Shown here: in pieces, positions 1 to 64,000 of the stretch
Position numbering within the stretch: position 1 is the stretch's first letter
How the letters are laid out: each line of letters opens with the position of its first letter
Assembly (NCBI GenBank): GCA_902615845.1
Contig: CACMQS010000010.1
Span: forward strand, 682-64,681
Direction of reading: 5' to 3'
DNA length: 64,000 bases
From: an uncultured Alphaproteobacteria bacterium
Lineage (GTDB): Bacteria; Pseudomonadota; Alphaproteobacteria; HIMB59; GCA-002718135
Notes under the pieces: model-generated
Told to the model about the DNA's origin: nothing
Seen by the model: only the letters and a program-made list of their open reading frames with translations
Databases searched by the model: none
Made by a program: the position numbers and the translations under genes

Positions 1-1008
1 TTGAATTAACGTATGTTTATATAATTGATTGAGAATAATGTTTGAGTCTACATCTTTTTTTAATTCTATAACAACCCTAACACCGTTTCTATCTGACTCA
101 TCTCTTAAATCTGAAATTCCTTCAACAATTCCATTTTTTACAATTTCCGCAATCCTTTCTAATAATTTTGATTTATTAACCTGATAAGGTATTTCATGAA
201 GAATGATTGCTTCACGATCCTTTTTAAAATTTTCAATACTAGTCTTTGACCTAACTACACACCCTCCTCTTCCAGTTTCAAATGCTTCTGTTATGCCCTT
301 TTTACCAATTATTTGACCTCCTGTTGGAAAGTCAGGACCAAAAATATATTTTTGAAGGTCTGAGATATTACATTCTGGATTTTTAATAAGATATAAAGAT
401 GCGTCTATAACTTCTCCTAAGTTATGTGGGGCAATATTAGTTGCCATTCCAACAGCTATTCCTGATGCTCCATTAACTAAAAGATTTGGAAATTGGGATG
501 GCAAAACTGAGGGTTCTTTTGTTGTATCATCATAATTAGACTGAAACGCAACAGTGTTTTTATCAATATCTTCAACAAGCTTTTCAGATACTTTAGCAAG
601 TCTTGCTTCAGTATATCTCATTGCTGCAGGAGGATCGCCATCTAAAGATCCAAAATTCCCTTGACCATCAACTAACTCTAATCGCATAGAAAAATCTTGT
701 GCCATTCTAACCATAGAATTGTAAATAGCTGAGTCTCCGTGTGGATGATATTTACCCATTACATCACCAACTATTCTTGCTGATTTTTTGTATGGTTTAT
801 TAAAATTGTACCCTGATTCACTCATAGAGTACAATATTCTTCTATGAACTGGCTTTAAACCATCTCTACAGTCTGGAAGTGCCCTACTAACTATTACAGA
901 CATTGCATAATCCAGGTAGGATTTTTGCATTTCTTGCTCTAAACTTACTGAAGGGATATTAGTAGGTTTTTGATTGTCGTTATTTGATGTATCTATATCG
1001 TCAGGCAC
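1..1008 (-). CDS. gyrA: DNA gyrase subunit A, N-terminal part (runs off window start)
   Basis: Not in ORF track. Manual translation from GTG at 1008 gives MPDDIDTS...[21 protein letters not shown] and [11 protein letters not shown]. gyrA-ssb-uvrA is a typical alphaproteobacterial order. Confidence 0.96.
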
Positions 1009-1150
1009 TAAAAAAATCCAAGTTTTCTAAGAAAAAATAAGAATTTTTTATATCAAAAAGCACAATTTAAACCAATATAAATAAATGGTTAAGTTATATT
1101 AAAAAAACTATATTTTTCAGTAATTAAATAATAATATCTAAAAAAAATAT

Positions 1151-1624
1151 TTAAAAAGGGATATCTTCATCTAAATCTTCAGAATCACCTGATTGATTTC
1201 CAAAAGAATTTTCCTCAATGGGCTTAGATTGATCCATTTCTTGAGAATTATCAGATACCTGAGAATTACTATTTCTACTGTCTAAGAGGGTTAAATTACA
1301 ATTATATCCCTGTAAAATGACCTCTGTGGTGTATCTATCATTTCCATCTTTATCTTGCCATTTCCTTGTTTGAAGCTCTCCTTCAACGTAAATTTTAGAT
1401 CCTTTTTTCACATATTTTTCTACTATATCAACTAAGCCATCTCCAAAAACAACAATGTTATGCCAAGATGTTTTTTCTTTCTGTTCTTGAGTATTTCTAT
1501 CTTTCCATCTTTTTGAAGTTGCAATTGAAAATGAAGCCATTTTAGCTCCAGACTGCATAGACCTAATTTCAGGATCTCTTCCTAAGTTTCCTAATAAAAT
1601 TGTTTTATTAACACTACCAACCAT
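1151..1624 (-). CDS. ssb: Single-stranded DNA-binding protein
   Basis: MVGSVNKTILLGNLGRDPE start and acidic DEDIPF C-terminal tip. ATG at 1624 preferred over the ORF-track start at 1645. Confidence 0.97.
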   Translation of the reverse strand: MVGSVNKTILLGNLGRDPEIRSMQSGAKMASFSIATSKRWKDRNTQEQKEKTSWHNIVVFGDGLVDIVEKYVKKGSKIYVEGELQTRKWQDKDGNDRYTTEVILQGYNCNLTLLDSRNSNSQVSDNSQEMDQSKPIEENSFGNQSGDSEDLDEDIPF

Positions 1625-1681
1625 AATAATTCTATATATATCCATATAACATATTAAAGTTATTAGATAACACTAATATTC

Positions 1682-4486
1682 ATGAATTTAGATAAAATTG
1701 TTATAAAAGGTGCAAGAGAGCACAATCTTAAAAATATCAACTTAGAAATACCAAAAAATAAACTTGTTGTAATTACAGGTGTAAGTGGCTCAGGAAAATC
1801 AACTTTAGCATTTGATACAATTTATTCTGAAGGACAAAGAAAATATGTTGAGAGTCTATCAGCATATGCAAGACAATTTCTTCAAATGATGAATAAGCCT
1901 GATGTAGATAGTATTGATGGTCTATCACCAGCTATTTCTATAGAACAAAAAACTACACAAAAAAATCCAAGAAGTACCGTAGGTACAGTCACAGAAATCT
2001 ACGATTACCTAAGAGTGCTATATGCTAGAGTTGGCGTTCCGTACTCTCCAGCAACAGGTAAACCAATTAAATCGCAATCAGTAAGTGAAATGACTGATCT
2101 TATAATTAAAAATAATATTGATAAAAGAATTTATATTTTATCTCCAATAGTTAGAGATCGAAAAGGTGAATATCGAAAAGAAATCGAAGATTTAAAAAAA
2201 AGAGGTTATCAACGTCTCAAAGTAGATAATGTTGTTTATGATATAGATGAAGTACCTTCACTTAAAAAGAATTTTAAACATAATATTGATGTTGTAATTG
2301 ATCGACTTGTTGTAAAAAAAAATATCCAACAAAGACTAAGTGAAAGTATAGAAGTTGCGTTAACTCTATCAGATGGTTTGTTATATTTAGAAAATCTAGA
2401 TACTAATAAATTATCTATATTTTCATCAAAATTTGCATGTCCCGTATCTGGATTTAGTATTGAAGAGATTGAACCTAGATTATTTAGTTTTAATGCACCG
2501 CAAGGTGCATGTTCTGAGTGTGATGGACTAGGAGTTGAAAAATATTTCGATGAATATAAAATTGTACCAGATGAGACTAGATCAATTTCTGATGGAGCTA
2601 TTAAACCCTGGGAAACTAAAGTATTTGGTTATCAAAAAAAATATTTTGTTGAAACAATAGATAAAATTTTAAAACAATTTAAAGTAAAGAAAAATGTTCC
2701 ATGGAGTCAAATTCCAAAAAAGGTAAAGAATATTATTCTTTATGGAGATGAAAATAGCGAATTAAATTTTTTATATGATTTTGAGGGAATAATAAACTTT
2801 ATTGATCGAAAATATGAAGAAACTGAGAGATGGTGGCTTCAATATGAATTAGAAAAATATTTATCTGAAAGAGACTGTGAAGTTTGCAATGGTTATCGTC
2901 TTAACGAGAAAGCTTTAGCTGTAAAAATAGATGAAAATCATATTGGAAATATTACTAAAAAATCAATTAGTGAGTGTTTAAGTTGGTTTTCATCTCTAGA
3001 GAATAAACTAGACAAAAATAATAAAAAAATTGCTGAAGGAGTAATTAAAGAAATTAAAGACCGATTAGTTTTTCTAAATAGAGTTGGTCTAGATTATCTT
3101 TCATTAGCAAGAGCTAGTAAAACTTTATCTGGGGGTGAAAGTCAAAGAATTAGATTGGCAAGTCAAATTGGCTCAGGTTTAACAGGAGTTTTATATGTTT
3201 TGGATGAACCATCTATTGGATTACATCAAAAAGATAATCAGCAACTAATTGAAACTTTATTTAGATTAAGAGATTTAGGAAATACTGTAATTGTTGTTGA
3301 ACATGATGAGGATGCAATAAGACAATCTGATCATATAATTGATATTGGTGTTAAAGCAGGAGTTAATGGAGGGCACATAATTGCAGAGGGAGGACTTAAA
3401 AAAATACTTAAAAATAATAAAAGTTTGACAGCAAAATATTTGAATAAATCCTTAGAAATAGAAGTTCCAAAAAATAGAAGAAAATTTAATAAAAATAAAG
3501 TTTTTAAGCTTAATAAAATAAAAACAAACAACTTAGATAATCTTAATATCACTTTACCTTTAGGAAATTTTATTACTGTTACAGGTGTATCTGGAAGTGG
3601 TAAATCTTCATTAATTATTGATACATTGTATCAAAGGTTAGATGAGTATTTCAATAAATCTTTAAATAAAGATGAAAGTCGTTTTAATTTTAAAGGTATT
3701 AATCATATCGATAAAGTAATTGATATTGATCAATCACCTATTGGAAGAACACCAAGATCAAACCCAGCAACATATACAGGATGTTTTACTCCGATAAGAG
3801 ATTGGTTTGCGAATTTAAATGAATCAAGTGCTAGAGGCTATAAACCAGGTCGTTTTTCATTTAATGTTAAAGGCGGTAGATGTGAATCATGTGAAGGTGA
3901 TGGGGTGAAAAAAATAGAAATGCATTTTTTAGCAGATGTCTATGTTGAGTGCGATATCTGTAAAGGTAAAAGGTACAATAGGGAGACTTTAGAAGTAAAA
4001 TATAAGGATAAATCTATTTCTGATGTTTTAGAAATGACTGTTGAAGAAGGTTATAAATTTTTCGATAAAATTCCTGCAATAAAACAAAAATTACAAACTT
4101 TAATGGATGTAGGATTAGATTATATAAAAATTGGTCAATCAGCTACTACTTTATCAGGTGGCGAAGCACAAAGAATAAAATTATCAAAAGAATTATCAAA
4201 AAGATCAACAGGAAAAACACTATATATTCTTGATGAACCAACTACCGGTCTTCATTTTGATGATGTAAAAAAATTACTTAAAATTCTTCATACTCTTGTT
4301 GATGAAGGTAATACTGTAATCGTTATTGAGCATAATCTTGATGTTATTAAAACAGCAGATCATATAATTGATCTGGGTCCTCTAGGAGGTGTAAATGGTG
4401 GTCAAATTGTTGGAACTGGTACCCCCGAAGATATTGCAAATAATAAAAAAAGCTTTACAGGTGAATTTTTAAAGAAAATTTTATAA
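1682..4486 (+). CDS. uvrA: Excinuclease ABC subunit A
   Basis: GAREHNLKN, two Walker A motifs (GVSGSGKS), two LSGGE signatures, Zn-finger cysteines. Confidence 0.98.
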
Positions 4487-4501
4487 ATTAAAGGAAATAA
4501 A

Positions 4502-5098
4502 ATGATAAATCTAGAGTTACCAGATCTACCCTACAGTAAAGATGCTCTAATGCCGTATATGTCGGCAGAAACTTTAGAGTTGCATCATGATAAGCATCAT
4601 ATGGCTTACATTACTAATGGAAATAAGTTTATTAAAGAACAAAATATAGCAACCGATAACGTTAATGATATAGTTATCAACTCTTATCAAAAAAATGCTC
4701 CTGTATTTAATAATGTGGCACAACATATAAACCATGTTCATTTTTGGGAAGTAATGAAAAATAATCCAGATGGAAAAATTCCCTCTGAGCTCGAAAATAA
4801 GATAGTTTCAGATATTGGTTCAGTTGAAAAAATGAAAGAAGATTTTATAAATGCAGGCATTGGTCAATTTGGATCAGGTTGGTGTTGGTTAGTTATAAAT
4901 AATGGAAAATTAGAAATTACTAAAACACCAAATGGAGAAAACCCAATCGTACATGGTCAAACTCCTCTACTTGGATGTGATGTTTGGGAACACTCATATT
5001 ATGTTGATTATAGAAATAGAAGACCTGATTATTTAAAAGCTTTTATCGATAATTTAGTTAATTGGGAAAAAGTTACAGAAAACTTAAATAACGCTTAA
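4502..5098 (+). CDS. sodB: Superoxide dismutase, Fe-type
   Basis: HHDKHH, NNVAQHINH, FGSGW and DVWEHSYY motifs. The AQ pattern suggests Fe rather than Mn. Confidence 0.9.
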   Translation: MINLELPDLPYSKDALMPYMSAETLELHHDKHHMAYITNGNKFIKEQNIATDNVNDIVINSYQKNAPVFNNVAQHINHVHFWEVMKNNPDGKIPSELENKIVSDIGSVEKMKEDFINAGIGQFGSGWCWLVINNGKLEITKTPNGENPIVHGQTPLLGCDVWEHSYYVDYRNRRPDYLKAFIDNLVNWEKVTENLNNA

Positions 5099-5994
5099 TC
5101 ATCTTCATCTTGCGGTCTGAACTTAAAAATTAATAAAGTTGGGACCGCAATAAAAACAGATGAATAAGTACCAATTATTACACCTATAATCATTGTTAAA
5201 GCGAAAGGTCTAATAACCTCTCCTCCAAATATAAATAAAGAAACTAATGCAAGAAGCGTTGTTAAACTTGTCATTATAGTTCTCGATAAAGTGTTATTAA
5301 CTGACAAGTTAAATAAATCTACTAATTCGAGTTTTTTATATTTTCTTAAATTTTCACGAACTCTATCAAATATTACTACTGTATCGTTAATAGAATATCC
5401 AGCAATTGTAAGTATTGCTGCTATTGTTGCAAGAGAAAATTCTACATTAAGAATAGATAGCAATCCAAGAGTAAACAATACATCGTGAGTTAATGCAACA
5501 ACTGCGCCGAAACCAAATTGCCATTCAAAACGCAGCCAAATGTAAATTAAAATGGCAATTAGTGCAAAAGAAACAGCTTGAAATCCTCTAAACAGAAGTT
5601 CAGAACTAATTGTAGGACCAACAAATTCAGACCTTCTAAACTCAACAACCTTGTCTTGAATCAAATTTTTGACAGAATTAACTGTTTCAATACTTTCATG
5701 ATTACTTTTATTTTGAAGTCTTATTAAAATAATATTCTCATTACCAAATTCCTGTAAAGATACATCACTATAAGAAGAAGATAAAATTTCTCTTAGCTCA
5801 CCAATTGAAGTATTTTTTGTACTGACTTCAATTAAAGTACCTCCTTTAAAATCAATTCCAAGATTTAAACCCTTTATACTTAATAAGCCTATTGAGATTA
5901 ATATGGCTAAAATAGAAAAAATTAAAAAATTTCTTCTTAAACCTAAAAAATTAATATTAGGCTCAACGGGAATAATTTTATTTAAACCAAACAT
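5095..5994 (-). CDS. secF: Protein translocase subunit SecF
   Basis: GIDFKGG and GYSINDTVVIFDRVREN motifs. Follows secD. Confidence 0.97.
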   Translation of the reverse strand: MFGLNKIIPVEPNINFLGLRRNFLIFSILAILISIGLLSIKGLNLGIDFKGGTLIEVSTKNTSIGELREILSSSYSDVSLQEFGNENIILIRLQNKSNHESIETVNSVKNLIQDKVVEFRRSEFVGPTISSELLFRGFQAVSFALIAILIYIWLRFEWQFGFGAVVALTHDVLFTLGLLSILNVEFSLATIAAILTIAGYSINDTVVIFDRVRENLRKYKKLELVDLFNLSVNNTLSRTIMTSLTTLLALVSLFIFGGEVIRPFALTMIIGVIIGTYSSVFIAVPTLLIFKFRPQDEDD

Positions 5995-7544
5995 TATAGT
6001 TTTAATTCCTTTTTATTTGCAAATGATAAGTACATATACACTAAAAAATTTGTAAGCATTAAAGCAGTAAACATTGATGCTATCACACCCAGAGACAGTG
6101 TAATTGAAAAACCTCTAATTGGACCAGAGCCAAATGCAAATAATAAAACAGCAGCAATTAAAGTAGTAATATTGGCATCAAGTATAGTTGACATAGCTCT
6201 ATCGAAGCCATTTTTTACAATCTGAAAAACTTTTGTTTGTTTTAAACTCTCTTCTTTAATTCTTTCAAAAATTAGAACATTGGCGTCCACTGCCATTCCA
6301 ATCGTTAATACTATTCCAGCTATACCAGGCAATGTCAATGTTGCGCCAATTGTTCCTAATAATGAAATTATTATAAACAAATTTACTATTAACGAAACAT
6401 TAGCTAGAGCACCAAAAGTTCCATATATTAGTATCATAAATATACATACTAAAACCATACCAATAATAGCAGCTATTTGGCCAGCAGCTATAGAGTCTGC
6501 TCCTAAACCAGCCCCTACTGATCTTTCTTCAACTATTTCTAAAGGCGCTGGCAAGGCACCAGCTCTTAATAAAACAGCTAAATCAGATGCTTCCTGGGCA
6601 TTAAAATTTCCAGTTATTATCCCTGAGCCTCCTGTAATAGCACTGCTAATTCTTGGAGCCGTAATGACAACACCATCTAAAACAACAGCGAGATTTTTAC
6701 CAATATTGTTTGTTGTAACTTTACCAAATTTTTGAGCACCTTCTGTATCAAAACGGAATGACACTGCATGACCCTCTGTTTGATCAAATGAACCTTTGGC
6801 ATCAACTAAATTTTCTCCACCTACTACTGCTCTTTTATCTAATAAATATTTTGTATTTTCATCATACATGTCTGGAACAATAATTTTTCCAAAAGGAGCT
6901 AGATTGTTTTGAAGAGCAGATGTATTCTCATTATCAACGATGTGAAAAGTTAGTTTGGCTGTTTTACCTAATAAATCTTTTATTCTTTCAGGGTCTTTTA
7001 CTCCTGGTAATTGTAAAAGTATTCTCTTTTTACCTGATCTTTGGATTAAAGGTTCTTTGGTTCCAGATTCATCAATTCTTTTTCTAACAATTTCAAGTGA
7101 TTGTTTAATTGCTGAGTCTTGAATAATTTTTCTATATTCATCATTTAACTTTATACTGAGTTTATTGTTATTAATTTGTAAAGTAATTCCTCTGTACATT
7201 TGAAAAAAACTATCTCTAATATTTTTTATCTTCTCTTTATTACTAAAAAAAACAACAACCTCATTTTCTTGAATATTAATTTTTTCAATTTTTACAGCTT
7301 GATCTCTAGAAATCAAACGAACACTATCAACAAAATTATCTAATTCTTCTTTATATAAAACATCTAGTTGAACTTCTAATAATAAATATGATCCACCTTG
7401 TAAGTCTAAACCTAAATTAATCTTATTTTTTAAAAACCAATTTTCTGAACTTTCATCATAAATAATTGAAGGAATTGCAAAAATTATACCTAATAAGACT
7501 AATGATACTACTGTAAATGATTTCCAGATGGGATAATTTTTCAT
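5994..7544 (-). CDS. secD: Protein translocase subunit SecD
   Basis: LGLDLQGG and GMAVDANVLIFERIKEE motifs. Confidence 0.97.
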   Translation of the reverse strand: MKNYPIWKSFTVVSLVLLGIIFAIPSIIYDESSENWFLKNKINLGLDLQGGSYLLLEVQLDVLYKEELDNFVDSVRLISRDQAVKIEKINIQENEVVVFFSNKEKIKNIRDSFFQMYRGITLQINNNKLSIKLNDEYRKIIQDSAIKQSLEIVRKRIDESGTKEPLIQRSGKKRILLQLPGVKDPERIKDLLGKTAKLTFHIVDNENTSALQNNLAPFGKIIVPDMYDENTKYLLDKRAVVGGENLVDAKGSFDQTEGHAVSFRFDTEGAQKFGKVTTNNIGKNLAVVLDGVVITAPRISSAITGGSGIITGNFNAQEASDLAVLLRAGALPAPLEIVEERSVGAGLGADSIAAGQIAAIIGMVLVCIFMILIYGTFGALANVSLIVNLFIIISLLGTIGATLTLPGIAGIVLTIGMAVDANVLIFERIKEESLKQTKVFQIVKNGFDRAMSTILDANITTLIAAVLLFAFGSGPIRGFSITLSLGVIASMFTALMLTNFLVYMYLSFANKKELKL

Positions 7545-7556
7545 TAATAAAAAAAT

Positions 7557-7898
7557 TTATTTTTTTCTAGAAAATAAAGAGAAGCCAGATTTACTTTTAT
7601 TCTCTTCTTTTGGTGGTTCTTTTTTTTGAACTTCTGGCATTGCATATAAATCTGCAACCATTCCAGATGCAATTTTTATTTCAACATTTTCAGCAACTTC
7701 TAAGGTTAATTCTCTATTATCAGCTACTTTATTTATAGTTCCGATAATTCCACCTGAAGTTACTACTTTATCACCTCTTTTGAGATTGGATAGCATTTCT
7801 TTGTGCTGTTTAACTTTTCTTTGTTGTGGTCTAATTAATAAAAAATAAAAAACTACAAATATTAATATAAGGGGTAAAAATGTTCCAAATGCTTCCAT
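7557..7898 (-). CDS. yajC: Preprotein translocase subunit YajC
   Basis: FYFLLIRPQQ and GDKVVTSGGIIG motifs. Lies upstream of secD. Confidence 0.96.
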   Translation of the reverse strand: MEAFGTFLPLILIFVVFYFLLIRPQQRKVKQHKEMLSNLKRGDKVVTSGGIIGTINKVADNRELTLEVAENVEIKIASGMVADLYAMPEVQKKEPPKEENKSKSGFSLFSRKK

Positions 7899-7970
7899 AA
7901 TAATACCTATGATGATTTAATTTGAGAGATTTATTATACTGTGTAATAAGAAAAATCAAATAAAGTATTT

Positions 7971-8777
7971 ATGATGTTTTTAAGCAATTTTTTATCAAAT
8001 CTTACACTCTCAAGAGGAAAAGCATTTATTTGGGATAGTAAAATAAAAAACCTTAAAATAATCTCTAATTTTAGTTGTTTAGATCTTGATCTTTTAATCG
8101 GAATAGAAAGACAAAAGAAAACTATTTACGATAATACAAAAAATTTTGCTGAAGGAAATTTTACAAATAATGCCTTATTATGGGGATCAAGGGGTAATGG
8201 TAAAAGTTCATTAATTAAATCAGTTTTTTATGAAATAAATAGAAAAAATAAAAATTTAAAATTAATACAATTAAATAAAAATAATATTTTTGATATTGAA
8301 ATTATTTATGAAAAGTATGCAAATTTAAAGAATTATAATTTTATAATTTTTATTGATGATTTATCATTTGAAAAGATAGATAGTGATTACAAAATAATTA
8401 AATCTACTTTAGATGGCAGTATACAAAATCAACCTAAAAATATTGTTCTTTATGTAACTTCTAATAGAAGACATTTAATGCCAAGGGATATGATAGAAAA
8501 TGAAAGATCCTCTGCAATTCATACTGATGAAAGTGTTGAAGAAAAAATAAGTTTAAGTGATCGTTTTGGTTTATGGATTGGTTTTCACAATATTTCTAAA
8601 AATGAATTTGTTAAAATAATTTTTAAATATTGTGAAAAGTTTAATCTTCCCTTTAATGAAAATACTGAAAAGGAATCAATTAAATGGAGTTTGCAAAGAG
8701 GTAATAGGACAGGCAGATCAGCATGGCAATTTATTATTAATCATGCAGCTGAAAATAATAAAAAAATAGATTTTTAA
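7971..8777 (+). CDS. DUF815-family AAA+ ATPase
   Basis: Walker A GSRGNGKSS, Walker B IFIDDLSF, TSNRRHL, SLSDRFGLW. Confidence 0.85.
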   Translation: MMFLSNFLSNLTLSRGKAFIWDSKIKNLKIISNFSCLDLDLLIGIERQKKTIYDNTKNFAEGNFTNNALLWGSRGNGKSSLIKSVFYEINRKNKNLKLIQLNKNNIFDIEIIYEKYANLKNYNFIIFIDDLSFEKIDSDYKIIKSTLDGSIQNQPKNIVLYVTSNRRHLMPRDMIENERSSAIHTDESVEEKISLSDRFGLWIGFHNISKNEFVKIIFKYCEKFNLPFNENTEKESIKWSLQRGNRTGRSAWQFIINHAAENNKKIDF

Positions 8778-8778
8778 T

Positions 8779-9501
8779 TTACTCAAAATCAAAATTTATT
8801 TTTTCTAAACCTGATATACCATCCTTTAAGTGATAAATATTTGATTGATTTAGTTGTTCGACAAATCCATTAGCTAAAATTGAAGATATATCCCCATTTT
8901 GACTTATAAAAATAACTTTATCTCCTATTTGTACATTTTCTTTATACTTTTCAAAAAAATCAGGGAAAAAATTTCCATTTTTATCAAATGCTGTAATTTG
9001 AATAGCACCAGGTATTTTATTGGTATTATTTATTTCATCATCATTCCTAATATCTATAATTTTAAAGTCATCAGTCATTGCTAATTTTAACTGATAACCA
9101 TCTATTTCTTTATACCCAGGTGGAATTACCTTTATTACTTCAATATCAAAAATAAGATTTGATTTTGGTGGAATCAAACTGCCTGCACCAGTTTCACCAT
9201 AAGCTAACTGATATGGAATAAAGATTGTTCTTTTACCACCCTCTTTCATTCCAAGTAAACCAGTTTCCCAACCTAAGATAACTTTCCTTACACCAATTTG
9301 AAAATTAAAAAATTGCCCTCTATCATAAGAACTATCAAAAACAGTATTATCTTCCAGCTTGCCAATGTAATGAACAGATAATTTAGAATGATTTTTAACT
9401 TCTAAGCCACTACCGATAGACTCACTTAGTATTTTAACTTCATTAGAAAAAGATTTGAAACTAAAAATACAAATAAATATAATTAAAAAAAATTTATTCA
9501 T
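8779..9501 (-). CDS. Exported FKBP-type peptidyl-prolyl isomerase fused to a rhodanese-like domain
   Basis: Signal-peptide-like N-terminus. FKBP motifs VHYIGKL, FDSS, VILGWE, LAYG. C-terminal IIDIR...IPGA...HLKDG rhodanese pattern. Confidence 0.85.
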   Translation of the reverse strand: MNKFFLIIFICIFSFKSFSNEVKILSESIGSGLEVKNHSKLSVHYIGKLEDNTVFDSSYDRGQFFNFQIGVRKVILGWETGLLGMKEGGKRTIFIPYQLAYGETGAGSLIPPKSNLIFDIEVIKVIPPGYKEIDGYQLKLAMTDDFKIIDIRNDDEINNTNKIPGAIQITAFDKNGNFFPDFFEKYKENVQIGDKVIFISQNGDISSILANGFVEQLNQSNIYHLKDGISGLEKINFDFE

Positions 9502-10379
9502 TAATGTGCATCATTTAATTGTTTAATTTGTGAAGGTAATGAAACAATTCCACTTAAAACAATAAATAATGCTCCGATATAAGCATATAAATTCATATAT
9601 TCATTAAAGATAAATATTCCAACTAATAATGACCACAATACCTGGAGGTAAACCAAACTGAATACAGAAGCATAATGTTTTTGAGCAATTTTAAATGCAG
9701 TTGTTGCAAAAAACATAGCTGAATTAATAAATAATGCAGCAGTTAAAATTAAGAAAAAATCAAAAAGAGATACTCTTAATGGATTCATTAAAAATAAGGG
9801 TATTGAAACAAAGTGAACAAAAAAACCACCATACAAGAAATAACCAATATTTGTTGTTACATAACTGTATTTATTTACAATAAAAGTTGTAGCGGTAATT
9901 AACAATACTCCAATGAGGACAATTAAATAATAAATATTAAAACTTTCAAACCCTGGTTGAATTACAAACAAAACACCTAAAAAACCAATTAAAAGAGAAA
10001 TATAGGTTAAAACATTTAATTTTTCATTTAAGAAAAATATTGCAAATATTGTGCCCATTAAAGGTGCAGTCATATTTAAAGTTGTGAATTCAGGAAGTTT
10101 AATTTGTTCAAGTGTTATAAAAGCTATAAAGGGGAGAGGAATATTTAAAAAACCTCTAAAAATAGGTGGAAAATAATTAGTACATTTTACATGTTTTTTT
10201 AAAGTTCCATTAATTAAAAAATAAAATGGGAAACATAGAAAAACGGGTATTCCATAAAAAATGAAATGATAAAATTTTACATCTGTTTGAGATAGATAAT
10301 TTATTATAGCGTCATTTGTTACAAAAAATATTCCAGCAAAAAACAAAAGGATTGAAGAATAAATTATACTTTTTTTCAT
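9501..10379 (-). CDS. DMT/EamA family transporter
   Basis: About 10 hydrophobic segments, FLNEK and IFNE repeat motifs, VIQPG. Confidence 0.85.
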   Translation of the reverse strand: MKKSIIYSSILLFFAGIFFVTNDAIINYLSQTDVKFYHFIFYGIPVFLCFPFYFLINGTLKKHVKCTNYFPPIFRGFLNIPLPFIAFITLEQIKLPEFTTLNMTAPLMGTIFAIFFLNEKLNVLTYISLLIGFLGVLFVIQPGFESFNIYYLIVLIGVLLITATTFIVNKYSYVTTNIGYFLYGGFFVHFVSIPLFLMNPLRVSLFDFFLILTAALFINSAMFFATTAFKIAQKHYASVFSLVYLQVLWSLLVGIFIFNEYMNLYAYIGALFIVLSGIVSLPSQIKQLNDAH

Positions 10380-10398
10380 AAATTAATTTCAATAATAA

Positions 10399-11274
10399 TT
10401 ATAAATCCTTAAGTTGTTTTTTTTGAGCTTGAAGGGACAGAATTCCACTTAATACAATTAATACCGCTCCTATTAATGCAATAAAATTAAGATATTCATT
10501 AAAAAATATAATACCAATTAATAATGACCATAATATTTGTAAATAAAATAAGGCAAAAATTGATGAAAAATGATTTTTAGAATTTTGAAACGCATAGGTT
10601 ACAAGATAAACACCTATTAAAACAATTAAACCTGCAAATAATGAAATAAAAAATAATTGATAATTAATAAGTGGATCAAATATAAATAAAACTACAGAAA
10701 CCAAATTTATAGGTACTAATCCATATACAAAAAAACCTAAAGTTGTTGTAATATTTGAATATTTATTCGCTAAAAAACTCTGCAAGGCTAGAGTAAATGC
10801 ACCATAAATGGGAAATAAATAATAAAAACTGAAATATTGAAAACCTGGTTGTATAATAAATATAACACCAATAAATCCTAAAAAAATAGCAGTAGTTGTA
10901 AAATAATTTATTTTTTCTCCTAAAAATAAAATTGCTAGAATTGATCCTAAAATAGGTGAGATCATATTAAGAGTTGTCCATTCTGGTAATGTAATATTTT
11001 GTAAACTTATAAAAAGCATATACGGTAAAGGTAAAAATAAAAAACCTCTTAATATTAAAATTGAATAATTTGATGACCCTAAATAAGTTTTAATATTTCT
11101 AGTAAAGTATAAATATATAAATATTAAAATTAACCAAGGACTTCCAAAAAATACATGATGATAAAACTTAAATTCAATTTCTGTTAAATGATTTATTATT
11201 GCATCATGTATTACAAATAAATTTCCACCCAAAATTAATGACAAAGAACAATACAAAATTTTTTTATTAAACAT
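10399..11274 (-). CDS. DMT/EamA family transporter (paralogue of neighbour)
   Basis: Shares DAIIN, LPExTTLNM, IQPGF and YLQxLWSLL with 9501..10379. Confidence 0.85.
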   Translation of the reverse strand: MFNKKILYCSLSLILGGNLFVIHDAIINHLTEIEFKFYHHVFFGSPWLILIFIYLYFTRNIKTYLGSSNYSILILRGFLFLPLPYMLFISLQNITLPEWTTLNMISPILGSILAILFLGEKINYFTTTAIFLGFIGVIFIIQPGFQYFSFYYLFPIYGAFTLALQSFLANKYSNITTTLGFFVYGLVPINLVSVVLFIFDPLINYQLFFISLFAGLIVLIGVYLVTYAFQNSKNHFSSIFALFYLQILWSLLIGIIFFNEYLNFIALIGAVLIVLSGILSLQAQKKQLKDL

Positions 11275-11328
11275 TAATTACTATTTAGGGATTGTGTGAA
11301 TATAAAAAGTACTTATATTGATAGAGAG

Positions 11329-11625
11329 ATGAATACAAATGAAATAAAAACTTATCGTCTAATAATAAAAGGAAAAGTGCAAGGTGTTGGATTTAGGCAC
11401 TGGTTTAGTGATTTAGCAATTTCTTTAGGATTAAATGGATATGTACAAAACAAAGAAAGTAAAGATGAAGTAGAAGCTATTATTCAGGGAGATATGCAAA
11501 GTATTCTATCTATTACAGAGAAAGCGAAAGATGGTCCCTCACTTGCATTAGTTGAAGGAGTTATTCCTAGTAGCATTATAAGTAATGTTAAGTATTCTGG
11601 TTTTATAGTTAAATACGATACTTAA
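11329..11625 (+). CDS. acyP: Acylphosphatase
   Basis: GKVQGVGFR and GYVQN motifs. ATG at 11329 follows AGAGAG; ORF-track GTG is at 11296. Confidence 0.9.
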   Translation: MNTNEIKTYRLIIKGKVQGVGFRHWFSDLAISLGLNGYVQNKESKDEVEAIIQGDMQSILSITEKAKDGPSLALVEGVIPSSIISNVKYSGFIVKYDT

Positions 11626-12956
11626 TTAAATACTTGCTTTATAGTTTTATGAAGAGAATCAAAGATTTCATCAATTTGATTTTTTGTAATTATAAATTGA
11701 GGACACAAAACAATAGCATGACCTAAAGGTCTGCAAATTAATCCATTATCAATTGATAAATCAGCAACTTTATCTCCCATGTTAAGATAACCTTCGAATG
11801 GCTCTTTTGTATCTTTATTTTTTACCATCTCTAATGCTGCCATAAGACCTATACCTCTAGTTTCTCCAATGTGTGCATAATCATTAAATTCATTTAATCT
11901 TTCAAAAAAATAAGGTTCCATCAACTTTACATTGTCTAATAAACCCTCATTCATAATTACATCTATTGCTTTCAAAGCAATCGCACATCCAACAGGATGA
12001 CCGCCAGCTGTAAAACCATGTGGAAATTCTTCTGCTTCTTCTGCTACTTCAACTAATTTATCTGAAAATTCTTTATTAACTATAACTGCTCCCATAGGAA
12101 AGTACCCAGCGGTTAAACATTTAGATGAGATAATTATATCTGGTTTGATATTGTATGTATCGCAGCCCCATAAATTTCCAGTTCTACCAAATCCACAAAT
12201 TACTTCATCTGCGATAAAAGGAATATTATATTTTTTTAATATAGGCTGAACTAAATCAAAATACGATTTTGAAGGAGGTATACAACCTCCTGCACCTTGA
12301 ACAGGTTCTGCAACAAAACCTGCAATAGTTTCTGGATCTTCTTTGATGATTTTTTCTTCTAAATTTTTGGCCATCCTAAGAGAAAATTCTTCTTCCGTTT
12401 CATTCTCTAATCCATATTTCCAATAATGAGGACATTCAATATGAATAAATTCTTCAGATGGTAAACCAAACTCTTTATTATATGGTTTGGCTGTCATTGA
12501 AGAAGCTCCTAAAGTAACGCCATGATATCCATTAATTCTTGTTATAATTTTTCGTCTATTTGGCTTTCCAATTCTTGCATTTAACATCCATAACATTTTG
12601 ACCATGGTGTCATTTGCTTCAGATCCTGAATTACAAAAGAATACACGACCTTGATCAAAAGGTGATACTTCAATAATTTTTTCAGATAGCTGCAACGTTT
12701 CTTCAGACAATCTTCCAAATAAAGAATGATAACCAGCAAATTTTTCATACTGTTTTTTTGCAACTTCAATTAGTCCAGGATGGTCAAAACCAGCACACTG
12801 ATTCCATAGACCAGAATTCCCATCTAGATATTTATTACCTTTAGTATCGTAAACATATATTCCTTTTCCATAAGAAATAACTAAAGGCCCTCTTTCATTT
12901 AATGACTTCAAGTCAGTAAATCCATATAAATGGCTGGAAGTATTTCTTTGTAACAT
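11622..12956 (-). CDS. Class III PLP aminotransferase, omega/amine transaminase type
   Basis: LYGFTD, NSGLWN, SGSEAND, DEVICGFGRTG, SSK (PLP Lys) and FPHGFT motifs, matching the Vibrio fluvialis-type amine transaminase as I recall it. Confidence 0.9.
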   Translation of the reverse strand: MLQRNTSSHLYGFTDLKSLNERGPLVISYGKGIYVYDTKGNKYLDGNSGLWNQCAGFDHPGLIEVAKKQYEKFAGYHSLFGRLSEETLQLSEKIIEVSPFDQGRVFFCNSGSEANDTMVKMLWMLNARIGKPNRRKIITRINGYHGVTLGASSMTAKPYNKEFGLPSEEFIHIECPHYWKYGLENETEEEFSLRMAKNLEEKIIKEDPETIAGFVAEPVQGAGGCIPPSKSYFDLVQPILKKYNIPFIADEVICGFGRTGNLWGCDTYNIKPDIIISSKCLTAGYFPMGAVIVNKEFSDKLVEVAEEAEEFPHGFTAGGHPVGCAIALKAIDVIMNEGLLDNVKLMEPYFFERLNEFNDYAHIGETRGIGLMAALEMVKNKDTKEPFEGYLNMGDKVADLSIDNGLICRPLGHAIVLCPQFIITKNQIDEIFDSLHKTIKQVFN

Positions 12957-12980
12957 ATCAGTTAAATATTTTTTTTTATT

Positions 12981-13874
12981 ATGAAAAGCAAGATTTTATT
13001 TTCAGTTGGGACTATAGGTGTACTTTTTATGATGGCTGGCCAATTATCATTCTCTATAAATGATAGTTATGTCAAACTTGTTGTAAAAAATATAGGTGAT
13101 GATAATTCATTATATTCTGTAATTTTTTTAAGAGGTTTAGTTACATCAAGTTTATTAGGTTTATATTTAGTTTTTTTTGAAAAAAAAAATTTAATTAAAA
13201 TACTATCAATAAAAAGTTTTCATATAAGAGGTTTGTATGAAGTTTTAACAGCATTATTTTTTTTAGTTGGATTAATATTACTTCCAATATCTGAGGTTTA
13301 TACACTTTTAATGACTAATCCTTTCTTTGTAACAATATTTGCTTTTCTTTTTTTGGGAGAGAAAGTTGGAATAAGAAGATGGTGTGCAGTTATCATTGGG
13401 TTTTTAGGTGTGCTAGTAGTTGTAAATCCACAAAATTTTCAATTTAATTATCTTTTAGTGTTACCAATTTTAGCTGCTATTTTTTTAACTATTAGAGATA
13501 TTGCTACAAAAAGTTTAGCAACTAAATCAAATAGTGTTGAAATTACATTTGTGACAGCATTATTAATTACTGGGTTTGCAGGTTTGGGTTCAATTATTTT
13601 TGGTTATCAAGTAAGCGGTGAAGATGTAAATTATATTCTTGCTTCTAGTATATTTGTTTTATTTGGATATTTGTTTTCAGTATTAACAGTTTTTTATGCA
13701 CCACTCTCATTAACCGCCTCTGCAAGATACAGTGTAATTATATTTGGTATGATTTTTGGGTATTTGATACTAGGTGAAACTCCAACTTATAATATGATTA
13801 TTGGTGCAATAATTATTACATTAAGTGGTTTATTTGTAATCAAAAGAGAAAAAGAAATAGGTAAAATTAAATAA
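12981..13874 (+). CDS. DMT/EamA family transporter
   Basis: FLGEKVGIRRW and ILGETP motifs, multi-TM. Confidence 0.88.
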   Translation: MKSKILFSVGTIGVLFMMAGQLSFSINDSYVKLVVKNIGDDNSLYSVIFLRGLVTSSLLGLYLVFFEKKNLIKILSIKSFHIRGLYEVLTALFFLVGLILLPISEVYTLLMTNPFFVTIFAFLFLGEKVGIRRWCAVIIGFLGVLVVVNPQNFQFNYLLVLPILAAIFLTIRDIATKSLATKSNSVEITFVTALLITGFAGLGSIIFGYQVSGEDVNYILASSIFVLFGYLFSVLTVFYAPLSLTASARYSVIIFGMIFGYLILGETPTYNMIIGAIIITLSGLFVIKREKEIGKIK

Positions 13875-13878
13875 AAAT

Positions 13879-14322
13879 TTACTGATCCTTACAAAAATTA
13901 TAAACTTCTTCAACATGACCTTTAACTTTAACTTTATTCCAAGAATTTAGAATTTTTCCATTTTTATCGATTACAAATGTAGATCTATCTATCCCAAAAT
14001 ATTTCCTACCATACATAGATTTTTCTATCCAAATACCAAGTTTATCACAATTTTTTCCTTCATCCGAACCAAGTGGGTATTTCAATTTATACTTATCTGA
14101 AAATTTTTTATTCCGATCAACAGGATCTTTAGAAGCTCCTATTACATCAAAGCCAATTTTATTAAATTTTGTTAAATATTTCTGAAAATCTGCAACTTCT
14201 ACTGAGCATCCACCAGTTAAAGCCTTAGGGTAAAAGAATAAAACTGTTTTATTCTTTAATTTAGATGAATCAAACTCATTATCGTTTGTTAATTGAAGTT
14301 TTATCTTAGGAATTTTTTTCAT
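13879..14322 (-). CDS. bcp: Peroxiredoxin BCP/PrxQ
   Basis: FFYPKALTGGC with peroxidatic Cys, RSTFVID. Confidence 0.92.
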   Translation of the reverse strand: MKKIPKIKLQLTNDNEFDSSKLKNKTVLFFYPKALTGGCSVEVADFQKYLTKFNKIGFDVIGASKDPVDRNKKFSDKYKLKYPLGSDEGKNCDKLGIWIEKSMYGRKYFGIDRSTFVIDKNGKILNSWNKVKVKGHVEEVYNFCKDQ

Positions 14323-14324
14323 AA

Positions 14325-15446
14325 TTATACTACTAGTTTAAGACCGTACCCAGCTTTTTTAACTCTTGTTTTAAAATAATTTTTATTGAATTTATTCAAT
14401 GTTGGCTTTGTATTTATTTGATTTTCGACTTTAATTCCAGCTTTCTTAATAGAATTAATTTTATTTTTATTATTTGTAATAAGATTAACTTTATTTATTT
14501 TTAATAATTTCAGTATTCTAGCTGCAATATTAAAATCTCTTTCATCATCCAAAAAACCAATATTATGATCGGCGTCTATTGTATCCATACCCCTTGCTTG
14601 AAGAGAATAAGCTCTCATTTTATTAGCTAATCCTATTCCCCTACCCTCTTGTTCTAAATATAATATAACTCCACCATTATTTCTAACCATGTAATTGATT
14701 GATTGATTTAATTGCTCACCACAATCACATTTTAAAGAATGAAAAATATCACCTGTAAAACAAGCTGAATGTATTCTTAAATTAACAGATTTTTTATTTA
14801 TTTTTTTTGGATTAACAATTATCGCTACATGTTTATCAGATCCAATATATGATTTGAATATTTTAAAATTAGAATTTTCGTTTTTTGGTAATGGAACTTT
14901 TGCACTGGAAACTAATTTAATACTTTCACAAATTAATTCATTTTGTTTCAATAAATCTTTGTAGTCAAATATTAAAATTCCATTCTTAAATCCAAATTCG
15001 TTTATATTTTTGTAATATTTTTTATTAATTTTTTTAAAAACTAACGACGGTATCATTTTAGCATTTTTGGAAAGATCAATACAAACATTATGAAAATTTT
15101 TAGATTTGAATTTTTTAATATTGGTAAATTTAATTACTTTATTATTGCTAAGAGGGTTGACAAATAAATTTATTATTTGATTTACATCTGTTTTGGGATT
15201 TATCTCAAAATAAATATTACCTTTAATATTCTTATTAAAAATTGATTGAGCTTTTTGTTTAGTAATAAGTAGATATTTTTCATCAATTAAGTGCTTATTG
15301 AATTGATTGAAAATTTTACTTTGGGAATGCTCTATATTAAAGAACATCCAATATTCCTTGTTATTCTGAATTATTAAGGGTCTTCCGGTCCTGAGTTCGT
15401 TAATTGCCCTATCTATTATAGTGCCTGTATTAGATTTGAAACTCAT
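14325..15446 (-). CDS. ribA: GTP cyclohydrolase II with degenerate RibB-like N-terminal domain
   Basis: RIHSACFTGDIFHSLKCDCG (three Zn Cys), QEGRGIGL, RAY, LITNN. ATG at 15446 preferred over 15482. Confidence 0.9.
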   Translation of the reverse strand: MSFKSNTGTIIDRAINELRTGRPLIIQNNKEYWMFFNIEHSQSKIFNQFNKHLIDEKYLLITKQKAQSIFNKNIKGNIYFEINPKTDVNQIINLFVNPLSNNKVIKFTNIKKFKSKNFHNVCIDLSKNAKMIPSLVFKKINKKYYKNINEFGFKNGILIFDYKDLLKQNELICESIKLVSSAKVPLPKNENSNFKIFKSYIGSDKHVAIIVNPKKINKKSVNLRIHSACFTGDIFHSLKCDCGEQLNQSINYMVRNNGGVILYLEQEGRGIGLANKMRAYSLQARGMDTIDADHNIGFLDDERDFNIAARILKLLKINKVNLITNNKNKINSIKKAGIKVENQINTKPTLNKFNKNYFKTRVKKAGYGLKLVV

Positions 15447-15482
15447 GAAAACTTTATATAGATATAATTGAAATAAAAACAA

Positions 15483-16316
15483 ATGATTACATCAAAAAAT
15501 ATAGGAATTTTACTAGATTTTATAAAAAATTCTAAAAAGAATAGTGATTTATATTTATTGGTTAAAAAAAATAGTATTTCTTTATCATCAAAAAGAAAAA
15601 GTAATTTTTACATAAAAAATAATAATCTGGAATCTAAAATTAATATAAGTAAATTTTATCAATCAATCTTAAATATCCTTCTCCCGATATTAAAAAAAAA
15701 CAAAAAATTAGTTATAGCTCAGATAGGACAAAGTATTGATGGTAGAATTGCATTAAATAATGGTAATTCACATTACATAAATAATCCCAAGAGTATTATT
15801 TACCTACATTGTTTACGAAGTATCAGTGATGCAATTATTGTAGGCTCAAATACCATAAAAAAAGATGATCCCCTATTAACAACAAGAAAAATAAAGGGCA
15901 CAAATCCAAAAAGAATTATTATTGATGGCAGTCTTTCACTAAATAACAAATATAAAATATTTAATGACGGTAATGAAAATATAATTTTTACAAAAAGTAA
16001 TAAAAATATTAGATTAAATAATTCAACAATAATTAGGTTAAAAGAAAAAAATTTTACTAAAAACTTAATTACGCAAATAAAAAAACTTAAATATAAAAAT
16101 ATTTTAGTAGAGGGAGGATCAAAAACTATTTCAGAATTAATAAATAATAAATATATTGATATTCTTCAATTTATTATTGCCCCAATATTAATAGGTTCCG
16201 GAATTAATTCATTAAATTTAAAAAAAATTTCAAATCTCAATAAAGCTATCAGACCAAAACATAATTTTAATGAATTAGAAAATGAAATTATTGTTAATTT
16301 ATTTCTTAATAGCTAA
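15483..16316 (+). CDS. RibD C-terminal-type pyrimidine reductase (no deaminase domain)
   Basis: QSIDGRIA, DAIIVG, DDPLLTTR, LVEGG and APILIGSG motifs. No HAE/PCxxC deaminase motif. Confidence 0.85.
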   Translation: MITSKNIGILLDFIKNSKKNSDLYLLVKKNSISLSSKRKSNFYIKNNNLESKINISKFYQSILNILLPILKKNKKLVIAQIGQSIDGRIALNNGNSHYINNPKSIIYLHCLRSISDAIIVGSNTIKKDDPLLTTRKIKGTNPKRIIIDGSLSLNNKYKIFNDGNENIIFTKSNKNIRLNNSTIIRLKEKNFTKNLITQIKKLKYKNILVEGGSKTISELINNKYIDILQFIIAPILIGSGINSLNLKKISNLNKAIRPKHNFNELENEIIVNLFLNS

Positions 16317-17087
16317 AAAATCTGTATTATTTAAAATAAATCTAGAATTTTTTTCTTTAATACATTTTAAACGAAATTTTAACCAATCATCAAAGTTAAG
16401 TTTATTTTTTTGAATAATTTCTCTACAAAAATTTAAGAAATAAATTTGAAATTTATAATTTTTACTAACATCCCATGTAGAGTCTAAAACATATGTTTTG
16501 TGAGTCCTTTTAAATACTTTATTTATTAATTCAGTACAATCTGGTCCAACGGCCACTTCCCCTATTCCTTTGTCAGATTTTTGATCTTTATTAAAAATAT
16601 TAAGAATTTTTTTATCATCCTTGTGTTTTGGAAAAAATTTAAAATTACCGTTATAATTTAAGGCAAAGTAGACAATTTCTGTATCAACATTTAATTTATG
16701 AAAATTTTTAAACCATGTTTTTGGAAGAATATCTAAAAAAGCAGATCCTGTAACTAAATTATAATCATTAAGATTTATTTTTTCTAGATTATTAATTACA
16801 TCAACAATTTTAAAATTAGTTTTTTTTATTTTAGATGATAATTTTATATTTTTTTTAAAATAATTTGTTGATTGATGTGATATATCTACAAAAGACCAAT
16901 ATTGATTATTTAATAATCTCGATTTAAGAAATCTATAATTAGATCCAGCACCTGAACCTAAGTCAACTATTCTAATATTTTTTTTATTTTTAAAAAATTT
17001 ATTAATTAAATATAGTATTCTTTTATTTCTTGAATTCCTATCAACAGTTTCTCTAAGATTTAACCATTTATTTTGAAATTCATGCAT
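16299..17087 (-). CDS. Class I SAM-dependent methyltransferase-like protein
   Basis: IVDLGSGAGSN motif I, WLNLRE N-terminus, VTGSAFLD. Confidence 0.8.
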   Translation of the reverse strand: MHEFQNKWLNLRETVDRNSRNKRILYLINKFFKNKKNIRIVDLGSGAGSNYRFLKSRLLNNQYWSFVDISHQSTNYFKKNIKLSSKIKKTNFKIVDVINNLEKINLNDYNLVTGSAFLDILPKTWFKNFHKLNVDTEIVYFALNYNGNFKFFPKHKDDKKILNIFNKDQKSDKGIGEVAVGPDCTELINKVFKRTHKTYVLDSTWDVSKNYKFQIYFLNFCREIIQKNKLNFDDWLKFRLKCIKEKNSRFILNNTDFLAIKK

Positions 17088-17088
17088 A

Positions 17089-18135
17089 TTAAATTAAATT
17101 AACAAATTTCTTAGCTGACTCTAGAGGAGTAAGAAGATATCTTTTATTTTTATGAATATCAATATTTAGTTTTTTAAAATTTTTTTTATTTAATATATTT
17201 TTAATAATTATATTTCTAAGATCATTTACTTCAAATTTTTTGAAATAAATAACACCCTTTTTTCCTATTGTATTTAAGATAGTATTAGTGAAAAAGGTTA
17301 TAATTGGCTTTTTAATTATTAATGCATTTGCTAAAGACATACCAAAACCTTCATATTTACTTACCGAAATGTAACAATCTGTTTTAGAATATAATTTAGC
17401 TAATTTTGTATCTGAAATAGTACCATGGAATATTATTTTTCTGTTCATTGAATTTTTAGAAATAAATTTTTTAAGTTTTTTGTAATAACTTATATCTCTT
17501 GTAGTATCACCAACAATTTCTAAAATAAAATTATCTAAAGGCTTTAAAACTTTTAATAAAAAAAGATAATTTTTTCTATTTATTATACTTCCACATGTTA
17601 AAAAATGAATTTTACTATTATTTTTAAAATTATATTTTACAAGTCTTTCTATACCAGGTTCAACTACAGAAATTTTATTATTTAGTACCTTAAATTCATT
17701 TATTAATAAATTTTTTGTATTTTTAGAAGTCACAATAAATTTATTTATTTTTTTGAAATTTTCTTTTTCTAATCGTAAGAATTTTTTTGACCTATGACTT
17801 TTAAATTCAAGATATAAAGGATGATGTATTAGTGCGATGACATTATAAGTAAGTAATTTTTTAAAAATTGAATACATTCCTTCTAAAACTAATCCATCTA
17901 TGATAATTTTAGAGTCATGATCAATTTTATCTAAAATTTTTAGAAAATATTTTATATCGTTATTTGTAGGAAAAGGATAATTTTCACTTAGAGCAATTGG
18001 TCTAATATTTATATCTCTTATCTTTGCATATTCTAGGATATTTTTTTCATAAATATATCCTCCAGTTTTTGCATTAATGTTTCCTGGATAAACAAAATAA
18101 ATATCAGATTTATTTTTAGATAACCTCTTTTTCAT
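17089..18135 (-). CDS. Glycosyltransferase family 4
   Basis: TGGYIYE, HHPL, RKN and EGFGM motifs of GT-B/GT4. Start refined from 18153. Confidence 0.85.
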   Translation of the reverse strand: MKKRLSKNKSDIYFVYPGNINAKTGGYIYEKNILEYAKIRDINIRPIALSENYPFPTNNDIKYFLKILDKIDHDSKIIIDGLVLEGMYSIFKKLLTYNVIALIHHPLYLEFKSHRSKKFLRLEKENFKKINKFIVTSKNTKNLLINEFKVLNNKISVVEPGIERLVKYNFKNNSKIHFLTCGSIINRKNYLFLLKVLKPLDNFILEIVGDTTRDISYYKKLKKFISKNSMNRKIIFHGTISDTKLAKLYSKTDCYISVSKYEGFGMSLANALIIKKPIITFFTNTILNTIGKKGVIYFKKFEVNDLRNIIIKNILNKKNFKKLNIDIHKNKRYLLTPLESAKKFVNLI

Positions 18136-18514
18136 ATGATGCCCATGCAACATTTGATTCTTGCAAGGTTATTTTAATTTTTTTTAAAGATTTATAATCT
18201 TCAGAGAATTGATTTCTTAGTCTATTTAAGATCTTATTGCAGATATCCTCTGCTAAAAACTCTGTTGAGGTAATTTTACCCTTAAATTCATCAATTTCAT
18301 CTAAATTTTGATAATTATATATTTTAAGAATATCTTTTAAAGTCGTGGACACTATTCCTAAATCCATAATTATATTGTATTTATTTAGTTTATCAGTGAA
18401 AAATTCTGCATCTACTAAATATGTAGCTCCATGCATATTTTGAGCTGGTCCAAATACTTCTCCAGGTAATGAATGAGCTATTAGAATATTTTCTCTTACT
18501 TTTATAGAATACAT
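18116..18514 (-). CDS. 6-pyruvoyl-tetrahydropterin synthase/QueD-like T-fold protein, non-canonical (PTPS-IV-like)
   Basis: AHSL, FGPAQNMHGATY, NLD, STEFLA and ES motifs. Lacks the CxxxHGH motif of QueD/PTPS. Confidence 0.85.
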   Translation of the reverse strand: MYSIKVRENILIAHSLPGEVFGPAQNMHGATYLVDAEFFTDKLNKYNIIMDLGIVSTTLKDILKIYNYQNLDEIDEFKGKITSTEFLAEDICNKILNRLRNQFSEDYKSLKKIKITLQESNVAWASYEKEVI

Positions 18515-18516
18515 AA

Positions 18517-19476
18517 TTAATATTTAATTAGATGCATTATTGTATCTTTATTTTGAAGGATTTTATAGTAATCTTTTTCTAAATCAAAAAAATTACTTTC
18601 ACTAGTAATTAATTTTTCTAATTTTGAATTTTTTAAAGATTTAATTGCTAATTTTAATCTCCCCTCAAAATCATATTTATTTTTCATGTATTTTGGTATT
18701 TTAGATACCTGTGAACTAATAATTTTTAATCTTTTAGAATGAAAATACCCGCCTAAGGCAACTTCTCCTTTATTTTTACCATACCAACTAGCTTCTACTA
18801 TTTTTCCTTCGATAGATAATTTTTCCAATAGAGAATTTAAAACTTTATAATTAGCTGTAGTATTTATTGCTACATCTATTTTCTCAATCTTTCTTATATC
18901 AATAAAATTTAATCCTAAATAATTGGCAATTTTTCTTTTATTTTTATTATTATCATAAACATAAACATTTTTATATCCATTAATTTTAAAAAAAAATGCA
19001 GTTAATAATCCTACAGAGCCAAGCCCTACAATTAGAATTTTGTTATTACTTTTAGATTGAGCGTCCCAAAAGATATTAATAGCTGTTTCCATATTTGCAG
19101 TTAGAACATATTTTCTCAAATTTCCTTTAGGTAAAAAAATTAAATTTTGAATAGAAATTTCATATAAATCCTGATGAGGATAAAGACTAAATATTTTTTT
19201 ATTTATATATTCCCTTGGACCATCGATAATATTCCCAACATTTATATAACCGTATTTTATAGGTAAATTAAAAGAACCCTCTTGAAAAGGGGCTTTCATT
19301 AATTCAAATTGATCCTTACTTACGCTTTTAGATGAAATTAATTTTTCAGTTCCCTTGCTAATACCTGAGTAAATAGTTTTAACTAAAACTGTTTTGTTAT
19401 TTTTATTGTAAACAAGTTTTTTTTGATAAATTTTAGCTTGTTTTTTTTTATCAATCCATAAAGAATAAGATTTCAT
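18517..19476 (-). CDS. MDR-family (zinc-binding alcohol dehydrogenase-like) oxidoreductase
   Basis: SGISKGTE, KYGY, ANMETA, Rossmann motif GLGSVG, SWYG, SSQV. Confidence 0.8.
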   Translation of the reverse strand: MKSYSLWIDKKKQAKIYQKKLVYNKNNKTVLVKTIYSGISKGTEKLISSKSVSKDQFELMKAPFQEGSFNLPIKYGYINVGNIIDGPREYINKKIFSLYPHQDLYEISIQNLIFLPKGNLRKYVLTANMETAINIFWDAQSKSNNKILIVGLGSVGLLTAFFFKINGYKNVYVYDNNKNKRKIANYLGLNFIDIRKIEKIDVAINTTANYKVLNSLLEKLSIEGKIVEASWYGKNKGEVALGGYFHSKRLKIISSQVSKIPKYMKNKYDFEGRLKLAIKSLKNSKLEKLITSESNFFDLEKDYYKILQNKDTIMHLIKY

Positions 19477-19489
19477 AATTTACTTATAA

Positions 19490-20257
19490 ATGTATAATAA
19501 AAAAATGCTAACAAACTTTTGGGAAGAATTAACAACAAATGAAATTAAAAAAATAAATAGAAAAACAGTTTTAATTTTCCCATTTTCATCAATAGAACAA
19601 CACGGTCCGCATCTTCCATTAAATACTGATAAAAAAATTCTTGAAGGAATATTATTAGAATTTAATAAAAAATATAATTCAAATAAATATTTAATTATGC
19701 CTGAAATATATTTTGGTTCAGCTGCTGAACATACAGATTTTGATGGAACAATAAGTATTGATTCATTGGAATTTATATCGCACTCTTTGTCAATATTAGA
19801 AAATGTATGTAAATTGAAATTTAAAAATATATTACTTTTAAATAGTCATGGTGGACAAATTAGCCATATAGATATTATTGCTAAAGAATTGAAATCAGAA
19901 TTTAAGATAAACATAGTAAAAGGCACATATTTTTTATTTGATCAATTTAAAGGAATTATATCAAGTAAAGAAAAAGACTTTGGTTATCACGGTGGAGAAT
20001 TTGAAACATCTATTATGTTATATTTATTTCCAAACCTAGTTAGGCAATCTAAAATTTCTAAACATAGATTATCCTCCGATTATTTATCATCTAAAACCAT
20101 TTCTTATGAGAAAAATATTAAAAAAGCTTGGGTAACTAAAGAATTAAGTAAAAGTGGAATTATTGGAGATCCTAGAAAATCCAATGCACAGACAGGAAAA
20201 AAAATAATTGATAGAGTAACTCAAAAATTAAATAAAATAATAAATGAGATGTTTTAG
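19490..20257 (+). CDS. Creatininase/ArfB-family amidohydrolase
   Basis: EQHGPHLPLNTD, NSHGG, HGGEFETS and GIIGDP motifs. Confidence 0.88.
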   Translation: MYNKKMLTNFWEELTTNEIKKINRKTVLIFPFSSIEQHGPHLPLNTDKKILEGILLEFNKKYNSNKYLIMPEIYFGSAAEHTDFDGTISIDSLEFISHSLSILENVCKLKFKNILLLNSHGGQISHIDIIAKELKSEFKINIVKGTYFLFDQFKGIISSKEKDFGYHGGEFETSIMLYLFPNLVRQSKISKHRLSSDYLSSKTISYEKNIKKAWVTKELSKSGIIGDPRKSNAQTGKKIIDRVTQKLNKIINEMF

Positions 20258-20280
20258 ATTTTTATTTATAAAGAATTAAA

Positions 20281-20844
20281 TTAAAAAAATTTTTTGTATA
20301 TCTCATTGTACTCACAATCATATACCTCACAGTTATCTAGCATATATTCAGTTATTTGACTTAAGAATGTACCATGACTGACTAATACAATTTTTTGTAA
20401 ATTAAGGTTTTTGATAGATAGTAGAAAAGATCTTAATCTAATTTTAATATCATTGTGAGACTCTTGTATAATTTTTTTTTCATTAATAGGTTTGTTATTA
20501 TTCCACCAAAAATCATTTAAATTATTAAAATCAAAATTATTAAATTCTTTTTTTAATTTTTTTGGTTGTCTTCCTACATCACATGAGTGGTACAAATGTT
20601 CTCTTATTAATGGTTCAATTACAGGTTTATTAGATGGAAAAACAATAGAGAATGTTTCCAATGTTCTTGTTAAGGGGGAGCAAAAATAATTATCAAATTT
20701 AAGATTTTTAATTCTATTATTTAATTTTTTTGCTTGCTCAACTCCTCTTTTAGTAATTCTTGCATCATAATAATAAGTTGGATTATCTAAATCTGATGCT
20801 GCATTAGCTTCTGACTCTGCGTGTCTAATAAGATATAATTTCAT
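20281..20844 (-). CDS. Histidine phosphatase family protein
   Basis: LIRHAES, SPLTRT and VSHG motifs. Confidence 0.85.
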   Translation of the reverse strand: MKLYLIRHAESEANAASDLDNPTYYYDARITKRGVEQAKKLNNRIKNLKFDNYFCSPLTRTLETFSIVFPSNKPVIEPLIREHLYHSCDVGRQPKKLKKEFNNFDFNNLNDFWWNNNKPINEKKIIQESHNDIKIRLRSFLLSIKNLNLQKIVLVSHGTFLSQITEYMLDNCEVYDCEYNEIYKKFF

Positions 20845-20899
20845 TTTTTAACTATAAATACGATAAACGTTCATACATAGGTAAGAATAAAACTTAATT

Positions 20900-21037
20900 T
20901 TATTTACGAGAAGAAACGGCTAATAGTAGCGGCACAATCATAACTAAGGTTGTTAAGACTGACGGATTAAATAGCCAATAAAGAACGCCTAGAGAAAATA
21001 TTAACATCCAGAATTCATTTTTATATAAAAATTTCAT
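20900..21037 (-). CDS. Putative 45-aa hydrophobic small protein
   Basis: Manual translation: MKFLYKNEFWMLIFSLGVLYWLFNPSVLTTLVMIVPLLLAVSSRK. Fills the gap directly downstream of mtkB on the same strand. Confidence 0.55.
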   Translation of the reverse strand: MKFLYKNEFWMLIFSLGVLYWLFNPSVLTTLVMIVPLLLAVSSRK

Positions 21038-21052
21038 TATTTTTTAATTATA

Positions 21053-21949
21053 TTAATTCAAATTATTTTCTACTAATACTTTTTTCACAGTCTCACCCAT
21101 TACAGAAGGATTTTTGGAAATTGTAACTCCACACTCTTTAAGAAGCTCTACTTTTTCTATTGCACTTTCACCATAAGCAGAAACAATTGCGCCAGCATGC
21201 CCCATCACACGACCTTTGGGTGCAGTTAGTCCTGCTATATACGCAATTACTGGTTTACTCATATTTTTTTTAGCAAATTGTCCAGCTTCAACTTCTTGTG
21301 GTCCACCTATTTCACCTATCATTAAAACTGCAATAGTTTCATCATCATTTTCAAACTTTTCAATTATATCTCTAAAAGAACTTCCATTTATTGGATCGCC
21401 TCCTATACCTACACTTGTTGAAACACCAATTTCCAAATCTTTAAGTTGTTGTGCAGCTTCATATCCCAAAGTGCCAGATCTGCTAACTATTCCTATTTTG
21501 CCTTCTTTGTAAATATGACCAGGCATTATACCTAACATAGATTTACCAGGGCTAATTATTCCTGCACAATTCGGACCTACTAATCCCATTTTTTTATCTT
21601 TTGGATATCTCCTCATATATCTTTTTATTTTAACCATATCATGAGAAGGAATACCGTCCGTAATAGCCACACATGTTTTAATACCTGCATCAGCAGCTTC
21701 CATTGCTGAGTCTGCTGCAAAGGCTGGTGGGACAAATAAAATTGATGTTGATGCTCCTGTTTGATCTACAGCTTCTTTAACAGTATTAAAAACAGGAAGA
21801 TTTAAATGAGTCATACCACCCTTACCAGGTGTTACCCCACCAACAACGTTAGAACCATACTTAATCATTTCTTCAGCATGAAAACTTCCAATTTTTCCAG
21901 TGAAACCTTGGACTAAAATCTTTGTATTTTTGTGTATGATTATAGACAT
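21053..21949 (-). CDS. mtkB: Malate--CoA ligase (malate thiokinase) alpha subunit, SucD-like
   Basis: GVTPGKGG, GPNCAGIISPGKSMLGIMPG, GHAGA phospho-His. The KRYMRRYPK insert and mcl context favour Mtk over SucD. Confidence 0.82.
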   Translation of the reverse strand: MSIIIHKNTKILVQGFTGKIGSFHAEEMIKYGSNVVGGVTPGKGGMTHLNLPVFNTVKEAVDQTGASTSILFVPPAFAADSAMEAADAGIKTCVAITDGIPSHDMVKIKRYMRRYPKDKKMGLVGPNCAGIISPGKSMLGIMPGHIYKEGKIGIVSRSGTLGYEAAQQLKDLEIGVSTSVGIGGDPINGSSFRDIIEKFENDDETIAVLMIGEIGGPQEVEAGQFAKKNMSKPVIAYIAGLTAPKGRVMGHAGAIVSAYGESAIEKVELLKECGVTISKNPSVMGETVKKVLVENNLN

Positions 21950-21951
21950 GA

Positions 21952-23112
21952 TTATCCAAGAGCCTTTACTGCTTTATTTGCTGCATCTTCTAAAGTTGAT
22001 GCTTCAATGTAATTAATATTGCTTTTTTTAAGAATTTCATTTCCCTTTTCGACATTAGTTCCAGCTAAACGTATAACTAACGGATGTTTAATTTCAATTT
22101 TTGATAAAGCTTGAACAATTCCTTCTGCAACCCAATCGCATCTATTAATACCTGCAAAGATATTAACTAATATAACCTTAACTTTTGTGTCCATAGAGAT
22201 TAATTTAAAAGCTTTAACTATTTTTTCAGGTGTTGCACCTCCACCAACATCTAAAAAATTGGCAGGTTCGCCACCAGCAAGTTTTATCATATCCATTGAA
22301 GCCATTGCTAAGCCTGCACCATTAATAATATTACCAATATTCCCATCTAAGCTTACATAATTCATTCCTCTGTCAGAAGCATAAACTTCATTTGAATTTT
22401 CTTGTGTCTTATCTCTAAGTTCTGCAATTTCATCTCTTCTAAACATTGCATTATTATCAAAGCTCATTTTACAATCTAATGCTAATATTTCATCTTTGTG
22501 TGATACAACTAATGGGTTAACTTCAACCATTGTCGCATCAAGCTCACTAAAAGCTTTATAACAACCTATAATTGTATTTGCAGCTCTTGAGATCAATTTG
22601 GATTCAATTCCTAGACCAAAAGCAATTTCTCTTGCTTGAAATTGTTGAATACCAACTGCTACTTCTATTTTTGATCGTATAATTGTTTCAGGTTTTTCTT
22701 TTGAAATTTCTTCAACACTCATTCCACCTTCTGTTGAAGCTACAACCATTATACTTTCTGAAGATCTATCAAACACTAAACCTAAATATAATTCGTGTTT
22801 GATATCAGTTGCTTCTTCAATATAAATTCTATTTATTATCTTACCTTCTGGACCAGTTTGATTTGTAATTAATTTTTTACCTAACAATTTATCAGTTGCA
22901 TCAGCAACTTCTAACGGAGAATTACATATTATAATTCCTCCCGCTTTACCTCTAGCACCTGAGTGAACTTGCGCTTTTACAACCCATTTTGAACCACCAA
23001 TTTCTCTTGCTTTGTTTTCTGCATTTTCTGGACTATAAACAATACCACCAGTCGGAATTTTAACACCAAAATCAGACAATATTTTTTTTGCTTGATATTC
23101 GTGTATATCCAT
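21952..23112 (-). CDS. mtkA: Malate--CoA ligase beta subunit, SucC-like
   Basis: MDIHEYQAK, GARGKAGG, and NIFAGINRCDW (Mtk-like; SucC has GGIxRCD). Confidence 0.82.
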   Translation of the reverse strand: MDIHEYQAKKILSDFGVKIPTGGIVYSPENAENKAREIGGSKWVVKAQVHSGARGKAGGIIICNSPLEVADATDKLLGKKLITNQTGPEGKIINRIYIEEATDIKHELYLGLVFDRSSESIMVVASTEGGMSVEEISKEKPETIIRSKIEVAVGIQQFQAREIAFGLGIESKLISRAANTIIGCYKAFSELDATMVEVNPLVVSHKDEILALDCKMSFDNNAMFRRDEIAELRDKTQENSNEVYASDRGMNYVSLDGNIGNIINGAGLAMASMDMIKLAGGEPANFLDVGGGATPEKIVKAFKLISMDTKVKVILVNIFAGINRCDWVAEGIVQALSKIEIKHPLVIRLAGTNVEKGNEILKKSNINYIEASTLEDAANKAVKALG

Positions 23113-24050
23113 TACTTGCTCTCAATTAATTTATTTATATTTACAATATTTTCAGCCATTCTAGCAGATGCAGCGTCGATCATTCTTCCATCAAGCTGAG
23201 CAGCACCCTTTCCTTCAGCAGCTGCTTTTTCTAATTCTAATAATATTTTTTTTGCTTTATCTATTTCTTCTTTGGGTGGAGAAAAAACTTCATTGGCTAA
23301 ATCTATTTGCGATGGATGTATTGCCCATTTACCCTCAAAACCAATTGCTGCAGCTCTTTTTGCAGCATCTAGATATCCTTTTTTATCATTAAAATCACCA
23401 AAAGGTCCGTCTATTGCTCTTAAGCCATATGATCTACAGGTCATTACTAGAGTTGATAAGCCATGATGCCATTGATCACCAGGGTAATCAGGATTTAAAC
23501 CTCCTATGACAACAGTTCTTGCTCGCATACTTGCAGCATAATCTGCAACTCCAAAATGTAATGCTTCTAGTCTTGAACTTGATTTTGCAATTGATTGAAT
23601 ATTAGACATTCCTAGTGCTGTTTCAATTAAACATTCTAAACCTATTCTATTTTCAAATTTTTTATTTTGCTCAATTTGATTAAGCATACAATCAACCATA
23701 TATACATCAGATGATGAGCCTACTTTTGGAATTAATAATGTATCAACCCTATCACCTACCTCTTCTATAATTTCAATCACATCACGATACATATAGTGTG
23801 TATCCAAACCGTTAATTCTTATAGAGATTGTTTTACCTTCTTCTTTCCAGTTATATTCTTTTATTGCATTAATAACATTTCTTCTTGCATCAATTTTATC
23901 ATTTGGAGATACTGCATCTTCTAGGTCTAAGAAAATATAATCGGCATTTGATTTTAATGCTTTTTCAAACATCTTTGGATTAGAGCCAGGAACTGCCAAT
24001 TCACTTCTGTGTAATCTAGATTTAGCAGGTTTATAAAATAAATGGCTCAT
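23112..24050 (-). CDS. mcl: Malyl-CoA/beta-methylmalyl-CoA lyase (CitE/HpcH fold)
   Basis: RLHRSELAVPGSN, FLDLEDAV, RINGLDTHYMYRD and GKWAIHPSQ motifs as in Methylobacterium-type Mcl. Confidence 0.88.
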   Translation of the reverse strand: MSHLFYKPAKSRLHRSELAVPGSNPKMFEKALKSNADYIFLDLEDAVSPNDKIDARRNVINAIKEYNWKEEGKTISIRINGLDTHYMYRDVIEIIEEVGDRVDTLLIPKVGSSSDVYMVDCMLNQIEQNKKFENRIGLECLIETALGMSNIQSIAKSSSRLEALHFGVADYAASMRARTVVIGGLNPDYPGDQWHHGLSTLVMTCRSYGLRAIDGPFGDFNDKKGYLDAAKRAAAIGFEGKWAIHPSQIDLANEVFSPPKEEIDKAKKILLELEKAAAEGKGAAQLDGRMIDAASARMAENIVNINKLIESK

Positions 24051-24107
24051 TTAAAAAAAAATTATATATTTGATTAATATTATAAAAGCGATAAAAAAAT
24101 ATAAATA

Positions 24108-24764
24108 TTATAAAGATATTTCCTTAAGGCAATTTTCATCATTATTTTTTGGATTATTTACAATTTTTGATACTGGATAAAAGTCTAAATCATCCTCGAT
24201 AATACTTTTGTTTTTATGTAAGAATTCATTTTCATTATCATTAAGAAAATCAAGACCCTCATTATGAGACATAATAAGAGGCATTCTATTATGTATATGG
24301 GAAAGGTTTTCATTTGCTTCCTTAGTAATGATACAGACAACATTCATTTTTTTATTATCTCTTATTTCTTCCCTCCAAATTCCACCAAAAAACAATAATT
24401 CATTTCTAGGAATTGATATTAAATATGGTTGTTTTTGATTATTTATATTTTTCCATTCATAGTATCCATTTGCAATAATAAGACATTTTCTTTTAGTAAA
24501 TGATTCTTTGAATAAATATTTATCATTAATCGTTTCAATTCTTGCATTAATAACAAATTGAGTAACATTATTTTGTTTACTAAAAAAACTATAACTCCAA
24601 ATAAAAGTATCTATTAAAAGTTTATGATTCTTTTCATAAATAATATTAACAATATTAGACGGTGATATATTGTAAGACTTATGTGAGTAATTTAAAACTT
24701 CAGAGTTAGGGAAAAGTTTTATAATTTTTTCTTTATCTTCAGTACTTGTAAATCTTCCGCACAC
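24108..24764 (-). CDS. SRAP (YedK/HMCES) abasic-site protection protein
   Basis: N-terminal MCGRF, INARIET, GYYEW and IHNRMP motifs. Confidence 0.93.
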   Translation of the reverse strand: MCGRFTSTEDKEKIIKLFPNSEVLNYSHKSYNISPSNIVNIIYEKNHKLLIDTFIWSYSFFSKQNNVTQFVINARIETINDKYLFKESFTKRKCLIIANGYYEWKNINNQKQPYLISIPRNELLFFGGIWREEIRDNKKMNVVCIITKEANENLSHIHNRMPLIMSHNEGLDFLNDNENEFLHKNKSIIEDDLDFYPVSKIVNNPKNNDENCLKEISL

Positions 24765-25222
24765 TATGATGCTTGCGATAAAGGCATTGGTCTAGAAACA
24801 CCTACGGTCATCCAACAATCTTTAAACTCACCGTTTTGCTCTACTTTTTCTACTGTCCATTCGAAACCAAATTTTTTTCCATTACTATCTGTAAGCTCTA
24901 CAAAGTAATATGAACTTTTTTCTTGTTCCTGAACTGGAATTATATTGTGTTCTAAGTGATCAATCATCATTGAGTAGGATGGATTTTTAATCATCCTAAC
25001 AAAATTGTCTAGAGGGCCTGTGTACATTCTATTATTTGGATGTGCAAATTCCCAAGTTTGTTCAATACCAGCATCGTCAAAAGGTGAATTATTTTTTTGT
25101 AGTGCTTTTAATTGAATTAAAATAACTTCTTTAGGACCAATTGAAGGGTCTGGTTTTATCATTTCTCCATAAACACTTTTTGATAATAAAATAAACAAAC
25201 TAAACAATATAATTTTGTGCAT
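24764..25222 (-). CDS. Exported conserved hypothetical protein (DUF4864-like)
   Basis: Signal peptide, QLKALQ, FAHP, FVRMIK and CWMT motifs. Confidence 0.6.
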   Translation of the reverse strand: MHKIILFSLFILLSKSVYGEMIKPDPSIGPKEVILIQLKALQKNNSPFDDAGIEQTWEFAHPNNRMYTGPLDNFVRMIKNPSYSMMIDHLEHNIIPVQEQEKSSYYFVELTDSNGKKFGFEWTVEKVEQNGEFKDCWMTVGVSRPMPLSQAS

Positions 25223-25257
25223 GATTTTAAAATAGTGTAATTATAATTTAAGGCAAT

Positions 25258-25857
25258 ATGTATATTTATGATTTTATCCAAGGATTAATAATTGGAGGAA
25301 CATTAATTATAGCCATAGGACCGCAAAATTTATTTGTAATTCAACAAGGGCTTAAAAAATCTTATGTTTTTACAGTTACTTTATTTTGCAGTCTATCTGA
25401 CAGTTTACTAATTGTAATTGGAATATATCTATCTAATTATATTGTTCAAATTAATCCAAGTATCATAGGAACAATAAAAGTATTAGGTGGAATTTGGCTT
25501 ATATTTTATGGATTAAATAAAGTTATAAAATTAAATCAAATTAAAGATATAAATAAAGAATTAAATATAATTAACGAATACGGAAAAATATTAATTACCT
25601 TATTCCTTATTACATACGCAAATCCTCATGTTTATCTAGATACAATTATTTTGCTAGGATCATTATCAACAAATTTTAATGATCAATTTTCATTTGGCGT
25701 TGGAGCAATTTCAGCTAGTTTTTTGTTTTTCTTTTCTTTGGGATATATGTCAAAGTTTTTATCAAAATATATTTATTCAAATAAAACTTGGTTTTGGATT
25801 GATCTAACCATTGGTCTGCTAATGATTAGTTATGGAATATATTTTATAATTTTTTAA
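25258..25857 (+). CDS. LysE/ArgO family amino-acid exporter
   Basis: IIAIGPQNLFVIQQGL and NPHVYLDT motifs. Confidence 0.9.
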   Translation: MYIYDFIQGLIIGGTLIIAIGPQNLFVIQQGLKKSYVFTVTLFCSLSDSLLIVIGIYLSNYIVQINPSIIGTIKVLGGIWLIFYGLNKVIKLNQIKDINKELNIINEYGKILITLFLITYANPHVYLDTIILLGSLSTNFNDQFSFGVGAISASFLFFFSLGYMSKFLSKYIYSNKTWFWIDLTIGLLMISYGIYFIIF

Positions 25858-28800
25858 AGAAAGTTTCTAAGTTTTTACATACCTGATCAACATTTAATTT
25901 TGTAAATACAAGAGGTGGTTTTATTTTAATAACATTGTCATAAGGTCCATCAGTGCTCAATAAAATACCTTGATTTCTCATATAATTAATAAGCAGTTTA
26001 GCTAATTTTTTATTTGGTTTAGACACATTACTATTCTGAATAATATCTATTCCTAAAAAAAGCCCCCTACCTCTAACTTCACTAATATATTTTTTATATT
26101 TAAGTTGGATTTTTTTTAATTCTTTTAAAAAATAATTACCAACTAACAAAGCATTTTTTTGTAATTTATTATTATCAATAGTCTCTAATACTGCTTTACC
26201 GATAGCACAGGAAACAGGATTACCACCGAATGAGTTAAAATATTCCATCCCGTTATTAAAAGTTGAAGCAATTTTTTCTGTAGTTATAACAGCAGCTATA
26301 GGGTGACCATTGCCCATAGGTTTGCCCAAGGTTACTATATCAGGAACGACATCATGCTCTTCAAATGACCAAAAATGTCTTCCAACGCGTCCAAAACCAG
26401 TTTGTACCTCGTCAACAATACATAACGCATTGTTTCTTCTAATTTCTGAAAATATTTCTTTTAAATAATTTTTTGGAAGAATTACTTGACCGCCGCAACC
26501 AAGTATACTTTCAGTAAAAAAACATGCAATATTGGTTTCTTTAATTTTATTTCTAATTACCGTTTTAGCTTCATCTATATATTTTTGAATCCAATTTGAA
26601 TTTTGATATCTCCACTTACCTCTTAAGGGATCAGGCATGTCTAATACATTAACATAATCTTTTTTACCCAAACCACCCTTACTATTAAATTTATATGGAC
26701 TTAGATCAATTAAGGCATTGGTATGCCCATGATAAGCATTGTCCATCACAAAGACATCTTTTGCACTAGTATAAGTTTGGGCTATTCTATAAGCTAAATC
26801 ATTAGCTTCAGATCCTGTACATACGAAAAATATCTTATTTAATTTCTTTGGAAACTTACTTAAAAGTAATTCACTATAATCGTTAATTGTATCGTATAGA
26901 TATCTCGTATTAGTATTAAGTTTTAAATTTTGCTGAGTCATAGCTTCATGGACATAGGAATTTGAATGTCCAACATGGGAAATATTATTTACACAATCCA
27001 AGTATCTCCTGCCATATCTATCAAAAAAATACTGATCTTTAGCTTCAAGCATATGAAGAGGTTTTTTGTAAGAAATTGATAAATTATCAGAAATATTTTT
27101 TCTTCTTTTCTTTAAAGTATCTTTAAAATTATTATTATTATTAGAAAAAAAAGATTTTGGAATTCGTAGAATTAAATTTGGATCAGGTGAAATTTTATTC
27201 CAAATATTGAATAAAAATTCTTCACCTACTCCTGGAAAATTCTTATCATGTCCTAATAAATCTAAAATAATTTGAAAATGTAAATGTGGTAACCATTTTC
27301 CATTTTCATTAGAATTACCAATTTTACCAATCCATTCACCTTTCTTAATTTTTTTTCCAATTTTTAGTTTTTGAAACATTATTTTAGATAAATGACCGTA
27401 TAAAGTATAAAATTTATATTTTTTAAAACTATGTTCTAAAACTAGAGTGGGGCCATAGTCATATTTAAAATTATTATTTTTTAAAATTATAATTTTACCA
27501 TCTATTGGAGCAAATAAATCTGTTCCCTGATCAATAAAAATATCAATTCCTAAGTGAATATTACGTCTTTCATTCGTATTTAATTCAGAAATAAAGTTAG
27601 GTCCCTTATAAACTTTTCTTTTTTCATTGTATAAACCTATACCTATACGAGAATTATCTTTTTTAAATATTTTATTAACTCTTTTCTTAAGTGAACTATT
27701 ATCTGGTTTACCTTTAAATAAAGGTGAGTCAGAACTTAATTTTAAGATAGATTTATTTTTATCAAGTAAATTAAATTTAAAAATATTACCAAAGTTGAAT
27801 TTATTTATATAATTTATAATTTCTTTATGATGGTGAATAATATCAAAGCCGCATATTTCGCGAACAATATATATTAAAAAATTGATAGGAATTTTGTCTA
27901 ATTTTTCTAATAAAGACCATGCATCTTTCTCACTAATGCTTAAATATTGATTTGATGGATATTTGATTCTTTGTTTTTTTGCCATTACAATAGTAATCAT
28001 AAGTCTTGACTTACATAGTGATATTAATGAATTAATTTCATCCTCATTAATAGAAAACTGTTTATTGTACTCTGTTATTATATTTTTAAGTGTAAGATAA
28101 ATATTATCATTGTTCATTAATGCATATGAAAGGCATATAGCTAAATCATTTATTGTTGGAGAATAAATAGAATCTCCATAATCTAGTAAACCACAAACAT
28201 TGTTTTCTTTAATAACAATATTATAATTATTTGGATCTGAATGAGTTATTGAATATCTTAATTTATTTAAATTATTTTTTACAAATTTTTCATATTCTAA
28301 AAAACATTTTAATAAAATTAATTTTTTTGAACCAGTAAAAATATTAATGTCTTTTTTAATCCATTTTATATTTGATGGGTCCCAAATAAAATTTCTATGT
28401 GCATCTATATCGTTAAATGCTTTCAACTTAGTTGATACTTTTCCAAGTAACTTACCTAAAGAATTTTCAATTTTATCGTTACTTTTTGTATCTCCATACA
28501 TGCGCCCTTCAATATAAGATAAGACCCTAACAAAGCATTCTCTATTTTTTTTATCTAAATATTTTACAATCTTTGTATGGTGTATTTTTGGTATAAAAGA
28601 TTTAAGACTTAGATCACTTCGTAAATAATTAATTAATCTATCTTGGTATTTTAATATATTTATTTTTTCTGATGGGTTTGAAATTTTTAATACATATTTT
28701 TTTTTATTATTTATGAATATAATAAAATTTATGTCCCTTTCACTATCAAGTTGTTTAATTTTGAGTAATTTATTTCTTAAGAAAGAAAAATTAATCTTTA

Positions 28801-28858
28801 ACCATTTAATTAAATGTTTATTATCAATAATAGGTGGATCAACATCAAAAACTGACAT
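25844..28858 (-). CDS. Tri-domain protein: APH/hydroxylysine-kinase-like + M23 peptidase + class III PLP phospho-lyase-like domain
   Basis: Kinase HSDPNNYN and LDYGD; M23 HLGID, LYGHL and PHLHF; PLP domain NNISHVGH, GSEANDLA, DEVQTGFGR and GKPMGNGHP. Start refined from 28897. Confidence 0.85.
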   Translation of the reverse strand: MSVFDVDPPIIDNKHLIKWLKINFSFLRNKLLKIKQLDSERDINFIIFINNKKKYVLKISNPSEKINILKYQDRLINYLRSDLSLKSFIPKIHHTKIVKYLDKKNRECFVRVLSYIEGRMYGDTKSNDKIENSLGKLLGKVSTKLKAFNDIDAHRNFIWDPSNIKWIKKDINIFTGSKKLILLKCFLEYEKFVKNNLNKLRYSITHSDPNNYNIVIKENNVCGLLDYGDSIYSPTINDLAICLSYALMNNDNIYLTLKNIITEYNKQFSINEDEINSLISLCKSRLMITIVMAKKQRIKYPSNQYLSISEKDAWSLLEKLDKIPINFLIYIVREICGFDIIHHHKEIINYINKFNFGNIFKFNLLDKNKSILKLSSDSPLFKGKPDNSSLKKRVNKIFKKDNSRIGIGLYNEKRKVYKGPNFISELNTNERRNIHLGIDIFIDQGTDLFAPIDGKIIILKNNNFKYDYGPTLVLEHSFKKYKFYTLYGHLSKIMFQKLKIGKKIKKGEWIGKIGNSNENGKWLPHLHFQIILDLLGHDKNFPGVGEEFLFNIWNKISPDPNLILRIPKSFFSNNNNNFKDTLKKRRKNISDNLSISYKKPLHMLEAKDQYFFDRYGRRYLDCVNNISHVGHSNSYVHEAMTQQNLKLNTNTRYLYDTINDYSELLLSKFPKKLNKIFFVCTGSEANDLAYRIAQTYTSAKDVFVMDNAYHGHTNALIDLSPYKFNSKGGLGKKDYVNVLDMPDPLRGKWRYQNSNWIQKYIDEAKTVIRNKIKETNIACFFTESILGCGGQVILPKNYLKEIFSEIRRNNALCIVDEVQTGFGRVGRHFWSFEEHDVVPDIVTLGKPMGNGHPIAAVITTEKIASTFNNGMEYFNSFGGNPVSCAIGKAVLETIDNNKLQKNALLVGNYFLKELKKIQLKYKKYISEVRGRGLFLGIDIIQNSNVSKPNKKLAKLLINYMRNQGILLSTDGPYDNVIKIKPPLVFTKLNVDQVCKNLETFFKKL

Positions 28859-28877
28859 AAAAGGTGTATAATTCATA

Positions 28878-29765
28878 ATGCTGAAATCTAAAAACATTTT
28901 TGTTTGTATTGGGGCAATTCATCACGATTATTTATTAAATCTTAAAAAAAATATTATTAATTTTAGATCTAATCAAATTACACAAAAAAGCAGAATTGGT
29001 GGAGTGGCGTACAATATTGCAGAATTGCTTTCGAATTTTGTAGATGTAAACTTTTATAGTTTAGCTATCAATGAAGAGATTAGAAAAAAAATCTCAAAAA
29101 AAATCTATGTTCATCAAGTGAATAAAAATTATACAGATAGATACTATTTAGCTTTATCAGATAAAAATAATAAATTTTTATTAGGATTAGCTAACACAGA
29201 TGAATATGAAAATAATAAATCTTTAAAAATACCAAACATCAAGAATAAAAATATAATATTTGATCTAAATTTTTCTAAAACCTATTTGGAAAAATCAATA
29301 AATAAACTATCAAAAAAAAATAAAATTATAGTTTGCGCAACATCAGTGCATAAAGTTATTAAAATAAGAAGGATTATAAATAAAGTTGATTTTATATTCT
29401 TAAATAAAGCAGAGTTACTTAAACTTACACATTCTTCAAATATAATATTAGGTGTAAAAAAAATATTAAAACAAAATAAAAAAATAAAAATAATTACTAC
29501 TAATTCAAAAAATAATGTAATCTTTGGAAGTAATGAATTTATAAAAAAAATAAAACCCCCATCAATCAAAGTAGTAAACGAAAATGGAGCTGGAGACGCA
29601 CTAGCAGCTATGATGCTGTATTTGTTCAGTATAAATGAAAAAATGAATTATATTTTGAAAACTTCTGTAGCATGCGGGTCTTATTATGCTAGTGGTAAAA
29701 GTCTAAAAACTAAGAGTGATTTTTTAAAAATTAAAAATCTTTCTAAGAGAGTAATTGTACAATAG
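28878..29765 (+). CDS. PfkB-family kinase, probable pseudouridine kinase (divergent)
   Basis: GGVAYNIA, NKAE and NENGAGDA motifs. Immediately upstream of psuG. Confidence 0.72.
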   Translation: MLKSKNIFVCIGAIHHDYLLNLKKNIINFRSNQITQKSRIGGVAYNIAELLSNFVDVNFYSLAINEEIRKKISKKIYVHQVNKNYTDRYYLALSDKNNKFLLGLANTDEYENNKSLKIPNIKNKNIIFDLNFSKTYLEKSINKLSKKNKIIVCATSVHKVIKIRRIINKVDFIFLNKAELLKLTHSSNIILGVKKILKQNKKIKIITTNSKNNVIFGSNEFIKKIKPPSIKVVNENGAGDALAAMMLYLFSINEKMNYILKTSVACGSYYASGKSLKTKSDFLKIKNLSKRVIVQ

Positions 29766-29766
29766 T

Positions 29767-30675
29767 ATGCATGAAATATTTGATATAAGTAAAAAAGTTC
29801 AAGAAGCAATAAATAGAAAAAAACCAATAGTAGCTTTAGAAAGTACATTGATTAGTCATGGATTACCCTATCCAGAAAATATTAAAGTCGCAAATGAGTC
29901 TATAAAGGCTGTTGAAGATAACGGTGCAATTGCTGCTACAATAGGAATAATTAAAGGTAAGGTTAAAATAGGATTATCGGAAGAAGATATTCAAATATTA
30001 GCAAAAGAGAAAAATGTACAAAAAGTTTCAAACCACAATATAAATTTATCAATATTTAATAAAGAAAATGCTGCTACAACAGTAGCAAGTACAATTTCTA
30101 TAGCTTCTAAATTTCAAATAAGATTTTTTGCAACAGGAGGAATTGGTGGTGTGCATCTAAATGCTGAAAATACCAATGATGTATCTGCAGATCTATATGC
30201 ACTTTCTGTAAATTCAAATTTTGTAATCTGTAGTGGTGCTAAATCTATATTAGATTTAAGTAAAACACATGAACTTCTTGAAACTTTAGGAATCACAAGA
30301 ATTGGTTATCAAACAAATTATATGCCTGGTTTTTGGTATGAAGAAACAGAAAATAAAATCGATAATAAATTTGATGAAATTCATGAAATTTCTTCTTTTT
30401 TAAAACTCAATGAAAATATGGAAAATAAAAAATCAATTCTCATATTTAATAAAGTTCCATTAGAAAAAGCACTTAATAAAAATGACGTAGAAAAATGGAT
30501 AAATAATGCAACAATAAAAGCTGATAGAAATAATATTAGTGGAAAAGAATTAACCCCGTTTCTTATTAAAGAAATTAACGAACAATCAAAAAATGAAACT
30601 CTAAATGCTAATGTATCTTTAATAATTAATAATGCGAATTTAGCTGGAAAGATTGCAAAGAGTTTTTATAGTTAA
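29767..30675 (+). CDS. psuG: Pseudouridine-5'-phosphate glycosidase
   Basis: VALESTLISHGLPYP, ATTVAST, TGGIGGVH, DVSADL, GAKSILD and GKELTPFL motifs. Confidence 0.95.
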   Translation: MHEIFDISKKVQEAINRKKPIVALESTLISHGLPYPENIKVANESIKAVEDNGAIAATIGIIKGKVKIGLSEEDIQILAKEKNVQKVSNHNINLSIFNKENAATTVASTISIASKFQIRFFATGGIGGVHLNAENTNDVSADLYALSVNSNFVICSGAKSILDLSKTHELLETLGITRIGYQTNYMPGFWYEETENKIDNKFDEIHEISSFLKLNENMENKKSILIFNKVPLEKALNKNDVEKWINNATIKADRNNISGKELTPFLIKEINEQSKNETLNANVSLIINNANLAGKIAKSFYS

Positions 30676-31616
30676 GGTAATAGCGATAATTTAGCTTTAA
30701 GTAATTGAAAAAATTTTTCATCATTAGCTTCATTCATCACAAAACAATTTAATGATCTTTTAGTAACACCTAGCCAATCAACAACAGTCTCCCCTCTTGT
30801 TAATTCAGAATTTTCTTCAACTGTGACATTAACTTCTTTTCCACTAAAAATAGATGGATCTAACAAATATGCAATAACACATGGGTCATGCAAAGGAGTT
30901 TCCTCAGTTTCGTATAATTCTTTATGAAATATTGTATAAAATTCCATTAGTTCTCCAAAAAACTTAGAACTTTTATTTTTATTTTCATTCATTGATTTGA
31001 TAATTTTTGAATTTACATTTACCTGATGAGTAACATCTAAACCCATCATTGTTAGAGGAATGCCTGATTCTAGAACAATATTAGCCGCATGTGGATCCAC
31101 ATAAATATTAAATTCAGCTGAAGGTGTAGTATTCCCTAAGCACATAGCAGCTCCACCCATAAAAACTATTTCTTTTATATTTTCTTTAATAGACGGATTT
31201 TTTTTTAAACTTAATGCAATATTTGTAAGAGGTCCTGTTGGACATAAATAAATTTGCTCTGTTGAAGATTTACAAGTTTCTACTATAAAATCAACTGCAT
31301 GTTTTTCTTGAGGTTTATAATTTGTATCTATTATTATAGGGTCACCTTTTTTATCTAATCCAGTTTTTCCGTGAACATATTCAGCTGTAAATAATTCATA
31401 ATGAATAGGTTTATTTGCACCAGAGTAAACTTTGATGTCCGTTCTTTCAATTAACGTACAAACTTTAAGAGCATTATTTACAGTATTATTTAAACCACTA
31501 TTTCCACCGACACAAGTGATACCCAGTATGTCAATCTCTTTAGAGGAAGCAGCTAACATTATTGCTACAGCATCATCATGACCTGGATCACAATCTAAAA
31601 TTATTTTTTTAGTCAT
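30672..31616 (-). CDS. Inosine/uridine-preferring nucleoside hydrolase
   Basis: DCDPGHDD, GPLTN, AEFNIYVDPHAA and LHDP motifs. ATG at 31616 overlaps the upstream stop. Confidence 0.93.
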   Translation of the reverse strand: MTKKIILDCDPGHDDAVAIMLAASSKEIDILGITCVGGNSGLNNTVNNALKVCTLIERTDIKVYSGANKPIHYELFTAEYVHGKTGLDKKGDPIIIDTNYKPQEKHAVDFIVETCKSSTEQIYLCPTGPLTNIALSLKKNPSIKENIKEIVFMGGAAMCLGNTTPSAEFNIYVDPHAANIVLESGIPLTMMGLDVTHQVNVNSKIIKSMNENKNKSSKFFGELMEFYTIFHKELYETEETPLHDPCVIAYLLDPSIFSGKEVNVTVEENSELTRGETVVDWLGVTKRSLNCFVMNEANDEKFFQLLKAKLSLLP

Positions 31617-32472
31617 TAATAAAACTTTTAAGAGGTATTGAAGATCTTTGTAACCAATTCCACTCAGGATATTCGTTGTTATTATCAATTATATGAATTG
31701 TGTAAGCATGTCTTGATTTTAAACTTGTGTTCTCACATGAATAATGAGGAAGTCTACCATGTAATAAAACAAGTGATCCTTTTTTTACTTCTACAAAAGT
31801 ATCAGTTTCAGGAAATGACTCATCATTTAGATCTATCATTTGCATTTTACCATCTACTTTTTTAAAAAGTTTTCTTAATGGGCCTTTATGACCTCCACTT
31901 GCAACTTGTAAACATCCGTTTGTTTTATTTGCATCTTCTAATGCAAACCAGAAACCGATAGTACTTTCTGGTTCAGTATATAAAAAAGTAGAATCTTGAT
32001 GGCAAACTACTTCACCACCTATTTTAGGTTGTTTAAAAATATACATAGACTGAAGTAATTTTGGTTTTGAGACACCAAGTGATAAAGCAATATCTTGAAG
32101 TTTTTGTTTATGAGAAAATTTATAAAAAACTTTATCTAAGTCGTGCAACGCATGACCGATTTTATTTACAATAAAATGTTTATTTTCTTCTATGTTATCA
32201 TCATTTAAATTAGCTTTTTCTTCAAAGAAGAAACGAACTTTATCTCCTGATTCTAAAAAATAATTATCATCATTATGAGCTTGATTGACTGTATCAAAAA
32301 TAGATTTTTGATTATTAAAATTATTATGTTCGATAAGATATGATGACCGTTCCATTAATTCATCACATTCTTTATCTGTGTTGAAATTTTCTATAACCAA
32401 ATATCCATTATCATTCCAAAATTTAATCATTTCATCGTTTAAGGGTAGATCGTTTGTTGAAAAATATTTCAT
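31609..32472 (-). CDS. PHYHD1-like Fe(II)/2-oxoglutarate dioxygenase (PhyH family)
   Basis: NKIGHALH, QSMYIFKQPKIGGEV, HQD facial triad, distal His (LPHYS), SRHAYT. Confidence 0.88.
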   Translation of the reverse strand: MKYFSTNDLPLNDEMIKFWNDNGYLVIENFNTDKECDELMERSSYLIEHNNFNNQKSIFDTVNQAHNDDNYFLESGDKVRFFFEEKANLNDDNIEENKHFIVNKIGHALHDLDKVFYKFSHKQKLQDIALSLGVSKPKLLQSMYIFKQPKIGGEVVCHQDSTFLYTEPESTIGFWFALEDANKTNGCLQVASGGHKGPLRKLFKKVDGKMQMIDLNDESFPETDTFVEVKKGSLVLLHGRLPHYSCENTSLKSRHAYTIHIIDNNNEYPEWNWLQRSSIPLKSFIND

Positions 32473-32705
32473 TATATTCCTATTAATTTTGTCAAGAATG
32501 GTAAACCAACTTTAATAAAATTTAATAACTGTGGTATCAAGAATTTTCCAGTTGTTGCAAGGAAGAAGATTATACCTCCAATTATGACTATTAGAATTAA
32601 ATTTCTATAAAAGTTACCATAATTATTATATTGTGATTTGGCTCTTGATCTCAAAATAAATAATATAATTACTATAACAATTAAAACTATTAACAATCGG
32701 ATCAT
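32472..32705 (-). CDS. Small membrane hypothetical protein
   Basis: Two hydrophobic segments; stop overlaps the start of the dioxygenase gene. Confidence 0.65.
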   Translation of the reverse strand: MIRLLIVLIVIVIILFILRSRAKSQYNNYGNFYRNLILIVIIGGIIFFLATTGKFLIPQLLNFIKVGLPFLTKLIGI

Positions 32706-32773
32706 ATATTTTCTATATTTAGTAAAAATTAATTTGCAATACTAATTATATCTTAATAAATAGTTTTTAGTAG

Positions 32774-33157
32774 ATGATCAGATTAAGCATATTATTTTTA
32801 TCAATTTTTTCTTTAATTTATGGAATTTATTTTTTAATTTTTCCATATAGTTTTGTGAATTTAACTGTTGCTGAAAATACCAATATAGCGTGGCTAAGAA
32901 ATCTTGGTGGAGCTATAACAGGTCTTTTATTTATTGGTCTTTTAATGATCTACTTAAATACAAAGGGCTCAATCAGATTAATTAATGTTATTATTATTAC
33001 ATCCATAATACAAACTTCAGCTTTGATATATTCAAGAATAGCAAATGAATTTTCCGCAAATAATTTGATAATTATTGATATAACTATTTATGCCGCAATA
33101 ATTGTTACTATTTATTTATTATTCATTTCGATTAGATTTAAAAAACTATTTATTTAA
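32774..33157 (+). CDS. Four-TM membrane hypothetical protein
   Basis: Hydrophobic profile, WLRNLGG. Confidence 0.65.
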   Translation: MIRLSILFLSIFSLIYGIYFLIFPYSFVNLTVAENTNIAWLRNLGGAITGLLFIGLLMIYLNTKGSIRLINVIIITSIIQTSALIYSRIANEFSANNLIIIDITIYAAIIVTIYLLFISIRFKKLFI

Positions 33158-33743
33158 ATTTAAAAAAAATTCTAAGTAATAAAAAAATAATTAAAAGTAA
33201 AAAAATTAAAATTAATTCAAATGATAAAATATTACTAAGTTGAAATTCTTTAATTTCAATAAGATCAGAAAATTGATTACCAATAAATGAAAAAAGAAGA
33301 AAATAAGGAGTAAAACCAATAAAAGATGAAATTATAAATTTAGTTTTAGAAATATTCAATGTTGATAAAAATAAATTTTGAACAAATAATGGCACCCCAA
33401 AGATAAGTCGTAATAAAACTAAGTATTCAAAAGATGATTTTTTAATAATTTTATTTAGTTTATCACTAAATTTTTCAATTTGTTTATTAAAATATTTTTT
33501 AAATAAATTTTTAAAAAAAAGAAAAAAACATAAACTACCTAAAACAATAGTTGTTATATTAATTATAAAACCTGTAATAAATCCGAAAAAGAAACTTGAT
33601 GAAAGTATAATTATTAAACTACCAGGTAGAGAAAATGTAAAAAATAAAAATGAAAATAAAAAATATAAAATTAAAGATAATTCTAAATTATTTTTGATTA
33701 ATAAATCAAATTGAATTAAAAAATTAAAAATAACATCAATCAT
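33150..33743 (-). CDS. VTT/TVP38 (DedA superfamily) membrane protein
   Basis: SLPG and LRLIFGVP..VQN motifs. Confidence 0.75.
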   Translation of the reverse strand: MIDVIFNFLIQFDLLIKNNLELSLILYFLFSFLFFTFSLPGSLIIILSSSFFFGFITGFIINITTIVLGSLCFFLFFKNLFKKYFNKQIEKFSDKLNKIIKKSSFEYLVLLRLIFGVPLFVQNLFLSTLNISKTKFIISSFIGFTPYFLLFSFIGNQFSDLIEIKEFQLSNILSFELILIFLLLIIFLLLRIFFKFK

Positions 33744-34501
33744 TTGATAATTTTAAAACCTTTGAAAAAAATAAATGATGTAATAATCAAAGTTAATAAA
33801 ATAAAAAATATTATAAAGATATTTTCAACTAAATTAAATGAAAATTCATCATTAAATGAATTCCTAAAAAAGCTTACAACATAATAGTAAGGATTATATA
33901 AAAGTATAGCCTTCAAATTATCAGGAAGATAATTTATTGAAAAAAAGGTCCCTGATAAAAAATTAATAGGCGCAACAAAAAAGCTTGAGAATGTACTTTG
34001 TGAATCCCAAGAATTAAAAATTATTCCTACGAAACATCCAAAACATGAGAAAAATATTATAACTAAAAATAGGTAGTAAAAAAAATAAAAAAAATTATAA
34101 ATTTCAATATCTATCAAAAAAGTAAATATAAAAAAATTAAACAATGCTAAAATAATTCCAATAATAAGAGACGTGAATATTAAAGATATTAATATTTCAA
34201 TCCTATAGATAGGTGCCATTAACCAATCATCTAAAGAACCAATTTGTTTCATATGAATTAAAGTAGCAGACGAATTATCGTAACTTTCCTGAGCAACGAT
34301 CATAATGATTAATCCAGGAGCAATAAATTCAACAAAAGAACCTGAATCCATAGAAAGTGAGTAATAATTTTCTACTGTTATAAAAACTAATATAAATAAA
34401 AGATTTGTAGATAAAGGGGCTAATAAAGAATAATGATACTCTTGTAGAAATTCTTTTATTCTAAATGCGATTATTGAATAAATCGCACTAAAATTTAACA
34501 T
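33740..34501 (-). CDS. ABC-2 type permease (YadH-like)
   Basis: FIAPGLI, LSGTFFSI..LP and NPYYY motifs. No partner ATPase adjacent. Confidence 0.8.
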   Translation of the reverse strand: MLNFSAIYSIIAFRIKEFLQEYHYSLLAPLSTNLLFILVFITVENYYSLSMDSGSFVEFIAPGLIIMIVAQESYDNSSATLIHMKQIGSLDDWLMAPIYRIEILISLIFTSLIIGIILALFNFFIFTFLIDIEIYNFFYFFYYLFLVIIFFSCFGCFVGIIFNSWDSQSTFSSFFVAPINFLSGTFFSINYLPDNLKAILLYNPYYYVVSFFRNSFNDEFSFNLVENIFIIFFILLTLIITSFIFFKGFKIIK

Positions 34502-34510
34502 TAATTAAGA

Positions 34511-35689
34511 TTACTTAGAAAAGTATTTTTGAACAAGGTCTACCCAAAAATTTACACCAATAGGTAATAAATTGTCATTAAAATCATACTTTGTTGTATG
34601 TAGATGAGCACTATGTTCTGCATCTCCTTGACCAAGATAAAGATAGGAACCAGGTTTTTTTTCTAACAAATATGAAAAATCTTCTCCTCCCATTGAAGGG
34701 TCAATATCAGTAATAACTTTATCATCACCGACTAAATCTTTAGCTACATTTGCAGCAAATTTTGTTTCTTCTTTAGAATTGATAGTAGGTGGATATTTAT
34801 TTACTAAATCAAACTCAATTTTTATCTCTGCACCATGTGCATCGGCTATCCCTTTACATAATTCATTTAATCTTTTCTCTATATATGCTCGTGTTTCTCT
34901 TCGAAAAGTCCTAATAGTCCCACCCATTTTTACTTGATCATCAATTACATTATACGCTGTACCAGCATTAATTTTTGTAATACTTATAAGAGCCTTATCA
35001 ACAGGATCTGTGGATCTACTTATAATTGTTTGAACAGTAGAAATAACTTGAGCAGAAATTACTACAGGATCAATTGCTAGATGAGGTGATGCAGCATGAC
35101 CGCCTTTTCCTTTTACAGTAATATCAAATTCATCAACTGCTGCCATCATTGGTCCACTATTTACACCAAACGTACCTAAAGGTAACTCAGGCCAATTATG
35201 AAGTGCATAAACTTCATCAATTTTAAAATCATCAAACATACCATCTTGAATCATTTTTTCTCCTCCAGCAAAACCCTCTTCTCCTGGTTGGAAAATGAAA
35301 TATACTCTTCCATTAAAATTATTATTTTCACTTAGATATTTCGCTGCTCCAAGAAGCATTGTGGTATGACCATCGTGACCACAACCATGCATCATACCTT
35401 TATTTTGAGATTTATGATTAAATTCATTTTGTTCTGGCATAGGAAGAGCGTCAAAATCTGCTCTTAAACCAATAGTCTTATCATTAGTAACTTCATTACC
35501 ATCTACCCAAGCAACAACACCTGTATTAGCGTAACCATCTTTAAATTTAATATTAAATTCACTTAACTTATTTTTGATATATTTTGATGTTTCAAATTCT
35601 TGAAGGCCTATCTCGGGAATTTTATGTAAATCCTGACGCCATTCTGTCATCTGACCTTGCATTTGATTTATGCTGTTTAAAATTGGCAT
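34511..35689 (-). CDS. M20D amidohydrolase (hippurate hydrolase-like)
   Basis: RADFDALP, MHGCGHDGH, FQPGEEG, GGHAA and GEDFS motifs. Confidence 0.9.
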   Translation of the reverse strand: MPILNSINQMQGQMTEWRQDLHKIPEIGLQEFETSKYIKNKLSEFNIKFKDGYANTGVVAWVDGNEVTNDKTIGLRADFDALPMPEQNEFNHKSQNKGMMHGCGHDGHTTMLLGAAKYLSENNNFNGRVYFIFQPGEEGFAGGEKMIQDGMFDDFKIDEVYALHNWPELPLGTFGVNSGPMMAAVDEFDITVKGKGGHAASPHLAIDPVVISAQVISTVQTIISRSTDPVDKALISITKINAGTAYNVIDDQVKMGGTIRTFRRETRAYIEKRLNELCKGIADAHGAEIKIEFDLVNKYPPTINSKEETKFAANVAKDLVGDDKVITDIDPSMGGEDFSYLLEKKPGSYLYLGQGDAEHSAHLHTTKYDFNDNLLPIGVNFWVDLVQKYFSK

Positions 35690-36321
35690 TATAATATTCC
35701 GAAGAAACCTTTTTTATTTAGTTTTTCTTCGCATTGTTTTAGTTGTTTATTAAACATCTTAGTATTTCTTTCTACATTTTTAGCAACATCAATCAACCAA
35801 TCTTTACTTTTAAATGTCTCTTTCGACCATCCATTTTGACCTTCATGGTATGCTAAATATTGATTATAGTAATCATTTTTTGAAATTCCAATCATATTTT
35901 CGGACTGCGTTGTGTACCATCCAATAAAATCAGTTACATCTTTAAAATTTGCCCTTGATGCATTTTGATTTCCAGTTTTATTCTTATACCAATCCCATGT
36001 AGGATTTGTTATTTGTGCATAACCAAAAGCAGTTGATGGTCTAGATGTTGGTATTAAACCTAAAAATTTTTTTCTTTTCGGTTTTGCAAATTGAGTAAAA
36101 GATGATTCTTGTTTTATAACTGCTAATTGGAATGCAATTGGGGTATTCCATTTATCATAAGAATCTTTAGTTGCTTTATACCAGCTTTTCTTTTCATTAA
36201 AAATTATGCAACTATCAGCAGTATTTGTTAACTGATTTGAAGTACATGCATATAAAAATAACAACGCAATACATAATAATTTTAAAAAAATATCAAATTT
36301 CATTATAAATCTGAATATCAT
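35689..36321 (-). CDS. Transglycosylase SLT-domain lipoprotein
   Basis: Lipobox LYAC, catalytic QESSF, AFGYAQ, YLAYHEG. Confidence 0.78.
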   Translation of the reverse strand: MIFRFIMKFDIFLKLLCIALLFLYACTSNQLTNTADSCIIFNEKKSWYKATKDSYDKWNTPIAFQLAVIKQESSFTQFAKPKRKKFLGLIPTSRPSTAFGYAQITNPTWDWYKNKTGNQNASRANFKDVTDFIGWYTTQSENMIGISKNDYYNQYLAYHEGQNGWSKETFKSKDWLIDVAKNVERNTKMFNKQLKQCEEKLNKKGFFGIL

Positions 36322-36370
36322 AACTTTTACTTATATAGTCTTAAATGTGGCAAAAAATTATTGCTTACTA

Positions 36371-36397
36371 TTGAATTATAGATATGAATGCTTAAAT
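36371..36397 (+). promoter_or_regulatory. Possible RpoH-like promoter for htpG
   Basis: TTGAA-N15-CTTAAAT ending 7 nt before the htpG ATG. Imperfect match in AT-rich DNA. Confidence 0.25.
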
Positions 36398-36404
36398 TTC
36401 AAAA

Positions 36405-38264
36405 ATGGCAGAAAAAACTAAAGAAAATTTAACATTTCAGGCTGAAGTCAGTAAGCTTTTAGATCTTGTTGCTAATTCTCTTTATAGTGAAAGAGAAATA
36501 TTTTTAAGAGAATTAATATCTAATTCTGCAGATGCCTGCGAAAAATTAAGATATCAATCACTCTCCAAAAAAAACCTTCTTAAAGATGAAAAGGATTTAA
36601 AAATAAATATCAGAGTTTCAAAAAAGAAAAAAATTATTGAAATTGAAGATAATGGAATTGGAATGTCTAAAAATGAACTGATTGACAATTTAGGAACTAT
36701 AGCGAGATCAGGAACTAATAAATTTATTGAAGCAATGAAAAATAAAAAGAGTAATGATATTTCCGCAATTGGACAGTTTGGTGTTGGTTTTTATTCCTCA
36801 TATATGGTTGCAGATAATGTTGAAGTGCTTTCTAAAGATGCTGAAAATGAAGAAACAAATCTTTGGTCTTCCAATGGAAAAGAAAATTATACCATAGAAG
36901 ATGCTAAAAAAGATAAAAGAGGCACTTGTATAACTCTAAATATAAAGAAAGATGCAGATGAATTTTTAGATTCATTTCGTTTAAGATCAATTATAACAAA
37001 ATACTCAAATTATATTCCTTTTCCAATTTATCTTAAGGATCTTGACGATAAAGAAAAAGAAGAAAAAATAAATGAAGGTAGCCCATTATGGTTAAAAGAT
37101 AAAAAAGATATAAAAGAAGAGGATTATAAGCAATTTTATAATAATATTTCATTTAATTTTGATGATCCCTTAAAAACTATTCATTATAACGCTGAGGGTG
37201 TTATTAGTTATAAGGCTTTACTTTATTTTCCTACAAATCAACCTATGGATTTATTCAATGCTGATAGGAAAAATAAAATAAAATTATATGTACAAAAAGT
37301 TTTTATCACTGATGATTGTGAAGAAATAATTCCTAATTGGTTACGTTTTATTCCAGGAGTAGTCGACTCACAAGATATTTCTCTCAATATAAGTAGAGAA
37401 ATGCTTCAAAATAATCCCATTATTACAAAAATAAAAAAAGGTATTACAAATAAAATTTTAAGTGAAATTGATAGTTTAGCTAAGAAAGAAAAGGATAAAT
37501 TTGAAACATTTTGGAACAATTTTGGTCCTGTTCTAAAAGAAGGGTTATACGAACATAATGATCATCATGAAAAAATTCTTCCAATATTAAGGTTTGAAAA
37601 TTCTTTAAATGATAAAAAAATATCTCTTGAAGAGTACACTAAATTAATGGCTAAAGATCAAAAAGAAATTTATTATTTTGCTAATACTGATAAGGATCAT
37701 ATTAAAAACTCCCCTCAATTAGAAGTTTTCACTGATAAAAAGATACCAGTTTTGTTTATGGTTGATGCAGTAGATGAGTTTTGGATTCAAAATGTAAATA
37801 AATTTAAAGATTTAGAATTTAAATCAATAACCAAAGGTAAGGTTGATGTTTCAAAAGTTGGTGAAAAATCTAGTAAAAAAGACGAAGATAAAAAAGAAAT
37901 AGATAGTAAAATCAATGATTTAATTAACATACTTAAAACAGAGTTAAAGGAAACTATATCTGATGTTATTGTATCTAATAGATTAACCAAAAGCCCAATT
38001 CTGCTTGTTGCCGAAGAAGCCGGGATGGATATAAATATGGAAAAATTGATGAAAATGCATAATCAAAAAACTCCTGTTTCAAAAAAGATACTTGAAATTA
38101 ATCCAAACCATCCAATGATTGTAAATTTATCTCAAAATTTAACAAAAATTGATCATAAAAAAGCTTCAAATTTAATTTTAGATCATGCTAATATATTAGA
38201 TGGTAACATTCTCTCAAATCCATCTGCTTACTTAGAAAATTTAACTGAAATTTTTATTAAGTAA
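36405..38264 (+). CDS. htpG: Hsp90 chaperone HtpG
   Basis: FLRELISN, DNGIGM, GQFGVGFYS and LNISRE motifs. Confidence 0.97.
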   Translation: MAEKTKENLTFQAEVSKLLDLVANSLYSEREIFLRELISNSADACEKLRYQSLSKKNLLKDEKDLKINIRVSKKKKIIEIEDNGIGMSKNELIDNLGTIARSGTNKFIEAMKNKKSNDISAIGQFGVGFYSSYMVADNVEVLSKDAENEETNLWSSNGKENYTIEDAKKDKRGTCITLNIKKDADEFLDSFRLRSIITKYSNYIPFPIYLKDLDDKEKEEKINEGSPLWLKDKKDIKEEDYKQFYNNISFNFDDPLKTIHYNAEGVISYKALLYFPTNQPMDLFNADRKNKIKLYVQKVFITDDCEEIIPNWLRFIPGVVDSQDISLNISREMLQNNPIITKIKKGITNKILSEIDSLAKKEKDKFETFWNNFGPVLKEGLYEHNDHHEKILPILRFENSLNDKKISLEEYTKLMAKDQKEIYYFANTDKDHIKNSPQLEVFTDKKIPVLFMVDAVDEFWIQNVNKFKDLEFKSITKGKVDVSKVGEKSSKKDEDKKEIDSKINDLINILKTELKETISDVIVSNRLTKSPILLVAEEAGMDINMEKLMKMHNQKTPVSKKILEINPNHPMIVNLSQNLTKIDHKKASNLILDHANILDGNILSNPSAYLENLTEIFIK

Positions 38265-39195
38265 CTGAATTTATAATTTTATTATTATTAAAGAATTCAA
38301 CAAACTGATTAGCAACCATTTCTGCTACAACTATTTGTGCTTCATCAGTAGAAGCAGCAATATGTGGAGTTAAAATTATATTATCTAAATTATAAAACCC
38401 ACTTTCTTCTAAAGGCTCATTTTTAAAAACATCTAATGCAGCGCCTTTAATTTCTTTTTTTTCTAGAGCATTTTTAAGATCATCTTCATCAACTAAGTTA
38501 CCTCTAGCGGTATTGATAATTATGCAATTTTTTTTCATTAGTGATAGATGATTTTTATTCATAATCGGATTTCCATCTTTATTAGGTTTACAATGAAAAG
38601 AAATTATATCTGAATCATTAATAATATCATCGATAGAAGAAGAATTATATTCAGGATAGCTATCCTTAATTGTTTCAAAGTATGAAGAAAATATTGAAAC
38701 GTGCATTCCTAATACTTTAGATATTTCTGCAACTCTTTTGCCTACATTACCAAAACCTACGATACCAATTTTCTTGCCTTTAATTTCGTTTCCTTTTAAT
38801 TTCTTTTTTTCCCAAAGACCCTTATGAGTTGTCTCATTGGCAACAGTAATTTTTCTTTGTAATGCAAAAATTAAACCAATTGTGTGTTCTGCTGTAGCAT
38901 TTGTATTTCCTCCTGGAGTATTCATTACGATAATATTTTTATTTTTAGCAGCTTCCACATCAACATTATCTACTCCTGCTCCTGCCCTACCTATAATCTT
39001 CAAATTTGAAAGAGAATCAATTAAATCTTTTCGCACTTTAGTTGCAGAACGAATAATTAAACCATCATAGTTATCGATTATTTTTTTTAATTCTTCAGAA
39101 GATAAGTTTGTTTTTGTATCAACTGAAATGTTATTCTTTATTAAAATTTCAGATGCAATATTATCTAGTGAATCTGATATTAATACTTTAGGCAT
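38257..39195 (-). CDS. serA: D-3-phosphoglycerate dehydrogenase, short form without ACT domain
   Basis: IRSATKV, GRAGAGVDNVD, NTPGGN, GFGNVG, NTARG and TPHIAAST motifs. Coupled to serC; start refined from 39228. Confidence 0.85.
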   Translation of the reverse strand: MPKVLISDSLDNIASEILIKNNISVDTKTNLSSEELKKIIDNYDGLIIRSATKVRKDLIDSLSNLKIIGRAGAGVDNVDVEAAKNKNIIVMNTPGGNTNATAEHTIGLIFALQRKITVANETTHKGLWEKKKLKGNEIKGKKIGIVGFGNVGKRVAEISKVLGMHVSIFSSYFETIKDSYPEYNSSSIDDIINDSDIISFHCKPNKDGNPIMNKNHLSLMKKNCIIINTARGNLVDEDDLKNALEKKEIKGAALDVFKNEPLEESGFYNLDNIILTPHIAASTDEAQIVVAEMVANQFVEFFNNNKIINSVT

Positions 39196-40351
39196 ATTTA
39201 GATTTAATTTCTGAATAAGCCCAATCAATCCAAGGTAAAACTAATTCTACATCTGAAGTTCGAACCGTACCCCCGGCCCATATTCTAAAAGAAGGTGGTG
39301 CTTTAGGATATCCATTACAATCAAATCCAACATTATTATCAGAGAGTAATTTACATATATCAGCCATTACAGCTCTTTGACCGTTTTCATCTTTATTAAT
39401 AAACCAGTCTTCAATAATTTTAAAAGTTATTCCGGTGTTTGAGATATAATTATCATCTTTAATTTCAGATAAAAAGGTGACCCAATCTCTCTCATTAATC
39501 CATTCTCTAATTTTTTGTAAAGAATTCTGGGATTTAGAAATTAATGAATCTAACCCTCCTTGAGAAGAGACCCAATTTAATGAATCAATGATATCTTCAA
39601 CACATATCATTGAAGGTGTGTTAATTGTGTTTCCTTCAAAAATTCCTTTTATCAATTTTTGGTTTTCAGCTAATCTAAATAATTTTGGTACTGGCCAACT
39701 AGGTGTAAAACTTTCTAATCTTTCTACAACGCGTGGAGAAATTGCAATCATTCCATGAGCGGCCTCTCCTCCAAGTATTTTTTGCCATGACCAAGTTATA
39801 ACATCACATTTATTATAATCTATAGGCATACCAAAGATTGCCGAAGTAGCATCACAAATGGTTAGACCTTTTCTATCATCAGGTATCCAATCTCCATTTG
39901 GAACTTTGACACCAGATGTTGTTCCATTCCAAGTAAAAATAACGTCATTATCAAAATTGACTTTGCTTAGGTCAGGTAGTTTCCCATAATCTTCTTCATG
40001 AATATTTAAATTATCTAATTTTAATTCGCTGATTGCATCGATTACCCAATCTTTACCAAAATTTTCCCATGCAAGAATATCGACTCCCGTTTTACCTAAT
40101 AGGCACCACATAGCAGCTTCTAAAGCACCAGTATTTGATCCAGGCATGATACCCAATAAATAATCATCGGGTAATTTAAGAATATCTTTAGATTTATCTA
40201 TTGCTTCTTTTAATCTTGCTTTACATTCAACAGATCTGTGAGATCTACCAGTTAAAGCATTACTCAAAACAGATATGTCCCAGCCTGGTCTTTTTGAAGT
40301 TGGTCCACTTGAAAAATTTGGATTGTTAGGTTTAGTATTAGGTTTATTCAT
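39188..40351 (-). CDS. serC: Phosphoserine aminotransferase (alphaproteobacterial/Methanosarcina type)
   Basis: NFSSGP, GRSHRS, WNGTTSGV, DATSA, SWQK and NTPSM motifs. Confidence 0.93.
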   Translation of the reverse strand: MNKPNTKPNNPNFSSGPTSKRPGWDISVLSNALTGRSHRSVECKARLKEAIDKSKDILKLPDDYLLGIMPGSNTGALEAAMWCLLGKTGVDILAWENFGKDWVIDAISELKLDNLNIHEEDYGKLPDLSKVNFDNDVIFTWNGTTSGVKVPNGDWIPDDRKGLTICDATSAIFGMPIDYNKCDVITWSWQKILGGEAAHGMIAISPRVVERLESFTPSWPVPKLFRLAENQKLIKGIFEGNTINTPSMICVEDIIDSLNWVSSQGGLDSLISKSQNSLQKIREWINERDWVTFLSEIKDDNYISNTGITFKIIEDWFINKDENGQRAVMADICKLLSDNNVGFDCNGYPKAPPSFRIWAGGTVRTSDVELVLPWIDWAYSEIKSKYA

Positions 40352-41562
40352 ACATTTTTTTCAAACTCATAAACTACTAAGCCATCTAAAGGTTTTGGAT
40401 CAAACCAAGTTGATTTAGGGGGCATAGTCAAATTTTTATTCGCGACTGTAATAACATCACTTATTGAAGATGGGAAGATAGAAAATGCCACACTGTCATT
40501 ATTTTCATCAACTTTTTTTTCTAAAGCTTCCAAACCATGACATCCGGCAATAAATCTTATTCTTTCATCATTATTAACATCAGATATATTTAAATGTTTT
40601 TTGAAAATGAAATTGTTTAAAATATTAATATCTAGTGTATCAACAAAATTATCAGTTTTTAATTCACTTTTAAAATACAATGAATACCACTTTTTTTCAT
40701 GATACATTCCAAATTGTTTATTTGTTTGAGGTTTAAATGGATTTTTTTCATTTTTTATTTCGAAGTTTTCAGAAAGAATGTCTAAAAACTTTTCTTCAGT
40801 CAAACCATTTAAATCTTTAACAACTCTATTATAATCAAATATTTTAGCCTCATCAGTTGGAAACGCCGCTATCATAAAATCTTCTTGTAAAATATTTTTA
40901 TTATAATTTAATTCACCAATAATTTTCATTGCACCCATTCTATGATGTCCATCTGCAATATAAAAATTATCTACTTCATTTAAAAAAACAGAAGATAAGT
41001 TTTCGATAAAAGATTGATCAGAAATACACCATAGTTTGTGAATAGATTTATCGAAACTTTCAAAATCATAGTCTGGAGTATTTGATATAATTGAGGATAA
41101 CAAATTTTTTATCTTATTATTTTTTTTATATACTACATAGATAGGACCGATTTGTGTTTTTATATTTAACATTTGCTCTGCTCTTTCTCTCATCCTTGAC
41201 TCGTATATTTTTTCATGCGCTTTAATTTTTTCTTCTTCAAAATCTGAGATTTTAGAAAGGGATAAAAATCCTAGTTGAGTATGGCCTTGAAATTCAATTT
41301 GATAAATATAATAAAATAATTCTTTATCTTTTTTAATTACATCATTTTCTTTCATTTCATTAAAATGCGATTTTGCTTCTAAAAGAGTATCTGCTTCTTT
41401 TAATTGTCCAACGGGATTCAAAATTTTTAAATAATTCCAATAATTATTTTTTTTAAATATTTCTATATTTTCAATACTTAAATGATCAGTTGAAGGAGCA
41501 ATTAAATTTTTTGCATCTTCATTGTAAGGACGTGTTCCTTTGAAAGGTTTAATTTCAACCAT
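40348..41562 (-). CDS. DUF1015 family protein (ParB/Srx-like core)
   Basis: MVEIKPFKG, HE, YIADGHHR, YNRVV and MPPKSTWFDPK motifs. Confidence 0.88.
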   Translation of the reverse strand: MVEIKPFKGTRPYNEDAKNLIAPSTDHLSIENIEIFKKNNYWNYLKILNPVGQLKEADTLLEAKSHFNEMKENDVIKKDKELFYYIYQIEFQGHTQLGFLSLSKISDFEEEKIKAHEKIYESRMRERAEQMLNIKTQIGPIYVVYKKNNKIKNLLSSIISNTPDYDFESFDKSIHKLWCISDQSFIENLSSVFLNEVDNFYIADGHHRMGAMKIIGELNYNKNILQEDFMIAAFPTDEAKIFDYNRVVKDLNGLTEEKFLDILSENFEIKNEKNPFKPQTNKQFGMYHEKKWYSLYFKSELKTDNFVDTLDINILNNFIFKKHLNISDVNNDERIRFIAGCHGLEALEKKVDENNDSVAFSIFPSSISDVITVANKNLTMPPKSTWFDPKPLDGLVVYEFEKNV

Positions 41563-41608
41563 AATAAAGAAACACCTTTAATTAAATAAAAAAAAATTTA
41601 AACTTAAA

Positions 41609-42973
41609 TTACGCTACTTCTGGTATTTGAGAAATAGATTTACCTATTCCATCATCATCAATAACATCATCAGCCATTGATCCATTTAGATAATCATCAT
41701 AAGCTGACATATCAAAATATCCATGACCACATAAATTAAAGAGAATAGTTTTTGACTCGCCTTTTTCTTTACATTCTAAAGCTGCATCAATAGCACCTTT
41801 GATTGCGTGATTTCCTTCTGGAGCAGGAATTATTCCTTCTTGTTTTGCAAAAGTTAAACCAGCTTCAAAACAATCTTTTTGACCGTAGGCCTTTGCTCTC
41901 ATCAGACCTAACTCATATAAGTGGCTTAAATGATAAGACATGCCATGGTATCTTAGTCCGCCAGAATGATTAGCAGGTGGTAAGAAATCAGATCCAAGAG
42001 TATGCATTTTAATTAATGGGGTCATTTTTGCCATATCACCATGATCATAAGCATACTTACCCTTAGTAAATGAAGGACATGATGCAGGCTCGCAACCAAT
42101 TATATCAATTTTTTGACCACCTCTTAACTGTTGTCCTAAAAATGGAAACATTAATCCAGAAAGATTACTGCCGCCACCTGTACAGCCAACAATTATATCA
42201 GGATAATCTCCAGCCATCTCCATTTGCATAATGGCTTCATTACCATTTATAGTTTGATGCATTAAAACATGACCTAAAACACTTCCAAGTGAGTATTTTG
42301 CTTTTCCTCCGCTTTTAACAGTTGCTTCTATTGCTTCTGATATAGCTATTCCCAAACTACCAGGGTTATCAGGATTTTCTGATAATAACTTGTTACCGAA
42401 ATCAGTTAAATTAGATGGGCTAGCGTGACAGTTAGCGCCGAATGATTGCATCATTAATTTTCTGTAAGGTTTATGATCAAAACTAACCTTAACCATGAAA
42501 ACTTCTATATCTATACCAAAGATCTGACCTGCAAAAGCTAATGAACTTCCCCACTGACCTGCGCCCGTTTCAGTAAATATTTTACTAATTCCTTCTTCTT
42601 TATTAAAAAATGCTTGTGGGACTGCAGTATTTGGTTTGTGACTTCCTGTAGGACTAACACCTTCATATTTGTAATAAATTTTAGCTGGTGTATCTAAAAA
42701 CTTTTCTAATCTTCTTGCTCTAAATAAAGGAGAAGGTCGCCATTGTTTGTATACTTCTCTTACTGGCTCAGGAATTTCTATTTCTCTTTCAGTAGAAACT
42801 TCTTGCATAATTAAACTCATTGGAAATAAAGGAGCAAAGTCATCAGGACCAGCTGGTTGTTTAGTTCCAGGATGTAATGGTGGTGGTGGTGGACTTGGTA
42901 AGTCTGCATTAATATTATACCAAAACTTTGGTGCTTTATTTTCTTCAAGTAAGTATTTAATTGAGTCGCTCAT
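41609..42973 (-). CDS. trpB2: Tryptophan synthase beta-like protein, TrpB2 type (stand-alone)
   Basis: WYNINADLP..PPPPLHP N-extension, GSHKPNTA, TETGAGQWG, GGGSN and GGLRYHG motifs. No trpA adjacent. Confidence 0.93.
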   Translation of the reverse strand: MSDSIKYLLEENKAPKFWYNINADLPSPPPPPLHPGTKQPAGPDDFAPLFPMSLIMQEVSTEREIEIPEPVREVYKQWRPSPLFRARRLEKFLDTPAKIYYKYEGVSPTGSHKPNTAVPQAFFNKEEGISKIFTETGAGQWGSSLAFAGQIFGIDIEVFMVKVSFDHKPYRKLMMQSFGANCHASPSNLTDFGNKLLSENPDNPGSLGIAISEAIEATVKSGGKAKYSLGSVLGHVLMHQTINGNEAIMQMEMAGDYPDIIVGCTGGGSNLSGLMFPFLGQQLRGGQKIDIIGCEPASCPSFTKGKYAYDHGDMAKMTPLIKMHTLGSDFLPPANHSGGLRYHGMSYHLSHLYELGLMRAKAYGQKDCFEAGLTFAKQEGIIPAPEGNHAIKGAIDAALECKEKGESKTILFNLCGHGYFDMSAYDDYLNGSMADDVIDDDGIGKSISQIPEVA

Positions 42974-43071
42974 AATAAAAGTATATTGGACTATAAAAAA
43001 TTAAATTTCAACCATAAATGAAATACTTTAACTTCAAAAATGTGTCTATTTTTATTGCTGTTTTATTAGTA

Positions 43072-43989
43072 TTATATGTTTTTTACGGATATTTTACTCA
43101 TTGATTTTTTTTGCCCAACAAACAGACCAATAAAAACTAGAATAATTCCGACTACAGAACTAAATACTATTTTTTCAGAAAGAAATATGAATCCCCATAT
43201 TAATGCAAAAACAGGAATTAAATAGGCAACATAAGACAAGAAAACCGGACCAGATTGTTTAACTATATGATAGCGCATATGAAATGCAATAGCTGTTGGA
43301 AAAACACCTAAATAAATAATAGAAATTAAAGATATCATATTAATATTATTCTCATAATTAATAAAATCATAGAATAAAAAAGGTAATGATATTATCGCTC
43401 CAAATAATGTAGCAAAAGTAGTAATCGAAATAGGGCTTAATTTCTTCAATTTATTATAAGCAGCAATATTTGAAATCATATAGCCAAATGCAGCTATAAT
43501 CACAAAAATTTTTGCTAAAGTACTAATGTAGTTTTCATCTTGAAAATTAAATTTAATTATATCTAAAATAAAAATAATACCTATAAAACCTATAATAATT
43601 GATAAAAATTTAACCCAAGTAAACTTATCGTCTGAAGTTAAAACATGAGACATTAGTAATGTTATTAAGGGACCAACCGACATTAATAACCCTGCAGTAG
43701 AAGAAGGAATGTATTGTTCAGCCCAACTAATTAGATAGAATGGTAAAAAATTTCCAGTAATGCCAATAAAAGAAAGAATTAAAACTAAATCGAGATTTAA
43801 TTTAGGATGATTGTTAAATGAATAATATAAAATAATTAAGAAAATTGATGCTATAATTAATCTTAAGGAAGCAATACTTGTAGGTGTAAAACTAGACAGA
43901 CAAATTTTAATAACAAAAAAAGAAGATCCCCAAATTGCAGCTAAAATTATAAGAAGTATTAAATTATTTGATAATAATTTATTAAACAA
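43072..43989 (-). CDS. DMT/EamA family transporter
   Basis: WGSSF, PFYLISWAEQYI and FLSEK motifs. TTG start. Confidence 0.88.
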   Translation of the reverse strand: MFNKLLSNNLILLIILAAIWGSSFFVIKICLSSFTPTSIASLRLIIASIFLIILYYSFNNHPKLNLDLVLILSFIGITGNFLPFYLISWAEQYIPSSTAGLLMSVGPLITLLMSHVLTSDDKFTWVKFLSIIIGFIGIIFILDIIKFNFQDENYISTLAKIFVIIAAFGYMISNIAAYNKLKKLSPISITTFATLFGAIISLPFLFYDFINYENNINMISLISIIYLGVFPTAIAFHMRYHIVKQSGPVFLSYVAYLIPVFALIWGFIFLSEKIVFSSVVGIILVFIGLFVGQKKSMSKISVKNI

Positions 43990-43992
43990 AAA

Positions 43993-44292
43993 TTAGATTT
44001 TATTTTTTGGTTGTGGAATTTCAATATTTTCAGAAGGTTTCATAAATTCATCTCTTCTTCCATCCCAAAGATAATCTGCGTAATCAAATTCAGTAATCAT
44101 TCTATCAGATCGTTCAAATGTTAAACCGTATTTCCTACAATAACTGGCAAATTCTTCTGCATTATCTATTGGTAAATTTTCTACAGTCCATTTTCTAGTA
44201 CTTCTATCGAATTTGAAACCATTTTTTTTGAACCAATCTCTATGATAATATGAATCTCTACCAAAAGCTGAAAAAGTTATTTTCTTCGTCAT
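43993..44292 (-). CDS. Hypothetical protein, 99 aa, aromatic/charged
   Basis: Fills the gap directly upstream of the DMT gene; natural-looking composition; family not recognised. Confidence 0.7.
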   Translation of the reverse strand: MTKKITFSAFGRDSYYHRDWFKKNGFKFDRSTRKWTVENLPIDNAEEFASYCRKYGLTFERSDRMITEFDYADYLWDGRRDEFMKPSENIEIPQPKNKI

Positions 44293-44401
44293 AATGATAT
44301 GCGCTCTTACATGAAAAACTTAGAAATAACAAATTTAATTTTTAAAATTAATTTTATTTAAAATAGTAGAAATCTATTAGTATTTATAATAAGATAATCT
44401 A

Positions 44402-44734
44402 ATGGATCTTTACAGTAGCAGTGAAATTACAGTTCATCAATTAAATGAACTCAAGCAAGATGATAAAAAAATTCAAATTATAGATGTAAGAGAAGATACT
44501 GAGAGAGATCATGCCCATATTAAAGGTACAATACACATGAAGCTTTCAGAGATTGCTAAAAGATACACCGAATTAGATAAGAAAAAAAATATTTTTGTAA
44601 TGTGTCATACCGGAACAAGAAGCCAAGCTGTATGTAAATGGCTTAAAGCACAAGGTTATAATCATTGTGTTAATGTACTTGGCGGAATAGACGCGTGGGC
44701 TGCTTTAATTGACAGAAATATTAGAAGATATTAA
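44402..44734 (+). CDS. Single-domain rhodanese/sulfurtransferase
   Basis: IIDVRE, active-site CHTGTRS, GGIDAW. Confidence 0.9.
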   Translation: MDLYSSSEITVHQLNELKQDDKKIQIIDVREDTERDHAHIKGTIHMKLSEIAKRYTELDKKKNIFVMCHTGTRSQAVCKWLKAQGYNHCVNVLGGIDAWAALIDRNIRRY

Positions 44735-44919
44735 GAAATACTCTCTAAGTACAAACCTAGAAAAATAATAATTACACCAACTAAAAACATTATTATCCTG
44801 AACAGGATTTCAATAAAAAGATTAAATCTTATTCGTTTTTTAATAATTAGTTTGTATAGAGGATTACTAATTGATAAAGAAATTAATAGTATCCCAATAA
44901 TAATAACTAACCAATGCAT
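44731..44919 (-). CDS. Small two-TM membrane protein
   Basis: Two hydrophobic helices with a basic linker; exactly fills the gap. Confidence 0.6.
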   Translation of the reverse strand: MHWLVIIIGILLISLSISNPLYKLIIKKRIRFNLFIEILFRIIMFLVGVIIIFLGLYLESIS

Positions 44920-45591
44920 AAAGTTAAAAAATACATAGCTGAAGATTTAAAATTTTCAAACCAAACTATCAAAGAAATGAAGATTAATTCAAAAAAATTT
45001 TATAATAAAATTAAAGAAAGAAGAAGCATACGTGAATTTTCAAAAGATAAAATCGATATAAATATTATAAAAAATGCGATCTTATCGGCGGGATCAGCTC
45101 CAAGTGGAGCAAATCTTCAACCTTGGCATTTTGTAGTAATAAAAAATAAAAACGTAAAAAAGAAGATTAGAATAGAAGCAGAAAAAGAAGAAGAAAATTT
45201 TTATAAGTACAAAGCTCCTAAAGAATGGTTGGATGCATTAACTCCTTTAGGAACTGATGAAAATAAAAAATTTATTGAAAATGCACCTTATTTAATAGCT
45301 ATATTTGAGAAAAAATTTTCAGTTTCAAAAAATAAGAAAATAAAAAATTATTATGTAAAAGAGTCTGTAGGTATAGCTACTGGTATATTAATTACTTGTT
45401 TACATTTTTCTGGCTTAGTAATGTTAACACACACACCAAGCCCAATGACATTTCTTAATAAAATTTTGAAAAGACCTAGTAATGAAAAACCATTTGTTTT
45501 ACTTATTGTTGGACGACCAGATAAAGATGTTAAAGTTCCAAAGTTTGCAAAACAAAAGAAAAAGTTTGAGGAAATTACTTCAATTTTTTAA
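44914..45591 (+). CDS. Nitroreductase-fold iodotyrosine deiodinase (IYD)-like flavoprotein
   Basis: RRSIREF, APSGANLQPW, lid EEENFY...W..AL.PLGT...K...ENAPYLI, YYVKESVGIA and THTP motifs. Confidence 0.85.
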   Translation: MHKVKKYIAEDLKFSNQTIKEMKINSKKFYNKIKERRSIREFSKDKIDINIIKNAILSAGSAPSGANLQPWHFVVIKNKNVKKKIRIEAEKEEENFYKYKAPKEWLDALTPLGTDENKKFIENAPYLIAIFEKKFSVSKNKKIKNYYVKESVGIATGILITCLHFSGLVMLTHTPSPMTFLNKILKRPSNEKPFVLLIVGRPDKDVKVPKFAKQKKKFEEITSIF

Positions 45592-46091
45592 CCAAGTTCT
45601 TCTGGTTTCATAGTTTCATAAACCTCATAAGGCATATGGATCCAAGGAGAATCTTCTAAATAATCAACATAATAATTTGGTTTAAATGAAGATACTGACT
45701 TATAAAACAAAACTCCAGTTCTTATTGGTTCATCTATATAAAAACCATAAGTATGATTTAACCAATCAATACTTTTTTTAAGAGTAATTCCTGAGTCTGC
45801 TAAATCATCTACTATTAAAACTTTTGATCCAATGTTAGGGCTTGTTTTTGCTAAATCTCTTGAAAATGTGATTGCACCCCTTTTATTTTTTACTCCCTCA
45901 CCTTTATATGACTCAACAGAAAGAATTGCTAAAGGAACATCAAATATTCTTGCCATTACATCCCCTACTCTCATACCTCCTTTTGCGATGCATACAACCT
46001 GATTAAATTGCCATCCATCCTTATGAATTTGTTTTGCTAAATCTTCTGTTTTACTTCTATATTCGTCCCAACTAATGTGTAAATCAGACAT
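45588..46091 (-). CDS. Purine phosphoribosyltransferase (Gpt/Hpt-like)
   Basis: ISWDE, IAKGG, PRPP loop LIVDDLADSGIT, WIHMPYE. Confidence 0.85.
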   Translation of the reverse strand: MSDLHISWDEYRSKTEDLAKQIHKDGWQFNQVVCIAKGGMRVGDVMARIFDVPLAILSVESYKGEGVKNKRGAITFSRDLAKTSPNIGSKVLIVDDLADSGITLKKSIDWLNHTYGFYIDEPIRTGVLFYKSVSSFKPNYYVDYLEDSPWIHMPYEVYETMKPEELG

Positions 46092-46116
46092 AAATCTTCC
46101 TTTGAAATTAAGAATT

Positions 46117-46146
46117 AAACCTCTCCCTTTAAAAGAGAGAGGGTTA
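46117..46146 (-). terminator. Intrinsic terminator downstream of the BMP substrate-binding gene
   Basis: Minus-strand RNA reads CCUCUCUC-UUUUAAA-GGGAGAGG followed by UUUAAUUCUU. Confidence 0.75.
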
Positions 46147-46158
46147 TAAGAATTTTAA

Positions 46159-47226
46159 TTATTGTGGTACTTCGCCGTCAATACCTTGAACATAAAAGTT
46201 CATTCCAAGTAACATTCCATCAGGCGCTACTTCACCTTCAGGAACCACAAGCTCACCAGCTTGATTGTAAATTGGACCAGTGAAAGGATGGATAGTTCCA
46301 TCTTTAATTCCAACTTCCATATTTACTGCTTCTTGAATTAAACTTGCTGGCATAAGTTTAGTATTATATGGTGACATTACAACCATACCTTTATCCATAC
46401 CATCCCAAGTATCACCAGAAGACCAAGTGCCGTCCACAACAGCTTTTGCTCTTTCAGCATAGTAAGGACCCCAAATATCTTCAATTGAAGTTAAATGTGC
46501 ATCAGGACAAAATTCTTCTTGGTTTGAAGCTTGACCAAATGCATAAACACCGGCTTTTTGAGCAGCTTGGCAAGGAGCATATGTATCGGTATGCTGAACA
46601 ATTATGTCAGCTCCTTGATTAATTAATGTATTAGCTGCATCAGCTTCTTTACCTGGGTCGTACCAAGTAAATACCCAAATAATTTTCATTTTGATATCTG
46701 GATTTACTTTTGAAGCTGCTAAATAAAATGCATTAATTCCTCTTACAACTTCAGGAATAGGGAATGAAGCTATATAACCAATAGTATTAGTTTCAGTCAT
46801 ATGACCGGCAATATGCCCTTCAATCATTCTACCTTCGTAAAATCTAGCTGAATACGTAGCAACGTTATCTGCTTGGATATACCCAGTAGCATGTTCAAAT
46901 TTTATATCAGGAAAATCCTTAGCTACTTCATGTGTCTGATCCATATAGTTGAAAGACGTTGTAAATATTAAATCATGTCCTGAGTCTGCTAGTTTTCGGA
47001 TTGCTCTCACAGCATCTGCGTTTTCAGGAATATTTTCAAGATAAGTAGTAGTAATAGAGTCACCAAGTTGGCTCTCCATATATTTTCTACCTACATCATG
47101 CATATATGTCCAACCATGATCACCTGGAGGACCTATGTATATAAATCCAACTTTTTTAGGGTCTGCATATGCTGAACCAAATGCAAATACCAAAAAAGTA
47201 GATAAAAAAGTTATTATTCTAATCAT
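46159..47226 (-). CDS. BMP-family ABC substrate-binding protein (purine/nucleoside)
   Basis: GFIYIGPPGDHGWTYMH, FPIPEVVRGINAF, TWYDP and QHTD motifs. Strong GGTGAGG RBS. Confidence 0.92.
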   Translation of the reverse strand: MIRIITFLSTFLVFAFGSAYADPKKVGFIYIGPPGDHGWTYMHDVGRKYMESQLGDSITTTYLENIPENADAVRAIRKLADSGHDLIFTTSFNYMDQTHEVAKDFPDIKFEHATGYIQADNVATYSARFYEGRMIEGHIAGHMTETNTIGYIASFPIPEVVRGINAFYLAASKVNPDIKMKIIWVFTWYDPGKEADAANTLINQGADIIVQHTDTYAPCQAAQKAGVYAFGQASNQEEFCPDAHLTSIEDIWGPYYAERAKAVVDGTWSSGDTWDGMDKGMVVMSPYNTKLMPASLIQEAVNMEVGIKDGTIHPFTGPIYNQAGELVVPEGEVAPDGMLLGMNFYVQGIDGEVPQ

Positions 47227-47332
47227 TTTAACCTCACCTGCTAATATAACGATTACTCAAATATATACTTAATATATACAAATAGGTTTGATCAATAAAT
47301 CTATATGATTATAGAAAAAAAGAAGTGGATAT

Positions 47333-48202
47333 TTATCTGCCTTTATAAAAAGGAATAGTTAATGAAGCTGGTGCACTAAGTTTTATTCTTAATTTATTAC
47401 TAGAAATTAACACTAAAACTATAATAGTTGCAACATATGGAGCCATACTGAAAAATTGACCAGGAAATCTTAAACCTAAAGCCTGAAGATTCATTTGAAG
47501 AATAGTAACACCCCCAAATATATAAGCTCCAATAAGTACTCTTTCTGGTTTCCAAGTTGCAAATACAACTAATGCTAACGCTATCCATCCACGTCCAGCT
47601 GTCATACCTTCTTGCCACATTGGAGCATAACAAATTGAAATATATGATCCTGCAAGAGCACACATAGAACCTCCAAATAAAATTGATAAAAATCTAATTT
47701 TAATAACGCTATATCCTAGAGCATGTGCAGAATTATGGGATTCCCCTACTGCTCTTAAAATCAAACCAGCTTTAGTTTTATAAAAAAAATAACTAACCAA
47801 AAAAACAATTAAGAAAGAAAATATAACAAAAAACCATGGTGACAGACCATCGATTGGTGTTCCAATATATTGTTTGCCAAGCATCGAACTAAGACCTATT
47901 CCAAAAATAGTTAATGCTAATCCTGTAGCAATTTGATTTGACATTAAAAATAGAACAAGAAAAGCAAATAAACCAGACATGATAATTCCAGATAATATAG
48001 ATACAAAAAAAGCTAAAAAATAACTTCCGGTAATTACTAAGATAATAAAAGCGGACACTGCTCCTACCAACATCATTCCTTCTACACCTAAATTTAATAC
48101 TCCAGATTTTTCTGTAACTAACTCACCTATACCAGCAAAAACTAGAGGTGTTGTTGCAATTAAAACAATTTGTAATATTCCAAGTATTAAATCTAAATTC
48201 AT
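47333..48202 (-). CDS. Nucleoside/purine ABC transporter permease
   Basis: EKSGVLNLGVEG, LRAVGE and GRGWIALA motifs. Confidence 0.92.
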   Translation of the reverse strand: MNLDLILGILQIVLIATTPLVFAGIGELVTEKSGVLNLGVEGMMLVGAVSAFIILVITGSYFLAFFVSILSGIIMSGLFAFLVLFLMSNQIATGLALTIFGIGLSSMLGKQYIGTPIDGLSPWFFVIFSFLIVFLVSYFFYKTKAGLILRAVGESHNSAHALGYSVIKIRFLSILFGGSMCALAGSYISICYAPMWQEGMTAGRGWIALALVVFATWKPERVLIGAYIFGGVTILQMNLQALGLRFPGQFFSMAPYVATIIVLVLISSNKLRIKLSAPASLTIPFYKGR

Positions 48203-49272
48203 AATAATTTTTTGTAAGTTAATTTATAGTTAATTAGTAATTCCGCACCTAATAAATAAAATAAAACCAAACCCTGAAATATAAAACCTACCGCTGAAGG
48301 TATTTGTAAAAACAATTGTGCATCTTCAGCACCAAGATAAGTAAGAGCGATAACTAAAGAAGCAAAAATAATACCAATTGGGTGAAGTCTACCTAAAAAA
48401 GCAACAATAATTGCAGTAAATCCATAATTTGGAGAAATATCTCTATATAATAATCCAATTGGGCCAGATACTTCAGCTAAACCTGCAATACCTGCAAAAG
48501 CGCCACAAATTGCAAAAGCAAAAAAAACTAAAGTTGTTTGATTAAAACCAGCATATCTAGCAGCTTTGGGGCTGTAACCGGATACTTTTAATTGAAAGCC
48601 AAAAATAGTTTTTGAAAATATAAACCAAGAAACAAAAATTAAAAATAGCGTTATAATTAGTCCAAAGTGCACTCTAAAACCATCAAATAATAGAGGCATT
48701 CTTCCAGATTCACTAAATGGTCTTGATTTAGGAAAACTATAACCAAATGGATCTTTCCAAGGTCCCACTACTAAATAATCTAAAATAAATAAAGCAACAT
48801 AAACTAACATTAAACTTGTTAAAATTTCATTTGTGTTAAATTTTGTTTTTAAAATAGCAGGTATTAAACCCCACAATGCTCCTCCAATTGCTCCTGCAAA
48901 AATCATTAATGGCAACAACCAGAAAGCATTTGTATCATGAAATAATATTCCAATACCTCCACCAAAAATTGCACCCATGGTAAGTTGTCCTTCAGCTCCA
49001 ATATTATAAATATTATTCTTAAAACAATATGAGAGACCAATTGCAATTAAGGCTAAAGGAGTTGCTTTTACAAACAATTCAGAAATACCGTATGTTGAAG
49101 AAATAGGTGAAATAAAAAATGTATACAATGCATAAACTGGATCAAAACCAAGGAGAACAAAAATAATTGAACCTGTAATTAAAGTTAAAACTATTGATAT
49201 TATAGGAACAAAAAAATTCATTAAACCCGAACTCTGTGAGCGAGAAACTATTGATGGAAAAAAACTATTCAT
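48199..49272 (-). CDS. Nucleoside/purine ABC transporter permease
   Basis: NIGAEGQ, NEILTSLML and GFTAIIVAFLGRLHP motifs. Confidence 0.92.
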   Translation of the reverse strand: MNSFFPSIVSRSQSSGLMNFFVPIISIVLTLITGSIIFVLLGFDPVYALYTFFISPISSTYGISELFVKATPLALIAIGLSYCFKNNIYNIGAEGQLTMGAIFGGGIGILFHDTNAFWLLPLMIFAGAIGGALWGLIPAILKTKFNTNEILTSLMLVYVALFILDYLVVGPWKDPFGYSFPKSRPFSESGRMPLLFDGFRVHFGLIITLFLIFVSWFIFSKTIFGFQLKVSGYSPKAARYAGFNQTTLVFFAFAICGAFAGIAGLAEVSGPIGLLYRDISPNYGFTAIIVAFLGRLHPIGIIFASLVIALTYLGAEDAQLFLQIPSAVGFIFQGLVLFYLLGAELLINYKLTYKKLL

Positions 49273-50770
49273 TTTTTCCACCCATCAATAATCCTAATTT
49301 TTCTATTTCTATTTCACTAGTTTTAAAAGGTTTGGATAAATTACCATCATAAATAACACATATTTTATGAGTAATTTCAATCAACTCATCTAAATCTTGA
49401 GAAATAACAATTATAGACGTTCCATTTTGAGATAATTCTATCAAAGACTCTCTTATAGAATGCTCAGCACCAGCATCTATCCCCCAAGTTGGATGTGAAA
49501 TAATTAATATTTTTGGCTTAGATGATATTTCTCTACCAATGACATATTTTTGTAAATTTCCTCCGGACAAGCTTGATGCTTTAGCATCATTACCAGGAGT
49601 AATAACTTTAAATTCATTAATTACATTATTAGCAAAATCATCAACATTATTTTTCAATATTATGCCATTTTTAATAAAATTATTTTTTGGAAATTGACTC
49701 AAAAGAATATTTTCAGACAAACTTAACTCAGGTACCGCACTATGGCCCAATCTATTCTCCGGAACAAAAGAAATAGATAAATCTCTTCTTTTTTGTGGCC
49801 CATACTTTTCAATTTTTTTATTATCAAAAGTAATTGATCCAGATTTAATATTTATATTTTCTCCTGTTAAAATATCCATTAATTCTGATTGTCCATTACC
49901 AGCAACTCCAGCAATGCCATAAATTTCACCCACTCTAACTTGAAAAGAAATATTTTTAAGATCTGTTAAAAATGGATCATTAAAATCACATGAAATATTT
50001 TTTACTTCAAAGTTAACTTCGTCTTTTATATGCTCATAATTAGTTTTTAAGTCATCTAATTTTTGTCCTAGCATTTTTGTTGCAAGTGTTTTTGCAGTTT
50101 GATTTGCAGTACTTGAAGTGTCTATAATTTCACCACTTCTCATTATAGTAACTGTATCACATATTGATATTACTTCTTCGAGTTTATGAGTGATATATAA
50201 TATTGTACGACCTTCTTTGACGAGTGCATTTAATGTTACAAATAAACTTTCAACTTCTTGTGGTGTTAAGACTGAAGTTGGCTCATCCATAATTAGTATC
50301 TGAGGGTCTTGTAATAAAATTCTTACAATTTCTACACGCTGCTTTTCTCCAGCTGATAAAGCAGTAATTGGAGCATCTAAATCTAAGGGAAGATTATATC
50401 TTGAGCTTATATTTTCTAGCTTATTTTCTAAATCTGAATAAGACATCTTTTCATCAATTCCTAAAATTAAATTTTCTTTTACTGATAAAGAATCAAATAA
50501 AGAAAAATGCTGAAATACCATTCCTATTCCTTGTTTCCTTGCTTCTGCTGGGGAATTAACTTTAAAATCCTTATTATTTAATTTAATATTTCCTTCATCT
50601 GGTTCTAAGAGACCATATAGAATTTTTACCAATGTAGATTTCCCTGCTCCATTTTCTCCTAAAATTGCATGAACTGCATTTTTTTTAATATCAAAAGTAA
50701 CCTTTTTATTTGCAATTACTCTTGGAAAAGATTTTGTAATATTTTCTATATTTAATATTGTATCACTCAT
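49265..50770 (-). CDS. Nucleoside/purine ABC transporter ATP-binding protein (CUT2 double domain)
   Basis: GENGAGKST, DEPTSVLTPQE and LSGGNLQK motifs. Confidence 0.94.
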   Translation of the reverse strand: MSDTILNIENITKSFPRVIANKKVTFDIKKNAVHAILGENGAGKSTLVKILYGLLEPDEGNIKLNNKDFKVNSPAEARKQGIGMVFQHFSLFDSLSVKENLILGIDEKMSYSDLENKLENISSRYNLPLDLDAPITALSAGEKQRVEIVRILLQDPQILIMDEPTSVLTPQEVESLFVTLNALVKEGRTILYITHKLEEVISICDTVTIMRSGEIIDTSSTANQTAKTLATKMLGQKLDDLKTNYEHIKDEVNFEVKNISCDFNDPFLTDLKNISFQVRVGEIYGIAGVAGNGQSELMDILTGENINIKSGSITFDNKKIEKYGPQKRRDLSISFVPENRLGHSAVPELSLSENILLSQFPKNNFIKNGIILKNNVDDFANNVINEFKVITPGNDAKASSLSGGNLQKYVIGREISSKPKILIISHPTWGIDAGAEHSIRESLIELSQNGTSIIVISQDLDELIEITHKICVIYDGNLSKPFKTSEIEIEKLGLLMGGKNE

Positions 50771-51257
50771 AATTTAATTCAAATATTTCTGATTGTTCAA
50801 AATTATAAATCTCAATATTATTATCCGCATCTTTTTTATCAATGGTAATATATTTTTCATTCTCAAGAGATATTAGAGGAAAATGCCATACTTTGGGATT
50901 AAAATTTATACCATCACCACCACTTACTTTGAATATTTCAATTAAATCAATTTTAGGTTTGTTACCTATTGGAGCAACTAAAACTAAAAAACCTGTGGCA
51001 TTAAACGGAAGAAATACTTGAGAGCTAAAGGGGTGATTTTCTAACATGTTAATTTTTAAAGGAAAGTTTCTTTTCTTTGCCTGAAAAATATTTAATCTAG
51101 ATCTTTTGTCATCACCAATTATTTGAATATTTGCTAAATCAAAAAAACTATCGGTTGTATCTTTATTAATACTTTCATAATTTTTATTAGATGTTGTAAT
51201 TAAATCACCATAATTTTTGAAATTCTCTTTACTAATATTCTTTATTTTATAGTTCAC
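50763..51257 (-). CDS. allA: Ureidoglycolate lyase
   Basis: LENHPFSSQVFLP and GINF...WHFP motifs; pathway context. Confidence 0.88.
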   Translation of the reverse strand: MNYKIKNISKENFKNYGDLITTSNKNYESINKDTTDSFFDLANIQIIGDDKRSRLNIFQAKKRNFPLKINMLENHPFSSQVFLPFNATGFLVLVAPIGNKPKIDLIEIFKVSGGDGINFNPKVWHFPLISLENEKYITIDKKDADNNIEIYNFEQSEIFELNYE

Positions 51258-52231
51258 AAAAACTTTCCAATTGCCCTGATCCGTGAAATACCACCGTCAG
51301 GATAAATATTTAACTTCAAATAATTTATTTTTTTAATGTGTTTAGATGAATTAATTTTTAATGATGAATTAGGTTTAAGATTTTTATTTTTTATTAAAAA
51401 TTTCCAATTTTTGCTTTCATTTATTAATTTGCTTATATTAATATTTTTTATTGAATAAAAACCTTGTACTGAGCAATGAGACGGATAATTACCTTTAAAA
51501 TAATGAGTTTCAATATTAAACTTTTCAATTAAACCAGGTTTGCCAAGTTTAATTATAACCCAGTCATATCCTGATCCTCTTCTTCTTTTAGTTTCCCAAC
51601 CATTGCCCATATTTTTAGATTTAAATGGAAGTAATAAATTTTCTGCCCTCCCAAAATGTTCATCACTACATGCCACAATTTTTGAACCATTAAGGATGTT
51701 AAGTAAATCAAATTTTTTATTTGGAAATTTTAATTTTGATACATCTAGATTTCCTAATAATTTTAATCTTGCAACTCCTCCATCTGGATAGATGCTCAAT
51801 CTTATGAAGTTAAAAACTTTATTATTCTGTTGAGTTTTAAAACCATGAAGATAATTTGGATGAAGTTTCCTTTTTGATAAAATATTAACCCAATTAAATT
51901 TATTTTTTTCAAAATAACAAGCATCAATGCTTGCGTATTCAGGTTGATTGCCATTAAAATAGCTTGTGTCTATTTCAGCAAAATTAATTTTACCAGGAAG
52001 GCCTAATTTAATAGTAACATAATCATTTCCTTCAATTCTTTTTCTTCTTGTTTCCCATCCATCCATCCATTTTCCATTTTTATCGTAAACTCCTTCTTTA
52101 AAAATTGGCTGTTCCTCTTTAAGCAATCTGGATGCTGATCCAAAAAACTGATCAGAAAATCTATGAATTTTTGTACCTAAAACCTTACTACATAAGTTTA
52201 TATAATTTTTTTGAATGTATTTCTTATTCAT
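51254..52231 (-). CDS. alc: Allantoicase
   Basis: Two repeats of DGWETRR/NGWETKRRR and IYPDGG.xRL. Confidence 0.93.
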   Translation of the reverse strand: MNKKYIQKNYINLCSKVLGTKIHRFSDQFFGSASRLLKEEQPIFKEGVYDKNGKWMDGWETRRKRIEGNDYVTIKLGLPGKINFAEIDTSYFNGNQPEYASIDACYFEKNKFNWVNILSKRKLHPNYLHGFKTQQNNKVFNFIRLSIYPDGGVARLKLLGNLDVSKLKFPNKKFDLLNILNGSKIVACSDEHFGRAENLLLPFKSKNMGNGWETKRRRGSGYDWVIIKLGKPGLIEKFNIETHYFKGNYPSHCSVQGFYSIKNINISKLINESKNWKFLIKNKNLKPNSSLKINSSKHIKKINYLKLNIYPDGGISRIRAIGKFL

Positions 52232-52733
52232 TAATTAATTCTGTTAATCTTAATTTTGCAATTTCTTTTACTTGTGAAATTGAAGTTTTTATTTCTAAGT
52301 TTAAATCATTATTGCCTAATCTACTTTTAAACTCTGTTATAATTTCATTTTTATTTTTATTTCTAACTGCAAAAATAAATGGGATATTAAATTTATTTTT
52401 AAATCTTGAATTTAAATCTTTAAATAAGTTAAATTCTTGTTCTGAACAATCTTTTAAACCAGATCTACTTTGTTCTTCATCAGATAATTCAGACAAACCT
52501 TTATTTATTTTTATTTTATCGGCTAGATCAGGATGTTTTTTAATTATATTTATTTTAGTTTCTTCATCTAAATTATCAAACAACTCTAAAAATATTAATA
52601 TCATTTCTTTTTTATTTTTAAATGGTCGTTTTTTATCAGCATGTTCTGTTATAAATTTAGATTCTTCATAAATATTTTTAAAAGAATCAATAAATTTTTC
52701 AGAGTTATAATTATTAATATCTTCAATTTTCAT
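52224..52733 (-). CDS. uraD: OHCU decarboxylase
   Basis: IYEES, HPDLA, SDEEQSRSGL, KFNIPFIFAV and IAKLRL motifs. Start refined from 52808. Confidence 0.9.
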   Translation of the reverse strand: MKIEDINNYNSEKFIDSFKNIYEESKFITEHADKKRPFKNKKEMILIFLELFDNLDEETKINIIKKHPDLADKIKINKGLSELSDEEQSRSGLKDCSEQEFNLFKDLNSRFKNKFNIPFIFAVRNKNKNEIITEFKSRLGNNDLNLEIKTSISQVKEIAKLRLTELINE

Positions 52734-53634
52734 CACTAAAATTTTCATACCAATAATTGGCAATTTCCTCTCTTTTGCATATCCAAATATCATTATAACC
52801 AGAAACATAATTCAAAAATTTTACCAAAGACATAAATCTTCCAGGTCTAGCTATTAAACGACAATGTAAACCCACACTCATCATTTTTGGTTTATTGAAC
52901 TCGTTTGCTTCTCTGTATAATGTATCAAATGAATTTTTTAAGTAATTATAAAAATCCTCACCTGTGTTAAAACCTTGTAAGGTAGAGAATCTCATATCAT
53001 TATTATCTAGAGTGTATGGAATGATTAGATGTTTTTTATTTTTTACTTTTATCCAGTAGGGTAAATCATCAGCATAGGAGTCACTATCGTAAATAATATT
53101 TGTATTTTCTAAAATTATATTTCTTGTATTTGGGCTTGTTCTACCAGTATACCAACCAGACGGAAAATAACCAAAAATATCTTTAATAATGTTGTTACAT
53201 TTTATAGTATGTTCTTTTTCAATTTCCTCAGTTATATTTTGATAGTCTATCCATCGATAACCATGGCTAGCTACTTCATACTTTGATTTAATTATTTGTT
53301 CACAAACATCAGGATTTTTTTCTAAAGCCATGCCAACGCCAAATATTGTTAAAGGTAATTTTCTTTTTTCAAACTCATTATGTATTCTCCAAAAGCCCCT
53401 TCTTGAGCCATACTCATATATTGATTCCATATTCATATTTCTGGCACCTATTATTTGCTTTGCATTAATTATTTCCGATAAAAAAGTTTCTGATCCTTCG
53501 TCACCATTCATTATTGAATTTTCAGCACCTTCCTCATAATTTAGAACAAATTGAAGAGCTAGTTTTGATTTATTAGGCCAATAAAAGTTAGAGTCATTAT
53601 TTCCGTAGCCTTTATAATTTCTGTCGTCTTTCAT
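52723..53634 (-). CDS. puuE: Allantoinase PuuE (polysaccharide deacetylase fold)
   Basis: QFVLNYEEGAE, ESIYEYGSR, HGYRW, GWYTGR and GLHCRL motifs. Confidence 0.94.
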   Translation of the reverse strand: MKDDRNYKGYGNNDSNFYWPNKSKLALQFVLNYEEGAENSIMNGDEGSETFLSEIINAKQIIGARNMNMESIYEYGSRRGFWRIHNEFEKRKLPLTIFGVGMALEKNPDVCEQIIKSKYEVASHGYRWIDYQNITEEIEKEHTIKCNNIIKDIFGYFPSGWYTGRTSPNTRNIILENTNIIYDSDSYADDLPYWIKVKNKKHLIIPYTLDNNDMRFSTLQGFNTGEDFYNYLKNSFDTLYREANEFNKPKMMSVGLHCRLIARPGRFMSLVKFLNYVSGYNDIWICKREEIANYWYENFSDEN

Positions 53635-53651
53635 AAAAATGCTTGATTTAA

Positions 53652-53665
53652 TATTTAGCTAAATA
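53652..53665. promoter_or_regulatory. Perfect 14-bp palindrome TATTTAGCTAAATA in the divergent puuE/uraH promoter region; candidate operator
   Basis: Read directly; lies centrally in the 52-bp intergenic region. Confidence 0.45.
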
Positions 53666-53686
53666 CTGTATAAACGAATAAGTATT

Positions 53687-54040
53687 ATGTCTAAAGGATA
53701 TTTAACTACTCATGTTTTGGATACCTATAATGGTAAGCCTGGTTCTGGTATAAAAGGGTCACTTTTCAAAATTGATGGTGAAAATAAAGTTAAAATTTCA
53801 AATTTCATTCTCAATGAAGATGGCAGATGTGATGAGCCTATATTAAGTAAAGAGAATTTTATACTTGGAAAATATGAGTTATTATTTCTTTGCGGGAGTT
53901 ATTTTAAGGAATTTACAAATCTTGATGAACCATTTTTTCTTGATGACGTAATAATTAGATTTGGAATTAACAAAGAGGAACACTACCATGTACCCCTTCT
54001 TATTACCCCGTGGAGTTATTCAACATATAGAGGAAGCTAG
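53687..54040 (+). CDS. uraH: 5-hydroxyisourate hydrolase
   Basis: LTTHVLD, DGR, HYHVPLL and C-terminal YRGS. Confidence 0.96.
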   Translation: MSKGYLTTHVLDTYNGKPGSGIKGSLFKIDGENKVKISNFILNEDGRCDEPILSKENFILGKYELLFLCGSYFKEFTNLDEPFFLDDVIIRFGINKEEHYHVPLLITPWSYSTYRGS

Positions 54041-55455
54041 TGTCTAAAGCGCATGTCGATTTTCTTCTTAATGAAGAAAAAATCTCTATCAAAAATTTAG
54101 ACACAAATACAACGGTCTTAAATTATCTTCGAAACAATCATGAGTTAACTGGAACAAAAGAAGGTTGCGCATCTGGTGATTGCGGAGCATGTACTGCAGT
54201 TGTAGGAGAATTAAAAGAGAATAAAATTTCTTATAAAAGTATAAATACTTGTATTACTTTTTTGTACTCTCTCCATGGCAAACAATTAATAACGGTAGAA
54301 CATATAAAAAAAAATAAACTTCATCCTGTTCAACAATCAATGATTGATAGTGATGGATCTCAATGTGGTTTTTGTACACCTGGTATTATTATGTCAATGT
54401 ATAATATGTACGAAAACAAAATAAAACCAACAGAAGAAAATATAGATAAATTTCTTTCTGGAAATTTATGTAGATGTACAGGTTATCTTCCAATTAAAAA
54501 TGCAATTAAGAATATGTATAGCTATAAAAGTAATAAATTTTCAAAAAGTAAAGTTATTAGATTATTAAAATCAATTAAGAAAACTGATATTGTCATTAAA
54601 AAAAATGATTCTAAGTTTTTCATCCATTATAATTTAAATTCTCTAATAAAAGACTATCAAAAGATTAGTAATGGACATTTACTAGTCGGTGGTACAGATC
54701 TCGCTCTTGAAGTAACAAAAAAAAGAAAAGATTTAAAAAATATTTTTTATTTAGGATCAAATAAAGATTTAAATTATGTTAAAAATAAAAACAATAATTT
54801 ACACATTGGATCCGCTACCCCCATAAATGATATTTTACCAATTTTAGAAAATATTTATCCAACATTTGCGAAAATGTTTGAAAGATATGGATCTGAGCAA
54901 ATAAGAAATACTGCATCTCTTGGAGGTAACATTGGAAGCGCATCTCCAATAGGTGATAGTTTGCCTGTGTTAATAGCACTCAATAGTAAAATTGTAATTC
55001 AAGGAAAAGTTAAAAAAACTTTATTATTGGATAATTATTTTCTCAGCTATCGAAAAACTAAATTAAAACCTAATGAAATAATTAAAGAAATTATAATACC
55101 CATTTATAAAAAAAATATTCTTAAATGTTATAAAATTTCAAAAAGAATAGATGATGACATAAGTTCTGTTTTCATGGCTATAAATGCTAGGATTGAAAAA
55201 AATATTATTAAAGAAATAAAAATTGTTTGTGGAGGTTTGGCAGAAACTCCAAAAATAGCTGAGCAAGCACAAAAATTTTTATTGAATAAAATATTTAATG
55301 AAGAAAATATTAATGAAGCAAAGAAAATTATTAAAAAAGAATTTGATCCAATAGATGATATGAGAGCGTCAAAAAATTATAGAACTAAAATTAGTCAAAA
55401 CCTTTTAGAGAGGTTTTTATATGAAAATAATAAAATTAAATCAACGTTATATTAA
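54040..55455 (+). CDS. xdhA: Xanthine dehydrogenase small subunit (2Fe-2S/FAD)
   Basis: GTKEGCASGDCGAC, QCGFCTPG, GNLCRCTGY, GGTDL and KISKR.DDDIS motifs. Confidence 0.95.
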   Translation: MSKAHVDFLLNEEKISIKNLDTNTTVLNYLRNNHELTGTKEGCASGDCGACTAVVGELKENKISYKSINTCITFLYSLHGKQLITVEHIKKNKLHPVQQSMIDSDGSQCGFCTPGIIMSMYNMYENKIKPTEENIDKFLSGNLCRCTGYLPIKNAIKNMYSYKSNKFSKSKVIRLLKSIKKTDIVIKKNDSKFFIHYNLNSLIKDYQKISNGHLLVGGTDLALEVTKKRKDLKNIFYLGSNKDLNYVKNKNNNLHIGSATPINDILPILENIYPTFAKMFERYGSEQIRNTASLGGNIGSASPIGDSLPVLIALNSKIVIQGKVKKTLLLDNYFLSYRKTKLKPNEIIKEIIIPIYKKNILKCYKISKRIDDDISSVFMAINARIEKNIIKEIKIVCGGLAETPKIAEQAQKFLLNKIFNEENINEAKKIIKKEFDPIDDMRASKNYRTKISQNLLERFLYENNKIKSTLY

Positions 55456-57728
55456 TGGATAAAATATTTACAAAAAATATTGAACATGAAAGTGCAGTAA
55501 AACATGTTACTGGAAAAGCAATTTATACTGATGATATATCAGAGCCTAAAAATTTACTTCACGCAGTAATTGGATACAGTAATTGCAGTAAAGGAGTAAT
55601 AAAAAAAATTGATTATAAAGATGTTTTATCTTCAGAAGGTGTAGTAGACATTATTACTGAAAAAGACATTGAAGGTATAAATGATGTTGGGCCAATATTT
55701 AAGGGAGATAAAATATTTACTTCAAAAAATATAGAATATTATGGACAACCAATTTTTGCAGTTATAGCAAAGACCAATAATTTAGCAAAAAAAGCTGCAT
55801 TAAAAGTAAAAATAGACTTAAAAATATCTAAACCTATCGTTTCAATTGAAGAAGCATTAAAGAAAAAATCATTTGTTTTAAAACCGAAGCATCTAACTAG
55901 AGGAAATATAAAAGATGGGTTTAAAAAATCTGACAAGATTCTAAAAGGTAAATTGTATTCAGGGGGTCAAGATCATTTTTATTTAGAAGGTCAAATTGCA
56001 ATGACTATTCCACAAGAAGATAATAATTTTTTAGTTTATTCTTCAACACAACATCCATCAGAAACACAGCAAATTATTGGTAAAGTTCTTAAACAAAATT
56101 ACAATAGTATCCATGTGATAGTAAGAAGAATTGGTGGTGGTTTTGGAGGAAAAGAAACACAATCTTTTTTGTTTGCAGCCATTACAAGCATTGCAGCAAA
56201 AAAGTTATCTAAACCAGTAAAGTTAAGAGTCGATAGAGATGATGATATGATCATGACTGGAAAAAGGCATGATTTTTTATTTGATTATGAAATAGGTTTT
56301 AAAAATAGTGGTGAAATACTTGCTCTAAAAATAATGATGGCATCGAGATGCGGTATCTCTCCAGATTTATCAGGAGCTATAAATGATAGAGCCATCTATC
56401 ATATAGATAATGCCTACTTCTTACCAAATATAGAAATTAATTCGTATAGATGTAAAACAAATACTGTTTCTAATACAGCTTTTCGTGGATTTGGTGGGCC
56501 TCAAGGAATGTTTTGTATTGAAAATATAATTGAAAACATTGCTCAAAAATTAAATCGAGAAGCAAGTGAAATAAGAAAAATTAATTTTTATAAAGATAAA
56601 ATTAAAAATACTACTCATTATGGGATGAAAATTACTGACAATGTGATTGAAGATATTTTTAATAAACTAATTAAAAAATCTAATTACAAAAAAAGAAAAA
56701 TAGAAATTGATAATTTTAATAAAAAAAATAAAGTTTTAAAAAAAGGAATAGCAATAACACCTGTAAAGTTTGGAATATCATTTACAACTACTCATTTAAA
56801 CCAAGGTGGTGCCTTAGTTCATATCTACACTGATGGATCCATTCATTTAAATCATGGAGGAATTGAAATGGGTCAAGGATTAATGACAAAACTTGCTTTA
56901 GTAGCTTCAAATGAATTTGGCCTTAATTACGAACATATAAAAATCTCTTCAACGGACACAGAAAAAGTCCCTAACACATCAGCAAGTGCAGCATCAGCTA
57001 CAACTGATATAAATGGAGCAGCAATTGTTAATGCTATAAATAATATCAAGTCAGGTCTAAATGAATTTATCTATGATTATTTTAAAACAAATAGCAAAAT
57101 AAAATATGAAAATAATTTTGTTTATTTTGATAAAAGAAAAATATCTTTTAAAGAATTGATAAATACTGCTTACTTAAATAGAATTCCATTGTCTTCTTCA
57201 GGTTTCTATAAAACTGACAAAATTAATGTAAATACAAAAACACTTCAAGGAAGGCCATTCTTATATTTTACTTATGGAGCAGCGGTAACAGAAGTTATTA
57301 TTGATAAATTAACGGGTGAAAATAAAATTCTTCAAGTTGATATAATTCATGATGTTGGCAATTCTATTAATAAGAGAATTGATAAGGGGCAAATAGAGGG
57401 TGGTTATATTCAAGGATTAGGCTGGCTCACAACTGAAGAGGTGTCTTGGAAATCAAATGGAGTTCTAACAACTCATAGCCCTTCTACTTACAAAATACCT
57501 ACTGCCGGTGAAACACCATTTAAATTTAATGTCGAAATATATGATCGTGGTTTTAATAAAGAAAAAGTTATTAATCGCTCCAAAGCTGTTGGAGAGCCAC
57601 CATTTATGCTCGCAATTTCAAGTTTTATTGCATTAAAGGACGCAGTATATAATGCCAATAAAGGAAAAAATTCTGAAAATTTAATTGCACCTGCTACTGC
57701 TGAAAATATATTAAAAAGTTTGCATTAA
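55455..57728 (+). CDS. xdhB: Xanthine dehydrogenase molybdopterin-binding subunit
   Basis: HFYLEGQ, GGGFGGKE, AFRGFGGPQG, EMGQGL and SKAVGEPP motifs. Confidence 0.96.
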   Translation: MDKIFTKNIEHESAVKHVTGKAIYTDDISEPKNLLHAVIGYSNCSKGVIKKIDYKDVLSSEGVVDIITEKDIEGINDVGPIFKGDKIFTSKNIEYYGQPIFAVIAKTNNLAKKAALKVKIDLKISKPIVSIEEALKKKSFVLKPKHLTRGNIKDGFKKSDKILKGKLYSGGQDHFYLEGQIAMTIPQEDNNFLVYSSTQHPSETQQIIGKVLKQNYNSIHVIVRRIGGGFGGKETQSFLFAAITSIAAKKLSKPVKLRVDRDDDMIMTGKRHDFLFDYEIGFKNSGEILALKIMMASRCGISPDLSGAINDRAIYHIDNAYFLPNIEINSYRCKTNTVSNTAFRGFGGPQGMFCIENIIENIAQKLNREASEIRKINFYKDKIKNTTHYGMKITDNVIEDIFNKLIKKSNYKKRKIEIDNFNKKNKVLKKGIAITPVKFGISFTTTHLNQGGALVHIYTDGSIHLNHGGIEMGQGLMTKLALVASNEFGLNYEHIKISSTDTEKVPNTSASAASATTDINGAAIVNAINNIKSGLNEFIYDYFKTNSKIKYENNFVYFDKRKISFKELINTAYLNRIPLSSSGFYKTDKINVNTKTLQGRPFLYFTYGAAVTEVIIDKLTGENKILQVDIIHDVGNSINKRIDKGQIEGGYIQGLGWLTTEEVSWKSNGVLTTHSPSTYKIPTAGETPFKFNVEIYDRGFNKEKVINRSKAVGEPPFMLAISSFIALKDAVYNANKGKNSENLIAPATAENILKSLH

Positions 57729-57729
57729 A

Positions 57730-58560
57730 ATGTATCTTAAAAAATTAAATAAAAATATAAATTTTAATAGTAAAATAGTTAAGGCTAAAATTATTGAAGT
57801 TAAAGGATCATCCCCCAATAGTTTAGATGACATTATATTAATTTCAACTGATACTATCTTTGGAACTATTGGTGGCGGAAACTTAGAATATTTAGTTGTC
57901 GATGAAGCGAAAAAATTAATTGATCATAATATAACAAATAAAGTAATGAATATTCCGCTTGGGCCAGGAATTGGACAATGTTGTGGTGGATACGTACAAG
58001 TTAAATTAAGCTTACATAATAATTCCAAAGATGCGCTAAAAAATGAATATGTTGTTAATAATATTAAACCGAACTTATATATCTTTGGATCAGGACATAT
58101 TGGTCAAGCGTTAATTTCTAAATTAGAAAATATTAATTTTAATACTTTTATCATTGACTCAAGAGAAGATTATTTAAAAATGACAAATATCAAAGATGTA
58201 AATTATTTACTTTCGAAAAAACCTTGGGAGATTGTATCAAAACTAAAAGATAATTCTTACTTTATAGTCTTAACTCACAGTCATGATTATGACTTAAAAA
58301 TATTAAATGAAATTTTGAAAAAAAATAATACTTTTGTTGGTTTAATTGGATCTCTTACAAAGAAAAAGAGGTTTTATAAAAGATTAATCGATAATGGTCA
58401 CAATAAATCAAAAGTTGAGAAAATTGAGTGTCCGATTGGAATTGATATTGGCAATTCAAAAGATCCTAATGAAATAGCTTTCTCAATAGTTACAAGAATA
58501 ATATCAATAAAAAATAACTTAAAACATTTATCAAATAATAAAATTAAAGAAGTTATATGA
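57730..58560 (+). CDS. xdhC: Xanthine dehydrogenase accessory protein
   Basis: GTIGGGNLE, GQCCGG, FGSGHIG, THSHDYD and CPIG motifs. Confidence 0.93.
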   Translation: MYLKKLNKNINFNSKIVKAKIIEVKGSSPNSLDDIILISTDTIFGTIGGGNLEYLVVDEAKKLIDHNITNKVMNIPLGPGIGQCCGGYVQVKLSLHNNSKDALKNEYVVNNIKPNLYIFGSGHIGQALISKLENINFNTFIIDSREDYLKMTNIKDVNYLLSKKPWEIVSKLKDNSYFIVLTHSHDYDLKILNEILKKNNTFVGLIGSLTKKKRFYKRLIDNGHNKSKVEKIECPIGIDIGNSKDPNEIAFSIVTRIISIKNNLKHLSNNKIKEVI

Positions 58561-59024
58561 CAAACATAGATTTTATGAAAAGAGCTATTTTATTATCAAT
58601 AGATAATATCAAAAATAATGGAGGTCCTTTTGGATGTGTTATTGTAAAAGAAAATGAAATTATTGCAGAAGGAGTAAATAGAGTAACATTTAATAATGAT
58701 CCTACTGCTCACGCTGAAATTGTTGCCATTAGAAATGCATGTAAAAAATTAAATACATTTAACTTAGAAGGTTGTGAATTGTATTCCAGTTGCGAACCAT
58801 GTCCTATGTGCTTGAGTGCGATATATTGGTCACATATAGACAAAGTATATTATGGTAATTCTAGAGAAGATGCTGCAAAAATTAAATTTGATGACAAGTT
58901 TATTTATGATGAACTATCACTAGAAATGAAAGAGAGAAAAATTCCTATTAGTCAAATATCACGTGATGAGGCAATAAAAGCATTTAATATTTGGGAAAAA
59001 GAAGAAAATAAAATAAGATATTAA
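58557..59024 (+). CDS. guaD: Guanine deaminase (cytidine-deaminase fold)
   Basis: GGPFG, HAE and PCPMC motifs, FDD, C-terminal Tyr. Confidence 0.85.
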   Translation: MTNIDFMKRAILLSIDNIKNNGGPFGCVIVKENEIIAEGVNRVTFNNDPTAHAEIVAIRNACKKLNTFNLEGCELYSSCEPCPMCLSAIYWSHIDKVYYGNSREDAAKIKFDDKFIYDELSLEMKERKIPISQISRDEAIKAFNIWEKEENKIRY

Positions 59025-59025
59025 A

Positions 59026-60468
59026 ATGGAATTCTTTCTTAAAATTGTTGCACCAGTTCAATCTTATGACTTTCAAACCTTTTTTCATAATTTACTTTTA
59101 TCACTACCAGCATCGTCATTATTAGGTTTATTATTATTTTTTATCCTTGGGGCATTTTCAGGTTTAAAATCTAAAGAACAAAGGTTCTATATTGTAATTG
59201 CAATAACAATAGTTATATCTTTTACTTCGGCTTTTTATAATTTAGGTGTTCCACCAGAAACTTTATTTGCAGTATATTCTGAGTGGTTACATTTAATTGT
59301 TAGATGGGTTCATATAATTGTCGGTGTAGCTTGGATTGGAACATCATTTTACTTTAATTGGCTAGATAGTAGATTGGAAAGAGATGATCCAGATTTTAAA
59401 CACCTTGACGGTTATTTATGGTCTGTTCATTCAGGTGGGTTTTATAGAATTGAAAAATTAAAAGGACCTCCAAAAAAACTTCCAAAAGTTCTTCATTGGT
59501 TTAAATGGGAGGCTTATGCAACTTGGATAAGTGGTTTTGTATTACTTATTTTAGTTTATTATTTGAATGCAAGCTCTATGATGTTGGGAGCAAGCGGTAT
59601 TATATTAACACCCTTTCAAGCAATATTAATATCTATATTCTTACTTATAGGATCTTGGCTTCTATATGATTATCTTTGTAAAAATGTTTTAAAAGATAAT
59701 GAACAAACTTTGATTGCAACTGGTGTTTTATTATTTGTATTATTAAGTTATTTTTTAACCCAAATTTATGGATCAAGAGCTGCATACATACATGTTGGAG
59801 CAATTATTGGCACTATTATGGCGGCTAATGTTTTTAGAGTAATTATTCCTGCACAAAGAAATCTTGTTTCTTCAGCTGAAAACAAACAAAAGCCAAATTT
59901 AAATCTTTCATTAGAAGCAAAAAACAGATCAATTCATAATAATTATTTTACACTACCTGTTTTATTTATCATGATTAGTTCACATTTTTCTTTTACGTAT
60001 GGGGCAGTAAATAATTGGTTAATTTTAGCTGTTATATCAATAGCTGGCATTTTAACTCGCCATTACTTTAATTTAAGAAATAAAAAACAATATAAATTTT
60101 GGATTTTACCATCAGCTGGTTTAATCATGTTTTTTTTAATGACTTTAAGTAGTCTTTCAATATTTGAAAAAAAAGATGCAAATGCATCACTCTCTTTAGA
60201 ATTAGTCAGTTTCAATGAAGTACAAAATATAATTAAATACAGATGTGGAACATGTCATGCTAAATATCCAACTTTTGAAGGTATTGAAGCGGCACCAAAA
60301 GGAGTTGTATATGACACAGCTCAAGATATTGTAAATAATATAAAATTAATCAAAGCTCAGGCTATTGATGCTGAAATTATGCCTCCGAATAATCTTACTG
60401 GTATTACAAAAAATGAAAGAGAGATATTAAAAGTTTGGATTGAGCAAGGAGCAAATATCAATAATTAA
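59026..60468 (+). CDS. puuD: Membrane urate hydroxylase PuuD with C-terminal cytochrome c
   Basis: RWVH...AWIGTSFYF, LHWFKWEAY, RSIHNNYFTLPV, heme motif CGTCH, MPP. Confidence 0.92.
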   Translation: MEFFLKIVAPVQSYDFQTFFHNLLLSLPASSLLGLLLFFILGAFSGLKSKEQRFYIVIAITIVISFTSAFYNLGVPPETLFAVYSEWLHLIVRWVHIIVGVAWIGTSFYFNWLDSRLERDDPDFKHLDGYLWSVHSGGFYRIEKLKGPPKKLPKVLHWFKWEAYATWISGFVLLILVYYLNASSMMLGASGIILTPFQAILISIFLLIGSWLLYDYLCKNVLKDNEQTLIATGVLLFVLLSYFLTQIYGSRAAYIHVGAIIGTIMAANVFRVIIPAQRNLVSSAENKQKPNLNLSLEAKNRSIHNNYFTLPVLFIMISSHFSFTYGAVNNWLILAVISIAGILTRHYFNLRNKKQYKFWILPSAGLIMFFLMTLSSLSIFEKKDANASLSLELVSFNEVQNIIKYRCGTCHAKYPTFEGIEAAPKGVVYDTAQDIVNNIKLIKAQAIDAEIMPPNNLTGITKNEREILKVWIEQGANINN

Positions 60469-61075
60469 CTGGAATGGGGTCTAATGATCTCCATAAATAC
60501 CATGTGGCTTGTGAGCTATATGGACTCCATTTTTTATAAAGCAACTTAAGCTTTCTTTCACTTATAGGAAGTTGAACCTTATAAAGTTTTGAAATAGCTT
60601 TTAAAAACCCTAAATCACCTGTTGGAAAAATATTTGAACTTCCATAACTAAACATTAAAAACATATCAATAGTCCAATTCCCTACTCCTTTTATTTCAAT
60701 TAAATTATTATAAATTTCTTCTTCAGAAGTTTTATTTATATTTTTTATGAATTTCTTGTTTTGTAAAAAAAATTTAGAAATATTTTTAATATACAAAATT
60801 TTTTGTCTTGATAGCCCACATTTTCGTAAATCTGTATTACGTAATTTAGATACAGTTTGTGGTGTTATATTTCTTTTAAGTTTAAAAAATTTAGTTTTCA
60901 TCGAATCAGCAGCAGATACTGATATTTGTTGACCAATTATTGAATTAATTAATGAATGAAAATAATTAGAATTTAGATTTAAATATTCATTCTTATAAGT
61001 TTGAATTAATTTCTTCAAAACTTTATCTTTATTTGATAAATATATCTTACCTTTATTCCAATATTTAGGTTTCAT
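60458..61075 (-). CDS. alkA: DNA-3-methyladenine glycosylase II (AlkA/HhH-GPD)
   Basis: IIGQQIS, GLSRQK, IKGVGNWT, PTGDLG and WSPY motifs. Confidence 0.88.
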   Translation of the reverse strand: MKPKYWNKGKIYLSNKDKVLKKLIQTYKNEYLNLNSNYFHSLINSIIGQQISVSAADSMKTKFFKLKRNITPQTVSKLRNTDLRKCGLSRQKILYIKNISKFFLQNKKFIKNINKTSEEEIYNNLIEIKGVGNWTIDMFLMFSYGSSNIFPTGDLGFLKAISKLYKVQLPISERKLKLLYKKWSPYSSQATWYLWRSLDPIPVNY

Positions 61076-61264
61076 ATGAATTATTATAACAAATTTAAAA
61101 AAATAATATCATACATAAATTTTATTTTTGGAATTTATTTATGGGCTTTAGTAATATATGCAATATTAAGAGCTACAGGATTAATTAAAAGATTTGCGTT
61201 ACAAGAACATCTTTTAGGTGAGTATTTATCAATACCTATTAAATTTATTTTAAGTTTATTTTAA
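61076..61264 (+). CDS. Small membrane hypothetical protein
   Basis: One clear TM helix; ends 8 nt before the DMT gene on the same strand. Confidence 0.55.
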   Translation: MNYYNKFKKIISYINFIFGIYLWALVIYAILRATGLIKRFALQEHLLGEYLSIPIKFILSLF

Positions 61265-61272
61265 TAAATAAT

Positions 61273-62166
61273 ATGATCTATTATTACTTTATTGCAATTG
61301 CTGCTGCACTTTGTTGGGCAGTAGCATCTTTAGTATCAGCAGATGTTACAAGAACTATTGGAGGTTTAGCCTTTAATCGTCTTAGGTTATTTTTTGTATC
61401 AATAATGTTAGTTACTTACACATTTTATATAAATACTTGGAATACAATTAGTATTGATTACTTAACTATTATAATTATTTCAGGAATTGTAGGGATATTT
61501 TTAGGTGATACTTTATTGTTTATTGCTTTACAAAAAATTGGACCAAGAAGAAATAATATCTTATTTTCTTTAGCTGCTCCTTTTACTGTAGTAATTAATA
61601 TTTTTTTTCTAAATGAACTTGCCTCAACTATTAGTATTATTGGATGTTTTGTTGTTTTTTTTGGTGTTGTTTTTGCAATTTCCTATGGAGATAAAAAAGG
61701 ATCTGAGCATAGATGGGAAAAAGTAGAAGGTTCACTTTATGTAGGAATTATTTTATCTATTGGAGCAGCGTTGTGCCAAGCAATTGGATTGGTTATGATG
61801 AAGCCTATATTATCATATGGAGCAGATCCAATAGCTTCAGCAGCAATTAGAACTACTATTTCATGTATTTTTTTATCATTTACATTTTTTTTAAATTATG
61901 AAGTTTTTAATACAAAAGTTAATCTTACAGCAAAAATTATTTACCAATCAATTCTTAGTGGTTTTTTAGGAATGGCCTTAGGTATGAGTTTACTTTTAAT
62001 CGCATTACAAAAAGCTGATGCAGGTATTGTTGCAACTTTATCTTCAACTAGTCCAATAATGATATTATTTCTTCTTTGGATATTAACAAAAAAAATTCCC
62101 TCTTATGGTGCGTGGGTGGGAACAATTATTGCAATTTTTGGAACTGGATTAATTTTTATCTATTAA
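61273..62166 (+). CDS. DMT/EamA family transporter
   Basis: AALCWA, GIFLGD and FLNE motifs, multi-TM. Confidence 0.88.
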
Positions 62167-63915
62167 TTTAATACCTAATTCTTCTAATCGTTCTTTATCA
62201 ATACTTGCAGGAGCGTCCATCATTAAGTCCATAGCTTGTTGATTCATTGGAAATGCTATTACTTCTCTAATGTTTGGCTCATCTGCAAGTAACATGACAA
62301 TTCTATCAATACCTGGTGCACTACCTCCGTGAGGAGGTGCTCCAAACTTGAGAGCATTAAGTATTCCTGAAAATTTATCCTCTAATTCTTTTTTTGAATA
62401 TCCAGCTATATCAAAGGCTTTATACATAATTTCTGGTTTATGATTTCTAATTGCGCCAGAAGATAATTCTACGCCATTACATACAATATCATATTGATAT
62501 GCTTTTATATCAAGAGGATCTTTTTTTTCTAAAGCTTCCATCTCACCTTGAGGCATTGAAAAGGGATTATGACTAAATTGTATTTTGTTAGTTTTTTCAT
62601 CAATTTCATACATTGGAAAATCAACTATCCAACAAAATTCAAAAGAATTTTTATTAAGTAAATTTAAATCATTACAAATTTTCTCTCTTACTTTACCAGA
62701 GAATAATTGAGCTTCCTTTAATTTATCACAGATAAAAAATATTGAGTCATTTTCTTTAATTTTTAATGATAATAATTGATCTTCATTTAAATTTTTTGCA
62801 ATTGGACCTTTGAAACTATTTTCTGTAAATGAAATATAACCTAATCCAGCAGCGCCCTCTTCCCTTGCCCAATTATTTAATTTATCAAAAAAACTTCTGG
62901 GCTGATCACCAGTATTTTTAACAATTATTCCTTTAACTACTGATCCTGTTTCTATTTGATTACTAAAAATTTTAAAATTAGAGCCTCTAAATACATTTGT
63001 ATAATCTTCTATAATAAGTGGGTTTCGTAAATCTGGTTTATCTGTTCCATACACTTCCATTGATTCGTTGTATGGTATTTTTTTGAAAGGGTATGGACTT
63101 ACTTTGATTTCTTTACTTTTTTTATTTTCATCAAATACTTCAAATAAAACTGGCTCAATGGCGTTAAATACATCCTCTTGTGTCACAAAACTCATTTCAA
63201 AATCTAGTTGATAAAATTCACCTGGAGAGCGGTCTGCTCTACTATCTTCATCTCTAAAACAAGGTGCAATTTGAAAATATTTATCAAATCCAGCAATCAT
63301 TAATAATTGTTTAAATTGTTGTGGTGCTTGAGGAAGAGCATAAAATTTTCCTTGATGTATTCTGGATGGGACTAGATAATCTCTTGCGCCTTCTGGAGAT
63401 GATGATGTGAGAATGGGAGTTTGAAACTCTATAAAACCTCTATCAATCATTTTTTTTCTAATATCAGAAATGATTTTATTTCTTAGTAAGATATTTTTGT
63501 GTAATTTATTTCTTCTTAAATCTAGGAATCTATATTTTAATCTAATTTCTTCTCCGTATTCTATATCAGAATTAACTGGAAGAGGAAGTACGGCAGATTT
63601 AGATAATATTTTGTAATCTTCAATTTGAACTTCAATTTCTCCTGTTGAAAGGTTGCTATTTACAGTTTCATCAGATCTTTTAACAACATCTCCGACAATA
63701 GTAATAACACTTTCATTACTTAATTTACTAACTTCGTTGAAAAGGGGATGTGTACCGTCAATAACACATTGGGTAATCCCATAGTTATCTCTTAAGTCTA
63801 TAAATAATAAATTGCCATGATCTCTTATTGTATCTGCCCACCCTGATAAAGTTACTTTATCGCCTAAATTTTTGATAGTTAAATCTATACATGAATGCGT
63901 TCTATATTTATTCAT
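62149..63915 (-). CDS. aspS: Aspartate--tRNA ligase, likely non-discriminating (Asp/Asn)
   Basis: [25 protein letters not shown] and GAPPHGG motifs. Start refined from 63927. Confidence 0.96.
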
Positions 63916-63927
63916 TCTGAAAACCAT

Positions 63928-64000
63928 CTATAGTATTTCTTTTATTAATGGTATTGTTAATTGTCTTTTTTTTTCAAGTGATAAAATATCTAATTTATTT
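63928..64000 (-). CDS. C-terminal end of a probable Hda/DnaA-related protein (partial)
   Basis: Manual translation NKLDILSLEKKRQLTIPLIKEIL-stop resembles Hda/HdaA C-termini. Only 23 residues visible. Confidence 0.5.
   Translation of the reverse strand, partial: NKLDILSLEKKRQLTIPLIKEIL

Follow-up and report, generated by a model that had tools for sequence, protein, structure and literature searches.

A streamlined marine alphaproteobacterium without SerB probably runs the phosphorylated serine pathway through a SerBK-type protein and, in the same gene cluster, encodes an OPS-type tryptophan synthase β paralog, TrpB2, that would use the same pool of O-phosphoserine (OPS). The cluster was found in a 64,000-nucleotide stretch of DNA, here called the window (contig CACMQS010000010.1). 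SerA would oxidize 3-phosphoglycerate, and SerC would transaminate the product to OPS. The DUF1015 protein, a divergent SerBK member with the fold of free-serine kinases, would interconvert OPS and serine. TrpB2 may join indole with OPS from this pool to form tryptophan, an auxiliary indole salvage next to the canonical TrpBA. The cluster is a variant of the known SerBK cluster; its less known part is the link to trpB2.

Gene order and the serine genes

In the ORF list trpB2, DUF1015, serC and a short serA are co-oriented in this order on the minus strand, between 38257 and 42973. This agreed with the preliminary description, as did the 46-nt distance between trpB2 and DUF1015 (stop to start, read from the sequence) and the overlaps at the next two junctions. 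DUF1015 and serC overlap by 4 nt. The serA ORF as listed (38257-39228, 323 aa) begins with TTG and overlaps serC by 41 nt; the ATG at 39195 (MPKVLISD) is the more likely start and reduces the overlap at the serC stop to 8 nt. Judged from this layout, trpB2 is probably co-transcribed with DUF1015-serC-serA in the sublineage of the window. A promoter and terminator scan remained at the level of shuffled sequence (53 promoter-like sites versus 46 expected), and 31-36% of the sampled words were present in RNA runs.

Table 1. Features of the cluster and its upstream flank (window coordinates).
Feature	Position	Strand	Remarks
trpB2	41609..42973	-	454 aa; TrpB-like PLP enzyme, TrpB2 subgroup; heads the cluster
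trpB2/DUF1015 spacer	41563..41608	-	46 nt, AT-rich
DUF1015, SerBK-type protein	40348..41562	-	404 aa; predicted free-serine kinase fold, candidate SerB substitute
serC, phosphoserine transaminase (serC_2 type)	39188..40351	-	387 aa
serA, short 3-phosphoglycerate-dehydrogenase type	38257..39195	-	312 aa from ATG 39195
EamA/DMT-family transporter	43072..43989	-	upstream of trpB2; PF00892, 142 bits
orf99, conserved ORF without known family	43993..44292	-	99 aa; conserved by phmmer

SerC matched NF002841 with 584 bits (equivalog cut-off 477) and TIGR01365 with 521 bits (cut-off 448). The serA product consists of 2-Hacid_dh and 2-Hacid_dh_C domains and has no ACT/ASB part. Its best family was the phosphoglycerate dehydrogenase model TIGR01327 (325 bits), followed by glyoxylate reductase (209 bits). 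The TIGR01327 score stays below the cut-off of 454 because only model positions 1-308 of 525, the catalytic and NAD-binding part, are covered. By rank of the best family and by context we file this short 2-hydroxyacid dehydrogenase as SerA-like. The preliminary description had noted no serB in the window, and the search confirmed this for the whole assembly (82.7% complete): TIGR00338 gave no match at E≤1. A TIGR00338 match over cut-off was missing from all 13 lineage genomes searched (completeness of 90% or more for 12), and an HAD-IB match over cut-off from all five searched. These two models define the scope of the SerB searches.

TrpB2 and its place before DUF1015

The first gene of the cluster is a clear TrpB2 (NF009057, 701 bits, equivalog cut-off 366; TIGR01415, 607 bits, cut-off 519) with the PLP lysine motif GSHKPN. 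Its Arg341 (GGLRYHG) aligns with an Asp of the TrpB1 of the lineage (AGLDYPG). The Arg motif was present in four TrpB2 sequences and in solved TrpB2 chains. Work by Busch in 2014 is said to have found that an Arg in place of this TrpB1 Asp, which contacts the serine side chain, sets the specificity for OPS. The best solved relatives were 6hul_B (458 bits) and 4qys_B (389 bits), the latter being TrpB2a from Sulfolobus solfataricus, an OPS-dependent tryptophan synthase which shares the Arg motif. Unlike this enzyme, the window TrpB2 is a bacterial copy, encoded by the first gene of a cluster for OPS production; we found no report of such a context in the literature searched. Use of OPS has been reported for TrpB2 enzymes (PMC11917138). 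Coupling of TrpB2 to the serine cluster through OPS is plausible, consistent with Arg341 and with the family-wide adjacency described below, and the pairing may be of benefit to the cell.

The absence of trpA, which had also been claimed, holds for the window and the 82.7%-complete assembly, where the best PF00290 match had an E-value of only 0.032. However, it is probably an assembly gap: trpA lies beside a TrpB1-like gene in all four same-genus genomes searched and in one genome of the sister family, and trpC was found in the window's own assembly. With trpC and trpBA also present in the lineage, TrpB2 would be an auxiliary enzyme.

Conservation of the trpB2 adjacency had been named as a test. 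Within the family of the window it held: of the 89 genomes with both genes, 87, across nine genera, have trpB2 immediately before DUF1015. The identical order in these genomes argues that the cluster order is not due to chance. Yet the adjacency is family-specific. It was seen in none of 44 sister-family genomes and at one of 79 other DUF1015 loci, and TrpB2 is present at all in only 14 of the 49 genomes from other groups that carry DUF1015. An EamA gene is conserved upstream of trpB2 in family genomes; in three genera an opposite-strand rhodanese gene sits between the two, so the transporter is a neighbor and probably not an obligate operon member. Further upstream, both families of the order have orf99 ahead of the serine cluster. 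It has no Pfam match at E≤0.01 and no Atlas match. By phmmer it scored 143-224 bits in eight of nine family loci and in locus L007; it was not seen in L089, where only about 1 kb of sequence before trpB2 is available. In the sister family orf99 scored 85 bits and is located directly before DUF1015.

Possibly, though we rather doubt it, the adjacency is a historical accident without metabolic coupling: a cassette of EamA and trpB2 would have entered the genome of the family ancestor between orf99 and DUF1015 and been kept by inertia in a dense, streamlined genome. This would fit the sister family, in which orf99-DUF1015-serC-serA is intact while EamA-trpB2 resides elsewhere, beside umuDC-like genes. 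It would also fit the 29 TrpB2 loci of other Alphaproteobacteria, whose neighbors are heterogeneous and include no ser or DUF1015 gene, and the riboswitch (see below) that in four genera lies as an insulator between trpB2 and DUF1015-serC-serA. Against inertia, the pair persisted across the family even where the opposite-strand gene split off EamA, and in several genera the spacer has shrunk to 13-46 nt. Moreover, in an unrelated 2.7-Mb genome (locus L027) trpB2 directly precedes a DUF1015 gene of only 33% identity, i.e. an independent pair, and OPS, which the adjoining genes produce, is the substrate reported for TrpB2.

Glycine riboswitches and the direction of flux

In 20 relatives from four genera a glycine riboswitch is located between trpB2 and DUF1015, which is new in this analysis. 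The aptamers scored 37-73 bits against RF00504 (gathering score 32). One aptamer occurs per locus; a conserved hairpin with covariation follows it, and DUF1015-serC-serA comes next. This differs from the RF00504 riboswitch before gcvT in that the genes that follow are not those of glycine cleavage. The 46-nt spacer of the window has no Rfam match at E≤1 and none with a purpose-built aptamer model, and the aptamer is likewise absent from 66 other short-gap genomes. In the genome of the window a glycine riboswitch occurs elsewhere only, before gcvT-gcvH of the glycine-degradation operon. By its sequence signature, DUF1015-serC-serA is a separate, glycine-controlled unit in the 20 relatives, predicted to be regulated apart from trpB2. 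Hence the four genes are not always one regulatory unit.

With some, albeit lesser, probability the cluster runs mainly backwards and assimilates glycine and serine: glycine would be converted to serine by GlyA, serine to OPS by SerBK and OPS via SerC and SerA to 3-phosphoglycerate, with TrpB2 only tapping OPS. The position of the riboswitch directly before DUF1015-serC-serA, with the other one before gcvT-gcvH, would suit this route, and glyA is present. The alpha chain of the Fe-S serine dehydratase was not found in five of five genomes searched, so another exit for serine is wanted; yet three other PLP-fold enzymes of about 325 aa could be serine or threonine dehydratases. According to GapMind 2026, fitness data for BT1151 of Bacteroides thetaiotaomicron indicate that it is required for growth with L-serine as nitrogen source. 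If the riboswitch is an OFF switch, however, it would denote feedback repression of biosynthesis, and the window and the 66 short-gap genomes have no aptamer. Further, if the organism is prototrophic, the lack of SerB means that serine has to come from another enzyme. At a Clostridium locus a biosynthetic role is suggested by a T-box about 1.3 kb upstream of the serA-DUF1015 pair. The backward route and the serine pathway through SerBK proposed here are compatible if SerBK is bidirectional.

Synthesis of serine by a reversed kinase reaction is thermodynamically unfavorable (GapMind 2026). An improbable but more radical reading is that OPS, not serine, is the hub of the cluster. TrpB2 would offer what a SerBK of the kinase type cannot, an irreversible exit with release of phosphate: the reaction with indole would yield tryptophan, in effect an ATP-driven indole trap when SerBK acts as a kinase, and that with water as nucleophile could give serine from the aminoacrylate intermediate. 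The riboswitch of the relatives would then set the SerBK-SerC-SerA arm as drain or source. If true, this would ease the thermodynamic puzzle of the GapMind authors.

The DUF1015 protein as a SerBK member

The assignment of DUF1015 is based on family, motifs and predicted fold. The window protein matched PF06245 with 230 bits (gathering score 25.8) over profile positions 1-323 of 325. The DGHHR motif pointed out earlier is indeed present, as ADGHHR at residues 203-208. In an alignment of 81 diverse family members that included it, the window protein retains all nine invariant columns (E117, D204, G205, H207, R208, K383, T385, P389, K390). The DGHHR and PPKSTW motifs are among the family-invariant features. 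An AlphaFold model (pLDDT 95, pTM 0.92) was compared with the PDB by Foldseek, and all nine matches at E≤0.001 were SerK or SbnI entries. These comprise SerK from Thermococcus kodakarensis (TK0378; PDB 5x0k and others) and SbnI from Staphylococcus aureus (PDB 5uje), with E-values of 9e-9 to 2e-6 and target-normalized TM-scores of 0.49-0.62. A DGHHR-type motif is common to both sides. At 11-15% identity there is no significant match at the sequence level, and DUF1015 is about 160 residues longer. Two invariant DUF1015 motifs align locally with DGHHR and SPKTT of the Pyrococcus furiosus SerK homolog 1vk1, an alignment that is not significant alone (E 0.34). SerK uses ADP as phosphate donor and SbnI ATP; both work toward OPS only, for cysteine and staphyloferrin synthesis, respectively.

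The family is known. It was named SerBK, with complementation of serB, in GapMind 2026 (PLoS Genet), which also recounts an earlier proposal of this role (Hofmann, 2018). The same article reports complementation of E. coli serB by CBO1128, a homolog from Clostridium botulinum; among 50 genomes that carry close homologs, serB is present in only three. Like CBO1128, BT1151 and CDIF630erm_01132 of Clostridium difficile, the window protein belongs to this Pfam family and is clustered with serA/serC; its genome likewise is without SerB, its nearest folds are SbnI and SerK, and the DGHHR and PPKST motifs are invariant. It differs in its gene order, with trpB2 preceding DUF1015-serC-serA, and, in relatives, in a glycine riboswitch before DUF1015. 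Identity is about 34-36% to the DUF1015 genes of sampled Clostridium and Bacteroidales loci and 29-39% to mainstream members, far below the band of about 50% tested in GapMind 2026. Of 80 DUF1015 loci sampled, 25 had a relative of serA and/or serC within 8 kb. That DUF1015 is a ParB/Srx-fold nucleotide- or nucleic-acid-binding protein outside serine metabolism, DndB-like or a regulator, is very improbable: DGHHR is a signature of that superfamily and a weak DndB match exists (20 bits, cut-off 29.1), but the fold matches are serine kinases only, the gene overlaps serC, ser genes recur nearby and one family member complements serB. The preliminary description had proposed DUF1015 as a serine/OPS kinase or SerB substitute. 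This idea is probably right and is supported by the SerK/SbnI-only predicted fold, the clustering with serC and serA and the failure to find SerB. Its further expectation that the operon may reveal the function of DUF1015 does not stand, because the SerBK function is already published.

The data do not overturn current knowledge; they extend the SerBK family as described in 2024-2026. Dependence on serine or glycine is assigned to many abundant ocean bacteria with streamlined genomes when annotation pipelines see serA and serC and no serB; a survey of 135 Pelagibacter genomes speaks of 'partial pathways'. Once SerBK is recognized in this lineage, the call for serine shifts to probable prototrophy. 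The glycine riboswitch before serBK-serC-serA is a direct handle on the direction of SerBK, and the trpB2 pairing is the first genomic-context hint we found that an OPS-dependent TrpB2 may draw on the serine pathway in vivo.

The serine cluster and its host genome

The cluster comprises four co-oriented genes in the order trpB2-DUF1015-serC-serA. The layout given in the preliminary description was correct in all particulars. From the stop of trpB2 to the start of DUF1015 there are 46 nt; DUF1015 and serC overlap by 4 nt, and serA most likely starts at the ATG at 39195, 8 nt within serC. Since it has no ACT and ASB parts, the SerA-like protein did not reach the TIGR01327 cut-off. On the downstream side htpG is convergent with the cluster. 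Upstream are an EamA-family transporter and orf99, an open reading frame with an internal, repeat-like K..GFKF....KW motif. It had no match in Pfam at E≤0.01 or in the Atlas. Just upstream of orf99 the window carries a single-domain rhodanese gene.

Features of the window and of the loci (L) and genomes (G) used for comparison
Feature	Location	Strand	Remark
trpB2 (TrpB2-type PLP enzyme)	window 41609-42973	-	NF009057, 701 bits (cut-off 366)
DUF1015 protein	window 40348-41562	-	PF06245, 230 bits
serC (serC_2 type)	window 39188-40351	-	NF002841, 584 bits (cut-off 477)
serA-like short dehydrogenase	window 38257-39228 (ORF)	-	best family PGDH TIGR01327, 325 bits, under cut-off
EamA-family transporter	window 43072-43989	-	upstream of trpB2
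orf99 (99 aa)	window 43993-44292	-	family not known
Single-domain rhodanese gene	window 44402-44734	+
Site equivalent to aptamer spacer	window 41563-41608
potC RNA candidate	window 41227-41297	-	rejected
EamA/DMT transporter	L097 8323-9234
EamA/DMT transporter	L105 1625-2521
EamA/DMT transporter	L106 7477-8493
orf99	L096 7412-7714		sister family
Double-rhodanese gene	L087 5195-6034	-	between EamA and trpB2
Double-rhodanese gene	L093 8460-9290	+	between EamA and trpB2
Partial trpB2	G125:C36:36810-37478		model positions 3-225
DUF1015 and serA	L092 5437-7591		genus g9 (G130)
trpA and TrpB1-like gene	G022:C1:264232-266049		same genus
Tryptophan 2,3-dioxygenase gene	L115 4857-5753	-	divergent from trpB2
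Tryptophan 2,3-dioxygenase gene	L128 4874-5902	-	divergent from trpB2
Glycine aptamer	L090 7334-7419	-	trpB2/DUF1015 spacer
Glycine aptamer	L091 7307-7393	-	trpB2/DUF1015 spacer
Glycine aptamer	L095 6938-7023	-	trpB2/DUF1015 spacer
Glycine aptamer	L093 6910-6997	-	trpB2/DUF1015 spacer
Glycine riboswitch	L148 1501-1586 = G000:C1:67448-67533	+	precedes gcvT-gcvH
T-box leader	L069 5553-5758	+	126 bits

The source assembly (1.35 Mb in 34 contigs, about 27% G+C) is 82.7% complete. It belongs to an order with two families and 186 species-level genomes; the genomes of both families are streamlined (0.7-1.6 Mb). In public sources the closest DUF1015 proteins carry the labels 'Pelagibacteraceae bacterium', 'Alphaproteobacteria bacterium' and 'Rickettsiales bacterium'; the L007 locus, which comes from a single-cell genome listed as uncultured Alphaproteobacteria, is 96% identical to that of the window. 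Fourteen seawater or aquatic metatranscriptome runs contained 31-36% of the sampled words and are not taken as evidence of expression. A promoter and terminator scan of the window gave a signal no better than shuffled sequence. The search for regulatory RNA between 36000 and 46000 yielded sub-threshold chance matches only; among the candidates a potC RNA within the DUF1015 coding region (29.8 bits, gathering score 44) was taken as chance.

Adjacency of trpB2 and DUF1015

Each of the order's 186 genomes was searched with PF06245 and NF009057, and coordinates were compared by script. In the window's family 89 genomes have both genes; in 87 of these, with all nine genera represented, trpB2 immediately precedes DUF1015 in the same orientation. 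In the remaining two the genes were on separate contigs. In the sister family adjacency was 0/44; when both genes were on one contig, as in four genomes, they were 128-162 kb apart. Inspection of the loci gave the reason: there, orf99-DUF1015-serC-serA forms one block, with orf99 directly before DUF1015, and EamA-trpB2 is located at another place. In the window's family EamA-trpB2 is placed between orf99 and DUF1015; in either family orf99 precedes the serine cluster. Three genera have an opposite-strand double-rhodanese gene which parts EamA from trpB2; trpB2 is still joined to DUF1015. In a single genome, G125, only the N-terminal half of TrpB2 matched, with a gap of about 0.9 kb to DUF1015, and this trpB2 may be a decayed gene.

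A gene for an EamA/DMT transporter immediately precedes trpB2, in the same orientation, in the two families of the order and, by Pfam, in 2/29 other alphaproteobacterial TrpB2 loci. Because these transporters share only about 22% identity with one another, a conserved partnership with TrpB2 was discarded and the arrangement is kept as an observation.

Outside the order the pairing was rare. Eighty DUF1015 loci were sampled from 1/64 parts of the genome collection, which by estimate contains about 41,000 DUF1015 stretches. In two of them trpB2 adjoined DUF1015, i.e. in the near-identical L007 and in L027, which comes from an unrelated genome of 2.7 Mb and has a DUF1015 protein 33% identical to that of the window. 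In 25/80 loci a relative of serA and/or serC was no more than 8 kb away from DUF1015; these loci were mostly from Firmicutes, Bacteroidota and Acidobacteriota and none from Gammaproteobacteria. Starting from TrpB2, which was found in 33/401 sampled Alphaproteobacteria, none of the 29 TrpB2 genomes outside the order had a relative of serA, serC or DUF1015 at a distance of up to 6 kb; two carried DUF1015 on other contigs, and the gene neighbours of the 29 loci were heterogeneous. TrpB2 was present in 14/49 scored DUF1015 genomes of other groups (from 50 of 79 loci). The samples behind this fraction and that of the Alphaproteobacteria were not matched and no claim about co-occurrence in genomes is made. 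Given the distribution in the family, in the sister family and elsewhere, the pairing is thus not a general rule. It is stable in one family and has recurred independently at least once (L027).

The DUF1015 protein and TrpB2

That DUF1015 acts as a serine/O-phosphoserine (OPS) kinase or as a substitute for the usual phosphoserine phosphatase SerB had been put forward for the window. The same inference, near word for word, is published in GapMind 2026 (PLoS Genetics version 12 Nov 2026), where the family is named SerBK. Its function is therefore not new and was known before this analysis. As reported there, the DUF1015 gene of the C. difficile serA-serC operon had been proposed to be the phosphatase that was missing (Hofmann et al., 2018, cited via GapMind 2026), an E. 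coli serB mutant grows with the C. botulinum homolog CBO1128, a good SerB is present in only 3/50 genomes with close DUF1015 homologs, and the serine kinase SbnI is the best Foldseek match of the family. The authors raise the questions of the phosphoryl partner and of sufficient flux through a reversed kinase (GapMind 2026).

The DUF1015 protein of the window is a divergent member, with 29-39% identity to mainstream representatives and 31% to the copy of the sister family. An alignment of 81 diverse members has nine invariant columns, and the window protein retains every one of them (E117, D204, G205, H207, R208, K383, T385, P389 and K390). Searched alone against the sequences of solved structures the protein had no match at E≤10, and the family profile gave non-significant matches only; two invariant motifs align locally with DGHHR and SPKTT of 1vk1, a match not significant by sequence. 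The AlphaFold model (pLDDT 95, pTM 0.92) had nine PDB matches at E≤0.001 (9e-9 to 2e-6). All nine are free serine kinases, i.e. T. kodakarensis SerK, its P. furiosus homolog and SbnI. The lack of serB noted for the window was matched in the lineage: canonical SerB exceeded the cut-off in 0/13 genomes, 12 of which are at least 90% complete. The HAD-IB model exceeded its cut-off in 0/5; these searches covered phosphoserine phosphatases of this fold. In G130 of genus g9 serA directly follows DUF1015 with no serC in between.

The window TrpB2 scored 389-458 bits against solved TrpB2 chains. It reads GGLRYHG at the position at which TrpB1, the lineage's own canonical beta chain, reads AGLDYPG. This Asp-to-Arg change is reportedly, from work of Busch et al. 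in 2014, a specificity switch for OPS. O-phospho-L-serine is a substrate used by TrpB2 enzymes according to PMC11917138; such use is not new and was known before this analysis. The lack of trpA noted earlier is true for the window and its assembly, both of which were searched, but not for the lineage. A TrpB1-like gene of about 403 aa was present in 13/24 same-genus genomes, and trpA adjoined it in 4/4 same-genus genomes searched and in one sister-family genome. All 13 genomes searched, including that of the window (contig C6), had trpC. The missing trpA and trpB1 in the window's assembly are probably an assembly gap, not a loss, and the lineage is probably capable of de novo tryptophan synthesis. 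TrpB2 is therefore an extra enzyme, in keeping with how it is usually seen, as a scavenger of indole. Two other alphaproteobacterial genomes have a gene for tryptophan 2,3-dioxygenase that is divergent from the adjoining trpB2.

A glycine riboswitch in the spacer and the direction of flux

In four fetched loci Rfam placed a glycine aptamer on the coding strand of the trpB2/DUF1015 spacer (37-69 bits, gathering score 32). In a search of 115 family genomes, 20 pairs out of the 87 that are adjacent had it, distributed over four genera: 16 in the window's own genus, one in g5 (with a weak second copy), two in g7 and one in g8. One further family genome has an aptamer just past trpB2, at a contig end. 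The aptamer genomes coincide with those that have a long spacer, 21 in all; the last of these, G124, had a weak match (26.3 bits) of our own aptamer model R1 only. Rfam and R1 searches detected no aptamer in the window and 66 other short-gap family genomes, and none was found in the sister family. Behind the aptamer comes a conserved hairpin with covariation in its inner stem, which may be the 'ghost aptamer' seen in glycine riboswitches of the singlet type. The leader of a long-gap relative is roughly 180 nt in length. From an RNAalifold consensus and constrained partition functions of 16 leaders, the mean unpaired probability at -16 to +3 was 0.55 with the aptamer enforced vs 0.49 with P1 blocked, which favors neither an ON nor an OFF switch.

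The window's genome has a single glycine riboswitch, in front of gcvT-gcvH. Among DUF1015 loci of other groups R1 detected no glycine aptamer in 79, a weak negative from a narrow model (effective sequence number 1.18), and Rfam none in 12 of the 24 serA-linked loci outside the family, all from other phyla. A Clostridium genome has a T-box leader about 1.3 kb upstream of a serA-DUF1015 pair, which suggests that this serine operon is induced by uncharged tRNA. In the literature searched we found no report that connects trpB2 with a serBK cluster, nor one that connects serBK with a glycine riboswitch. The text of GapMind 2026 contains no occurrence of TrpB2, 'tryptophan synthase' or SAR11, and it mentions a glycine riboswitch once, for glyXS-glyXL.

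The analysis shows the gene identities, the fold of the DUF1015 protein, the lack of SerB and the conservation of the cluster; the most likely enzyme activities, direction of flux and co-transcription are inferred from these. SerA and SerC would convert 3-phosphoglycerate to OPS, which SerBK may interconvert with serine. GlyA, which was found, would connect serine and glycine, and TrpB2 would join indole to OPS drawn from the same pool as SerBK. A serious alternative, or a second mode, is that the same enzymes run in reverse and carry glycine and serine carbon into 3-phosphoglycerate. It is favored by the glycine riboswitch in the relatives, by the apparent lack of the Fe-S serine dehydratase, not found in any of five genomes searched, and by B. 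thetaiotaomicron BT1151, which is required for growth on L-serine as nitrogen source (GapMind 2026). That the adjacency of trpB2 and DUF1015 is purely historical in origin is a less likely alternative.

In the aptamer-bearing relatives DUF1015-serC-serA is a putative glycine-controlled unit that does not include trpB2. The window's sublineage no longer carries the aptamer, which, with a spacer of 46 nt, makes read-through from trpB2 into DUF1015 likely.
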